Source of the DNA: Pseudomonadota bacterium
GTDB lineage: Bacteria; Pseudomonadota; Gammaproteobacteria; Burkholderiales; SG8-39
Assembly (NCBI GenBank): GCA_031380765.1
Contig: JANMXB010000463.1
Coordinates: 1 to 49,135 of the forward strand
DNA: 49,135 bases
Reading direction: 5' to 3'
Part shown: positions 1-49,135 of the stretch, piece by piece
Layout of the letters: the number at the start of each line of letters is the position of its first letter
Position numbering within the stretch: the stretch's first letter is position 1
Made by a program: the position numbers and the translations under genes
Notes under the pieces: model-generated
What the model was told of the DNA's origin: nothing
What the model saw: only the letters and a program-made list of their open reading frames with translations
The model's database searches: none

Positions 1-333
1 ACAGACCCCATTTTTGGCAAAGGCAGCACGGCGTATAACCGCTTCTACGGGGACACGGATATCGCGCCGAATTCTTGCCTCGCACCGATCGCCCAGGCGC
101 CCTTTTACGCAGTCAAGGTCGTGGTCGGTGACCTCGGAACCTACGCAGGCATCGCAACGAACGGCAAAGCGCAAGCCCTCGATCGCAACAACAAGCCGAT
201 TCCCGGTCTGTACGCGGCAGGCAACGACATGGCGAGCATCATGGGCGGGAATTATCCGGGTCCGGGCATTACGCTCGGACCGGCGATGACTTTCGGCTGG
301 ATCGCCGGCCGGCATCTGGCCGGGGCGGACTGA
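1..333 (+). CDS. FAD-dependent oxidoreductase, C-terminal fragment (KstD / fumarate-reductase flavoprotein-like); 5' end outside window
   Basis: Frame 1 is open from the window edge. The tail LYAAGNDMASIMGGNYPGPGITLGPAMTFGWIAGRHLA is the typical C-terminal FAD-contact segment of this flavoprotein class. Confidence 0.7.
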   Translation, partial: TDPIFGKGSTAYNRFYGDTDIAPNSCLAPIAQAPFYAVKVVVGDLGTYAGIATNGKAQALDRNNKPIPGLYAAGNDMASIMGGNYPGPGITLGPAMTFGWIAGRHLAGAD

Positions 334-346
334 AGCTCGCGCGCCT

Positions 347-1912
347 TCAGTTCACCTTGCGCTCGAGCCCTTCCCAGTAGGGCTTGCGCAATCGGTATTT
401 GAGCAACTTGCCGCTCGGATTCCTCGGCAGCGCGGACAGGAAGTCGATGGTCCTGGGACATTTGTAGTGCGCGATCTGCTCGCGCGCGAAGGCGATGATC
501 GCTTCTGCCTTCGCGGCGGCGCCGGGCTTGAGCACGACGCAAGCCTTGACTGATTCGCCCCATTTCTCGTCCGGCACGCCGATCACGGCCACATCGGCCA
601 CCGCGGGATGCTTCATGAGCGCGTTCTCGACTTCGGCCGGGTAGATGTTCTCGCCGCCCGAGATGATCATGTCCTTGATGCGGTCGTGAATGAAAAGATA
701 CTCGCCGCGCAGGTAGCCTGCGTCGCCGCTGCGAAACCACCCGCCGTCTTGCGGATGGCCTTCGGGAAAAGCATCCGTCGTGGCCTTCGGATTGTTCCAG
801 TAGCCTTTCATGTTCTGCCGGCTGCGGATCCATACTTCGCCGACTTCGCCTTCGGGCAGGGTTTTTCCGGAAGCATCGACGATGCGCAGTTCCACCCCGG
901 GCAGCGCCTTGCCCGCCGAGCGCAGCAAATGCGCGCGCGGACTGTCGGGCGCATGGTCTTGCGCCGGCAGGAACGTGACTGCGCCGGTCGTCTCCGTGAG
1001 CCCGTACACCTGCAGGAAGCCGCAGCCGAACACGCGCATTGCGTCGAGCAGGACTTTCTCGCTGATCGGCGCGGCGCCGTAGGCGATCCGGTCGAGCGAA
1101 GCGTAATTGCCTTTGTCCGCGCCAGGCGTGTTGACGAGGACCATGATCATCGCGGGCACGAGGAACATGTGCGTTACGCCGTGCTCTGCGATCGCAGCGA
1201 TTATTGTTTGCGGATCGAAGTCCGGCTGCAGCACGGTTTCGCCGCCCAGCAGGAATGTCAGCAGTGCAAGCTCAATGCCGGCGATGTGGAAAGAGGGGAG
1301 CGCGTTGAACATCACCGACTTCCCCGGCCGGAATCCCCACACGTCGCGAAACAGCGTCTGCGGCAGGAGAAGGTTGGCGTGGGTCAGTTCCACCCCCTTG
1401 GGCAATCCGGTCGTGCCCGAGGAGTAAAGCTGCAGCGCGGTGTCCCCCGGCAAAGGCTGGTGCTGCTTTTCCAGTGGCTCGAAGCCCGCGAACCAGGCGT
1501 GGAAACCCCGATGGCCGCCCTCGTCGCGGTCGGTCACGAAGAGGGCCTCGGGATGGCGCCCTTTTTGCACCGCCTGCAGAAAAGCCGTGTCGGCCATCAG
1601 GAAGCGCGCGCCTCCGTCCGTGACGATGAATTCGATCTCCGGCGCAGCCAGCCGCCAGTTCACCGGCATGAACACGGCGCCGACCTTGCACGCGGCCAGG
1701 GTGAGCAGGATGCACTCCGCGGTGTGCTTGGTGAGCGCCGCGACCCGGTCGCCGGGGCCGATGCCCAGGGATTTGAGGCCTTGTGCGATGCGATCCGACG
1801 CATCGCCGACCTCCCGCATCGTCCAGTTTCGCGTGAGCGTGCGGTAGGCGACTGCGTCAGGCCGCGCGGCGATGACTCTACGCACCACGGCGAGCAGGTT
1901 TTCGTCGGCCAT
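347..1912 (-). CDS. AMP-forming acyl-CoA synthetase / fatty-acid--CoA ligase
   Basis: AMP-binding signature LYSSGTTGLPKGVELTH and C-terminal PRNPSGKLLK. I prefer ATG 1912 (GGGAGA 6 nt upstream) over the TTG at 1933 used by the ORF track. Confidence 0.9.
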   Translation of the reverse strand: MADENLLAVVRRVIAARPDAVAYRTLTRNWTMREVGDASDRIAQGLKSLGIGPGDRVAALTKHTAECILLTLAACKVGAVFMPVNWRLAAPEIEFIVTDGGARFLMADTAFLQAVQKGRHPEALFVTDRDEGGHRGFHAWFAGFEPLEKQHQPLPGDTALQLYSSGTTGLPKGVELTHANLLLPQTLFRDVWGFRPGKSVMFNALPSFHIAGIELALLTFLLGGETVLQPDFDPQTIIAAIAEHGVTHMFLVPAMIMVLVNTPGADKGNYASLDRIAYGAAPISEKVLLDAMRVFGCGFLQVYGLTETTGAVTFLPAQDHAPDSPRAHLLRSAGKALPGVELRIVDASGKTLPEGEVGEVWIRSRQNMKGYWNNPKATTDAFPEGHPQDGGWFRSGDAGYLRGEYLFIHDRIKDMIISGGENIYPAEVENALMKHPAVADVAVIGVPDEKWGESVKACVVLKPGAAAKAEAIIAFAREQIAHYKCPRTIDFLSALPRNPSGKLLKYRLRKPYWEGLERKVN

Positions 1913-1991
1913 GATCGTCTCCCGGTTTGCCAAAGTATCGCGCAGCCTCCGGGAAATTGCAGCCCAAATCGAACCCGGTTAGTCTCGCCGC

Positions 1992-2381
1992 ATGGGGGAG
2001 GAGAGGAAGACGGCCGGCAAGGCTCCGGCAGCAAAGAAAGCGCGCAAGGCCGTGCCGGGCGCACGTCACCGGCACTCGGTCTACGTCATCGAGCTCAGTC
2101 CCGAAGTGCTGAACGAGGCGCGCTTTCGCAGGGCCAATCCGGATTACGATGTGACCAAGCCTTGCGTGTACGTGGGGATGACCGGGCTGACACCCGAGCG
2201 GCGTTTCGAGAACCATAAAAAGGGGGTCAAATCGAATCGTTATGCGCACCAGTACGGACTGCGCCTGTTGCCCAGGCTGTACGTTTTCTACAACCCCATG
2301 CCCTACCGCGCGGCGCAGGACATGGAAATCGAACTCGCGATCGGCCTGCGCGAAGAAGGCTACGGCGTGTGGCAGGCTTGA
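1992..2381 (+). CDS. small GIY-YIG-like domain protein with Lys/Ala-rich N-terminal tail
   Basis: 129 aa. SVYVIEL...CVYVGMTG...RRFENHKKG resembles the GIY-(10-11 aa)-YIG plus Arg/His core. N-terminus is KTAGKAPAAKKARKA. Function not assignable by eye. Confidence 0.5.
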   Translation: MGEERKTAGKAPAAKKARKAVPGARHRHSVYVIELSPEVLNEARFRRANPDYDVTKPCVYVGMTGLTPERRFENHKKGVKSNRYAHQYGLRLLPRLYVFYNPMPYRAAQDMEIELAIGLREEGYGVWQA

Positions 2382-2403
2382 TCGAAAAATCCGGGAGGCG
2401 GGC

Positions 2404-3249
2404 ATGAGCAGCACTGAAGAAGTTCTCTACGAAGTCCAGGACCGCGTGGCGGTGATCCGTCTCAACCGGCCGGAGTCCCTCAACGCTTTCACGGCCGCGA
2501 TGGGCACCGGGCTGAGGAAGGCGATGGCAACCGCGGTGGCGGCTGGGTCCGTGCGGGTGATTGTGCTGACTGGCGCGGGGCGCGGATTCTGTGCCGGCGC
2601 GGACATGAAGCTCCTGCAGGGCATCAAGACTGGAGCCGCGAGCGCTTCGGGCGCGGCGGCAGACACAGAGCCGACTGCGGATTTCGCCTCCGAACTCGGA
2701 CCGGATGTTTCCGGACACTACGGCGGTCGCTTCGGTTACCTGTTCAAGGCGAGCAAGCCCGTCATCGCGGCCATCAATGGCCCCGCCGCCGGCCTTGGGT
2801 TCGTGCTTGCCCTGTACGCCGACATCCGGTTTGCGGGAAGCGATGCGAAATTCACCACGTCGTTCGGGCAACGCGGACTGATCGCGGAACACGGCGTGAG
2901 CTGGCTGCTGCCGCGCCTCGTGGGCCCGGCGCATGCGCTCGACCTGCTCCTCTCGGCGCGCAAGTTCGGCGCCGCCGAGGCCGAGAAGATCGGCCTCGTG
3001 AACAAGGTGTTTGCGCAGGCGACATTCATGGACGAGGTCATGGCCTATGCGCGCACGATGGCCGATACCGTGTCGCCGCGCTCCACCGCGGTCATCAAGG
3101 CGCAGGTCTGGAAGGCGCCTTTCCAGGACTTCGATGCGGCACTTGCGGTGGCCAACAGCGAAATGCAGAAGAGTTTCGCCAGTGAGGATTTCAAGGAAGG
3201 GGTGGCGCACTACGTCGAGAAGCGGGCACCGGCTTTCAAGGGCCGTTAG
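2404..3249 (+). CDS. enoyl-CoA hydratase/isomerase (crotonase) family protein
   Basis: MSSTEEVLYEVQDRVAVIRLNRPESLNAF...VIVLTGAGRGFCAGADM crotonase signature. In-frame ATG at 2404; the upstream ORF extension (from 2242) is Arg/Cys-rich and implausible. Confidence 0.9.
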   Translation: MSSTEEVLYEVQDRVAVIRLNRPESLNAFTAAMGTGLRKAMATAVAAGSVRVIVLTGAGRGFCAGADMKLLQGIKTGAASASGAAADTEPTADFASELGPDVSGHYGGRFGYLFKASKPVIAAINGPAAGLGFVLALYADIRFAGSDAKFTTSFGQRGLIAEHGVSWLLPRLVGPAHALDLLLSARKFGAAEAEKIGLVNKVFAQATFMDEVMAYARTMADTVSPRSTAVIKAQVWKAPFQDFDAALAVANSEMQKSFASEDFKEGVAHYVEKRAPAFKGR

Positions 3250-3253
3250 CGCC

Positions 3254-4030
3254 ATGGCGGGTTACCTGCGGCTGCGCCAGATCTGCCTGGTCACGTCCGA
3301 CCTTGCGCGCGAAGCCGGCCGGATCAAGGAAATTTTCGGGCTCGAGGAGTGCTATCGCGACCCGAACGTCGCGCGCTATGGTCTCGAGAATGTGATTCTT
3401 CCCGTGGGGACGGATTTCATCGAGATCGTTGCCCCGACGCGCGAAGGCACGGCCGCCGGCCGGTTCCTCACGCGCCACGCCGGGCGCCACGGCTACATGA
3501 TCATCATGGATTGCGACGACCCGATGCAACGGCAGGCGCATTGCGAAGTGCTTGGCGTGCGCACGGCCAACCTGATCCGCCACGGCGGCTACCTCGGCGT
3601 GCAGTTGCATCCCAAGGACACCGGCGGGGCGATGATCGAATTCAACCGCACCGAGGATGGGGCGGATCCCGGTGGGCCATACGCACCCGCGGGCGCAGAC
3701 TGGAAAAAGGCCGTCCGCCAGCAGGTGACCCAGCGGCTGCTCGCGGCGCAGATCGAATGCCCCGACGCCGCCGAATTTGCGTCACGCTGGGGCGAGATCG
3801 TGCAAAGACCCGTGCAGGCTCTACCCAAGGGACGGTTTCGAATTGCCCTCGACACGGGCGCCCTCGTATTCCTGCCCTCCGACAGCGCGCACGCTGTGTT
3901 GGCGGGAATAGAACTGCAGGTTGCCAGCCGCGCACGCGTAATGCGCGCGGCGCAGGCGCTCGGCTGCATCGGTCCGGGCGGGGCGCTCACTGTGTGCGGC
4001 ATCCGCGTTCGTCTTACCGAAGAAAGCTAG
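3254..4030 (+). CDS. VOC/glyoxalase-like family protein
   Basis: ATG 3254 lies 5 nt after the hydratase stop. N-terminal LRQICLVTSDLAREAGRIKEIFGLEE...FIEIVAP is a typical VOC beta-alpha-beta-beta-beta module. The rest of the family call is weaker. Confidence 0.6.
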   Translation: MAGYLRLRQICLVTSDLAREAGRIKEIFGLEECYRDPNVARYGLENVILPVGTDFIEIVAPTREGTAAGRFLTRHAGRHGYMIIMDCDDPMQRQAHCEVLGVRTANLIRHGGYLGVQLHPKDTGGAMIEFNRTEDGADPGGPYAPAGADWKKAVRQQVTQRLLAAQIECPDAAEFASRWGEIVQRPVQALPKGRFRIALDTGALVFLPSDSAHAVLAGIELQVASRARVMRAAQALGCIGPGGALTVCGIRVRLTEES

Positions 4031-4033
4031 ACC

Positions 4034-6154
4034 ATGGTCACGCGAGCGCCATTCACCCATGCCGAGCTGTCCCGCCTCATCGATCCGCGCACTATCGCGA
4101 TCGTTGGCATGTCGCCACGGCCGGGCGCATTCGGCATGCGTTCTTTCGAGAACCTGCAGCATTTCGCGGGCGAGATTTATTTCGTCAACGGCAAGTACGA
4201 CCGGATTGCGGAGCGTCCCGCGTACGCGTCGCTGTCCGCCTTGCCCGCGCCGCCCGACTGCGTCGTGCTGGTGGTGCCCAAGGTTGGAGTGGAGGCGCTT
4301 CTCATGGAGGCGGCCGAAGTGGGCGCGGGCGGCGTCATCGTCTATGCCTCGGCCTACGGCGAAATGGGCGAAGGCGAAGGCCAGGCCGCGCAGGACCGCA
4401 TAGCCGCGATTGCGCGCGACCGAAAACTCCGCGTCCTCGGGCCCAACTGCATCGGCCTGGTGAACAACATCACGCGCGCGGGCATGACGTTCATGCCCGA
4501 TTACGGCAGGATGCCGCACCGCGTGGGACCGGTCGCCATCGTCAGCCAGTCGGGCGCGCTTGGCTACGCGCTCCTGCAGGCTGCCGAACGCGGGCGCGGT
4601 TTTTCGCATTTCATCTCCGCCGGCAACTCGTGCGACATCGACGTGGCCGATCTGATCGCGTACCTCGCCGACGATCCGGGATGCGCTTCGATCATCTGCG
4701 TGTTCGAGGGCGTGCGCGATGCCCAAAAACTGCTCGCGGCGGCCGGGCGCGCGCGGCAAGCAGGCAAGGCGGTGGTGGTTTACAAGCTCGGGGCGAGCGA
4801 ATCGGGCGCGCTGGCCGCACGCTCGCATACCGGGGCGCTCGCGAGTTCCCACGCCGCGATGCTGGCTCTCTTCGAGCGTGCCGGCTTCGTGGTGGTGGAC
4901 GATTTCGAAGCCCTGGTCGAAATGGCGCATTTTCTCGCGTGCGCCGGCCGGCCTTCGGCACGCGGCGTCGCGGTGGTTTCGGGCTCGGGTGGCGCGGGTG
5001 TGATCGCAGCGGACAAGGCGGAAAAATACGGCGTGCCGATGCCGCAACCGCTCGAGGCGACGACCAAGGTGCTGCGGACCATCGTTCCGGCTTTCGGCGC
5101 GGCGCGCAATCCCTGCGATCCCACCGGCCAGGTGCTGAACATTCCGGAGTCGTTCACCCTGTGCATTTCCGCGCTCCTCGAGGATCCCCAGTACGGGGCG
5201 CTGGTGCTGCCGCAAAGCCTTTCGCACCCGGAAGTGACCATCGAGCGCTACGCCCAGATCCGGGCGCTGGCGGACAAGTACGGCAAGCCGATCCTCATCG
5301 CCTGGCTGACCGAGTGGTTGCAGGGGCCGGGTGCGGAGTTGTTCGAATCCGACGAGCGTCTGTCCCTGTTTCGTTCGATGGACCGCTGCTTTGCGGCACT
5401 CGCTGCATGGCATGCGCACGCCGACCGTCCGGCTGCGGACTTCGACAGACCTTCCCGGCTTTCGGCGCACGGGGCGAAAACCAAAGCCGAAGAAACACTC
5501 CGTGATGCGCAAGGAGTGCTGTCCGAGCGGGAGGCCAAGCGGGTTCTTGCCGCATACGGCGTGCCTGTCGTTCCGGACAGGCTCACCGGCAGCGCGGATG
5601 AGGCGGTGGCCGCGGCTGCAGGATTCGGGTATCCGGTGGCGTTGAAAATCGAGGCTCCGGCAATTGCGCACAAGACCGAAGCGGGCGGTGTGCGCCTCGG
5701 TCTTGCCGATGACGCCAGCGTTCGGTTGGCCTACGCGGAGATCGTGGCCAACGCGAAGCGGGTCGCCTGCGCGATTGCCGGCGTGCTCGTGCAGCCCATG
5801 GCGCGGCCCGGGGTCGAAGTGATTCTCGGCGCGCGGGTCGATCCCGTCACGGGCCCGGTCGTCCTGGTGGGCCTTGGCGGAGTAATGGTCGAGTTGCTGC
5901 GCGATACCGTGCTGGCGTTGGCGCCGGTATCGATCGAAGAAGCCAAGGCGATGCTTGCGCGATTGAAGGGCTATCGCCTGCTTAGCGGATTTCGCGGCCG
6001 CGCGCCGGTGGACATCAATGCGCTTGCCGAAGCGATCGCGAGATTTTCGGAGCTTGCCGCCGACCTGGCCGATAGCGTGTCCGAGATCGACGTGAATCCG
6101 CTCATCGCGCGCCCCGACGGCGTGCTTGCGGTGGACGCGCTTGTCACCCGGTGA
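4034..6154 (+). CDS. NDP-forming acyl-CoA synthetase (acetate--CoA ligase family; CoA-binding + succinyl-CoA-synthetase-like + ATP-grasp domains)
   Basis: 706 aa. N-terminal CoA-binding fold (IAIVGMSPRPGAFG), SQSGALG phosphohistidine-loop region and a C-terminal ATP-grasp (LSEREAKRVLAAYGVPV...YPVALKI). Confidence 0.85.
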   Translation: MVTRAPFTHAELSRLIDPRTIAIVGMSPRPGAFGMRSFENLQHFAGEIYFVNGKYDRIAERPAYASLSALPAPPDCVVLVVPKVGVEALLMEAAEVGAGGVIVYASAYGEMGEGEGQAAQDRIAAIARDRKLRVLGPNCIGLVNNITRAGMTFMPDYGRMPHRVGPVAIVSQSGALGYALLQAAERGRGFSHFISAGNSCDIDVADLIAYLADDPGCASIICVFEGVRDAQKLLAAAGRARQAGKAVVVYKLGASESGALAARSHTGALASSHAAMLALFERAGFVVVDDFEALVEMAHFLACAGRPSARGVAVVSGSGGAGVIAADKAEKYGVPMPQPLEATTKVLRTIVPAFGAARNPCDPTGQVLNIPESFTLCISALLEDPQYGALVLPQSLSHPEVTIERYAQIRALADKYGKPILIAWLTEWLQGPGAELFESDERLSLFRSMDRCFAALAAWHAHADRPAADFDRPSRLSAHGAKTKAEETLRDAQGVLSEREAKRVLAAYGVPVVPDRLTGSADEAVAAAAGFGYPVALKIEAPAIAHKTEAGGVRLGLADDASVRLAYAEIVANAKRVACAIAGVLVQPMARPGVEVILGARVDPVTGPVVLVGLGGVMVELLRDTVLALAPVSIEEAKAMLARLKGYRLLSGFRGRAPVDINALAEAIARFSELAADLADSVSEIDVNPLIARPDGVLAVDALVTR

Positions 6155-6160
6155 TTCGGG

Positions 6161-7804
6161 CTATCGGCTGCCGCGCACCTTGCGCACTTGTGCGGTATAG
6201 GCCGCGAGGATCTCGCGGTTGAAGACGCCGCTGAAATTGTCTTCCATTTCGCGCGCAAGCTGCTCGTGCTGCGCGACCGAGATGTCCCACAACTTCGATT
6301 TGCGCGTGAGGTTGAGACCGCCCAGGTTTACGCCGTGCTCGCGCTCGATTTTCTTCGGGTCGATCCTGAGCAGAGCAGTCGTGACGGCTGCGCGCATGCC
6401 GGCGATCAGCGCAACCTGATGCGCGCGCAGATCGGCGCAGGCATCGCTCAACGCCTGCACCGGGTCGGAATCGCCGATGGCCGGACGCCGCGGGTCGAAA
6501 AGAAAGGCAATCACCTCCGCCGGGCTCGCCATGGAAGTGAGAGGATTGTCGCCCTCGGCGTCATCAGGCTCCGCGCCGAGCTCCCTGCGCGCCTCCGCTC
6601 GAGCGAGGAGCAGCATCATCACGCCCTCGACTGCCGCGCGGACCATGACGCCGGTGCTGCGCAAGAAAGATTCGGCATCGGCAACCGGGAGGTCGGCGAG
6701 CCCGGCGCCTTCGAGGAATGCCTGCACCGCGCGCTCGTTCGCGGTTGCCGCGGCGGCCGGCGCTGCGCGCGGCCCGATTTCGGGGGCGGGCGGCGGTGCC
6801 GTCGGCGGGCCCGGAGGCCGCACATAGGTGAGATCTTCGGAGAACCCTTCTTCCACTTCGGGGGCCGGCGGCGGCGCGGACGTTACGGAGGTTTCTTCCT
6901 CTGCGAACGCATCCGAAAGGTCGAAGTCGATCCCGGCAGGTGGTTCCCCTGCCGCGGGCGGTTCCACTGTTTTTTGCGGACCCGTTTCCTCCGCCGGCCG
7001 GCGGCGGAAGTTGGTCATGTCCTCCTCGGTAGTTTCGTCCGCGCCGCGGGAGGGTTCCGTCGAAGAGCTGCGCCCTGACGCAGGCTTCCCCCACATTGGC
7101 GGTATGTAGGTCACCTCGTCGTCCGCAAACGCGGTATCGGGCAAGGTCGTCTTGACTGCCGGTGGCGGTGCGGCGGGCGGCGGTGGCGGGACAACTGTCT
7201 TGACCGGAGGAACATAGGTCGCTTCTTCCGCGTCGGCCGCGCTGGCGGACGGGGGGAGGGGCGGGGTGGGCGGCGCAGCCTTTGGAGGCGGCACAACCGG
7301 GACCGCCGGCTTGGGCGGCGGAATGTAAGTCGCTTCCGGATTATCAGCCGCGCTGTCGGGCAGTTCTGCCGCTGGCGCCGGAGCTCTGGAAGGAAAGTCC
7401 GATCGACGCGCTACGTAGGTGATGTCCTCCGGTCTTTCGACAGCGTGCTTGGGCGGTTCCACCCGGGCCGGCGGGGGCGGCGGCACCCGGGCTTCGACGA
7501 TTTCAAGCTTGTACAGTCCGATCGATATGTGATCGCCGTCGGCCAGAACGGCCCGCTCGCCGAACATCAAGCGCTTGCCGTTGACGATGACCGGATTGAC
7601 CTTGGAGACCACCTTCAGCCAGTAGGCGCCGTCCTGCTCCTCGAACTCGGCATGCGCGCGCGAGACGTGCTTTTGCGTGTCCTCGAGCGTGACCGTGGAT
7701 TCCTTGTCGCGGCCGATGGTGATGCGCTTGTCGTGCAGCGTATGGCTCGACACCGGCTTGAACCGTCCTCCGGCGCTGATGGATATGTTGACCTTGATCG
7801 GCAT
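6161..7804 (-). CDS. FHA-domain protein with TagH-type (T6SS-associated FHA scaffold) C-terminal domain and proline-rich linker
   Basis: N-terminal FHA signature residues (ITIGRD...SRAH...VNGKRL). A 240-aa Pro-rich linker. C-terminus AVQAFLEGAGL...NPL...HQVAL...KLWD matches my recollection of the TagH/ImpI C-terminal domain. Confidence 0.75.
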   Translation of the reverse strand: MPIKVNISISAGGRFKPVSSHTLHDKRITIGRDKESTVTLEDTQKHVSRAHAEFEEQDGAYWLKVVSKVNPVIVNGKRLMFGERAVLADGDHISIGLYKLEIVEARVPPPPPARVEPPKHAVERPEDITYVARRSDFPSRAPAPAAELPDSAADNPEATYIPPPKPAVPVVPPPKAAPPTPPLPPSASAADAEEATYVPPVKTVVPPPPPAAPPPAVKTTLPDTAFADDEVTYIPPMWGKPASGRSSSTEPSRGADETTEEDMTNFRRRPAEETGPQKTVEPPAAGEPPAGIDFDLSDAFAEEETSVTSAPPPAPEVEEGFSEDLTYVRPPGPPTAPPPAPEIGPRAAPAAAATANERAVQAFLEGAGLADLPVADAESFLRSTGVMVRAAVEGVMMLLLARAEARRELGAEPDDAEGDNPLTSMASPAEVIAFLFDPRRPAIGDSDPVQALSDACADLRAHQVALIAGMRAAVTTALLRIDPKKIEREHGVNLGGLNLTRKSKLWDISVAQHEQLAREMEDNFSGVFNREILAAYTAQVRKVRGSR

Positions 7805-8004
7805 CGTGTCTTTTCGTGCGCTCCGCTTTTCGCTGCCCCGTCGAGGGCCGGCCTGCCTCCGGTCGGGTACGGCAGTGTATCGCTACTGTCCGCAATTGCG
7901 CACGGCAGGGCCTTGCCTGCAAACACTACGCCATTCGAAGGCGAGGCAGGCCTTCCGACCCGTTTAAGGAAAGGGAGCGACCGTCGGACTCGATTGATTC
8001 CCCG

Positions 8005-8032
8005 TTGTTTGGGGCGGACCGTGGCGTAAAAT
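8005..8032 (+). promoter_or_regulatory. candidate sigma70 promoter for ccmEFGHI
   Basis: TTGTTT (8005-8010), 16-nt spacer, TAAAAT (8027-8032), 46 nt upstream of the ccmE GTG. By-eye match only. Confidence 0.3.
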
Positions 8033-8077
8033 TCGGCTCTCGATCCAGTAGGACCGGTCGCACTGCATCCTTTTCCC

Positions 8078-8527
8078 GTGAAACCCCGACACAAACGAAT
8101 GGCATTCATCGGCGCCGGCCTGGCGGTACTCGCTGCGGCCGCGGGGCTCGTCCTGAACGCGTTTCAGGGTAATCTGGTGTTTTTCTTCAGCCCGACCCAG
8201 GTCGTCGCGAAAGAAGCGCCACTGGAGCGCGCATTCCGTATCGGCGGCATGGTTGAGAGTGGCAGCCTGAAGCGCCAAAACGACGGATTGACCGTGCGCT
8301 TCAACGTGACTGACACAGCCAAGACGATCCCGGTCGTTTATACGGGCATTCTTCCCGACCTGTTCAAGGAAGGCAAAGGCGTGGTGGCGCAGGGGCGGCT
8401 TGGACCGGACGGAGTCTTTCACGCCACCGACGTCCTGGCCAAGCACGACGAAAACTACATGCCGCCGGAGGCGGGTCACGCCATCGAGCAGGCGCAAAAG
8501 GCGCAAAAGAGCGTTTCCGCGAAGTAG
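8078..8527 (+). CDS. ccmE: cytochrome c maturation heme chaperone CcmE
   Basis: GTG start giving MKPRHKR + TM segment. OB-fold region and C-terminal heme-binding motif [12 protein letters not shown]. Confidence 0.95.
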
Positions 8528-8560
8528 CAGGCGCATCGGCATCGCAAATCAGAGGCTCCC

Positions 8561-10585
8561 TTGATTCCTGAAATCGGACAGCTTTCGCTCATTCTTGCGC
8601 TAATGCTCGCCGTGGTGCAGTCCGTGTTCCCCATCGTCGGCGCGGCGCGCGGCATGCAGACCTGGATGGACGTTGCGCGCCCCGCGGCGAGGGGGCAGTT
8701 TGTATTTGTCGCGCTCGCGTTCCTATGCCTTGGATGGTCGTTCGGGAGCAACGATTTCTCGGTCCTGAACGTGGCCGCGAATTCGAATTCGCAGCTGCCT
8801 TTGCAATACCGGATCGCCGCCACCTGGGGTTCGCACGAAGGCTCGATCCTGCTATGGGTGCTGATGCTGGGTGTGTGGACGGCTGCGGTAACGGTGTTCA
8901 GCCGCCACCTGCCTGCCGAGGTCGTAGCCCGGGTTCTCGGCGTGATGGGCCTGGTCAGTTCGGGGTTTCTGCTGTTCATGCTGCTCACATCGAACCCGTT
9001 CACGCGATTGCTGCCGGCTGCGCAAGACGGGCGCGACCTCAATCCGCTGCTGCAGGACCCCGGCATGGTCATCCATCCGCCGATGCTCTACATGGGTTAT
9101 GTCGGGTTCTCCGTTGCGTTCGCTTTCGCGATCGCGGCCCTGCTAGGCGGCAGGCTCGACGCGACGTGGGCGCGCTGGTCGCGTCCCTGGACGATTCTCG
9201 CCTGGTGTTTCCTGACCTGCGGCATCGCGCTCGGCAGCGGCTGGGCCTACTACGAGCTTGGTTGGGGAGGCTGGTGGTTCTGGGATCCGGTCGAAAATGC
9301 CTCGTTTATGCCCTGGCTGGTCGGCACCGCCCTTCTGCACTCGCTTGCCGTGACCGAGAAGCGCGGCGGATTCCGGAGCTGGACGGTATTGCTCGCGATC
9401 TGCGCGTTCAGCCTGAGCCTGCTCGGCACGTTCCTCGTGCGCTCCGGGGTGCTGACCTCGGTTCATGCGTTTGCCACCGACCCCAAGCGGGGCGTCTTCA
9501 TCCTCGCGTTCCTTGTAATCGTCATCGGCGGGTCGCTTGCGCTGTTTGCATGGCGCGCGCCGCGGGTGGGGCACGGCGGATCGTTCGAGCCGGTATCGCG
9601 CGAATCGATGCTGCTGACCAACAACGTGTTCCTGGTTGTCGCCGCGGGTTCGGTATTGCTGGGCACCCTTTACCCGTTGTTTCTCGACGCGCTGAACCTG
9701 GGCAAGATTTCGGTCGGACCACCGTACTTCGAAGCCGTTTTCGTGCCGCTGATGACGCCCGCCCTGTTCCTGATGGGCGTCGGGCCGCTGGCGCGCTGGA
9801 AGGAAGCGAGCCTCACCGAGATTGCGGTTCGCCTTCGCTGGGCGCTCGCGGTAAGCGTTGTGTCCGCGCTGCTCGTGCCGCTGGCCACCGCTGGCTGGAA
9901 CGTTGCGCAGTGGCCTCCGCTCGTGAGTTTCGGTCTTGCGATCGCCTTCTGGATCCTGGCCGCAAGCGCGGTGAACCTGAAGGAGCGGCTCGGCAGGATG
10001 CCCGGAGGCCTGGGCGCGAAGATCGCGTCCCAGCCGACGGGCTACTACGGCATGCTGCTCGCCCATTGCGGAGTGGCGGTCTTCATCATCGGCGTAACGC
10101 TCGTCAGGGGCTACGAAGTCGAACGTGACGTACGCATGGCGATAGGCGATACGGTTGTCGTCGGCGGCTACACTTTCAGATTCGATGGCGCCCAGAACGT
10201 CAAAGGGCCGAACTACCGGGCCGCGCGTGGAATGGTGAGCGTCAGCCGCGACGGCAGGGACGTGACGGTTCTCAGGCCCGAGAAGAGGGCTTACAACGTT
10301 AGCAACATGCCGATGACGGAAGCCGACATCGACACCGGCCTGTTCGCAGACCTGTACGTATCGCTGGGCGAGCCTGTCGACAATGGCGCGTGGAGCGTGC
10401 GGATCTACTTCAAGCCGTTCATCAGCTGGATCTGGGGAGGCTGCGCGATCATGGCCCTGGGCGGATTGCTCGCGCTCGCCGATCGCCGCTACCGGAGGGT
10501 AATGCGGCGCGAGGAGCAGGTTGTTCCGGCCGGCCCCCCGGTTCCTGGCCCACAGACCGGACACCGCGAGGCGCTCGAAGCATGA
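8561..10585 (+). CDS. ccmF: heme lyase CcmF
   Basis: 674 aa polytopic protein, TTG start (MIPEIGQ). WWD motif WGGWWFWDPVEN. Confidence 0.95.
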   Translation: MIPEIGQLSLILALMLAVVQSVFPIVGAARGMQTWMDVARPAARGQFVFVALAFLCLGWSFGSNDFSVLNVAANSNSQLPLQYRIAATWGSHEGSILLWVLMLGVWTAAVTVFSRHLPAEVVARVLGVMGLVSSGFLLFMLLTSNPFTRLLPAAQDGRDLNPLLQDPGMVIHPPMLYMGYVGFSVAFAFAIAALLGGRLDATWARWSRPWTILAWCFLTCGIALGSGWAYYELGWGGWWFWDPVENASFMPWLVGTALLHSLAVTEKRGGFRSWTVLLAICAFSLSLLGTFLVRSGVLTSVHAFATDPKRGVFILAFLVIVIGGSLALFAWRAPRVGHGGSFEPVSRESMLLTNNVFLVVAAGSVLLGTLYPLFLDALNLGKISVGPPYFEAVFVPLMTPALFLMGVGPLARWKEASLTEIAVRLRWALAVSVVSALLVPLATAGWNVAQWPPLVSFGLAIAFWILAASAVNLKERLGRMPGGLGAKIASQPTGYYGMLLAHCGVAVFIIGVTLVRGYEVERDVRMAIGDTVVVGGYTFRFDGAQNVKGPNYRAARGMVSVSRDGRDVTVLRPEKRAYNVSNMPMTEADIDTGLFADLYVSLGEPVDNGAWSVRIYFKPFISWIWGGCAIMALGGLLALADRRYRRVMRREEQVVPAGPPVPGPQTGHREALEA

Positions 10586-11109
10586 ACCGTTTTGTCTTTC
10601 CGCTCGGCGTGTTTGCCGTGTTGGTGGCTTTCCTGGCGATCGGCCTGACGCTGAATCCGCGCGAAGTACCCTCGCCGCTGGTCGACAAGCCGGTGCCTCC
10701 TTTCAGGCTTGCCCAATTGGAGCAGCCGGAACTGCAGTTCTCCCAGAAGGACATGCAGGGGCAGGTTTGGCTGCTTAACGTCTGGGCTTCCTGGTGCGTT
10801 TCGTGCCGCGACGAGCATCCGGTGCTCGTGGAGCTGGCGCGCAACCGGATCGTTCCGGTCGTGGGGTTGAATTACAAGGACAAGCCGGTGGAAGCCAAGG
10901 CGTGGCTGAAGCAATTTGGCGATCCTTATTTGCTCAGTGTCACGGACCACGATGGCCGGGTGGGCATCGACTATGGCGTGTATGGAGTGCCCGAGACGTT
11001 TGTGATCGATCGTGCCGGGGTCATCCGCTACAAGCAGATCGGTCCGCTAACGCGCGAGGCGCTCGAGTCGAAAATCCTGCCGCTCGTGCGCCGGCTGCAG
11101 AAGTCGTGA
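10582..11109 (+). CDS. ccmG: periplasmic thiol:disulfide oxidoreductase CcmG/DsbE
   Basis: ATG overlaps the ccmF stop (ATGA). Signal anchor plus thioredoxin motif WASWCVSCRDEHP. Confidence 0.95.
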   Translation: MNRFVFPLGVFAVLVAFLAIGLTLNPREVPSPLVDKPVPPFRLAQLEQPELQFSQKDMQGQVWLLNVWASWCVSCRDEHPVLVELARNRIVPVVGLNYKDKPVEAKAWLKQFGDPYLLSVTDHDGRVGIDYGVYGVPETFVIDRAGVIRYKQIGPLTREALESKILPLVRRLQKS

Positions 11110-11576
11110 GGGTCTTCGCCATTCTCGTGTTGGCGCTTGCCCCGCTCGGCCTGTGGGCCGCCGAAGCCGTGCCCACCGAACTTGACCGGGTCCAGCAAAA
11201 GCGCGCGGTCGAGCTCTCGGAGAACCTGCGCTGCCTGGTGTGCCAGAACCAGACCATTGCGGATTCCAACGCCGAGCTGGCCCAGGACCTTCGGCGCCAG
11301 GTGCGTGAACAAATCGCGCAGGGTCGCAGCGACAAGGAAATTGTCGCTTTCATGGTGCAACGCTATGGCGACTTCGTCCTTTACAACCCGCCTGTGAAGG
11401 CAACCACGCTTTTGCTTTGGTTCGGTCCCGGACTGTTGCTGCTCGCCGGCATCGCCCTGCTGTTGCGCAACGTCCGCGTGCGCAGGCGCGCCGCCGAACC
11501 GGCGCAACTGAGTCCCGAAGAACACGAGCGCGCAAGCGGCCTGCTGGGCGACAGGACCGGAAAGGACCGCGCATGA
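11106..11576 (+). CDS. ccmH: cytochrome c-type biogenesis protein CcmH
   Basis: GTG start overlapping the ccmG stop (GTGA). Signal peptide, LRCLVCQNQ redox motif, C-terminal TM. Confidence 0.9.
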   Translation: MRVFAILVLALAPLGLWAAEAVPTELDRVQQKRAVELSENLRCLVCQNQTIADSNAELAQDLRRQVREQIAQGRSDKEIVAFMVQRYGDFVLYNPPVKATTLLLWFGPGLLLLAGIALLLRNVRVRRRAAEPAQLSPEEHERASGLLGDRTGKDRA

Positions 11577-12823
11577 ACGGCTTCATCGTCATCGGCGCCG
11601 CAATGTGCGTGATGGCGCTGCTGTGCGTGGTGGTACCGCTCGCCCGTCAGCGCAGGCCGCAGGACGCGGCCGCCGGGGTCGTGCAGACGAATCTGTCCAT
11701 TCTGCGCGACCAGCTTGCCGAACTTCAGGCGGACCTGTCTCGCGGAACGATCTCGGCAGGGCAGTATTCGGTCGCGCGCGCCGAACTGGAGCGTCGAGCG
11801 CTTGAGGAAGCGGCCGCCACGCGTAGCGTCGGCCCATCCACCCAACGTGGGGCGCGATGGGCACCCATAGCCCTCGGCGTCGCCATTCCTTTGGCTGCAT
11901 TCTCGATGTACGCGTGGATAGGCGAGCCCGCGGGACTGCGGCGCGAAGCGGTAGCCGCCGAACGGCCTGTGGGACCCGCGGAAATCGAGAAGATGGTGGC
12001 GGGCCTGGCGCAACGGCTCGAGAAAAACCCGGACGATCCGCGCGGCTGGACGATGCTGGCGCGTTCGTACTACGTAATGCGGCGGATGCCGGAAGCGGCG
12101 GCCGCCTATGCAAAGGCCGCGGAGAAGATCAAGGACGACGCCGATTTGTATGCCGACTACGCCGACGCACTTGCCATGAGCCAGGGCCGGCGCATCGATG
12201 GCGCCCCGCTGAAACTGGTAATGCAGGCACTCGCGATCGATCCCGTTCAGCCAAAAGCCCTGGCGATGGCGGGGACCGAGTCTTTCAACCGCAAGGACTA
12301 CCCGGGCGCGCTCGGGTACTGGGAGAAGTTGCTTCCGCTGCTTCCACCGCAATCGGAGATGGCGAAGTCCGTCGCAGACGGAATTGCGCAAGCGCGCGAA
12401 TTGGGGAAGATAAGGTCCGTTCAGACAGCGGTTGCGCCGACAAAACAGGCACCGAAGCCCGCTTCGGGCACCGCCTTGGCCGGCAGCGTAAGCGGACGGG
12501 TAACGCTGAGTCCAGTGCTCGCTGCCAAAGCTGGTCCGCAGGACACGCTGTTCATAGTTGCGCGCGCCCTGAACGGACCGCGCATTCCCCTTGCGGTGCT
12601 GCGCCGGCGCGTGGCGGACCTGCCGATCGACTTTGCCCTGGATGACACACGGGCGATGAGTCCGGAGTTGAAGCTGTCTGCCTTCTCCGATGTGATCGTG
12701 ACCGCGCGGATCTCGAAGTCGGGCAATGCGATTTCCCAGCCAGGAGACCTTCAGGGCGCCAGCCCGCCAGTAAAGGTCGGCGCAAGCGGCCTCGCCATCG
12801 TCATCGACAGCGTGGTGCCCTAG
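11573..12823 (+). CDS. ccmI: c-type cytochrome biogenesis protein CcmI (TPR-containing)
   Basis: ATG overlaps the ccmH stop (ATGA). N-terminal TM, TPR-like region (GWTMLARSYYVMRRMPEAAAAYAKA). Position after ccmH. Confidence 0.85.
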   Translation: MNGFIVIGAAMCVMALLCVVVPLARQRRPQDAAAGVVQTNLSILRDQLAELQADLSRGTISAGQYSVARAELERRALEEAAATRSVGPSTQRGARWAPIALGVAIPLAAFSMYAWIGEPAGLRREAVAAERPVGPAEIEKMVAGLAQRLEKNPDDPRGWTMLARSYYVMRRMPEAAAAYAKAAEKIKDDADLYADYADALAMSQGRRIDGAPLKLVMQALAIDPVQPKALAMAGTESFNRKDYPGALGYWEKLLPLLPPQSEMAKSVADGIAQARELGKIRSVQTAVAPTKQAPKPASGTALAGSVSGRVTLSPVLAAKAGPQDTLFIVARALNGPRIPLAVLRRRVADLPIDFALDDTRAMSPELKLSAFSDVIVTARISKSGNAISQPGDLQGASPPVKVGASGLAIVIDSVVP

Positions 12824-12975
12824 GAATTCTGCGTTTCACGCCGCGCAGCGCGATGACGCGCAACCAGCACGACGATTTCCATGCCGATGACCGCGGCTGT
12901 CACCAGATAGGCTCCCCACACGTAAAAGCCGTATCCGCCCATCGCGGCGAACTCGGCCAGGCTTGCCCACTTCAT
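12820..12975 (-). CDS. ccmD: heme exporter protein CcmD
   Basis: 51 aa: MKWASLAEFAAMGGYGFYVWGAYLVTAAVIGMEIVVLVARHRAARRETQNS. ATG overlaps the ccmC stop (ATGA). Only the last 51 codons of the 233-aa ORF in the track are credible. Confidence 0.8.
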   Translation of the reverse strand: MKWASLAEFAAMGGYGFYVWGAYLVTAAVIGMEIVVLVARHRAARRETQNS

Positions 12976-13715
12976 GGCGTTGCCCCGAGGAATTGCCTTG
13001 CCCATTCGGCGCTGCGCTCGCGCTCGAGAATGATCGAGCGCACGCGCATGAGGACCGCCGCAATCGAATACATCCAGAACGCCAGCGCGAAGAGCAGCAT
13101 GCCGGCAAGCATGGTCGCCGCCATGCTGGGGCTTTTGGTGAAGCTCACGGATGCGCCCTGCTGCAGCGTATTCCACCAGTGCACCGAAAAATAGATGATT
13201 GGAACGTTGACTACGCCCACCAGTGCAACTACGGCGCCGGCCTTGTCGGCGCGGCGCGTATCGTCGATGGCCGCCTGCAGCGAAATGAATCCAAGATAAA
13301 GGAACAGGAGGATCAGCTCGGAGGTAAGCCTGGCATCCCAGACCCACCATGTTCCCCACGTGGGCTTGCCCCAGAACGATCCGGTCCAAAGCGCGATGAA
13401 AGTCATGAGGGCGCCGGTGGGGGCAATTGCGCTGGCCATCATGGAGGACAGGCGCGTGTTGAACGCGAGTCCGAATCCCGCCCAGAAAGCCATCATCAAA
13501 TACAGGAACATCGACATCCATGCCGCGGCGACATGAACGTAAATGATCCTGTAGGCCTCGCCCTGCTGCGCATCGGTTGGCGCGACGAAGAATCCGATGT
13601 AGAGCCCGGCACAGGCAAGAACGAGTGCGGCCGCAAGAAACCAGGGAACCATCCTTCCGGCAAGCGGATAGAAAGCCGATGGAGAGGAGTACTTGAACCA
13701 GTTGATGCTGCGCAT
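12972..13715 (-). CDS. ccmC: heme exporter protein CcmC
   Basis: 247 aa polytopic protein with WWD motif WGTWWVWDARLTSE. Confidence 0.95.
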   Translation of the reverse strand: MRSINWFKYSSPSAFYPLAGRMVPWFLAAALVLACAGLYIGFFVAPTDAQQGEAYRIIYVHVAAAWMSMFLYLMMAFWAGFGLAFNTRLSSMMASAIAPTGALMTFIALWTGSFWGKPTWGTWWVWDARLTSELILLFLYLGFISLQAAIDDTRRADKAGAVVALVGVVNVPIIYFSVHWWNTLQQGASVSFTKSPSMAATMLAGMLLFALAFWMYSIAAVLMRVRSIILERERSAEWARQFLGATP

Positions 13716-13747
13716 GTGTGGTCTTGGAGAGTGGTCTTCGCGTCCGG

Positions 13748-14428
13748 CTATTCGAGAGCGATTCTAATTGCGACGGACGCCACCCAGGGTCCGAAAAGGA
13801 CGCTGGGCAGCAAGTACGCGCCGAGAAGCGACAGGTGGGGGGCCGGACTCAATCCCGAAGCGACAGCGTCCACCGCACCGGCACCGAAGATGAGAACCGG
13901 CACGCACAGAGGAAGGACGATCAGGGGGACGAGGACGCCACTCGATCGCAGCCCCAGTGTGAGGGCCGCACCCACCGCGCCCAGCAGGCTGAGGATCGGA
14001 GTGCCCAGTAAAAGCGATACGACCAGCATTGCGACTGCGTCTTCCTCCAGGCCGAACTGGAGTCCCAACAGGGGTGCAATCAGCACGAGCGGGAATCCGG
14101 AGACAAGCCAGTGCGCGAATATTTTTCCCGCCAGCAGGACGCCAAGCGGGTGGGGCGTAAGGACAAGCTGTTCCAAAGTGCCATCGGCGTGATCGGCCGC
14201 AAACAGGCGTGCGAGCGCAAGCATCGAAGCCAGCAGCGCCGCGACCCAGACGACACCCGGGGCAATGGCCCGCAGCAAAGCCGTCTCGGGGCCGATGCCC
14301 AGCGGAAACAGGCTCACCACAACGGCAAAGAAAAATAGCGTATTGGCCGCATCGAACTTGTTGCGCATCACGACTAGCAGTTCGCGGGCCACTACGTAAC
14401 GCACCGCCGCGAGCATCGACCGGATCAT
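13748..14428 (-). CDS. ccmB: heme exporter permease CcmB
   Basis: 226 aa, six hydrophobic segments. Position between ccmA and ccmC. ATG overlaps the ccmA stop. Confidence 0.95.
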   Translation of the reverse strand: MIRSMLAAVRYVVARELLVVMRNKFDAANTLFFFAVVVSLFPLGIGPETALLRAIAPGVVWVAALLASMLALARLFAADHADGTLEQLVLTPHPLGVLLAGKIFAHWLVSGFPLVLIAPLLGLQFGLEEDAVAMLVVSLLLGTPILSLLGAVGAALTLGLRSSGVLVPLIVLPLCVPVLIFGAGAVDAVASGLSPAPHLSLLGAYLLPSVLFGPWVASVAIRIALE

Positions 14429-15069
14429 GACTTGAGCTCGATGCTCTGAATGGCGTGAGCCGCGATTGCGACTTCCTGATGGCTCGTCAGCAGGACCAGG
14501 CCGCCGCGCTCGAGGTGCTCTTCAATCACCAGCCTCACGGCTTCGATTCCGCCAGCATCGAGGGCCGCAAACGGCTCGTCGAGGATCCAGACGGCGCGCG
14601 TCGCGCTGAGCCGCAAGCGTGCCAGGGCCAGCCGGCGCTTCTGACCTTGGGAAAGAAACTTGCACGGCAGGTGTGCGAGCCCGTCGACGGCAAATTCGCG
14701 AAGCGCTGCGCCGATGAGGGCTTGCGTTGCGGGCACCCCGGCAAGGCGCGCGCAGAAGCGCAGATTCTCGCCGGCTTTCAGCTCATCCTTGACCGCGTTC
14801 AGATGACCGAAGTACGCAAGGTGCTGGTGGTACTCCTCGTCAAGCGCATGGATGCGTCGTCCGTTCCATTCGATGCTCCCGGCAGCAGGCTGAAGCAGGC
14901 CGCAGACGATGCGTAACAGACTTGTTTTGCCGCTGCCATTGGGCCCGCGCACCTGAAGCAGGCCGCCGTTGGCGAGGTCGAACGCAACGCCGTCAAACAC
15001 GCGCCGATTCCCCCGCACGCACTGGAGCCCGCTTGCGTGGAGTGCGGAGCGAGCAAGCGGCGCGCTCAT
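14425..15069 (-). CDS. ccmA: cytochrome c biogenesis ABC ATPase CcmA
   Basis: Walker A GPNGSGKTSLLR, signature LSQGQKRRLALA, Walker B VWILDEPF. Confidence 0.95.
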   Translation of the reverse strand: MSAPLARSALHASGLQCVRGNRRVFDGVAFDLANGGLLQVRGPNGSGKTSLLRIVCGLLQPAAGSIEWNGRRIHALDEEYHQHLAYFGHLNAVKDELKAGENLRFCARLAGVPATQALIGAALREFAVDGLAHLPCKFLSQGQKRRLALARLRLSATRAVWILDEPFAALDAGGIEAVRLVIEEHLERGGLVLLTSHQEVAIAAHAIQSIELKS

Positions 15070-15276
15070 TTATTCTTCATCCGGCAGCCATGCTTTTTGT
15101 CCTGAAGTCGAGGCGCACTCTACAGGATTGGTCCCGGACGCTGCCCATGGCGGGACGGCAAAACGCTCTGTTGTTAAAACGCAACAATCGCGGTTCGCTT
15201 GCAGCGTAAGGAGGGCATTGCCGCTTGTAGAGGCGGCGCTTTGCGGATACCCTGACGTGCGTCAGGCGATCCTCGC

Positions 15277-15330
15277 AATTTTATGAGATACTCGTTGTAA
15301 GATTAAGAAAACAAAAGATATTCGGTGCCA
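15277..15330 (+). promoter_or_regulatory. AT-rich island with candidate promoter for the TpsB gene
   Basis: About 50 bp of AT-rich sequence in a 65% GC background. TTGTAA (15295-15300), 16 nt, GATATT (15317-15322). By-eye match only. Confidence 0.25.
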
Positions 15331-15425
15331 CTACTCCTTTTGGAGGACATCTCAGCAAGAGCACTTCTTATCTTCGACGCCGGTCAGGGTACAGGCGGAG
15401 AGATTTCCGGTATGCAGAAGGCGCG

Positions 15426-17243
15426 ATGCTAGAATTCGCGTTCGGTTCAGGGGGCGCACTGATGTGCGGTAAGAAGCAAGAACAACAATCGGCGAAGCGT
15501 CGAAAGCTTCGAACGTCTAGCCTCACGTTGGCTGCGCTGGCATGGTCAATTGCCGGACCGCACGCCGCGTTCGGGCAGTCTGCACCGCAGGTCGCTCAAC
15601 TGCGCCCCGACGCCGGACAAATTCTCGAGCAGCAACGCGACCGGGTCCCGCCGCCTGCCCGTCCCGACCGGGAAGTCATGCCGCGCGAGGAACAGCCCCG
15701 GCCTGCGATGCGCGGCTCGGCATCGCTGAAAGTCACGGTCAAGCAATTCCACATTTCGGGCAACCGAATCTACTCCGAGGCTGAGCTGCAGCCGGCGCTG
15801 AAGGATTCCATCGGCAAGGAACTCGACTTCGAAGGGCTGACCGAAGCGGCAAACAGCGTTCGCGCGTTCTACCGCGCAAATGGCTACTTCCTCGCCCAAG
15901 CCTACTTGCCAGCGCAGCAGATCAAGGACGGCGTGGTCGAGATCGCAATCCTGGAGGGGCGACTTGGCACCGTCGAGCTCAAACCGGATCCTGCCTCGCG
16001 CCTGCGCCCCGACTTTGCGCGCGGCATCCTGGACCAGCACCTCAAAGAAGGCGATCCGATCACGGAGACGGGACTCGAGCGGCCGCTCTTGCTTCTGAGC
16101 GACCTGCCGAACGTCGTGGTGAGCTCCGAGATCGGACCCAGTACCCGGGCCATCGGTGCCGCCGACTTGCGCGTCAACGTGAAAGAGTCAGGCGGAATCA
16201 TCTCGGGTTATGCGGACCTGGACAACGCGGGCAACCGGTTCACGGGGGAATGGCGCACGGGCGTCAACCTGAATGCCAACAACCTGAGCGGCTATGGCGA
16301 CCAGCTATCGATGCGCGCCACGCTGACCAACGAGCGCATGAGTTTCGTGCGCGCCGCCATTTCGGCGCCCGTGGCCTATAGCGGCACGCGGGCCGGCATC
16401 AGTGTGGCCCAGTTCAGCTACAGCCTGCAAAAGGATTTCTCCGCGATCGGTGCGCACGGCGAAGGCACTGTGACCAGCTTTTATGCGCTGCATCCGTTTA
16501 TCCGTACCCGAAATGCCAACCTCATCGGGCAGATCTCGTACGAAAACAAGATGCTCAAAGACCGCATCGATACGACGAACAGCATCGAAGACCGCAAGAT
16601 CAATACCGTAAAGCTGGGCCTGGTCGGTGACCTGCGTGATCGCATTTTTGGCGGCGCGCTCAACTCGTTCTCGGTCTCCTACACCGATGGGACTCTCGGC
16701 CTGAATCCGATCGCGGTCGCCATCGCCGACCAGGGTGTGACCGGCCTGAAGACGCAGGGTAAGTTCTCCAAGGCAAACTTCGACATGCGCCGTCTTCAGT
16801 TGATCAGCGAGAACATAAACCTGCTCGTTGCGCTGAGCGGGCAGTTCGCCGACAAGAACCTCGCCTCCGCGGAGAAAATGTCCCTGGGGGGCGCCAGCGG
16901 CGTACGCGCTTATCCCACCGGCCAGGGTATCGGCGACCAGGGTTTCCTGTTCAGCACCGAGCTGCGCTACAACGTGCCGAAATTCCAGCTCTGGTCAGGC
17001 GACGTCACGGTCATGGGCTTCTACGACGCGGGCCGGGTCAAGGTCAACACCAGCCCGCTGGTCACGTCGACCGCGCCGAACTTCATCGGGCTTTCCGCGC
17101 TCGGCGTCGGAATGTCGGTGGGCAAGGACAATGACTTCCTGCTCAAAACCACTCTGGCGTGGCGCGGCGAGAACGACACGCCGGATGCGGACACAGTCAG
17201 GCGCGAGCCGAGGGTTTGGGTACAAGCGATCAAATGGTTTTAA
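15426..17243 (+). CDS. ShlB/FhaC/HecB-family two-partner-secretion outer-membrane transporter (TpsB)
   Basis: Signal peptide ending AAFG/QS. POTRA region VKQFHISGNRIYSEAELQPAL...FYRANGYFLAQAYLPAQQIKDGVVEIAILEGRLG. Barrel motif LGGASGVRAYP and terminal aromatic WF. The start could instead be ATG 15462. Confidence 0.9.
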   Translation: MLEFAFGSGGALMCGKKQEQQSAKRRKLRTSSLTLAALAWSIAGPHAAFGQSAPQVAQLRPDAGQILEQQRDRVPPPARPDREVMPREEQPRPAMRGSASLKVTVKQFHISGNRIYSEAELQPALKDSIGKELDFEGLTEAANSVRAFYRANGYFLAQAYLPAQQIKDGVVEIAILEGRLGTVELKPDPASRLRPDFARGILDQHLKEGDPITETGLERPLLLLSDLPNVVVSSEIGPSTRAIGAADLRVNVKESGGIISGYADLDNAGNRFTGEWRTGVNLNANNLSGYGDQLSMRATLTNERMSFVRAAISAPVAYSGTRAGISVAQFSYSLQKDFSAIGAHGEGTVTSFYALHPFIRTRNANLIGQISYENKMLKDRIDTTNSIEDRKINTVKLGLVGDLRDRIFGGALNSFSVSYTDGTLGLNPIAVAIADQGVTGLKTQGKFSKANFDMRRLQLISENINLLVALSGQFADKNLASAEKMSLGGASGVRAYPTGQGIGDQGFLFSTELRYNVPKFQLWSGDVTVMGFYDAGRVKVNTSPLVTSTAPNFIGLSALGVGMSVGKDNDFLLKTTLAWRGENDTPDADTVRREPRVWVQAIKWF

Positions 17244-17343
17244 GGCCGCGGCGCGGCGTGAAAAAGTCAGGGCCGCAGTACGACAGAAGTCGCGCATTTT
17301 CACAATTCCCCGAGCCAGACTGAACACCCGGCGCGTCCTGCTG

Positions 17344-17840
17344 GTGCATACGGGCAACGATGTGGCCAAGATTGCCGGCTCGACCCCTGGGGCGGTCAAG
17401 TATGCGGATGCCAATGCGCGGGCGGTCGATACGGTGACGACGGCGGGCTTCACGGGTGCGCGCAATGTGTCGCTCATCAATGTGCCGCTCAATACGGTGA
17501 CTCTGTCCGACACGGGGTTGACGAACGCCGTTGCGGTCACCGACACCAATACGATCGCGTTCACGACCGTGGTGCTGGGCGGCAACTTCACGGTCAACGC
17601 GCCAGCTATTGTTGCGCACGACACGACGAAGCTCGACGCCGCGGCGAGCGGCACCGGTACGTTGAACCGTACTGGCGGACTGATTTCGGTGAGCGACATC
17701 TCGTCGACCTTGAGCATAGGCACGACGGGATCGCTGCAAACGGATCGCAGGTGCCGGTAATTACGACAGTGACGGGGGTATCGGTTCCCGAAGGCTGCGG
17801 GCAAGAGGACGAAGACGAAACACCCTCCGAAAAGAACTGA
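17344..17840 (+). pseudogene. TpsA / filamentous-haemagglutinin-like beta-helix repeat fragment (no signal peptide or TPS domain; frame break near 17745)
   Basis: Frame 1 has strong G/C at third codon positions and a T/N/V/G/A-rich repeat-like sequence (NVSLINVPLNTVTLSDTGLTNAVAVTDTNTIAFTTVVLGGNFTVNAPAIV). It has no ATG, only GTG at 17344/17362, and stops at 17760. A coherent continuation (QVPVITTVTGVSVPEGCGQEDEDETPSEKN*) runs in another frame to 17840. Confidence 0.3.
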
Positions 17841-18005
17841 GGGCGCCCGCCCTGGCTGAGTTCATCGCGCGCTCGGGAGCCCAGGCGGGGCCGGATGCGT
17901 GCTTCGGCTCCGGCTTCTAGAATGGTAGAACACCCGTCTTGGCGGGCTTTCGGGCCGGCCGGGCGCCGAGTGGCGGGATCGCGGTAACTTGGACATAATT
18001 CGTAA

Positions 18006-18890
18006 ATGAATGAAACTGCCCAGGCTGCGGTGCTGTTTGTGGACGTGAGCGGAAGCACACGCCTCTACGAAAGCGCCGGGGACGCGGTTGCGCACGCCGC
18101 AATCGACAAGTGCATCACGATCTTCAAGGACAAGACCGCAGTCATCGGTGGTCGTGTCATCAAGACGATCGGTGACGAGGTGATGGCGACCTTTCCCGAC
18201 GCGAGCTCGGCGGCGGGCGCCGCGATCGAGATGCAAAACGCGATCGACGAGCTGCCGCCGGTTGCCAACACCAAGATTGGCGTGCGCATAGGGTTCCATT
18301 TCGGTCCGCTCGTGGAGCGCGACGGCGATGTGTTCGGCGACTCGGTCAACCTTGCGGCCAGGCTTGCCGGCCTGGCTTCCAAGGGTCAGATCATGACTTC
18401 GCGCGAAACCGTCGAACTCATGAGCCCCATCATGCGCTCGTCGTCGCGGCGCCTGTATTCGATCGAGGTGAAGGGCAAGGCGCAGGCCGTGGACCTTTAC
18501 GAGATCCTCTGGCAGCAGACTGAAGACCAGACGACGCTCGCGACCAACCGTTCCATGGTCAAGCAGAAGCTGACCGCCTTGCGCCTCAAGTATCTCGATC
18601 AGGAAATCCTCCTGGAAGGTGCGCGCACCTCGCTTACCCTGGGACGCGACAAAGCGGGCGATCTCGTCATCATCGATCGCATGGCCTCGCGCCAGCACGG
18701 CAAGATCGAGCGCCGCCTGGACAAGTTCGTCCTCGCCGACCACAGCGCAAACGGAACGTACGTAACCGTCGAAGGCGACAGCGAGGTCGTTCTCAGGCGG
18801 GCCGAGTTCGCCTTGCGTGGTCATGGTTGGATAGCGTTCGGCCAGCCGCGGGCCAGCGCCACGGAAACCGTCGAATTCTTTTGCGAATAA
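18006..18890 (+). CDS. class III adenylate cyclase domain fused to a C-terminal FHA domain (soluble)
   Basis: Cyclase motifs FVDVSGST (D13), IKTIGDEVMATF (K53, D57), DGDVFGDSVNLAARL (D108, N115, R119). FHA signature TLGRD...ASRQHG...SANGTYV. No TM segment. Confidence 0.9.
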   Translation: MNETAQAAVLFVDVSGSTRLYESAGDAVAHAAIDKCITIFKDKTAVIGGRVIKTIGDEVMATFPDASSAAGAAIEMQNAIDELPPVANTKIGVRIGFHFGPLVERDGDVFGDSVNLAARLAGLASKGQIMTSRETVELMSPIMRSSSRRLYSIEVKGKAQAVDLYEILWQQTEDQTTLATNRSMVKQKLTALRLKYLDQEILLEGARTSLTLGRDKAGDLVIIDRMASRQHGKIERRLDKFVLADHSANGTYVTVEGDSEVVLRRAEFALRGHGWIAFGQPRASATETVEFFCE

Positions 18891-18919
18891 GGCCGCGCTA
18901 CGCCCTTTCGCGGGCCCTC

Positions 18920-19660
18920 ATGGTGTTTCTGATGGTCGGCGAAGTTTTCTTTCTCCAGGCCCTGATAGCGAGTCAGGCGCGGGGGCAGGAGAGCAAGTCG
19001 ATGCCTGCCCCGGCGGCAAAATCCGCCCCCCAAAAAGCACCCGCGGCACCCGCGGCGGCCGTCCCGGCCGAGTACGAAGTGGCCAAGGGCGATACGCTTT
19101 TCAGGATTGCCGGCAGGGTCCGCCATCAAGGGGTCACGCTCAATCAGATGGTTCTCGGGCTCTACCGGGCCAACCCCGAAGCGTTCCTCGATGGCAACAT
19201 CAACCAGCTGATCGTTGGACGGGTCCTTAAGATACCCACGCTCGAAGCGGTAATGGCGGTGGACGCGGCACAGGCAAGCCAGCAGCTGAGGCAGCTCATC
19301 GCCAAGCCGGCCGCTCCGCCGGTGAAGGAAGCGCCGGCGCCCCTCAAGCCACGGCCCGAGCCGCCTTCAAAACCCGCCGCCAAGCCCGCATTGACCCCGC
19401 CACAGGCAGCGGAACGGTTCCAGGAAGGCCTCAGATTAGAGCGTGGCGGCGACTTGCAGGCTGCAATGACTGCCTATCTGGCTGCCGGGGAGTCCGGCGA
19501 CGGACTGGCGCAGAAGCGGCTTGGTGATATCTACAACACGGGAAACGCGCTCGTCCGGCGCGACTACGAAACCGCTCTGAAGTGGTATCAGAAGGCACGC
19601 GCGCAGGGGATTGAGATACCCAAACCCATCACCAATCCTGGCGTTCGTACCAAGCCGTAG
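18920..19660 (+). CDS. secreted FimV-type LysM domain protein with Pro-rich linker and C-terminal Sel1 repeat
   Basis: Signal-like N-terminus MVFLMVGEVFFLQALIASQA. LysM/FimV N-terminal block YEVAKGDTLFRIAGRV...LNQMVLGLYRANPEAFLDGNINQLIVGRVLKIP. Sel1-like GDGLAQKRLGDIYNTGNALVRRDYETALKWYQKARAQG. Start uncertain: no clear SD, and an alternative TTG at 18827. Confidence 0.75.
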   Translation: MVFLMVGEVFFLQALIASQARGQESKSMPAPAAKSAPQKAPAAPAAAVPAEYEVAKGDTLFRIAGRVRHQGVTLNQMVLGLYRANPEAFLDGNINQLIVGRVLKIPTLEAVMAVDAAQASQQLRQLIAKPAAPPVKEAPAPLKPRPEPPSKPAAKPALTPPQAAERFQEGLRLERGGDLQAAMTAYLAAGESGDGLAQKRLGDIYNTGNALVRRDYETALKWYQKARAQGIEIPKPITNPGVRTKP

Positions 19661-19704
19661 CCGTAGTCGTTCAGTTCAACGGCGCAGGTCAACGGCGGCG
19701 CCGG

Positions 19705-20334
19705 TTGCCCCGTTTGTTGGCGATGTCCCTGTCTTTCAATCGCCATCCTCCCGGAATTGCGCTGCATGTGGTGCGTCGCGGCCGGCGGCACGCGCAATGC
19801 TTTTTTGATGAGCGGGACCGCCTGGCATTCCTGGAAGGGTTGCGCGAGTACGCGGCGCGCTTCGAATGCGCTATCCACGCCTACGTGCTGATGGGAAACC
19901 ACTTCCACCTGCTGCTTACCGCGTCGAATGACAGCGGCACCGCGCAACTCATGACCAGGCTGTGCGAGCGCCACGAACAGTCGATCCGCGAAACGCAGGA
20001 CTGCCCAGCTGGTTTGTGGGAGGACGGCTTCGAAGCGTCATCGATCCACGTAAAAAGGCATTTCCTCGCCTGCATGCGCTACATTGAACTCAACCCGGTA
20101 CGGGCGGGACTGGTCTCGCGGCCGGGCGCCTTTCGCTGGTCCAGCCACGGCGCAAACGCGCTGGGGCGGGAGAATCTGCTTGTTTCGCCGCACCCCTTTT
20201 ACTATGCCCTGGGGCGCAGCGACGCCGAGCGCCAAAGGGCCTACCGGCGCCTGTTCGGCCCGCAGGTCATGCCGTCCGATCGAACACCAGGCGGGCCGCG
20301 CACAGGTCCTCGAGGGCCGTCCCGACCGACTTGA
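19705..20334 (+). mobile_element. REP-associated tyrosine transposase (RAYT, IS200/IS605 Y1 TnpA-like), diverged and probably 3'-truncated
   Basis: TTG start giving (M)PRL. HUH motif in YVLMGNHFHLLL and catalytic-Tyr block ACMRYIELNPVRAGLV...FRWSS. The last ~23 codons are antisense to the cyclodeaminase gene and look non-native. Confidence 0.65.
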
Positions 20335-21208
20335 AAACGGTGACCTCCGCGGGCTGGCGCCGGCCCGCGTGACGTCCCGCGACCAAATCGGCCAACTCCG
20401 CGAGCACGTGATCACGCCCGATAACGCCGCTTGCGAGCGGCTGCACAAGGTCGCCGGCCTCCTTGAGCGCCCCGGCGAAAGTGTCGACGAACACTGAGGC
20501 CTTCAAAATCAGCTCGTCGTCGCTTTCGCGCATGTCGCGGGTAAAGGCCCCGACCAAATCGACATGCGTGCCAGCTTTTACGTACGCGCCGCGGACCAGG
20601 GGTTCGCGTGCCGTGGTTGCGCAAGTGACGATATCTGCCTCGGCCATGCCGGCCGCGAGATCGGCCGCGGATTGAGCCGGAATACCCTCGCTCCTGAGCG
20701 ACCCAGCCACGGCATCCGCCCGGCCGGGAGAACGGCCCCACACCAGCACGCGCCGGAGCGTACGAACAGCGCAATGCGCCGAGGCCAGGTAAGGCGCCAA
20801 GGCTCCGGTACCCACCACCAGCACGCAGTCCGAGTCCGGGCGCGATAGGAAAGTGGAAGCCAGCGCCGAGGCGGCCGCGGTACGCCGCAGGGTAAGTGCC
20901 TCGCCGTCGATCAACGCGCGGGGATGGCCTGTCGCACCATCGAGCAGCACGTACAACGCCGAAACACTCGCCAGGCCGCGCTCCGGATTGCGCGGAAACA
21001 CGGTGACAAGCTTCACCCCGAGGTCGAGACCGGCGCGCCACGCCGGCATCAGGAGTAGCCGGTCGCCTTCAGGAGTGACCGGGAAGCTCGAGCGCACTGG
21101 CGCCTCGGCCCCGGCCAGAAAGGCGTCACGTAAAGCATCGACAAGGGCGGGATAGGGCAGGGCCGCGTGCACTTCGGCAGCCGTAATATGGCGGATCGAC
21201 GCAGCCAT
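20267..21208 (-). CDS. ornithine cyclodeaminase / mu-crystallin family protein
   Basis: Rossmann VLVVGTGALAPYL, family-typical C-terminus TVFKSVGTALEDLCAARLV. ATG 21208 preferred over TTG 21220. Confidence 0.9.
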   Translation of the reverse strand: MAASIRHITAAEVHAALPYPALVDALRDAFLAGAEAPVRSSFPVTPEGDRLLLMPAWRAGLDLGVKLVTVFPRNPERGLASVSALYVLLDGATGHPRALIDGEALTLRRTAAASALASTFLSRPDSDCVLVVGTGALAPYLASAHCAVRTLRRVLVWGRSPGRADAVAGSLRSEGIPAQSAADLAAGMAEADIVTCATTAREPLVRGAYVKAGTHVDLVGAFTRDMRESDDELILKASVFVDTFAGALKEAGDLVQPLASGVIGRDHVLAELADLVAGRHAGRRQPAEVTVFKSVGTALEDLCAARLVFDRTA

Positions 21209-21292
21209 CGCTACTGACAAAAAATCCCGATAAGCCTAAGGTGCAAGCCGTTCTCCAGCCAAGTTACTGACATTCAGCGCGGGCGATCCGGC

Positions 21293-22054
21293 TCACAGCA
21301 CGATCTCGCGCGCCGCGCCGCGTACGTCCATTTCGAATTCGAGGTCGACGACTGGCGGGCGCGTGTAGTTCCATACGATGCCCCCTGCCGCGGCGCCACG
21401 CGCAGCCAGGAGTTCGCCTACCAGGTGGCCGATGTTCTGCACCGTATACGCCTGGGTGGTGACCGCGTCCTTCCAGCCGAAGCCGAGGAGCTTCATGCGC
21501 CGCTCCATTTCGCCGATCACGAACAGAACTTTTTCGCGCAGGCCCTCCGGCGACGTATCGCCTGGCCGCACGATGCGCTCGCGGTACGACGGCCCGCTTT
21601 CCTTCGCGTCGCCACCGCCTGCCAGGACGAACGTCCGGCGCTTCGAATCCGGGGCCGGCACGGTATACGAGAACGCGTACATCGATGGACCCGCGGGCTT
21701 GTCGTACATAGGGCAAACGTTGGTACGCGCCACCGGATTCATCAGGGGATCGCCGTCCCTGTAGATCCCCCAGCGGGCAAGAGTCGTTACGTACAGCCTG
21801 TTGAAGTCGTAAAAGCCCTGGTCCGTAAACGGCGCAGGCGAACGCAGCTCGCATTGCGCGAAAGCGGCGGCGGGCCGTCCCAGCGACCGCAAATGGCCTT
21901 CGACCGCGACAAAAGCATCGGCCAATGGAAGGGGTTGCATGAAGCGTGCGCGTTCCAGCTCGTATCCCGGCTCGGCCGCGACGCCGCCTGAGTACTGGAA
22001 CACGGCTTTGACATAGCGATAGCCACCGGCGGCAAAAACGGGGACCTCTGACAT
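21293..22054 (-). CDS. conserved hypothetical protein (253 aa), family not confidently recognised
   Basis: ATG 22054 preceded by GAGGAG. Good GC3 bias. Sequence MSEVPVFAAGGYRYVKAVFQYSGGVAAEPG... It vaguely recalls CnbZ-type deaminase annotations, but I cannot verify that. Confidence 0.65.
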   Translation of the reverse strand: MSEVPVFAAGGYRYVKAVFQYSGGVAAEPGYELERARFMQPLPLADAFVAVEGHLRSLGRPAAAFAQCELRSPAPFTDQGFYDFNRLYVTTLARWGIYRDGDPLMNPVARTNVCPMYDKPAGPSMYAFSYTVPAPDSKRRTFVLAGGGDAKESGPSYRERIVRPGDTSPEGLREKVLFVIGEMERRMKLLGFGWKDAVTTQAYTVQNIGHLVGELLAARGAAAGGIVWNYTRPPVVDLEFEMDVRGAAREIVL

Positions 22055-22277
22055 CGAAAACTCCTCGCGAACTGGAAGGTGAGGCAAAGGATGCAACCTC
22101 GCCCGCCGTCGCGCAAGGCTCGATTCGCCTCGATTTGCGCGCGCAGGCCGGGCGCCCGAGCAATCCCAAGCTTCGCTTTTTGTGCAAGAATCCGGCCGCA
22201 AGATCTGCTGCCCAAGTCGCGGCGGGCCGGCCGGTTCCCTGAGTCAAGACGCACGGCAATCTGGAGGAGGCAGCTCG

Positions 22278-24236
22278 ATGGCAGTCGACATCGGCAATCT
22301 CGACACGTTTCCGAAACTGCTTGCGCATCACGCGCAGGTGCGCGGCGGTCTTCCCGCGATCCGCGAAAAAGACCTGGGCGTGTGGCAGACCTGGTCCTGG
22401 GGCCGGTTTGCGGCCGAAGTCCGGGACCTGGCTTGCGGCTTTGCGGCGCATGGCCTCGCCCGCGGCGCGCACCTTGCCATCGTTGGCGACAACCGCCCGC
22501 GCCTCTACGCGGCGATGTGCGCGGCCCAGTGCCTCGGTGCGATTCCGGTGCCGCTCTACCAGGACGCGGTCGCCGCCGAGATGGCGTTTCCGATCCGGAA
22601 CGCCGACATTGGTTACGCGGTTGCCGAAGACCAGGAGCAGGTCGACAAGCTGCTGGAAATCCTGCCGCGGAGTCCCAGTCTCAAGCGCATTTATTTCGAC
22701 GATCCGCGCGGTCTGCGCAACTATGCGCACGACGCCCTGATGAGCTATGAGCGGCTGCAGGAAATCGGCCGCGAGTTCGACACGACCAATCCGGGTTTTT
22801 TCGACGCCGAGGTCGCACGGGGCAGGGGGATCGATACCGCCGCCATGTTTTTCACTTCGGGCACCACCGGCAATCCGAAAGGCGTGGTCCTCACGCATAT
22901 CGCGCTCATCGATCGCGCCCACGAGGCGGCGAAAATGGAGGGCCTCGGCGATTCGGATGTGGTGCTCGCCTACCTGCCGCCGGCCTGGATAGGACAGAAC
23001 ATTTTTTCCTATGCACAGCCTTTCGTGACCGGATACTGCATCTGCTGCCCCGAGTCCGCGGAAACCACCATGGCCGACATGCGCGAGATCGGGCCGACCT
23101 ATTATGTCGCTCCGCCGCGCGTGCTCGAAGCCCTGCTCACGACCGTGTCGATCCGCATGGAAGATGCCGGGGCGATCAAGCGGAAGATGTACCTCTATTT
23201 CATGGAGGTGGCGCGCCGGGTCGGCGCGAAGCTCCTCGACGGCCAGGCCGTAGGCACTGACGATCGCCTTTTTTATCGCCTGGGCGACGTGCTCGTGTAC
23301 GGCCCGCTGCGCAACGTGCTCGGCATGAGCCGGGTGCGCGTCGCTTATACCGCCGGTGAAGCGATCGGGCCCGACCTGTTCGTTTTCTATCGCTCGATCG
23401 GGATCAATCTCAAGCAGCTGTACGGGTCGACCGAGACATCGGTGTTTGTCTGCATCCAGCCCGACGGGCAGGTAAAGCCCGATACCGTTGGTCCGGCAGT
23501 CCCCGGGGTCGAGCTGAAGTTCACGCCGCAGCGGGAACTCCTGATCCGCTCCCCGGGCCTGTTCAAGGAGTACTACAAGAACCCGCAGGCGACCGCCGAG
23601 GCGAAGGACGCAGAGGGCTGGTTCCACACCGGCGACGCGGGATATTTTGACCCCGACGGACACCTCAAGATCATCGACCGCGTGAAAGACGTGGGCGCAC
23701 TCACCGACGGAACCCTGTTCGCGCCGAAGTACCTGGAAAACAAGCTCAAGTTCTTTCCGTACATCCGCGAAGCCGTGGCTTTCGGCGACGGCCGCGACCG
23801 GGTTTGCGTGTTCATCAATTTCGACATGGAGGCAGTGGGCAACTGGGCCGAGCGGCACAACCTGCCCTATTCGGGCTATGTCGATCTCGCTTCGCGCGAT
23901 GAGGTGTTCCAGCTCATAGCCGAGTGCATCGAGAAGGTGAATCTGGACCTGTCGGCGGATTCCGAGCTCGCAAACTCGCAGATCCACCGGTTCCTGATCC
24001 TGCACAAGGAGCTCGATGCCGACGACGGCGAACTTACGCGCACGAGGAAGGTGCGGCGCGGCTACATCGGCGAGCGCTACCAGCCGCTCGTCGAAGCGCT
24101 TTACGGCGGGCTGCGCACCGTCCACGTCGAAGCGCAGGTGAAGTACGAGGACGGACGCACCGGCAGCATTTCGGCCGAGCTGAAAATTCGCGACGCCAGG
24201 ACTTTCCCGGCTGCAGCCGCGAAGCGGGCGGCATGA
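22278..24236 (+). CDS. AMP-dependent acyl-CoA synthetase/ligase (long-chain-fatty-acid--CoA ligase-like)
   Basis: ATG 22278 after GGAGGAGG. AMP-binding signature FFTSGTTGNPKGVVLTH. GDAGYFDPDGHLKIIDRVKD. Confidence 0.9.
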   Translation: MAVDIGNLDTFPKLLAHHAQVRGGLPAIREKDLGVWQTWSWGRFAAEVRDLACGFAAHGLARGAHLAIVGDNRPRLYAAMCAAQCLGAIPVPLYQDAVAAEMAFPIRNADIGYAVAEDQEQVDKLLEILPRSPSLKRIYFDDPRGLRNYAHDALMSYERLQEIGREFDTTNPGFFDAEVARGRGIDTAAMFFTSGTTGNPKGVVLTHIALIDRAHEAAKMEGLGDSDVVLAYLPPAWIGQNIFSYAQPFVTGYCICCPESAETTMADMREIGPTYYVAPPRVLEALLTTVSIRMEDAGAIKRKMYLYFMEVARRVGAKLLDGQAVGTDDRLFYRLGDVLVYGPLRNVLGMSRVRVAYTAGEAIGPDLFVFYRSIGINLKQLYGSTETSVFVCIQPDGQVKPDTVGPAVPGVELKFTPQRELLIRSPGLFKEYYKNPQATAEAKDAEGWFHTGDAGYFDPDGHLKIIDRVKDVGALTDGTLFAPKYLENKLKFFPYIREAVAFGDGRDRVCVFINFDMEAVGNWAERHNLPYSGYVDLASRDEVFQLIAECIEKVNLDLSADSELANSQIHRFLILHKELDADDGELTRTRKVRRGYIGERYQPLVEALYGGLRTVHVEAQVKYEDGRTGSISAELKIRDARTFPAAAAKRAA

Positions 24237-25021
24237 GCGGCGCGCGACACATCGGCGAGGTCATCCTCGCGGTCGAGAATGTGTCGCTCGCCTTTGGCGG
24301 CGTGAAAGCGCTCAGCGCCGTTTCGTTCGACGTTCGCGAGCACGAGGTGCGCGCGATCATCGGCCCGAACGGCGCGGGCAAGAGCTCGATGCTCAACGTC
24401 ATCAACGGGGTGTATCACCCTCAGCAGGGGACCATCAGATTGCAGGGCCGCGAATTCCACGACATGGACCCGCACGAGGTGGCGCTGGCCGGCATTGCGC
24501 GCACCTTCCAGAACCTCGCGCTGTTCCGCGGCATGAGCGTGCTCGACAACATCATGACCGGCCGCAACCTGAGAATGCATTCCAACATCCTTCTGCAGGC
24601 ACTGCGCATCGGGCCGGCCGCGAAGGAAGAGATCGTGCATCGCGAAGCGGTCGAGCGGATCATCGACTTCCTCGAGATCCAGGCGTGGCGCAAGACCCCG
24701 GTCGGCCGCCTGCCGTACGGCCTGCAAAAGCGCGTGGACCTCGGCCGTGCCCTTGCCATGGAGCCGAGCGTGCTGCTGCTCGACGAGCCGATGGCCGGCA
24801 TGAACGTCGAGGAAAAGCAGGACATGTGCCGCTTCATCCTCGACGTCAACGACCATTTCGGCACCACGATCGTCCTGATCGAGCACGACATGGGCGTGGT
24901 CATGGATATTTCGGATCGGGTGGTCGTGCTCGATTACGGCCGCAAGATCGGCGACGGAACACCCGACGAAATCCGCGGCAATCAGGCGGTGATCGACGCC
25001 TACCTCGGCGTCAGCCACTGA
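24233..25021 (+). CDS. branched-chain amino acid-type (Liv/HAAT) ABC transporter ATP-binding protein (LivG-like)
   Basis: ATGA overlap with the ligase stop. Walker A GPNGAGKSS, signature LPYGLQKRVDLGRAL, Walker B LLLLDEPMAG. Confidence 0.95.
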   Translation: MSGARHIGEVILAVENVSLAFGGVKALSAVSFDVREHEVRAIIGPNGAGKSSMLNVINGVYHPQQGTIRLQGREFHDMDPHEVALAGIARTFQNLALFRGMSVLDNIMTGRNLRMHSNILLQALRIGPAAKEEIVHREAVERIIDFLEIQAWRKTPVGRLPYGLQKRVDLGRALAMEPSVLLLDEPMAGMNVEEKQDMCRFILDVNDHFGTTIVLIEHDMGVVMDISDRVVVLDYGRKIGDGTPDEIRGNQAVIDAYLGVSH

Positions 25022-25034
25022 AAGCCGTCGCCGC

Positions 25035-26036
25035 ATGAAACAGCACATCGGCATCGTGGCGCTTGGCCTGGTCCTGCTGGCGGGGCTGGTAGCGCCGCTC
25101 GCCACGGGCGCAAGCGCGCCAGGTTTCTACACCGAAGTACTCCTCGGCGGGTTGATGGCCGGCGTGCTCTACTCGCTGGTGGCCCTGGGCATCGTGCTGA
25201 TCTTCAAGGCTTCGGGCGTGTTCAATTTCGCGCAGGGCGCCATGGTGTTGTTCGCCGCGCTCGCGGTCGCGCGCATGGCCGAGAAGATGCCGCTGTGGGC
25301 GGCGGCGCTGCTTGCCATGGGCATCATGGTCCTGGTGGCGATCGTCATCGAGCGCCTGGTGTTGCGCCCGCTCGTGAACCAGGACGGCGTGGTGCTCCTC
25401 ATGGCGACGCTCGGCGTGTCCTATTTTCTCGACGGCATCGGCCAGACACTCTGGGGCAGCGATATTTACGAAATCAACCTTGGCATCGCCAAAGAGCCGG
25501 TGATGATCCTCGATAACCTGTTCCAGGGGGGCATTCTCATCAACAAGGACGACGTGGCCTCGGCAATCGTTGCGGCCCTGCTCGTGGGAGCGCTCGCCTT
25601 GTTCTTCCAGAAGACCGCCACCGGCCGTGCGCTGCGCGCAGTCGCCGACGACCACCAGGCGGCGCAATCGATCGGGATACCGCTCAACCGCATCTGGATC
25701 ATCGTCTGGTCGGTCGCGGGCATCGTCGCCCTGGTCGCCGGAATGGTGTGGGGCGCCAAGCTCGGCGTGCAGTTTTCGATTTCCCAGGTCGCCCTCAAGG
25801 CGCTGCCGGTAGTGATCCTTGGCGGCTTCACCTCGGTCCCGGGCGCCATCATCGGCGGCCTCATCATCGGCGTCGGCGAAAAAATGGCCGAAGTGTTCCT
25901 CGGACCACCGCTGGTCAAGGCTTTCGATCTGGCCGGCGGCGGCATCGAGAACTGGTTTGCCTACGTACTCGCCCTGTTGTTCCTCCTGGTCAGGCCGCAG
26001 GGCCTGTTCGGCGAAAAACTCATCGACAGGGTCTAG
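25035..26036 (+). CDS. HAAT-family ABC transporter permease (LivH-like)
   Basis: 333 aa polytopic protein. Typical LivH blocks FAQGAMVLFAA and GGFTSVPGAIIGGLIIG. Confidence 0.95.
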   Translation: MKQHIGIVALGLVLLAGLVAPLATGASAPGFYTEVLLGGLMAGVLYSLVALGIVLIFKASGVFNFAQGAMVLFAALAVARMAEKMPLWAAALLAMGIMVLVAIVIERLVLRPLVNQDGVVLLMATLGVSYFLDGIGQTLWGSDIYEINLGIAKEPVMILDNLFQGGILINKDDVASAIVAALLVGALALFFQKTATGRALRAVADDHQAAQSIGIPLNRIWIIVWSVAGIVALVAGMVWGAKLGVQFSISQVALKALPVVILGGFTSVPGAIIGGLIIGVGEKMAEVFLGPPLVKAFDLAGGGIENWFAYVLALLFLLVRPQGLFGEKLIDRV

Positions 26037-27101
26037 ATGTTCTACCGCGAAAACGGCCAGTACAAGACCACTTACGGCGCCGACCAGCAGATGCTGCCGA
26101 TCCTGCAGGACCGGATCTTCATGGGCGCATTGCTTGTGTTCGCCTTCCTGGCCGTGCCCTTTATCGCCAGCGACTACCTGTTCCTGTCGATCATCGTGCC
26201 CTTCCTGATTCTCACGGTCGCTGCGATCGGGCTCAACCTGCTGGTCGGTTACTGCGGTCAGATCTCGGTGGGTCACGCGGCTTTCATGTCGGTCGGCGCG
26301 TATGCCGCCTACAACCTCGTGTTGCGCGTTCCCCAGCTCAATTTCCTGGTCGTGCTGGTGATTGCAGGGGTGATCGCCGCGGCGGCCGGCATGCTGTTCG
26401 GGATCCCGAGCCTGCGCATCAAGGGTCTGTATCTTGCAGTAGCCACTCTTGCGGCGCAATTCTTCATGGATTGGTTGTTTGCACGGGTCAAGTGGTTCAC
26501 CAACTACGCCCCGTCGGGCTCGGTTTCGACTGCCGCGATCGATCTTTTCGGCTGGAAGATCCAGACGCCGGTGGACAAGTACCTGTTCCTGCTGGCCGTG
26601 CTGGTGGTGGCCACGCTGGTTGCGAAAAATCTGGTGCGCAGCCATATCGGCCGCGAGTGGATGGCCATGCGCGACATGGACGTGGCCGCCGAGGTCATCG
26701 GCATCCGGCCCGTGTATGCCAAGCTCACGGCGTTTGCGGTGAGTTCCTTCTATTGCGGGGTGGCGGGGGCGCTGTGGGGTTTCGTGCACCTTGGCTCGTG
26801 GGAGCCGCTGGCGTTCAGCATCAACCTGTCCTTCAACCTGCTGTTCATGATCATCATCGGCGGGATGGGCTCGATCCTCGGCAGCTATTTCGGCGCGTTG
26901 TTCATCGTCGCCCTGCCGATCCTGCTCAACCAGGTGCCGGCGATGCTCGGCGCCCCGATTTCCACCGCGACGGCCTCGCACCTGGAAGTCATGATCTTCG
27001 GCGCCCTCATCATCTTCTTTCTGATCGTCGAGCCCAACGGCCTCGCCCGCCTGTGGGCGATCGGCAAGGAAAAGCTGCGGTTGTGGCCGTTTCCGCACTG
27101 A
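26037..27101 (+). CDS. HAAT-family ABC transporter permease (LivM-like)
   Basis: ATG directly follows the LivH-like stop. GQISVGHAAFMSVGAY and IIIGGMGSILGSYFGA blocks. Confidence 0.95.
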   Translation: MFYRENGQYKTTYGADQQMLPILQDRIFMGALLVFAFLAVPFIASDYLFLSIIVPFLILTVAAIGLNLLVGYCGQISVGHAAFMSVGAYAAYNLVLRVPQLNFLVVLVIAGVIAAAAGMLFGIPSLRIKGLYLAVATLAAQFFMDWLFARVKWFTNYAPSGSVSTAAIDLFGWKIQTPVDKYLFLLAVLVVATLVAKNLVRSHIGREWMAMRDMDVAAEVIGIRPVYAKLTAFAVSSFYCGVAGALWGFVHLGSWEPLAFSINLSFNLLFMIIIGGMGSILGSYFGALFIVALPILLNQVPAMLGAPISTATASHLEVMIFGALIIFFLIVEPNGLARLWAIGKEKLRLWPFPH

Positions 27102-27168
27102 TGTGCCAAGATTTCCGTATCCGCCGGGGGTATCCCGCCGGTGGCGTCGTTCAAAGGAGGAAGTGGAG

Positions 27169-28512
27169 ATGAGACAAGCAACCCAAAGGAGGTTCCTGGC
27201 CGCAGCTGCCGGGGCGGTCGTTGCCCTCGCGGCCCTCGGCGCGAGCGCACCGGCCTATTCGCAGGCGAAGGAACAGTTCTTCCCGGTCCTCTCGTACCGC
27301 ACCGGCCCGTATGCGCCCAACGGCGTGCCATTCGCCAACGGTTATGTGGATTACCTCAAGCTCGTGAATGCGCGCGACGGCGGCATCAACGGGGTCAAGA
27401 TTACCTATGAGGAGTGCGAGACGGGGTATGCCACCGACCGCGGCGTGGAATGCTACGAGCGCCTGAAGGGAAAAGGCCCGACGGGTGCGACGCTGTTCCA
27501 GCCGCTTTCCACGGGAATCACTTTTGCGGTGACCGACAAGGCGCCGACCGACCGGATTCCCATCGTCACGGCCGGGTATGGCCGCGCCGATTCGGTGGAC
27601 GGCACGATCTTCGGCTGGAATTTTCCGCTTGGTGGAACCTACTGGGACGCCGCCGACATCCTGATCCAGCATGTGGGCAAGAAGGAAGGCGGCGTCGACA
27701 AGCTCAAGGGCAAGAAGATCGCGCTCGTCTATCACGATTCTCCGTACGGCAAGGAGCCGATCACGCTCCTGCAGGAGCGCTCGAAGATGCACGGCTACGA
27801 GCTTTTGCTGTTGCCGGTCACGCATCCCGGCGTTGAGCAGAAAGCCACCTGGCTGCAGATTCGCCAGCAACGGCCGGACTACGTCTTCCTGTGGGGCTGG
27901 GGGGTGATGAACTCCACCTCCATCAAGGAGGCCGTCGCCACCGGTTATCCACGCGAGAAGATGTACGGTGTGTGGTGGGCGGGTGCCGAGCCCGACGTGA
28001 CTCCCGCGGGCGACGGCGCGAAGGGTTACAACTCGCTCGTATTCCTCGCGCCGGCTGGCCAGGGCGCGGTGCACAAGGACATGATGAAGTATGTCTACGA
28101 CAAGGGCCAGGGCACGGGCAAGAAGGAAGAAGTCGGCGAGGTGCTCTACAACCGCGGCATGGTGTCCGCGATGATGGGCGTCGAAGGCGTAAAGCGCGCG
28201 CAACTCAAGTATGGCAAGAAGCCGCTCAAAGGCGAGGAAGTCCGCTGGGGCCTCGAGAACCTTGCCATCGACGCCGGTGTGATCAAGAAGCTCGGTTTCG
28301 ACGGCTTCATGACGCCGGTGTCAACGTCCTGCACCGATCACGAGGGCGCGCGCAGCGGCCACGTGCAGGCGTGGGACGGCAAGAAGTGGAACCCGACTTC
28401 GGGCAGCTATGAAGCCGACATGCAGATCATCAAGCCGCTGATCCGCGCTTCCGCGGAAAAGTACGCGGCGGAAAAGAAGATCGTGCGGCGCGACTGCGCG
28501 AAGGAACAGTAA
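27169..28512 (+). CDS. HAAT-family periplasmic substrate-binding protein with twin-arginine-like signal peptide
   Basis: ATG 27169 after AAGGAGGAAG. Signal MRQATQRRFLAAAAGAVVALAALGASAPAYSQA. Type I periplasmic binding-protein-like sequence. Confidence 0.9.
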   Translation: MRQATQRRFLAAAAGAVVALAALGASAPAYSQAKEQFFPVLSYRTGPYAPNGVPFANGYVDYLKLVNARDGGINGVKITYEECETGYATDRGVECYERLKGKGPTGATLFQPLSTGITFAVTDKAPTDRIPIVTAGYGRADSVDGTIFGWNFPLGGTYWDAADILIQHVGKKEGGVDKLKGKKIALVYHDSPYGKEPITLLQERSKMHGYELLLLPVTHPGVEQKATWLQIRQQRPDYVFLWGWGVMNSTSIKEAVATGYPREKMYGVWWAGAEPDVTPAGDGAKGYNSLVFLAPAGQGAVHKDMMKYVYDKGQGTGKKEEVGEVLYNRGMVSAMMGVEGVKRAQLKYGKKPLKGEEVRWGLENLAIDAGVIKKLGFDGFMTPVSTSCTDHEGARSGHVQAWDGKKWNPTSGSYEADMQIIKPLIRASAEKYAAEKKIVRRDCAKEQ

Positions 28513-28527
28513 TCCCGTAAGACCGTA

Positions 28528-28561
28528 CCCCGCTCCCGGAAGCGCACCGGGGGCGGTTTTT
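28528..28561 (+). terminator. intrinsic terminator/attenuator between the binding-protein gene and the last ABC ATPase gene
   Basis: 10-bp GC-rich stem (28530-28539 / 28547-28556, one G-U pair), 7-nt loop, then TTTTT (28557-28561). Confidence 0.55.
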
Positions 28562-28580
28562 CACTGGAGACCTCGCCCCG

Positions 28581-29384
28581 ATGAGCCAGCCTTTGCTCAC
28601 CGTCAACGGCATAGAAGTCATCTACAACCATGTCATCCTGGTGCTGAAGGGCGTTTCGCTCTCGGTGGCCGAGGGCAGCATCGTCGCGCTGCTCGGCGGC
28701 AACGGCGCGGGCAAGACCACCACCCTGCGCGCCGTGTCCAACCTGCTCAAGGGCGAGCGCGGCGAGGTGACCAAGGGCTACATCGAGTACAAGGGGGAAC
28801 GAATCGAGAAACTCACGCCGGCCGATCTCGTGAAGCGCGGCGTAATCCAGGTGATGGAAGGCCGCCATTGTTTCCAGCACCTGTCGATCGAAGAGAACCT
28901 GCTCACCGGCGCCTATACGAGCAATGCGGGTCGGGCCGGAATCGTTCAGGACCTGGAGAAGGTCTATGCATATTTCCCGCGACTGAAGGACCGTCGCGAC
29001 TCGCAATCCGGCTACACGTCAGGCGGCGAGCAGCAGATGACCGCGATCGGCCGCGCGCTGATGGCCCGTCCCAGAATGATCCTGCTCGACGAGCCTTCGA
29101 TGGGCCTCGCGCCGCAACTGGTCGAAGAAATATTCGAGATCGTGAAAGCGCTGAATACGAAGGAAGGCGTGAGCTTTCTGCTGGCCGAGCAGAACACCAA
29201 CATGGCGCTCAGGTACGCCGACTACGGCTACATCCTCGAGAACGGGCGCGTGGTGATGGATGGCGAGGGCAAGTCCCTGGCCGAGAACGAGGACGTCAAG
29301 GAGTTCTACCTCGGCTTTTCCTCCGGCGGCCGCAGGAGCTTCCGGGATGTGAAGTCGTATCGCCGCAGAAAGCGCTGGCTGTAA
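28581..29384 (+). CDS. HAAT-family ABC transporter ATP-binding protein (LivF-like)
   Basis: Walker A GGNGAGKTTTLR, signature TSGGEQQMTAIGRAL, Walker B ILLDEPSMGL. Confidence 0.95.
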   Translation: MSQPLLTVNGIEVIYNHVILVLKGVSLSVAEGSIVALLGGNGAGKTTTLRAVSNLLKGERGEVTKGYIEYKGERIEKLTPADLVKRGVIQVMEGRHCFQHLSIEENLLTGAYTSNAGRAGIVQDLEKVYAYFPRLKDRRDSQSGYTSGGEQQMTAIGRALMARPRMILLDEPSMGLAPQLVEEIFEIVKALNTKEGVSFLLAEQNTNMALRYADYGYILENGRVVMDGEGKSLAENEDVKEFYLGFSSGGRRSFRDVKSYRRRKRWL

Positions 29385-29425
29385 CGCAGTAGCCAGGCAA
29401 GCGCCACTCGCTTGACTTTGGCGTG

Positions 29426-30055
29426 TCAGGTTTTGCGCGCCGCCGCCACTGGAAGCGCATCGATGCGCCGCATTTCCGCGCTGGCGAGGATCGCGGGTTC
29501 CGCGAGCCATGCGTTGAAGAAATCGACCGAGTCGCTGCCCCAGAACAATTCGCCGTCCACCACGAACGTCGGCACGCCGAACACGCCTGAGGCAGCCGCC
29601 TCCTCGGTGTTGCGGCGCAGGCTGTCTTTTATTTCTGCCGTGGCGAGCGCCGCGATGTCGATCACGCCGAGCGAGCGCGCAAGGGCGGCGAAACTTTTCT
29701 CGTCGGCCGGATCCGCGCCCGTGGTCCAGATATGGTCGAACACGCGGCGCACCGCATCGGGCGTGGACCCGCAGGCGAGAATGAGGCGCTGGTAGTGCAG
29801 CGAGTTGAAAGGGTGCGCAGCCGGAAAGCGAAACGGCAAGCCGTGCGCATCCGCCCAGAACTGGCAGGAGCGATAGGTCCAGCGCCGCTTTGGAGCGATC
29901 TCCGCGGGCCCCTTCTGGCCCCAGTGATTGAGCAATCCCGCGAACAACACCGGCTTGTAGTCGATCGAGAGAGCCTTGGGCAACTCGCCGAAGCGCTGCA
30001 AATGCAGATAAGCGTACGGTGAGATCACATCGAAAAACCAGGTGGCATTGCGCAT
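29426..30055 (-). CDS. 2-hydroxychromene-2-carboxylate isomerase / DsbA-like thioredoxin-fold protein
   Basis: MRNATWFFDVISPYAYL..., C-terminal GVPTFVVDGELFWGSD. ATG 30055 has AAGGAGGA 7 nt upstream (the ORF-track start is 30079). Confidence 0.85.
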   Translation of the reverse strand: MRNATWFFDVISPYAYLHLQRFGELPKALSIDYKPVLFAGLLNHWGQKGPAEIAPKRRWTYRSCQFWADAHGLPFRFPAAHPFNSLHYQRLILACGSTPDAVRRVFDHIWTTGADPADEKSFAALARSLGVIDIAALATAEIKDSLRRNTEEAAASGVFGVPTFVVDGELFWGSDSVDFFNAWLAEPAILASAEMRRIDALPVAAARKT

Positions 30056-30117
30056 CGCGGTGTCCTCCTTGCGCTTCACTGTAACATTCCACCATCATCC
30101 GGCAGGGGGGCTGGCCC

Positions 30118-30993
30118 ATGCGTTTCAAGACTTTGCTGTACTCGGTCAAGGGGCGCATTGCGCGCATCACGCTCAACCGCCCGCAGAGGCTGAATGCGAT
30201 CAACCGGGAAATGCCGCCCGAAATCAGGCGCGCCGTCGAGGCGGCCAATCGCGACGACAGCGTCCACGTGATCGTGCTCTCGGGCGCCGGACGCGCATTC
30301 TGCGCGGGCTACGACCTCAAGACTTTCGCCGAGGAAAAGGGCGCGGTCGACCTCATCCAGGACATGCCGTGGGACCCGATGCAGGATTACCGCATCATGA
30401 AGGGCTACACCGACGACCTATTCTCGCTCTGGCGCAGCTACAAGCCGACGATCTGCAAGGTGCATGGCTACGCCGTGGCCGGCGGGAGCGACATCGCGCT
30501 GTGCGCGGACATCGTGGTCATGGCCGAAAACGCGCGTATTGGCTACATGCCGGCGCGGGTGTGGGGCTGCCCGACTACCGCGATGTGGGTGTATCGCCTG
30601 GGCGCCGAGAAAGCCAAGCGCATGCTGCTCACGGGCGATACGGTGGAGGGCAGGGAGGCGAAGAAAATGGGACTCGTGTACGACGCGGTGCCGGCGAAAA
30701 AGCTGGACGCGGCCGTGGATGCACTCGCGGCGCGCATGTCCGGCGTGCCGAAAAACCAGCTCATGATGCAAAAACTCATGATCAACCAGGCCTACGAGAA
30801 CATGGGCATCGCCAGCACCCAGATGATGGCGACGCTGTTCGACGGCATCACGCGGCATTCGCCGGAGGGTGTCTGGTTCAAGCAGTACGCCGAAGCACAC
30901 GGCTTTCACAAGGCCGTAGCCTGGCGGGACAGCGGCAAGCCGATCCCGGAAGGCAAAGCGGCCGCCGGCAAAGCGGGGAGGAAAAAACCATGA
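30118..30993 (+). CDS. enoyl-CoA hydratase/isomerase (crotonase) family protein
   Basis: [17 protein letters not shown]...[35 protein letters not shown]. Confidence 0.9.
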
Positions 30994-31790
30994 CCGTGCG
31001 CATCGAAAAAAAGGGCGTTGTCTGGACGGTGATCCACAGCCGTCCGGAGGCGCGCAATGCGATGGACCCGCAGAGTGCCGATGCGCTCGAAGGGGCCTTC
31101 GCCGCGTTCAATGCCGATCCCGAGGCTTCGGTCGCGGTTCTGTGGGGCGAGGGCGGCGCCTTCTGCGCCGGCTTCGATCTCAAGTACAGCGCCTCGCTTG
31201 TCGGCAATCCGCGTCCGCTCGCATCGCTCGCCTATCCACCGGGCGAGGGCCCGGCGCCGCGCGGGCCGATGGGTCCGACGCGCATGGAGCTCGACAAGCC
31301 TGTGATCGCCGCTGTGGCTGGCCCGGCGGTGGCCGGCGGCTTCGAGATCGCGCTGTGGTGCGATGTCCGGATCATGGAGGCGTCGGCCTACTTCGGCGTT
31401 TATTGCCGGCGCTGGGGCGTACCGCTGATCGACGGTGGCACGGTCAGGCTTCCCCGCTTGGTGGGTACCGGGCGGGCGATGGAGATCATCCTGACCGGGC
31501 GCAAGGTGCCGGCCGAGGAAGCGCTGCGCATCGGCTGCTGCGAGCAGGTGGTGCCGGACGGGTCTTCGCGCCAGGCCGCGGAGGCCATGGCCCATGAAAT
31601 CGCGCGTTTCCCGCAGATATGCATGCGTGCCGACCGGCGCTCGGTCAATAACCAGCACGGGCATTCGTTGCGCGAAGCCATGGAGTTCGAATGGCGCAAC
31701 GGCGTGCCCGCTTTTGCCGCCGAGGGTGCGGCGGGCGCCGCGCGCTTTTCCTCAGGCAAGGGCAGGCACGGAAACTTCTCCGACCTTTAG
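30990..31790 (+). CDS. enoyl-CoA hydratase/isomerase (crotonase) family protein
   Basis: ATGA overlap with the previous gene. [16 protein letters not shown]...[34 protein letters not shown]. Confidence 0.9.
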
Positions 31791-31854
31791 AAACCGAGAT
31801 TTATAAACAATCCACGGCGCAGAACCAATAAGGGCGCGGCCGGCAGGGCGATCT

Positions 31855-32040
31855 CTATGTCTTTTCCGGCATAGACTCTGCGGTACGCCGCCGTCCGGCG
31901 ACAGCAAACAGAACGATCTCGCGCTGCGCGTCGTTCATGTCGCGCCAGCGCGCGATCTCATCGAGCGTGCGCCAGCAACCGACGCAAACGTCCTTCGCGG
32001 GATCCATGCGGCAGACTTCAACGCAGGGTGATTCCACCAC
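31855..32040 (-). CDS. DUF1289-like small cysteine-rich protein
   Basis: 61 aa, GTG start immediately after the HMG-CoA lyase stop. SPCVEVCRMDPAKDVCVGCWRTLDEIARW (C-x3-C-x8-C-x2-C). Confidence 0.7.
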   Translation of the reverse strand: MVESPCVEVCRMDPAKDVCVGCWRTLDEIARWRDMNDAQREIVLFAVAGRRRTAESMPEKT

Positions 32041-32961
32041 TTAAGCGGCCTTCTTCGCGCGCTTTGCCGCGATGGCCCGTCCGGCCTTGGAGCCGGGTTC
32101 GCGCTTGAGGATCGCGCAGATCCATTCGCCGGTTTCGACGATGCTGTTCAGGTCCACGCCGGTTTCGATGCCCAGGCCCTGCAGCATGTAGAGCACGTCT
32201 TCAGTGGCGACGTTGCCGGAAGCGCCCGCCGCGTAAGGGCAGCCGCCCAGTCCCGCCACCGACGAATCGAAGGTGGCCATGCCCATTTCCAGCGATGCGT
32301 AGATATTGGCCAGCGCCTGCCCATAAGTGTCATGGTAGTGTCCGGCCAGTTTCGCGACTGGCACGAACCGGGCAACGGCCTCGATCATCGCTTTTGTCCT
32401 GAGGGGTGTCCCGGCGCCGATGGTGTCGCCAAGCGAGATCTCGTAACAACCCATCTCAAAAAGCACTTTCGACACTTCGGCCACTTTGGCCGGCGCAATT
32501 TCGCCTTCGTACGGGCAGGCGAGTACGCAGGAGACATAGCCGCGCACCCTCACGTCAGCCTTTGCGGCAGCGTCGGCGACCGGGCGAAAGCGCTCCAGCG
32601 ATTCGGCGATCGAGCAGTTGATGTTCTTTTTCGAAAAGGATTCGGACGCCGCGCCGAAAATCGCGACCTCTGTTGCGCCAGCGGCCAATGCCGCCTCGAA
32701 GCCTTTCAGGTTCGGCGTGAGGACGGGGTAGGACACGCCGGGCTTCCTGCGGATGCCCTCCAGCACCTCGGTGTGGTCGGCCATCTGCGGGATCCACTTT
32801 GGCGAAACGAACGCGGTGGCCTCGATTGCGGCAAGTCCGGCGTTGCCGAGCCGCTCGATCAGCTCGAGCTTGACGGCCGTCGGCACTTCGCCCGGCTCGT
32901 TCTGCAGGCCGTCGCGCGGGCCCATCTCTACGATACGAACGCGTTTGGGGAGCGATATCAT
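32041..32961 (-). CDS. liuE: hydroxymethylglutaryl-CoA lyase
   Basis: [22 protein letters not shown]...GDTIGAGTP...[12 protein letters not shown]...GLGGCPYA. The 138-codon upstream ORF extension is low-complexity and rejected. Confidence 0.95.
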
Positions 32962-33145
32962 GGCGGGATTGTATCGTGCGCGGTACTCACATCCGGTACC
33001 GCGCGCATCTGTCGAGCGCGAATGCCGGAAGTAAGTAGAAAAATCCGCTTTTCGCCGGAAGCAGCAAATCGGCGCGCGGAATTTGTGGATACGGACGCAA
33101 TTGGCTACTATCGAAGTCGTGTTCCAAAAAATCCGAGGCGAAGCC

Positions 33146-33379
33146 GTGACTACCCTGGAAATCAGTTTGCCCGACAGCCTCGCAGAGGAAGCGAAAGCGG
33201 CGGGGCTGCTTGCGCCCGAGGCAATCGAACAGATGGTGCGCGAGGCCATTCGCCGGCGCGCAATGGAGGAACTCAAGCAGGCAATGGATCGAATGGCGGC
33301 GGTCGACGGCCCGGTGATGACACCGAAAGAAATCCAGGAGGAGATCAGGGCCGCGCGCGCAGAGCGGCGCGCCAAGTAA
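33146..33379 (+). CDS. putative antitoxin of the adjacent PIN toxin
   Basis: 77 aa from GTG 33146 (the ORF-track start 33083 is also possible). It ends 4 nt before the PIN gene. Small charged helical protein with no fold recognisable by eye. Confidence 0.5.
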
Positions 33380-33383
33380 GCGC

Positions 33384-33800
33384 GTGCGGCTGGTACTTGA
33401 TACCAATACCGTCGTCTCCGGACTGCTGTGGGACAGGAAACCTTCGCTACTGATCAAAGCGGCCCTGCAAGGACACGTTGAAGTCTTCACAAGCCAAACC
33501 CTGCTGCTCGAACTGGAAGATGTACTGCCGCGACGCAAACTGGCTCGGCGTGTCAGCGCATCCGGTCTGAGCGTCGCGCAACTGACGGCGCGTTTCGCTC
33601 TGCTGGCGAGAATAGCCGTACCGGCAGCCATCTCACCCATTTCCGTTGACCCCGACGACGATCACGTGCTCGCCTGCGCCCTCGCGGCGCAAGCGGACCT
33701 CATCATCTCGGGTGATTCGGATCTACTCAATCTGAAGTTCTATCGGGGTATCCCGATCCTCGCCGCGGCTGAGGGGCTCGAACGCATTGCCATCCGCTGA
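33384..33800 (+). CDS. PIN-domain toxin (TIGR00305-like putative TA system toxin)
   Basis: GTG start. [13 protein letters not shown]..., [27 protein letters not shown] acidic PIN residues. Confidence 0.85.
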
Positions 33801-33872
33801 CACCGCATAAAGATTGGCGATGTGAAGATCATGCCGCCGGCGGCCTATCGCAAGCAACACTAGAATCGGACC

Positions 33873-35273
<1,401 letters not shown>

Positions 35274-35274
35274 A

Positions 35275-37314
35275 TCAGCCCTCCAGGATCAGCAGGTCGA
35301 CGCCTTCGTCCACCTGCTCGCCGGCGGCAAACCGGATTTCGGCAACAATGCCTGCGCGCGGCGCAGTGATGGTGTGCTCCATCTTCATGGCTTCCAGGAT
35401 CACCAGGGGGGTGCCTTTCTCGACTTTCGCGCCTTTTTGGACCAGCACCGCGATGACCTTGCCCGGCATGGGCGCGGCGAGGCTGCCGCTGTGCGCATCG
35501 GACTCGAGCTCGTGCAGATCGTCGCGCAGCGCAAGGCGATGGCGCTCGCCTTCGAGGAAGATATTCCATTCTTCGTCCACCCGGACGGCGCGGCCCTTGA
35601 TGCTGCGGCCCTCAAGCAGAATCTGCATGTCTCCGTCGGGCCCGCTCTCACCCGAAAGCGTGTACTCGCCTGACGGGGTTCGCATCCGGCAACCCGAGGC
35701 GGTATTGGAAACGGTGACTGCGGTGTGCTGTTCGCCTTCCGTGAATACGAGCGAATGGTGCGGGATTTCGTTCAGCCTCCAGCCGTCCATCAGATGCCAC
35801 GGCGAATTCGGGTCGCCCGACACGCTCGCGCGATTGCGCGCCGAGGCTTCACCGCGGGCAAGTTCGGCGAACGCGGCAAAGGCCAGGACTTCGTCCTTGG
35901 GTGCGGTGGCGGGGGCAAACAGATCTTCGCGATTGCGCTCGATGAGACCCGTGTCGAGGTCTCCGCTGGAGAACGCGCGGCTCTTGACGATGCGGCCAAG
36001 GAATTCGATATTCGTCGTTACCCCGGCGACTTCGAATTGACCGAGAGCCGCGCCCATGCGTGCCAGAGCGACCTCGCGGGTGTCCCCCCAGACAATCAGC
36101 TTGGCGATCATCGGGTCGTAATAAGGGCTGATCGTGTCTCCCTCGCGCACTCCGGAATCGACGCGCACCGGCGCCGGGCCCGCTCCCACTTCGAATTCGA
36201 CGGCGCGCGGCGAGCGCAAGTGCTTGAGTGTGCCCGTGGAGGGCAGGAAATTCTTCGCCGGGTTTTCGGCGTAAACGCGCGCCTCGATCGCGTGGCCGTT
36301 GATCTTCAGTTGCGCCTGCGTGAGAGGCAGCGGCTCGCCCGCCGCGACTTGCAGCTGCCATTGGACGAGATCGAGGCCGGTGACCATTTCGGTCACCGGA
36401 TGCTCGACCTGAAGCCGCGTGTTCATCTCCATGAAATAGAAGCTGCCACCGAGCGCGCCTGCGCGAGTGTCATCCGTGTTCGCGATGAACTCGACGGTGC
36501 CGGCGCCCACGTAGCCAACGGCTTTTGCGGCGGCCACGGCGGCTTCGCCCATGGCCTTGCGGCGTGCCGCCAGCATGCCGGGCGCGGGCGCTTCCTCCAG
36601 CACTTTCTGATGGCGGCGCTGCACGGAGCAGTCACGCTCGAACAGATGGATGCAGTGGCCCTGCGTGTCTGCGAACACCTGGATCTCGATGTGCCGCGGG
36701 CGCGTGAGGTACTTTTCGATCAGCACCCGGTCGTCGCTGAACGAGGCTTTGGCCTCGCGCTGACAGGAGGCGAGCGCGTCTGCGAAGTCAGCGCTTTTCT
36801 CGACCACGCGCATGCCCTTTCCGCCCCCGCCGGCCGAGGCCTTGATGAGCACCGGATAGCCGATCCTGTCGGCCTCATTTTGCAGAAAGGCGGGCTCCTG
36901 CCTGTCGCCGTGGTAGCCGGGAACCAGGGGCACGCCGGCCTTTTCCATAAGGGACTTGGCCGCGCTCTTGGAACCCATTGCGCGAATCGCCGAAGCCGGC
37001 GGGCCGATGAAGACGAGACCGGCATTCGCACACGCAGCGGCAAAGTCCCCATTCTCCGACAAGAACCCGTAGCCGGGATGGATCGCCTGCGCGCCGGTTT
37101 TCTTCGCCACTTCGATGATTGCGTCGCCGCGAAGGTAGCTTTCCTTTGCGGCGGCAGGGCCGATGCAGTACGCCTCGTCCGCAGCGCTGACGTGGCGCGC
37201 CCGGGCGTCGACTTCCGAATAAACGGCGACGACGCCTATGCCCAGGCGCTTCGCGGTCTTGGCGACACGGCAGGCGATTTCGCCGCGGTTGGCGATGAGG
37301 ATTTTGGTGAACAC
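35275..37314 (-). CDS. liuD: 3-methylcrotonyl-CoA carboxylase alpha (biotin carboxylase + biotinyl carrier) subunit
   Basis: GTG start, MFTKILIANRGEIACR. ATP-grasp GGGGKGMR. C-terminal biotinylation motif EAMKMEH. Adjacent to liuB/liuC. Confidence 0.95.
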   Translation of the reverse strand: MFTKILIANRGEIACRVAKTAKRLGIGVVAVYSEVDARARHVSAADEAYCIGPAAAKESYLRGDAIIEVAKKTGAQAIHPGYGFLSENGDFAAACANAGLVFIGPPASAIRAMGSKSAAKSLMEKAGVPLVPGYHGDRQEPAFLQNEADRIGYPVLIKASAGGGGKGMRVVEKSADFADALASCQREAKASFSDDRVLIEKYLTRPRHIEIQVFADTQGHCIHLFERDCSVQRRHQKVLEEAPAPGMLAARRKAMGEAAVAAAKAVGYVGAGTVEFIANTDDTRAGALGGSFYFMEMNTRLQVEHPVTEMVTGLDLVQWQLQVAAGEPLPLTQAQLKINGHAIEARVYAENPAKNFLPSTGTLKHLRSPRAVEFEVGAGPAPVRVDSGVREGDTISPYYDPMIAKLIVWGDTREVALARMGAALGQFEVAGVTTNIEFLGRIVKSRAFSSGDLDTGLIERNREDLFAPATAPKDEVLAFAAFAELARGEASARNRASVSGDPNSPWHLMDGWRLNEIPHHSLVFTEGEQHTAVTVSNTASGCRMRTPSGEYTLSGESGPDGDMQILLEGRSIKGRAVRVDEEWNIFLEGERHRLALRDDLHELESDAHSGSLAAPMPGKVIAVLVQKGAKVEKGTPLVILEAMKMEHTITAPRAGIVAEIRFAAGEQVDEGVDLLILEG

Positions 37315-38145
37315 TTATTTCTTCTTCGCTTTCGCGGCCACCGGCTTTTTCGGTTTGACCTCCGCGGCGGCGACCCAGGCGGGCTTCCTTTTGCCGAGGA
37401 ACGAGGCGATGCCCTCCCTCCCCTCCTTCGAAACACGGATTCTGGCGATGCGCTCGGCGGTGTCGTCGATCATCGGGTCGTCGATCGCGCCGCGCGAAAC
37501 CGCGCGGATGAGGTCCTTGATCTCGGCGAGCGCGTCCTTGCCGCCGGAGACGATGTGGCCGAGCAGCTCGTTGATTTTGCCGTCGAGCTCCCCCGGCAGG
37601 CAGAGCTCGGAGAGAAGGCCCAAGCGATAGGCTTCCGCGGCGCTGAATTTCTCCGCGGTCAGGAAGTAGCGGTGTGCCATGCGCTCGCCCATCGCGCGAA
37701 CCACGTAGGGGCTGATGGTTGCCGGGGACAGCCCGAGCTTGGCTTCGGTCAGCGCAAACTCGGCATCTACCGTGCCGACTGCAATATCGCAGGCCGCCAC
37801 CAGGCCGACGCCGCCGGCATAGGCCGGCCCGTGCACGCGGGCGATGGTCGGCTTTGACAGGCGGTCCAGGACTTTAAGCATTCCGGCGAGCGCCTTGGCG
37901 TCGGCGTGGTTCTGCTCGAGCGTATAGCCTGCCATGCGCTTCATCCAGTTGAGGTCCGCACCCGCGCAGAACGCCGGGCCCGCACCCATGAGCACCACCG
38001 CGCGAATGGAATCGTCCGCGTCGAGCTTCTTCAGCATCTTCGTAAGCGCGGCGATCAACGCGTCGTCGAACGCGTTGCGGATCTCCGGACGGTTGAGGAT
38101 GACGATTGCGCACTGGTTGCGTACGGTGAGTTCGAGGTTTGCCAT
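37315..38145 (-). CDS. liuC: methylglutaconyl-CoA hydratase (crotonase family) with Lys-rich C-terminal tail
   Basis: Crotonase signature VLMGAGPAFCAGADL. Position between the carboxylase subunits. Tail KPKKPVAAKAKKK. Confidence 0.85.
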   Translation of the reverse strand: MANLELTVRNQCAIVILNRPEIRNAFDDALIAALTKMLKKLDADDSIRAVVLMGAGPAFCAGADLNWMKRMAGYTLEQNHADAKALAGMLKVLDRLSKPTIARVHGPAYAGGVGLVAACDIAVGTVDAEFALTEAKLGLSPATISPYVVRAMGERMAHRYFLTAEKFSAAEAYRLGLLSELCLPGELDGKINELLGHIVSGGKDALAEIKDLIRAVSRGAIDDPMIDDTAERIARIRVSKEGREGIASFLGKRKPAWVAAAEVKPKKPVAAKAKKK

Positions 38146-38222
38146 GGTTGTTTTGAGAGTGGGGGTGGGGGTGCGGGGGAAGGCGCGTAGTTATAACTTC
38201 GGAGCCTTCCTCTGCTTCCTAT

Positions 38223-39830
38223 TTACATTCTGAAGACACCGAATTTCGTGTCTTCGACTGGGGCGTTGAGCGAAGCGGAGATCGCGAGTCCAAGCACGCG
38301 CCGCGTGTCGGCAGGATCGATTACGCCATCGTCCCAGAGGCGGGCGCTGGCGTAGTAGGGATGGCCCTGGCGCTCGTACTGGTCGAGGATCGGCTGCTTG
38401 AATGCCGCTTCCTCCTCGGCCGACCACTTTCCGCCTTTGCCTTCGATGCCGTCGCGCTTGACCGTCGCAAGCACCGATGCGGCTTGCGGTCCGCCCAGCA
38501 CGGAGATCCGCGCGTTCGGCCACATCCAGAGAAAACGCGGCGAATAGGCGCGGCCGCACATGCCGTAGTTCCCGGCACCGAACGAGCCGCCGATGATCAC
38601 CGTGAATTTCGGCACCCGCGCGGTCGCGACTGCGGTGACCATTTTCGCGCCGTCCCGCGCGATGCCACCCGCCTCGTACTTTTTGCCGACCATGTAGCCG
38701 GTGATGTTCTGCAGGAACACCAGCGGGATGTTGCGCTGGCAGGCGAGTTCGATGAAGTGCGTCGCCTTGAGCGAACTTTCCGAAAACAGTACGCCGTTGT
38801 TGGCGAGGATTGCGACCGGATAGCCGTGGATGCGCGCAAATCCCGTGATCAGCGTCGTCCCGTAGTTGCGCTTGAACTCGTCGAGCTCGGAACCGTCGAC
38901 GATGCGCGCGATGACTTCGCGCACATCGTACGGTTTCCTTGTTTCGTTGGGGATCACCCCGTAGATCTCCTCCGCCGCATACAAGGGATCGACGGGCTCG
39001 CGCACGTCGAGCGTCACGGTCTTTTTGCGATTGAGGTTGCCAACGATGTCGCGGGCGATCGACAGGGCGTGCGCATCGTTCAGCGCAAGATGGTCGACCA
39101 CGCCGGAGATCTTCGCGTGCACGTCGGCGCCACCCAGATCTTCCGCCGAGACAATCTCGCCCGTGGCTGCTTTCACGATTGGCGGGCCGCCGAGGAAGAT
39201 CGTGCCCTGGTTTTTCACGATGATCGATTCGTCGGACATCGCGGGCACGTAGGCGCCGCCGGCAGTGCAGGAACCCATGACCACCGCGATCTGCGGGATG
39301 CCCGCGGCCGACATGTTGGCCTGGTTGTAGAAAATGCGGCCGAAATGCTCCCTATCCGGAAACACTTCGTCCTGGTTCGGCAGGTTGGCGCCCCCCGAAT
39401 CGACCAGGTAAACGCAGGGCAGGCGGTTCTGGATCGCGATCTCCTGGGCGCGCAGGTGCTTCTTGACGGTCATCGGGAAATAGGTGCCGCCTTTGACCGT
39501 GGCGTCGTTCGCCACGATTACGCATTCACGCCCGGCGATGCGGCCCATGCCGGTGATGATCGAGGCCGAAGGCACCTCGCCGCCATACATGCCGAAAGCC
39601 GCAAGCTGGCCGATCTCGAGGAACGGTGAACCCGGGTCCAGCAGCGTGCGAACACGCTCGCGCGGCAGCAGCTTGCCCCGTGACACGTGCTTCTGGCGCG
39701 ACGCTTCGTCGCCGCCGATGGTGATCTTCGCGACCTTCTCGCGCAGGTCGCGCACCAGATCGCGCATGTGCTCGGAGTTCGCCTTGAAATCGGCCGAGCG
39801 CGGATCGAGCTGGGACTTGAAGACCGGCAT
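38223..39830 (-). CDS. liuB: 3-methylcrotonyl-CoA carboxylase beta (carboxyltransferase) subunit
   Basis: 535 aa from ATG 39830 ([18 protein letters not shown]...). Carboxyltransferase blocks [14 protein letters not shown] and [16 protein letters not shown]. Confidence 0.95.
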
Positions 39831-40240
39831 CAGGCGTTGCCTTTGTGCGCGGGTTTCTCTGCTGCGGGCCGGCCGGCTTTCTTCCATTGCCCGAAACCGC
39901 CTTCGAGGTGGAGCACGTTCTTGACGCCCATCTCCTCCAGCGTCGCGGCGGCGAGCACGCCGCGCCAGTCCGCGGCGCAGTAGAGGATCAGGGTCTTTCC
40001 CTCTGCGAACACCGGCTTGTAATACGGGCTGTCGGGATCGACCCAGAATTCGAGCATGCCGCGCGGCGCATGAAAGGCGCCCGGGATCATGCCGTCGCGC
40101 TCCATCTCGCGCACGTCGCGCAGATCCACGAACACCGTTTGCGGGTCGCCAAGTTTCGCCTGCGCGGCATCGGCCGAGATGCCCTTTGACTTCTTCTCGG
40201 CTTCCGCGATCAGGTCCTTAATGCCCTTCTTGAGTGCCAT
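39830..40240 (-). CDS. single-domain rhodanese-like sulfurtransferase
   Basis: 136 aa. Active-site loop YCAADWRG (Cys-x4-Arg). [10 protein letters not shown]...[14 protein letters not shown]. Its stop overlaps the liuB ATG by 1 nt (TGATG). Confidence 0.85.
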
Positions 40241-40258
40241 GCCAGCTCCTTTGCGCCC

Positions 40259-41389
40259 TCAACCAGTCAGCGCACGTCCTATCACCAGGCGCTGGATGTC
40301 GCTCGCGCCTTCGTAGATCTTGCACACGCGCACGTCCCGCCAGATGCGCTCCACGGGAAAGTCTGCCACGTAGCCATAGCCGCCGTGCACCTGGATCGCG
40401 TCCGAGCACACTTTCTCGGCCATTTCGGAGGCAAACAGCTTGGCCATCGAGGCTTCCTTGAGGCAAGGCCGTCCCGCGTCGCGCAACGCGGCGGCATGGA
40501 GATAAAGCTGGCGGGCGGCCTCGATCTGCGTGGCTGCGTCGGCCAGGCGGAAATTCACCGCCTGGTGCTCGATCAACGCCTGGCCGAAGGTTTTCCTTTC
40601 CTTCGCATAGGCCACCGCCGCATCAAGCGCCGCGCGCGCCATGCCTACCGCCTGGGCTGCGATGTTGATCCGGCCCGACTCCAGGTTGGCCAGGGCTATG
40701 CGGTAGCCAAGGCCTTCCTCGCCAAGCAGGTTGGCCGCCGGGATCGCGCAGTTCTCGAGCACGATCTGCGCGGTGTCCGACGCATGCTGGCCGGTCTTTT
40801 CTTCCAGCCTCGCCACGACATAGCCGGGCGTGGAAGTCGGCACGACAAAGGCGCCGATGCCTTTCTTGCCTGCGCCTTTATCGGTGACGGCAAAGACGAT
40901 GGCGATGTCGGCGGTTTTTCCCGATGTGACGAACTGCTTTACGCCGTTCAGGACGTATTGGCCGCCATTCTTCTCGGCTCGCGTCGTAATCGCGGCAGCG
41001 TCCGAGCCGGTGTGGGGCTCCGTCAGGCAGAACGCGCCAAGCAGGTCGCCTTTCGCCAGTGGCCGCAGGAACGCGTCCTTCTGCGCGGCCGAACCGAACC
41101 CATTGAGGATTCCTGCGACGAGATTGGTGACCGAGATGATCGTCGAGGTGGCGCCATCGCCCGCGGAGATCTCCTCGATGGCGAGCGCAAGAGCCGTGTA
41201 GTCCATGCCAGCACCGCCCCACTCCTCGGCAACAGCCACTGCGTAGAGCCCCATGGCGCCCAGCGCGCGTAATGCCTCACGCGGAAAATGGTTCTCCTTG
41301 TCCCAGCGGGCCGCATTCGGGGCGAGTTCCTTCAACGCGAACGCGCGGACTGTGTCGCGCAGCATTTCGTGTTGGGACGCGAGGAGCAT
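40259..41389 (-). CDS. acyl-CoA dehydrogenase (short/branched-chain type)
   Basis: 376 aa from ATG 41389. CLTEPHTGSDAAA, QVHGGYGYVADFPVERIWRDVRVCKIYEGASDIQ. Confidence 0.9.
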   Translation of the reverse strand: MLLASQHEMLRDTVRAFALKELAPNAARWDKENHFPREALRALGAMGLYAVAVAEEWGGAGMDYTALALAIEEISAGDGATSTIISVTNLVAGILNGFGSAAQKDAFLRPLAKGDLLGAFCLTEPHTGSDAAAITTRAEKNGGQYVLNGVKQFVTSGKTADIAIVFAVTDKGAGKKGIGAFVVPTSTPGYVVARLEEKTGQHASDTAQIVLENCAIPAANLLGEEGLGYRIALANLESGRINIAAQAVGMARAALDAAVAYAKERKTFGQALIEHQAVNFRLADAATQIEAARQLYLHAAALRDAGRPCLKEASMAKLFASEMAEKVCSDAIQVHGGYGYVADFPVERIWRDVRVCKIYEGASDIQRLVIGRALTG

Positions 41390-41391
41390 GG

Positions 41392-41805
41392 TCAGCTGAC
41401 GCGAACGTACGTCAGCGTGTGGTGCGTGAACACTTTGCCCGCGCTGTCGTGGCATTCGGCGGTGCCGAAGAAGCGCCGCGTGCCGGCCTTGAGGATGCGC
41501 GCGGTGCAGTACACGGTCTTTGCTTTCGCGGCTGCAAGAAACACGGTGTTGAGGTCCGAGGTCAGGGCGTCGTGCGCCATGCCCAGGCGCGCCTTGATGA
41601 CAAGCCACATCGCCACGTCGGCCGCTGCTATGAGGGCGGGACCATTGACGATCCCGCCCGGGCGCTCGAGGGCGGGCCGATTGGGCAGCGCGACGGTGCA
41701 CTGGTCGCCGTCCGCCCTCACGACGCGGAACCGCCACGTCTTCAGGAAGCGGGCGCCGTCCAGCAATCGCTGCAGCTCGGCCTTGCTCGCCGCGGGCCGT
41801 TTCAA
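41392..41805 (-). CDS. PaaI-family hot-dog thioesterase
   Basis: 137 aa, TTG start overlapping the RidA stop. NRPALERPGGIVNGPALIAAADVAM typical of PaaI/DUF4442-like hot-dog proteins. Confidence 0.7.
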   Translation of the reverse strand: MKRPAASKAELQRLLDGARFLKTWRFRVVRADGDQCTVALPNRPALERPGGIVNGPALIAAADVAMWLVIKARLGMAHDALTSDLNTVFLAAAKAKTVYCTARILKAGTRRFFGTAECHDSAGKVFTHHTLTYVRVS

Positions 41806-42185
41806 GAACCCTTCCTTGCGGTGACTTCGATCTCGATTTTCATGCGTGCATCGACCAGGCCGCAGACAACCGCGGTGGCCGCTGGCCGCGCCCGGGCGAA
41901 ATACTCACCGAAGATCGGCGCCACCTTGGTGAAGTATTCGCGCTCCGCCAGGTAATAGGTTACGCGGACGACGTCGTCCAGCGTGGCGTCCGCCTGCTTG
42001 AGGGCCGCGGCGATGTTCGCAAACACCTGGCGGGTCTGGACCGCGAGATCGTCGGCGATGGTCATCGTCGAATAGTCGAAGCCTGTCGTGCCGGCGACGT
42101 GGATCCAGTCCCCGTCGACCACGGCGCGGCTGTAGCCGGCGACGGCCTCGAACGCGGAACCGGATGAAATCAGGCGCTTGGTCAT
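41802..42185 (-). CDS. RidA/YjgF family protein
   Basis: ATG 42185 preferred over TTG 42197. VAGTTGFDY...QTRQVFANIAAALKQADATLDDVVRVTYYL...RPAATAVV...IEIEVTA. Confidence 0.85.
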   Translation of the reverse strand: MTKRLISSGSAFEAVAGYSRAVVDGDWIHVAGTTGFDYSTMTIADDLAVQTRQVFANIAAALKQADATLDDVVRVTYYLAEREYFTKVAPIFGEYFARARPAATAVVCGLVDARMKIEIEVTARKGS

Positions 42186-42264
42186 TTGGAAAGTCAAACT
42201 TTTGTTCTTGTAGAATCAATACCACTGCGTCGTACGTGCCAATGATGTTTCCAAAAGCAGAAAA

Positions 42265-42950
<686 letters not shown>

Positions 42951-42951
<1 letters not shown>

Positions 42952-44135
42952 CAGCTGAGCTCGATCGCCATCGCGGTGGCTTCACCACCCCCGATGCATA
43001 GAGTCGCCACGCCGCGTTTGCCGCCGTATTTGCGCAATGCGCCGATCAAAGTGACGAGGATGCGCGCGCCTGAAGCCCCGATTGGATGGCCCAGCGCGCA
43101 GGCCCCGCCGTGCACGTTCACCTTTTCGTGCGGCAGCTTGTGCTCCTGCATCACCGCCATCGTCACAACGGCAAAGGCCTCATTGATCTCGTAGAGGTCG
43201 ACCTTGTCCGCGCTCCAGCCGGTTTTGTCGAACAGCTTTTTCATCGCCCCCACGGGAGCGGTCGTGAACCAGCCTGGCTCCTGCGCATGCGTCGCGTGTC
43301 CTGCCACCAACGCAATCGGGGACAGACCCCGTTTTTCCGCTGTCGAGCGCCGCATCATCACGAGCGCCGCACCGCCGTCGGAGATCGAGCTCGAGTTGGC
43401 GGCGGTCACCGTGCCGTCCTTGGCGAATGCAGGCTTGAGCGTGGGGATCTTGTCGAAATTCGCCTTGAACGGCTGCTCGTCGGTTTCGATGAAGCGCTGG
43501 TCCTTGCCTCCCTTGATTGCCATGGGCGTGATCTCCCAGGCGAACCAGCCTTCCTTGTTGGCCTTCTGCGCGCGCTCGAGCGATTGCACCGCGAATGCGT
43601 CCTGCGCCTCGCGCGTGAAATGGAACTTCTTCGCGCACTCCTCGGCGAAGCTGCCCATGAGGCGGCCCTTGTCATAAGCGTCTTCAAGCCCGTCGAGAAA
43701 CATGTGATCCACGATCTGGCCATGGCCCATGCGATAACCGGTGCGAGCCCTCGGTAGCAGATAGGGTGCGTTGGTCATCGATTCCATGCCACCCGCGACC
43801 ATGATGTCATTGGTGCCCGCGGTGATGAGGTCGTGCGCGAGCATCGCGGCTTTCATTCCCGAACCGCACATCTTGTTGATCGTCGTGCAGCCGGTGGAAA
43901 GAGGCAGCCCGGCGCCCAGGCTCGCCTGGCGCGCGGGCGCCTGGCCCTGACCGGCGGGCAGCACGCAGCCCATGATGACTTCTGCCACGTCATCGGGTTT
44001 GATCTTCGCGCGTTCGACGGCCGCGCGGATTGCGGCCGCACCGAGCTCGGGTGCGGCGAAGCCCTTGAGTTCCCCCTGGAATGCGCCCATCGGCGTGCGC
44101 GCAGCGGAAACGATGACAATTGGATCTGAATTCAC
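42951..44135 (-). CDS. acetyl-CoA C-acyltransferase (thiolase)
   Basis: 394 aa, GTG start. Active-site blocks INKMCGSGMKA, NEAFA, NVHGGACALGHPIGASGARI. Confidence 0.95.
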
Positions 44136-45232
44136 GATTGCTCCTTGACTAGTCCGGCAGTGAGCCGGATGGCTTCGATGGTTTCGGCTTCAAGCTGCGC
44201 AATGAGTTCGGCAGCCGGCAATGCCCGCGACATTGCCAGCCCCTGGCCTGCCCAAAGCGCGAGGAATTCCGGATTGCCAGCCTTCGCCGCGGCCGCTCGC
44301 AGCGTGCCCGTGACGCTATTTTGCGCCGGAAACGCGAGTTGCGCGGCGTCGCGGGCGTTCATTTCGCGCATGAAGCGGTTGGCAATCCCGCGGGCAGGCT
44401 TGCCCGAGAATTTCCCGGTGATCGAGGTGATGTCCTCGCGTGCCGCGAGCAGCGCCTCCTTGTGCGCCTGGGACGCGCCGGATTCCGGGCAGGGGAGGAA
44501 AGCAGTGCCCAGTTGCGCGGCCTGTGCGCCCAGGGCCAGCACCGCTGCGACGCCCGCGCCATCCATGATGCCGCCGGCTGCGATCACCGGGATTCGAACC
44601 GCACGCACGATGAGCCGGGTCAGCGCAAACGTGCCGGTAAGCGCCTCGGCAGGATCGCGAAGATAGGTGCCCCGGTGACCTCCGGCTTCGCCGCCTTGTG
44701 CAATGACGAAATCGAAGCCCTGTGATTCGAGCTGCTCGGCTTCGGCAACGCAAGTCGCGCTGCCCCCGACCGTGATGCCGGCCGCCTTGAGCGTCCTGAG
44801 GCGCTCCGGCGACAGCGCATTCAGGTGGACGGTAAACACGCGGGGACGGATCGCTACGACCGCGGCGAGCTGCGCGTCGAAGTCCGGCCCGTAGGGCGCG
44901 CGTACCGGTTCAGGGGCAGGCAAACCGAGCTCCGAGTAGTACGCGGCGACAGCGCCGAGCGCCTCCCGTTGGGCATTGTCGGGAATGTCCCCGGGCAGCG
45001 GCGCGCCGAAAAGATTGATGCCGAAAGGCTTGCCGGTTTTCGCGCGGACTGCGGCCGACTGCTTCTTAATTTTTTCGGGCTGCGTGTAGGCGAACCCGAA
45101 CGAACCGAGCGCGCCGGCCGCCGAGCAGGCTGCAACCAGTTCGAGCGACGAAGGCCCGCCGGCCATCGGTGCCTGGATGATCGGTACCGCAATGCCGAGG
45201 AGCTCGGTGAGGGGAGTCTGTATTCGTGTCAT
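44132..45232 (-). CDS. nitronate monooxygenase / 2-nitropropane dioxygenase (NMO) family flavoprotein
   Basis: PIIQAPMAGG N-terminal motif, GGEAGGHRG, IPVIAAGGIMDG. Confidence 0.9.
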   Translation of the reverse strand: MTRIQTPLTELLGIAVPIIQAPMAGGPSSLELVAACSAAGALGSFGFAYTQPEKIKKQSAAVRAKTGKPFGINLFGAPLPGDIPDNAQREALGAVAAYYSELGLPAPEPVRAPYGPDFDAQLAAVVAIRPRVFTVHLNALSPERLRTLKAAGITVGGSATCVAEAEQLESQGFDFVIAQGGEAGGHRGTYLRDPAEALTGTFALTRLIVRAVRIPVIAAGGIMDGAGVAAVLALGAQAAQLGTAFLPCPESGASQAHKEALLAAREDITSITGKFSGKPARGIANRFMREMNARDAAQLAFPAQNSVTGTLRAAAAKAGNPEFLALWAGQGLAMSRALPAAELIAQLEAETIEAIRLTAGLVKEQS

Positions 45233-45252
45233 TGGGAGTGTTTCCCCATTTT

Positions 45253-45696
45253 TCAGGCCGGAACGTCGTACGCGCCAATCAGTGTGCTCGCACGTTCCAC
45301 GATAGCCTCGGGAAACGCGCAGGATTTACGCGCTACCGCGTCAATATGCACTGCTGTAAGAACCATGACCGCCGCAATATCGCCCTGCGGGCCGTTGCGC
45401 ATCTCGTGCACGAATTTCACCACCTTGCCGCCAACGTCGAGCAGCATTGAGCTGATGCTGACCAGGTCCCCGGCATGCAGCTCGCGCCGGTAGGTGATGT
45501 TCTGCTGCACGGCCGCCATGCCGCGGGCGCTTTTGCGCAGGTATTGAGAGGTGACGCCCATTTCGGCAAATAGGTTCCAGGTCGCCTCGTCGAACTTCCC
45601 GACATACCACATCACGTTCATGTGGCCCATGTGGTCGCAATGCCACGGATAAACCGCGCCGCGATAGGTGGGTATCAGACCGGCCACGGCGCTCAC
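45253..45696 (-). CDS. 4HBT/YbgC-like acyl-CoA thioesterase
   Basis: 147 aa, GTG start overlapping the liuA stop. [23 protein letters not shown] hot-dog motif. Confidence 0.8.
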
Positions 45697-46868
45697 GCGG
45701 TCTCGTCGAAGAGCTCGCGCCCGATCAGCCAGCGGCGGATTTCGCTCGTCCCCGCGCCGATTTCGTAGAGCTTCGCGTCACGCCAGAGCCGGCCCGTGGG
45801 CGTCTCATTGATGTAGCCCATGCCGCCGAGTGCCTGAATCGCTTCGCCTGCCATCCAGGTGGCCTTTTCGGCCGACACCAGGATCGCGCCGGCGGCGTCC
45901 TTGCGCGTGGTCTCGCCGCGATCGAGCGCCTGGCCGACCGCGTACACGTAGGCGCGGCAATACGAGAACGTGGCATACATGTCGGCGAGCTTGCCCTGCA
46001 TGAGCTGGAACTCGCCGATCGGCTGGCCGAACTGCTTGCGCTCGTGCACGTATGGAATCACCACGTCCAGGCAGGCCGCCATGATGCCCAGCGGGCCGCC
46101 GGCCAGCACCGCGCGTTCGTAGTCCAGGCCGCTCATGAGGACATTCACGCCGCGGCCCTCCTGGCTCAGGATGTTTTCCTCCGGTACTTCGCAATCCCGG
46201 AATACGAGCTCGCAAGTGTTCGAGCCGCGCATGCCGATCTTGTCGAGCTTCTGCGCGGTCGAAAAACCTTTCATGCCCTTCTCGATGAGGAAAGCCGTGA
46301 TCCCGCGCGGACCGGCGTTGGAATCCGTCTTTGCGTAAACGACAAGCACGTCGGCGTCGGGACCGTTGGTAATCCACATCTTGTTGCCGTTGAGGAGATA
46401 GGTGCTGCCTCCGCTTTTTTCCCTGCGCTCCGCGCGCAGGCGCATTCCTACGACATCCGATCCCGCGCCCGGCTCGCTCATGGCGAGTGCGCCCACGTGT
46501 TCTCCGGCAACGAGCTTGGGCAGGTACTTCTTCTTCTGGGCGGAGCTGCCATTTCTGTGGATCTGGTTCTCGCACAGGTTGGAAAACGCACCATAGGACA
46601 ATCCCACCGAGGCCGAAGCGCGGCTGATCTCCTCCACCGCGATGATGTGCGCGAGGTAACCCATCGCGGTCCCTCCGTATTCCTCGTCGACGGTGACGCC
46701 CAGCAGGCCCAGGCTGCCGAGCTTGGGCCACAGGTCCATGGGAAATTCGTTCGAACGGTCGATTTCGCCGGCGCGCGGGGCGATTTCGTCCGCGGCGAAC
46801 CGGCGCACCGTTTCACGCAGCGCCGCAATGTCCTCGCCGTGGTCGAACCTGAGAAACGGGTATTCCAT
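45693..46868 (-). CDS. liuA: isovaleryl-CoA dehydrogenase
   Basis: 391 aa. [45 protein letters not shown]. First gene after the LiuR-type regulator. GGAGG SD. Confidence 0.95.
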
Positions 46869-46896
46869 TGCAGCCTCCGCGGGTGGCGGGAAACAC

Positions 46897-46928
46897 AGGA
46901 TAGTGATTTACGTTTACGTAAGCGTCAA
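46897..46928 (-). promoter_or_regulatory. MerR-type promoter/operator upstream of liuA: TTGACG, 20-nt spacer containing the palindrome TTACGT-NN-ACGTAA, then TATCCT
   Basis: Read on the minus strand. -35 TTGACG = 46923-46928, -10 TATCCT = 46897-46902, inverted repeat = 46908-46921. The 20-nt spacer is the overlong spacing typical of MerR-family controlled promoters. Confidence 0.5.
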
Positions 46929-46947
46929 CTCTGCCTAGAGAGGGCCG

Positions 46948-47385
46948 TCACGCGGATTTGCGGCGCTTTGCGGCCCCTTTCTGCTCGGCAAGGCGCTTGC
47001 GGCAGCGCTTTTCGAACAGCGCGATCTCCGAGAGTTGCGCCTCGATGTCCTCGCGCTGCTGCATCAGCTGGCGCTTGTGGGCTTCCAGAACGGCGAGGAA
47101 CTTCTCCAATTGCGGCCGCTCGTCCCGGCCGGTGTCGTACATGTCGACGATTTCGCGGATTTCCGCAAGGGTCAGGCCGAGGCGTTTTCCCCGCAGGGTC
47201 AGCTTGAGCCGGGTGTGGTCGCGCGGCGTGTAGATGCGCCGCTGGCCCTGTCTGGCCGGTGACAGCAGGCCCTCGGATTCGTAAAAGCGGATGGCGCGGG
47301 GCGTCACGTCGAATTCGCGCGCGAGCTCGCTGATGGAATACTCGCTGCGCTCGGCGCTGGCGTCGTGGGTGGCGGTGGCTGCCAT
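46948..47385 (-). CDS. liuR: MerR-family transcriptional regulator (LiuR-type)
   Basis: HTH YSISELAREFDVTPRAIRFYESEGLL, coiled-coil dimerisation helix. Position directly upstream of liuA. Confidence 0.85.
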   Translation of the reverse strand: MAATATHDASAERSEYSISELAREFDVTPRAIRFYESEGLLSPARQGQRRIYTPRDHTRLKLTLRGKRLGLTLAEIREIVDMYDTGRDERPQLEKFLAVLEAHKRQLMQQREDIEAQLSEIALFEKRCRKRLAEQKGAAKRRKSA

Positions 47386-47503
47386 GTTGTTTCGAAGAGT
47401 TCGATTGCCCGGATGCTGCGGCGCGGCGATAATCGTCTAACACCCGTGCGGTCCGGCGCATTCTAGCCGACCACCTCGCCCGACGAGCCCCCGAGAAACC
47501 ACG

Positions 47504-48553
47504 ATGCCTGCACCGCTCCAGTTTCCCTTTGCCGGCCCGCCTGCGACCGGCACGACGCTCGAAGTCGCGCCCGGCGTGCGATGGCTGCGCATGGTGCTGC
47601 CTTTTGCGCTCGATCACATCAACCTCTGGCTGCTCGAAGACGAAAAGGACGGCGTACCCGGGTTCACAATCGTGGACAGCGGCCTGTCGAACGATGCCAC
47701 GCGCGAAGCGTGGGAGAAGATCTTTGCCGCCCATCTCGGCGGCGAGCCCGTGCATCGCCTGATCGTGACGCACTATCACCCCGACCATGCGGGCAACGCC
47801 GGGTGGCTGGTGGAGCGATTCGGCTGCGAGATGTGGATGACGCAGGGCGAGTACCTCACGGCGCACGCCGTCATGGACAACGCCGCGGGTTATTCGCCGG
47901 AGGCCTCGACGGCGCTATACAAGGCCAACGGGCTGGATTCCTCGCATGACGAGGGTCTTGCCCAGCGAGGTCATTTTTACCGCAAGAGCGTCCAGCCGCT
48001 GCCCGGCCGATACCGCCGGATCCTCGATGGAGAAACGCTCACGATCGGGCGGCATCAATGGAAGGTGATTGTCGGCAACGGCCATGCCCCTGAGCATGCG
48101 TCGCTGTACTGTGCCGGACTCGGCGTTTGCATTTCCGGCGACATGCTGCTGCCCAAGATCTCGACCAACGTCAGCGTATGGTCGGTGGATCCGAATGGCG
48201 ATCCGCTCGAGCAATTCCTGTCTTCGATCCGCGTCTACCGGACGCTTCCGCCGGACACGCTGATTCTGCCTTCGCACGGGTTGCCGTTTCGGGGCGCCCA
48301 CGAGCGCGTGGCGGCGCTCGAGCAGCATCATGCGGACAGGCTGGCCGAACTGGAACAGGCTCTCGCCGCCGCCAAGGCGCCGCTCGCCGCATTTGACGTG
48401 CTGCAAACCCTGTTCCGCAGAAAGCTCGACGCCCACCAGACCACGTTCGCGATGGGGGAAGCCATTGCGCATCTTCACTATCTCCTCAATGCGGGACGCG
48501 CGGCGCGCGTGGTTGGCGCGGATGGCATCGTCCGCTATGCTCCGGCGACATAA
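47504..48553 (+). CDS. MBL-fold metallo-hydrolase
   Basis: VTHYHPDHAGNAGW (HxHxDH), downstream His/Asp ligands (GNGHAPEH, SGDML, PSHG). Confidence 0.9.
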   Translation: MPAPLQFPFAGPPATGTTLEVAPGVRWLRMVLPFALDHINLWLLEDEKDGVPGFTIVDSGLSNDATREAWEKIFAAHLGGEPVHRLIVTHYHPDHAGNAGWLVERFGCEMWMTQGEYLTAHAVMDNAAGYSPEASTALYKANGLDSSHDEGLAQRGHFYRKSVQPLPGRYRRILDGETLTIGRHQWKVIVGNGHAPEHASLYCAGLGVCISGDMLLPKISTNVSVWSVDPNGDPLEQFLSSIRVYRTLPPDTLILPSHGLPFRGAHERVAALEQHHADRLAELEQALAAAKAPLAAFDVLQTLFRRKLDAHQTTFAMGEAIAHLHYLLNAGRAARVVGADGIVRYAPAT

Positions 48554-48599
48554 GCCGGCATAAGCGGCGACCATCGGTCGCCGTGAACGAGGAGACGTC

Positions 48600-49135
48600 A
48601 TGGAAATCAAGCCCACGGTCGATGCAGCAGAGCGCGCGCGCATGTTCGCGGAGGTTGCGGAGCGGGCCAGCAAGCTCCTGGCCGATTTTGCCCGAAAGCA
48701 TCCAACCGGCCTGCCCGGGGGCGTGAGCGACGAACTGGGAATCGCCAAGGCCTTCATGGACCTGTATGCGCGCATGCTTGGCGATCCGTACGCGCTTGCC
48801 GCGCTGTCGATCAACATGAGTTTCGACTACATGAAGCTCTGGCAGTCGAGCTGGATGCGCCTGTTTGGCGGGGAGCCGCAGCCCGTGATATCGCCGTCCA
48901 AAGGCGATAGCCGATTCAAGGACGAGGAGTGGCAATCGAGCTTTGTCTTCGACTTCATCAAGCAGTCCTACCTCATCACTTCGCGCCACGTGCAGGACGC
49001 GGTTGCCGGTGTGGACGACCTGCCTGAAGAGTCGAGGAAAAAAGTCGCCTTTTTCACCCGCCAGTACCTCGACGCGCTCGCGCCCTCGAACTTCGCGTTG
49101 ACCAACCCCCAGGTACTGCGCGAAACGCTCGCCTC
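48600..49135 (+). CDS. phaC: class I poly(R)-hydroxyalkanoate synthase, N-terminal part (3' end outside window)
   Basis: Not in the ORF track because there is no stop in the window. ATG 48600 after GAGGAG. Translation ...GDSRFKDEEWQSSFVFDFIKQSYLITSRH...FFTRQYLDALAPSNFALTNPQVLRETL matches the conserved PhaC N-terminal region. Confidence 0.85.
   Translation, partial: MEIKPTVDAAERARMFAEVAERASKLLADFARKHPTGLPGGVSDELGIAKAFMDLYARMLGDPYALAALSINMSFDYMKLWQSSWMRLFGGEPQPVISPSKGDSRFKDEEWQSSFVFDFIKQSYLITSRHVQDAVAGVDDLPEESRKKVAFFTRQYLDALAPSNFALTNPQVLRETLA

What the first reader, a model, noticed from the sequence alone, without database searches (positions are those of the whole stretch)
15426..19660. Orphan TpsB transporter, beta-helix fragment, adenylate cyclase-FHA fusion and secreted FimV-type LysM/Sel1 protein in one co-directional string
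Seen in the sequence: four consecutive plus-strand elements downstream of an AT-rich island.
- A complete ShlB/FhaC-type outer-membrane transporter.
- A ~130-160 codon beta-helix-like fragment.
- A soluble class III cyclase with a C-terminal FHA domain.
- A signal-peptide-bearing protein combining a FimV-type LysM block, a Pro-rich linker and a Sel1 repeat.

Established knowledge: TpsB proteins normally sit beside a large TpsA cargo with an N-terminal TPS domain, and none is present here. FHA domains read phosphothreonine. In Pseudomonas aeruginosa the LysM/TPR protein FimV is needed for normal cAMP output of the cyclase CyaB.

Inference: this may be a compact, uncharacterised envelope-linked cAMP signalling or secretion module. 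A second FHA protein (TagH-like, 6161-7804) lies just across the ccm genes, yet no Hanks kinase or PP2C phosphatase is in the 49 kb.

Caveat: the FimV-like protein has no TM segment after its signal peptide, so it should be wholly periplasmic. It cannot directly touch the cytoplasmic cyclase, so any coupling would need a further partner.
Basis: partly seen in the sequence, partly recalled or inferred. Interest (0 to 1): 0.7.

Follow-up and report, generated by a model that had tools for sequence, protein, structure and literature searches.

The report
Eroded adhesin-secretion locus plus FHA-cyclase pair
An intact outer-membrane exporter whose giant adhesin cargo gene has been almost wholly deleted sits beside a conserved gene pair, a phosphothreonine-reading cAMP cyclase and a cell-wall-binding periplasmic protein; in related soil bacteria that pair belongs to a larger cluster, undescribed in the literature searched, with a membrane protein kinase that is missing from this locus.

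Summary
All four elements are real and sit at the stated coordinates. They are two units, not one compact module.

- **Unit 1, a decaying two-partner secretion locus.** tpsB is intact and under purifying selection. The "beta-helix fragment" is a frameshifted pseudogene remnant of a giant DUF5649-repeat TpsA, which is 2865 to over 9000 aa in relatives. Relatives show at least two independent tpsA deletions.
- **Unit 2, a constant gene pair.** It consists of a class III cyclase-FHA and a secreted LysM/Sel1 protein. In a LysM/Sel1-centred metagenome scan, the cyclase lay directly upstream in 43 of 43 assessable loci. A Hanks kinase carrying a homologous Sel1 module lay directly downstream in 37 of 40. 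The tail of tpsA lay directly upstream of the cyclase in 21 of 25.
- **The full cluster in relatives:** tpsB, tpsA, cyc-FHA, LysM/Sel1, kinase, TssL/DotU-OmpA, TssM N-terminal part, TagF, TagH.
- **What the window lacks.** The kinase, DotU, IcmF and TagF are absent, and a RAYT transposase sits where the kinase should be. A TagH-like gene lies 10 kb upstream.
- **Selection.** The FHA half of the cyclase is as constrained as the catalytic half (dN/dS 0.02-0.09), so a kinase elsewhere in the genome is expected.

The cluster is a new variant of known kinds, and this copy is a reduced one.

The parts
15070..15425 (.). It contains the palindrome TGTTGTTAAAACGCAACA (15169-15186). The motif TGCTAGAAT lies at 15427-15435, just past this range.
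   Evidence: GC is 0.44-0.47 at 15250-15400. The region aligns with seven relatives and these motifs are invariant.
15426..17243 (+). tpsB: a complete ShlB/FhaC-type Omp85 transporter. An alternative start codon lies at 15462.
   Evidence: POTRA_2 and ShlB domains. The GVRAY L6 motif and C-terminal KWF are conserved. dN/dS is 0.07-0.20 over all pairs compared (0.07-0.16 for pairs with the window), and 0.077 against L091, which also lacks tpsA.
17335..17742 (+). tpsA pseudogene, repeat remnant: 136 codons of beta-helix repeats with no start codon, signal peptide or TPS domain.
   Evidence: BLASTP and blastx matches to the DUF5649 protein of L001 and to L008, L009 and L096. There is no TPS-domain hit in the window. 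L091 lacks window positions 17287-17770.
17772..17840 (+). tpsA pseudogene, C-terminal tail remnant (TGVSVPEGCGQEDEDETPSEKN*), frameshifted relative to the repeat remnant.
   Evidence: blastx match to the last residues of the L001 protein (69% identity). The same tail is kept in L091. The frame was read from the sequence.
17963..18005 (+). Conserved element directly upstream of the cyclase start codon (GAGTGGCGGGA...TAACTTGGACATAATTCGTAA). It is a candidate promoter or operator. No Shine-Dalgarno sequence is evident.
   Evidence: Invariant blocks in eight aligned loci. The core AACTTGGNCATAAT occurs once, at this position, in 14 close loci and once in the window.
18006..18890 (+). Soluble class III nucleotidyl cyclase with a C-terminal FHA domain, predicted to be an adenylate cyclase.
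   Evidence: Pfam hits. Invariant catalytic residues D13, K53, D57, D108, N115, R119 and K156-G-K158, and FHA residues G213-R214, S228-R229 and N249 (H231 and G250 nearly invariant). dN/dS is 0.02-0.09 in both halves.
18827..19660 (+). Secreted LysM (FimV-core type), Pro-rich linker and Sel1 protein. The start is TTG 18827, overlapping the cyclase gene by 64 nt, or ATG 18920.
   Evidence: TIGR03505 7e-23, LysM and Sel1 hits. Signal peptides in eight homologues. The cyclase lies directly upstream in 43 of 43 loci. dN/dS is 0.15.
19705..20334 (+). REP-associated tyrosine transposase (RAYT), occupying the position where relatives carry the Hanks kinase.
   Evidence: Y1_Tnp 7e-11 and NF047646 1.6e-19. 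L101 and 37 of 40 metagenome loci have the kinase at this position.
6161..7804 (-). TagH/Fha-like protein (FHA plus T6SS_FHA_C). Its Pro-rich linker carries five [DE]xTY[IV] motifs. It is the only other member of the full cluster found in the window.
   Evidence: Pfam hits. It is 44-48% identical to the TagH of full clusters. Motifs were counted. L093 has the same placement.

Best explanation
The string consists of two adjoining units left over from a larger ancestral cluster.

Unit 1 is an eroding two-partner secretion locus.
- tpsB still encodes a complete Omp85-type exporter.
- Its cognate cargo gene, a giant DUF5649-repeat TpsA adhesin-like exoprotein, has been cut down to a pseudogene of about 500 nt. 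The pseudogene has no start codon, signal peptide or TPS domain.

Unit 2 is probably a two-gene operon with its own conserved upstream element.
- The first gene encodes a cytoplasmic class III adenylate cyclase, probably a homodimer. Its C-terminal FHA domain docks on phosphothreonine.
- The second gene encodes a periplasmic protein that binds peptidoglycan through a FimV-type LysM domain and presents a Sel1 module.

In relatives the next genes are:
- a single-pass Hanks Ser/Thr kinase whose predicted extracytoplasmic C-terminus carries a homologous Sel1 module;
- a TssL/DotU-OmpA protein with 1-7 N-terminal DP[DE]ATV threonine repeats;
- the N-terminal part of TssM;
- TagF;
- TagH/Fha.

Inferred mechanism: an envelope signal is read by the two Sel1 modules (LysM/Sel1 protein and kinase). 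The kinase phosphorylates threonine motifs on TssL-like or TagH-like proteins. The FHA domain recruits or activates the cyclase there, and cAMP rises.

In this window the kinase, TssL, TssM and TagF genes are gone from the locus. The cyclase pair and a TagH-like gene persist under strong purifying selection. They therefore most likely still work with a kinase encoded elsewhere in the genome.

What is shown: the anatomy, the synteny, the deletions and the selection. What is inferred: every biochemical step.
For: Domains.

tpsA remnant and giant tpsA in relatives:
- L088 has tpsB followed by a 4482-aa gene with a TPS domain.
- L096 has a 9259-aa gene. L175 has a 2865-aa gene.
- L001/L004 and L005 have DUF5649 proteins ending just upstream of the cyclase.

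Independent deletions:
- The window and L091 keep C-terminal pieces.
- L086 keeps TPS-domain aa 66-174.
- L093 and L002 keep nothing detectable; L089/L090 likewise lack tpsA, with cyc-FHA starting about 130 nt after tpsB.

Not an artefact.

Selection: tpsB dN/dS 0.07-0.20 over all pairs (0.07-0.16 for pairs with the window), cyclase 0.02-0.07, its FHA half 0.02-0.09, LysM/Sel1 0.15.

Catalytic and phosphothreonine-binding residues are invariant in 18 homologues.

Pairing statistics: 43/43, 37/40 and 21/25. A kinase lies within four genes in 48 of 76 genome loci.

Kinase architecture and Sel1 homology; 40% identity over 78 aa, E 5e-11.

Other cluster members: DotU/OmpA and IcmF_N, TagF_N, threonine repeats.

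L101 has a cyclase tail 99% identical to the window's, then LysM/Sel1, then the kinase.

Own upstream element.

The precedent for kinase to phospho-TssL to Fha is Agrobacterium T6SS (PMC3953482). TagF-Fha is covered in PMC5995506.
Against: - No kinase is visible in 49 kb, so the input to the FHA domain in this organism is unknown.
- No transcript data exist, and the sigma-70 scan found no promoter. Read-through from tpsB cannot be excluded, because no plus-strand terminator lies between 17243 and 18005.
- The Sel1-Sel1 link, the phosphorylation sites and the production of cAMP are all untested.
- tpsB shows no relaxation of selection after loss of its cargo, and this account does not explain that.
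- No single contig shows tpsB, tpsA and the cyclase together. Giant genes break assemblies, so the ancestral order is assembled from overlapping evidence.
Confidence: 0.6

Rival explanations
1. One reading: tpsB, cyc-FHA and LysM/Sel1 form a self-contained functional module. TpsB is kept because it acts with the cyclase pair, for example by exporting or anchoring another envelope component, independently of TpsA.
For: - tpsB is intact and adjacent in at least five lineages that lack tpsA (window/L097, L091, L089, L086, L093).
- Its dN/dS is as low as in lineages that keep tpsA, and the L6 motif is unchanged.
- The order tpsB, (tpsA), then Sel1/kinase genes recurs in the distant L175.
Against: - The only established role of TpsB proteins is secretion of proteins bearing a TPS domain, and the LysM/Sel1 protein has none.
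- tpsB and the cyclase each have their own conserved upstream region.
- The remnants are still recognisable, so the deletions may simply be recent.
- A second tpsA elsewhere in the genome could explain why tpsB is retained.
- Across the wider family the cyclase is not found with tpsB.
Confidence: 0.15
2. The adjacency is inherited synteny only. The TPS locus and the cyclase/LysM-Sel1 (and kinase) genes are functionally unrelated neighbours.
For: - In 66 of the 76 genome loci, those with cyclases under 60% identical to the window's, no TPS gene was detected next to the cyclase, apart from a divergent tpsB in L081.
- The two units have separate conserved upstream elements.
- tpsA can be lost repeatedly while the pair persists.
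Against: - The tail of tpsA lies directly upstream of the cyclase in 21 of 25 loci whose cyclases are only 58-64% identical to the window's and whose downstream genes differ.
- L175 keeps tpsB-tpsA-Sel1-kinase even without the cyclase.
- The conserved C-terminal tail of these TpsA proteins is specific to this cluster.
Confidence: 0.2
3. The whole string is a dying relic. After loss of the kinase genes, the cyclase-FHA and LysM/Sel1 genes have no function and are on the way to becoming pseudogenes, like tpsA.
For: The kinase, DotU, IcmF and TagF genes are missing. tpsA is eroded. A transposase is inserted beside the pair.
Against: - dN/dS is 0.02-0.09 for both halves of the cyclase among six loci that all lack an adjacent kinase, with dS up to about 1.
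- All catalytic and FHA residues are intact.
- The reading frames are intact in every relative.
Confidence: 0.04
4. The cyclase is the signal generator of an anti-phage system of the Pycsar type.
For: Weak PycC matches, best E 1.3e-7.
Against: - The matches are far weaker than the generic class III cyclase match (6e-17).
- No effector gene is adjacent, and the other four proteins scanned (TpsB, LysM/Sel1, TagH-like, RAYT) have no PADLOC hit.
- Lys53 and Asp108 fit a purine (ATP) substrate.
- The gene is vertically conserved in a stable chromosomal context.
Confidence: 0.02

Closest known systems
Two-partner secretion systems (FhaC/FHA of Bordetella, ShlB/ShlA of Serratia)
   Same: The TpsB has POTRA_2 domains, a ShlB barrel and the L6 motif. 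In relatives tpsB is followed directly by a giant beta-helical gene with an N-terminal TPS domain.
   Different: In the window the cargo gene is a pseudogene remnant. The cargo family carries DUF5649 repeats and a cluster-specific Cys-containing C-terminal tail. The locus is linked to kinase and cyclase genes, which I did not find described for TPS systems.
T6SS threonine phosphorylation pathway: PpkA, TssL/Fha and TagF (Agrobacterium tumefaciens PMC3953482, PMC5995506; Pseudomonas aeruginosa H1-T6SS)
   Same: Relatives encode a Hanks kinase, a TssL/DotU with N-terminal threonine motifs, TssM (IcmF_N), TagF_N and an Fha/TagH protein in one string. The window keeps the TagH-like member.
   Different: - No T6SS structural genes appear in the clusters. 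In one cluster the next genes are a SulA-like gene, an unannotated gene and a PHP/DNA polymerase III alpha gene.
- TssM is truncated to about 600-650 aa.
- No PP2C was seen in the close clade.
- An extra FHA protein that is a cyclase suggests the output is cAMP rather than firing of a secretion machine.
- The window itself lacks all of these except TagH.
FimV-CyaB of Pseudomonas aeruginosa (bioRxiv 10.1101/116954)
   Same: A protein with a FimV-type LysM peptidoglycan-binding domain and TPR/Sel1-like repeats is genetically tied to a class III adenylate cyclase.
   Different: - FimV is a large inner-membrane hub with a transmembrane segment and a cytoplasmic domain that can reach CyaB.
- This protein is about 245 aa, wholly periplasmic, and matches only the FimV core.
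- Coupling here would run through a kinase and an FHA domain.
- CyaB is a distant cyclase relative (3r5g, E 6e-8).
Class III adenylate cyclase catalytic domains with solved structures (Ma1120 4wp9, 3mr7, LipJ 1ybt, Rv1264 1y10)
   Same: These are the best sequence matches for the catalytic domain among solved structures (E 2e-16 to 2e-8). The canonical metal, substrate and transition-state residues are present.
   Different: None of the solved chains matched beyond the cyclase domain, so none carries the C-terminal FHA domain. The roughly 295-aa cyclase-FHA architecture forms its own large family, with 1124 representatives at E<=1e-30, and I found no characterised member.

Membership tests
TpsB (Omp85-family two-partner secretion transporter) | POTRA domains followed by a ShlB/FhaC-type beta-barrel, with the L6 (V/I)R(G/A)(Y/F) motif and a C-terminal aromatic residue | tested here: met
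   POTRA_2 5e-18 and ShlB 2e-26 covering profile positions 1-297 of 311. GVRAY at aa 492-496, the same as in relatives that keep tpsA, and the protein ends in KWF.
TpsB (Omp85-family two-partner secretion transporter) | An adjacent cognate tpsA encoding an N-terminal TPS domain | tested here: not met
   No TPS-domain similarity anywhere in the window. Only a repeat and tail remnant lies at 17335-17840. The feature is met in relatives L084, L088, L096 and L175.
TpsA exoprotein (the fragment) | Signal peptide, TPS domain and a long beta-helical repeat region in one open frame | tested here: not met
   The fragment matches only internal repeats and the last about 22 residues of DUF5649 TpsA proteins. 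It has an internal deletion and a frameshift. Pfam finds no domain. It is a pseudogene.
Class III nucleotidyl cyclase (adenylate-specific) | Two metal-binding Asp, a substrate-specifying Lys/Asp pair, and a transition-state Asn/Arg pair | tested here: met
   D13, D57, K53, D108, N115 and R119 are invariant in 18 homologues. Guanylate_cyc 6e-17. Residue roles were assigned from the canonical class III motifs, which is established knowledge. Enzyme activity was not tested.
FHA domain (phosphothreonine reader) | Conserved Gly-Arg, Ser-x-x-His and Asn-Gly loops that contact phosphothreonine | tested here: met
   G213-R214, S228-R229-x-H231 and N249-G250 are invariant or nearly so. FHA 4e-8. The AlphaFold model is confident for aa 190-294, with pLDDT 80-92. 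dN/dS is 0.02-0.09.
FimV/HubP polar landmark proteins | FimV-core LysM-type peptidoglycan-binding domain | tested here: met
   TIGR03505 scores 80.2 bits against a cut-off of 43.45, E 7e-23.
FimV/HubP polar landmark proteins | A large protein with a transmembrane segment, a long acidic cytoplasmic region and the FimV C-terminal domain | tested here: not met
   The protein is only 246-277 aa. No hydrophobic segment follows the signal peptide. No NCBIfam hit other than FimV_core was found. It contains the domain but is not a FimV orthologue.
T6SS threonine phosphorylation pathway (PpkA/PppA/Fha/TagF/TssL/TssM) | A Hanks kinase together with an Fha/TagH protein and T6SS membrane-complex genes at one locus | tested here: not met
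   The window has only the TagH-like gene. Kinase, PP2C, DotU, IcmF_N and TagF are absent. Relatives have kinase, DotU, IcmF_N, TagF and TagH, but no T6SS structural genes were seen next to them.
Pycsar anti-phage system | A PycC cyclase with an adjacent effector gene | tested here: not met
   Only weak PycC matches, at or above E 1e-7. There is no effector, and no other PADLOC hit.

The most novel reading that the evidence does not exclude
A threonine-phosphorylation module derived from the T6SS has been re-used in uncultured soil Betaproteobacteria. The module consists of a PpkA-like kinase with an external Sel1 module, a TssL with multiple threonine repeats, the N-terminal part of TssM, TagF and TagH. 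In this reading it acts as a surface or envelope sensor that reads the state of a giant TPS adhesin and/or the peptidoglycan through a LysM/Sel1 co-sensor. It converts that state into cAMP through an FHA-cyclase. The window would then show the minimal core (tpsB, cyc-FHA, LysM/Sel1 and TagH) that selection keeps after the adhesin and the local kinase genes are lost. That would imply that TpsB and the pair have a joint role independent of TpsA.
Probability: 0.2. Interest if true: 0.8.

Novelty: new variant of a known kind. Interest (0 to 1): 0.55.

Why it matters
Every part belongs to a known kind: two-partner secretion, class III cyclase, FHA and Hanks-kinase signalling, T6SS accessory proteins, and LysM/Sel1 proteins. 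The conserved combination was not found in the literature available here.

If the inferred wiring is right, three things follow:
- Ser/Thr phosphorylation would feed directly into cAMP synthesis in Gram-negative bacteria.
- A T6SS regulatory set would be working without a T6SS.
- There would be a periplasmic, kinase-mediated counterpart to the FimV-CyaB link.

The compact cyclase-FHA family is large, with 1124 clusters at 50% identity, and I found no characterised member.

The window also records repeated, independent loss of a giant adhesin gene while its dedicated exporter stays under purifying selection. That is a usable test case for what "orphan" TpsB proteins do.

Tried and rejected
- **Assembly collapse of repeats as the cause of the fragment.** Rejected. 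Two independent assemblies reproduce it, and the non-repetitive TPS domain is missing too.
- **Foreign AT-rich island.** Rejected. The region aligns with relatives and carries invariant motifs.
- **Sigma-70 promoter and terminator scan of 15000-20500.** No promoter was found and terminators were not above chance. This says nothing either way about co-transcription.
- **A sigma-54 reading of the TGGC...element upstream of the cyclase.** Rejected by inspection. The spacing and the -12 position do not fit, and the would-be -12 region is the variable part.
- **REP or inverted repeats around the RAYT gene.** Nothing convincing.
- **AlphaFold of the cyclase-FHA from an 18-sequence alignment.** Only the FHA half was confident and the cyclase half had pLDDT below 50, so no fold search was run.
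- **PADLOC.** Only weak PycC matches.
- **Search of the window for the Crp-family and DAO genes seen in L093.** Both are absent.
- **Literature searches.** Searches for the cyclase-FHA family, DUF5649, orphan TpsB, and TPS with PpkA found no description of the cluster.
- **Seeing past the giant tpsA from the tpsB side.** This failed because the gene (13-28 kb) exceeds the 10-kb flank. No single contig in hand shows tpsB, tpsA and the cyclase together.

Full report
**What is in the window.**
- ORF listing and profile searches confirm the four plus-strand elements.
- tpsB (15426-17243, 605 aa) has POTRA_2 (5e-18) and a near full-length ShlB barrel (2e-26).
  - Its L6 motif GVRAY and terminal KWF are identical to those of relatives that still have a cargo gene.
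- The cyclase-FHA (18006-18890, 294 aa) hits Guanylate_cyc (6e-17) and FHA (4e-8).
- The next gene (TTG 18827 or ATG 18920, to 19660) hits FimV_core TIGR03505 (7e-23, above the curated cut-off), LysM and Sel1.
  - It starts with a signal-like segment ending ASQA, as do eight homologues.
  - It has no later hydrophobic segment.
- Upstream lie ccmEFGHI (+) and ccmDCBA (-).
- A TagH-like gene (FHA plus T6SS_FHA_C) lies at 6161-7804 (-).
- Downstream lie a RAYT-type Y1 transposase (19705-20334) and an ornithine cyclodeaminase gene.
- The window has no kinase, PP2C, DotU, IcmF_N, TagF or TPS domain.

**The fragment is what remains of a giant TpsA.**
- In L001/L004 (cyclase 95% identical), a protein of at least 1072 aa with eight DUF5649 repeats (1e-94) ends just upstream of the cyclase.
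  - Window fragment residues 85-129 and 130-164 match its residues 736-780 and 894-927, so there is an internal deletion.
- blastx maps repeat-like sequence to 17335-17742.
  - In another frame, the last about 22 residues of such proteins map to 17772-17840 (frame read).
- From the tpsB side, relatives show tpsB followed directly by giant genes:
  - 4482 aa in L088 and 9259 aa in L096;
  - 2865 aa in L175;
  - a partial gene in L084.
  - The two genes scanned, L088 and L084, have a TPS domain at the N-terminus (3e-35).
- The window has no TPS domain and no start codon for the remnant. The remnant is a pseudogene.
- L097 and L098, from other samples, are 99.2-99.3% identical and colinear across the remnant. 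The structure is therefore real.

**Repeated loss of tpsA, retention of tpsB.**
- The gap between tpsB and the cyclase varies among loci:

| Locus | Gap (nt) |
|---|---|
| Window | 762 |
| L086/87 | 427 |
| L091/92 | 305 |
| L093-95 | 254 |
| L002 | 190 |
| L089/90 | about 130 |

- L091 keeps only the C-terminal tail.
- L086 keeps a piece of the TPS domain (aa 66-174, 72-77% identical) and no tail.
- The window keeps repeats and the tail.
- These states cannot come from one event, so there were at least two independent deletions.
- Lineages with tpsA (L084, L001, L005) are interleaved with them by tpsB and cyclase distance.
- tpsB is intact everywhere. Its dN/dS is 0.07-0.20 over all pairs compared, and 0.077 between the window and L091, which both lack tpsA.
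- This retention is unexplained. Possible reasons are a second cargo elsewhere, a recent loss, or another role.

**The cyclase-FHA and its constant partner.**
- The family is large. There are 1124 representatives (50% clusters) at E<=1e-30, almost all about 295 aa.
- In 18 homologues the following are invariant or nearly so:
  - canonical class III residues D13 and D57 (metal), K53 and D108 (adenine-specifying), N115 and R119 (transition state), and K156-G-K158;
  - FHA residues G213-R214, S228-R229-x-H231 and N249-G250.
  - The roles of these residues come from established knowledge of class III cyclases and FHA domains, not from assays.
- dN/dS is 0.02-0.07 for the whole gene.
  - It is equally low in the FHA half (0.02-0.09) among six loci that lack an adjacent kinase.
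- A 43-nt element directly upstream of the ATG is invariant in blocks.
  - Its core AACTTGGNCATAAT is present at that position in all 14 close loci.
  - No Shine-Dalgarno sequence is evident.
  - I read this as the pair's own promoter or operator, possibly giving a leaderless mRNA. That is an inference.
- The LysM/Sel1 gene overlaps the cyclase gene or follows it within 30 nt.

**The larger cluster.**
- A genome-collection scan centred on the cyclase gave 76 loci with a called cyclase gene.
  - A Hanks kinase is the immediate neighbour in 36 of them and lies within four genes in 48.
- A metagenome scan centred on the LysM/Sel1 protein gave 58 loci with both domains:
  - cyclase-FHA directly upstream in 43 of 43 assessable loci;
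  - kinase directly downstream in 37 of 40;
  - tail of tpsA directly upstream of the cyclase in 21 of 25.
- The three loci without a kinase (L099, L100, L119) belong to the window's own sub-clade.
- Long loci (L103, L104, L114, L116, L129, L132, L141, L148) read in this order: tpsA, cyc-FHA, LysM/Sel1, kinase, DotU-OmpA, IcmF_N, TagF_N, TagH.
- The kinases have an N-terminal kinase domain, long coiled-coil regions, one hydrophobic segment and a C-terminal Sel1 module.
  - That module is 40-47% identical to the one in the LysM/Sel1 protein.
- The DotU/TssL homologues carry 1-7 N-terminal DP[DE]ATV repeats.
  - The TagH linkers carry E-x-T-Y-[IV] motifs, five of them in the window's TagH.
- After TagH, one cluster continues with a SulA-like gene, an unannotated gene and a PHP/DNA polymerase III alpha gene, not with T6SS genes.
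- L175 has tpsB-tpsA-Sel1-kinase without the cyclase.
- L101 has a cyclase tail 99% identical to the window's, and the kinase directly follows LysM/Sel1.
  - The window lineage therefore lost the kinase from this locus.
  - A RAYT gene now occupies that position, as it also does in L005 and L099.

**Most likely mechanism.**
- Shown: the anatomy, the synteny, the deletions and the selection.
- Inferred, by analogy with PpkA to phospho-TssL to Fha in Agrobacterium (PMC3953482), TagF-Fha (PMC5995506) and FimV-CyaB (bioRxiv 10.1101/116954):
  1. The periplasmic LysM/Sel1 protein, bound to peptidoglycan, and the kinase's external Sel1 module together sense an envelope cue. The cue may involve the conserved Cys-containing TpsA tail.
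  2. The kinase phosphorylates the threonine repeats of the TssL-like or TagH-like proteins.
  3. The cyclase docks through its FHA domain and makes cAMP.
- In the window, only the cyclase, the LysM/Sel1 protein and TagH remain locally. Strong constraint on the FHA half predicts a kinase elsewhere in the genome.
- tpsB probably has its own promoter in the conserved ccmA-tpsB region. That region holds the palindrome at 15169-15186 and TGCTAGAAT at 15427-15435.

**Comparison and verdict.**
- Each part is a member of a known family. The membership table lists what was met and what was not.
  - The LysM/Sel1 protein contains a FimV-core domain but is not a FimV orthologue.
  - The window does not contain a T6SS phosphorylation pathway, only its TagH member.
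  - It is not a Pycsar system.
- The conserved combination of TPS genes, an FHA-cyclase, LysM/Sel1, a Sel1-bearing kinase and T6SS-type regulatory proteins was not found in the literature searched. I rate it a new variant of known kinds.
- The window itself holds a reduced, partly decayed copy.
Its interpretation is partly right about synteny and envelope-linked cAMP signalling.
  - It is wrong that the module is compact and self-contained.
  - It missed that the fragment is the lost cargo gene.
- Interest is moderate (0.55). The cluster deserves study in a relative with the full set. This copy is mainly informative about gene loss.

Noticed in passing
window 15169-15186 and 15427-15435: Two motifs in the ccmA-tpsB intergenic region are invariant or nearly so across seven relatives: an 18-nt palindrome, TGTTGTTAAAACGCAACA, and an extended -10-like TGCTAGAAT. 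The second overlaps the annotated tpsB ATG, so the true start may be ATG 15462.
   Followed up: partly
window 19705-20334: A RAYT-type (REP-associated) Y1 transposase sits exactly where relatives carry the Hanks kinase. It is also present in L005 and L099 and absent from L001, L086 and L093. No flanking REP repeats were found.
   Followed up: partly
L033, L036, L043, L047-L051, L053, L056, L059, L062, L065, L069, L073, L077-L079 (genome loci): In Rhodocyclales and Rhodoferax-type genomes the cyclase-FHA is followed by the kinase and then two small secreted proteins of about 270 and 228 aa. These two have no Pfam match (clusters 3 and 4, 19 genes each). Another clade has the kinase plus a Tll0287/HAMP protein and a FecR-domain protein.
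   Followed up: no
window 20267-22201, compared with L093 13530-17678: The window lacks the D-amino-acid oxidase gene and the Crp-family gene (cNMP_binding plus HTH_Crp_2) that L093 has between the OCD gene and the AMP-binding gene. A candidate cAMP receptor near the cyclase is therefore missing here.
   Followed up: partly
L084, L086, L089, upstream of ccmE: In these relatives a cNMP-binding/4Fe-4S protein and a multihaem cytochrome (Cytochrome_C554) occupy the place next to ccmE. In the window and in L093 that place holds the TagH-like gene.
   Followed up: no
C-terminal tails of TpsA proteins (L001, L006, L008, L009, L013); window 17772-17840: The giant TpsA proteins of this cluster share a conserved C-terminal tail, YGFAGD(V/I)G..PPM(D/N)H..(E/G).G(I/V)S.P..(C/G)F..., often with two Cys. 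Its last residues survive in the window and in L091 even after the rest of the gene was deleted.
   Followed up: no
window 21296-22054 (-): A conserved 253-aa protein with no Pfam hit, 85% identical to its counterpart in L093, lies between the OCD gene and the AMP-binding gene.
   Followed up: no
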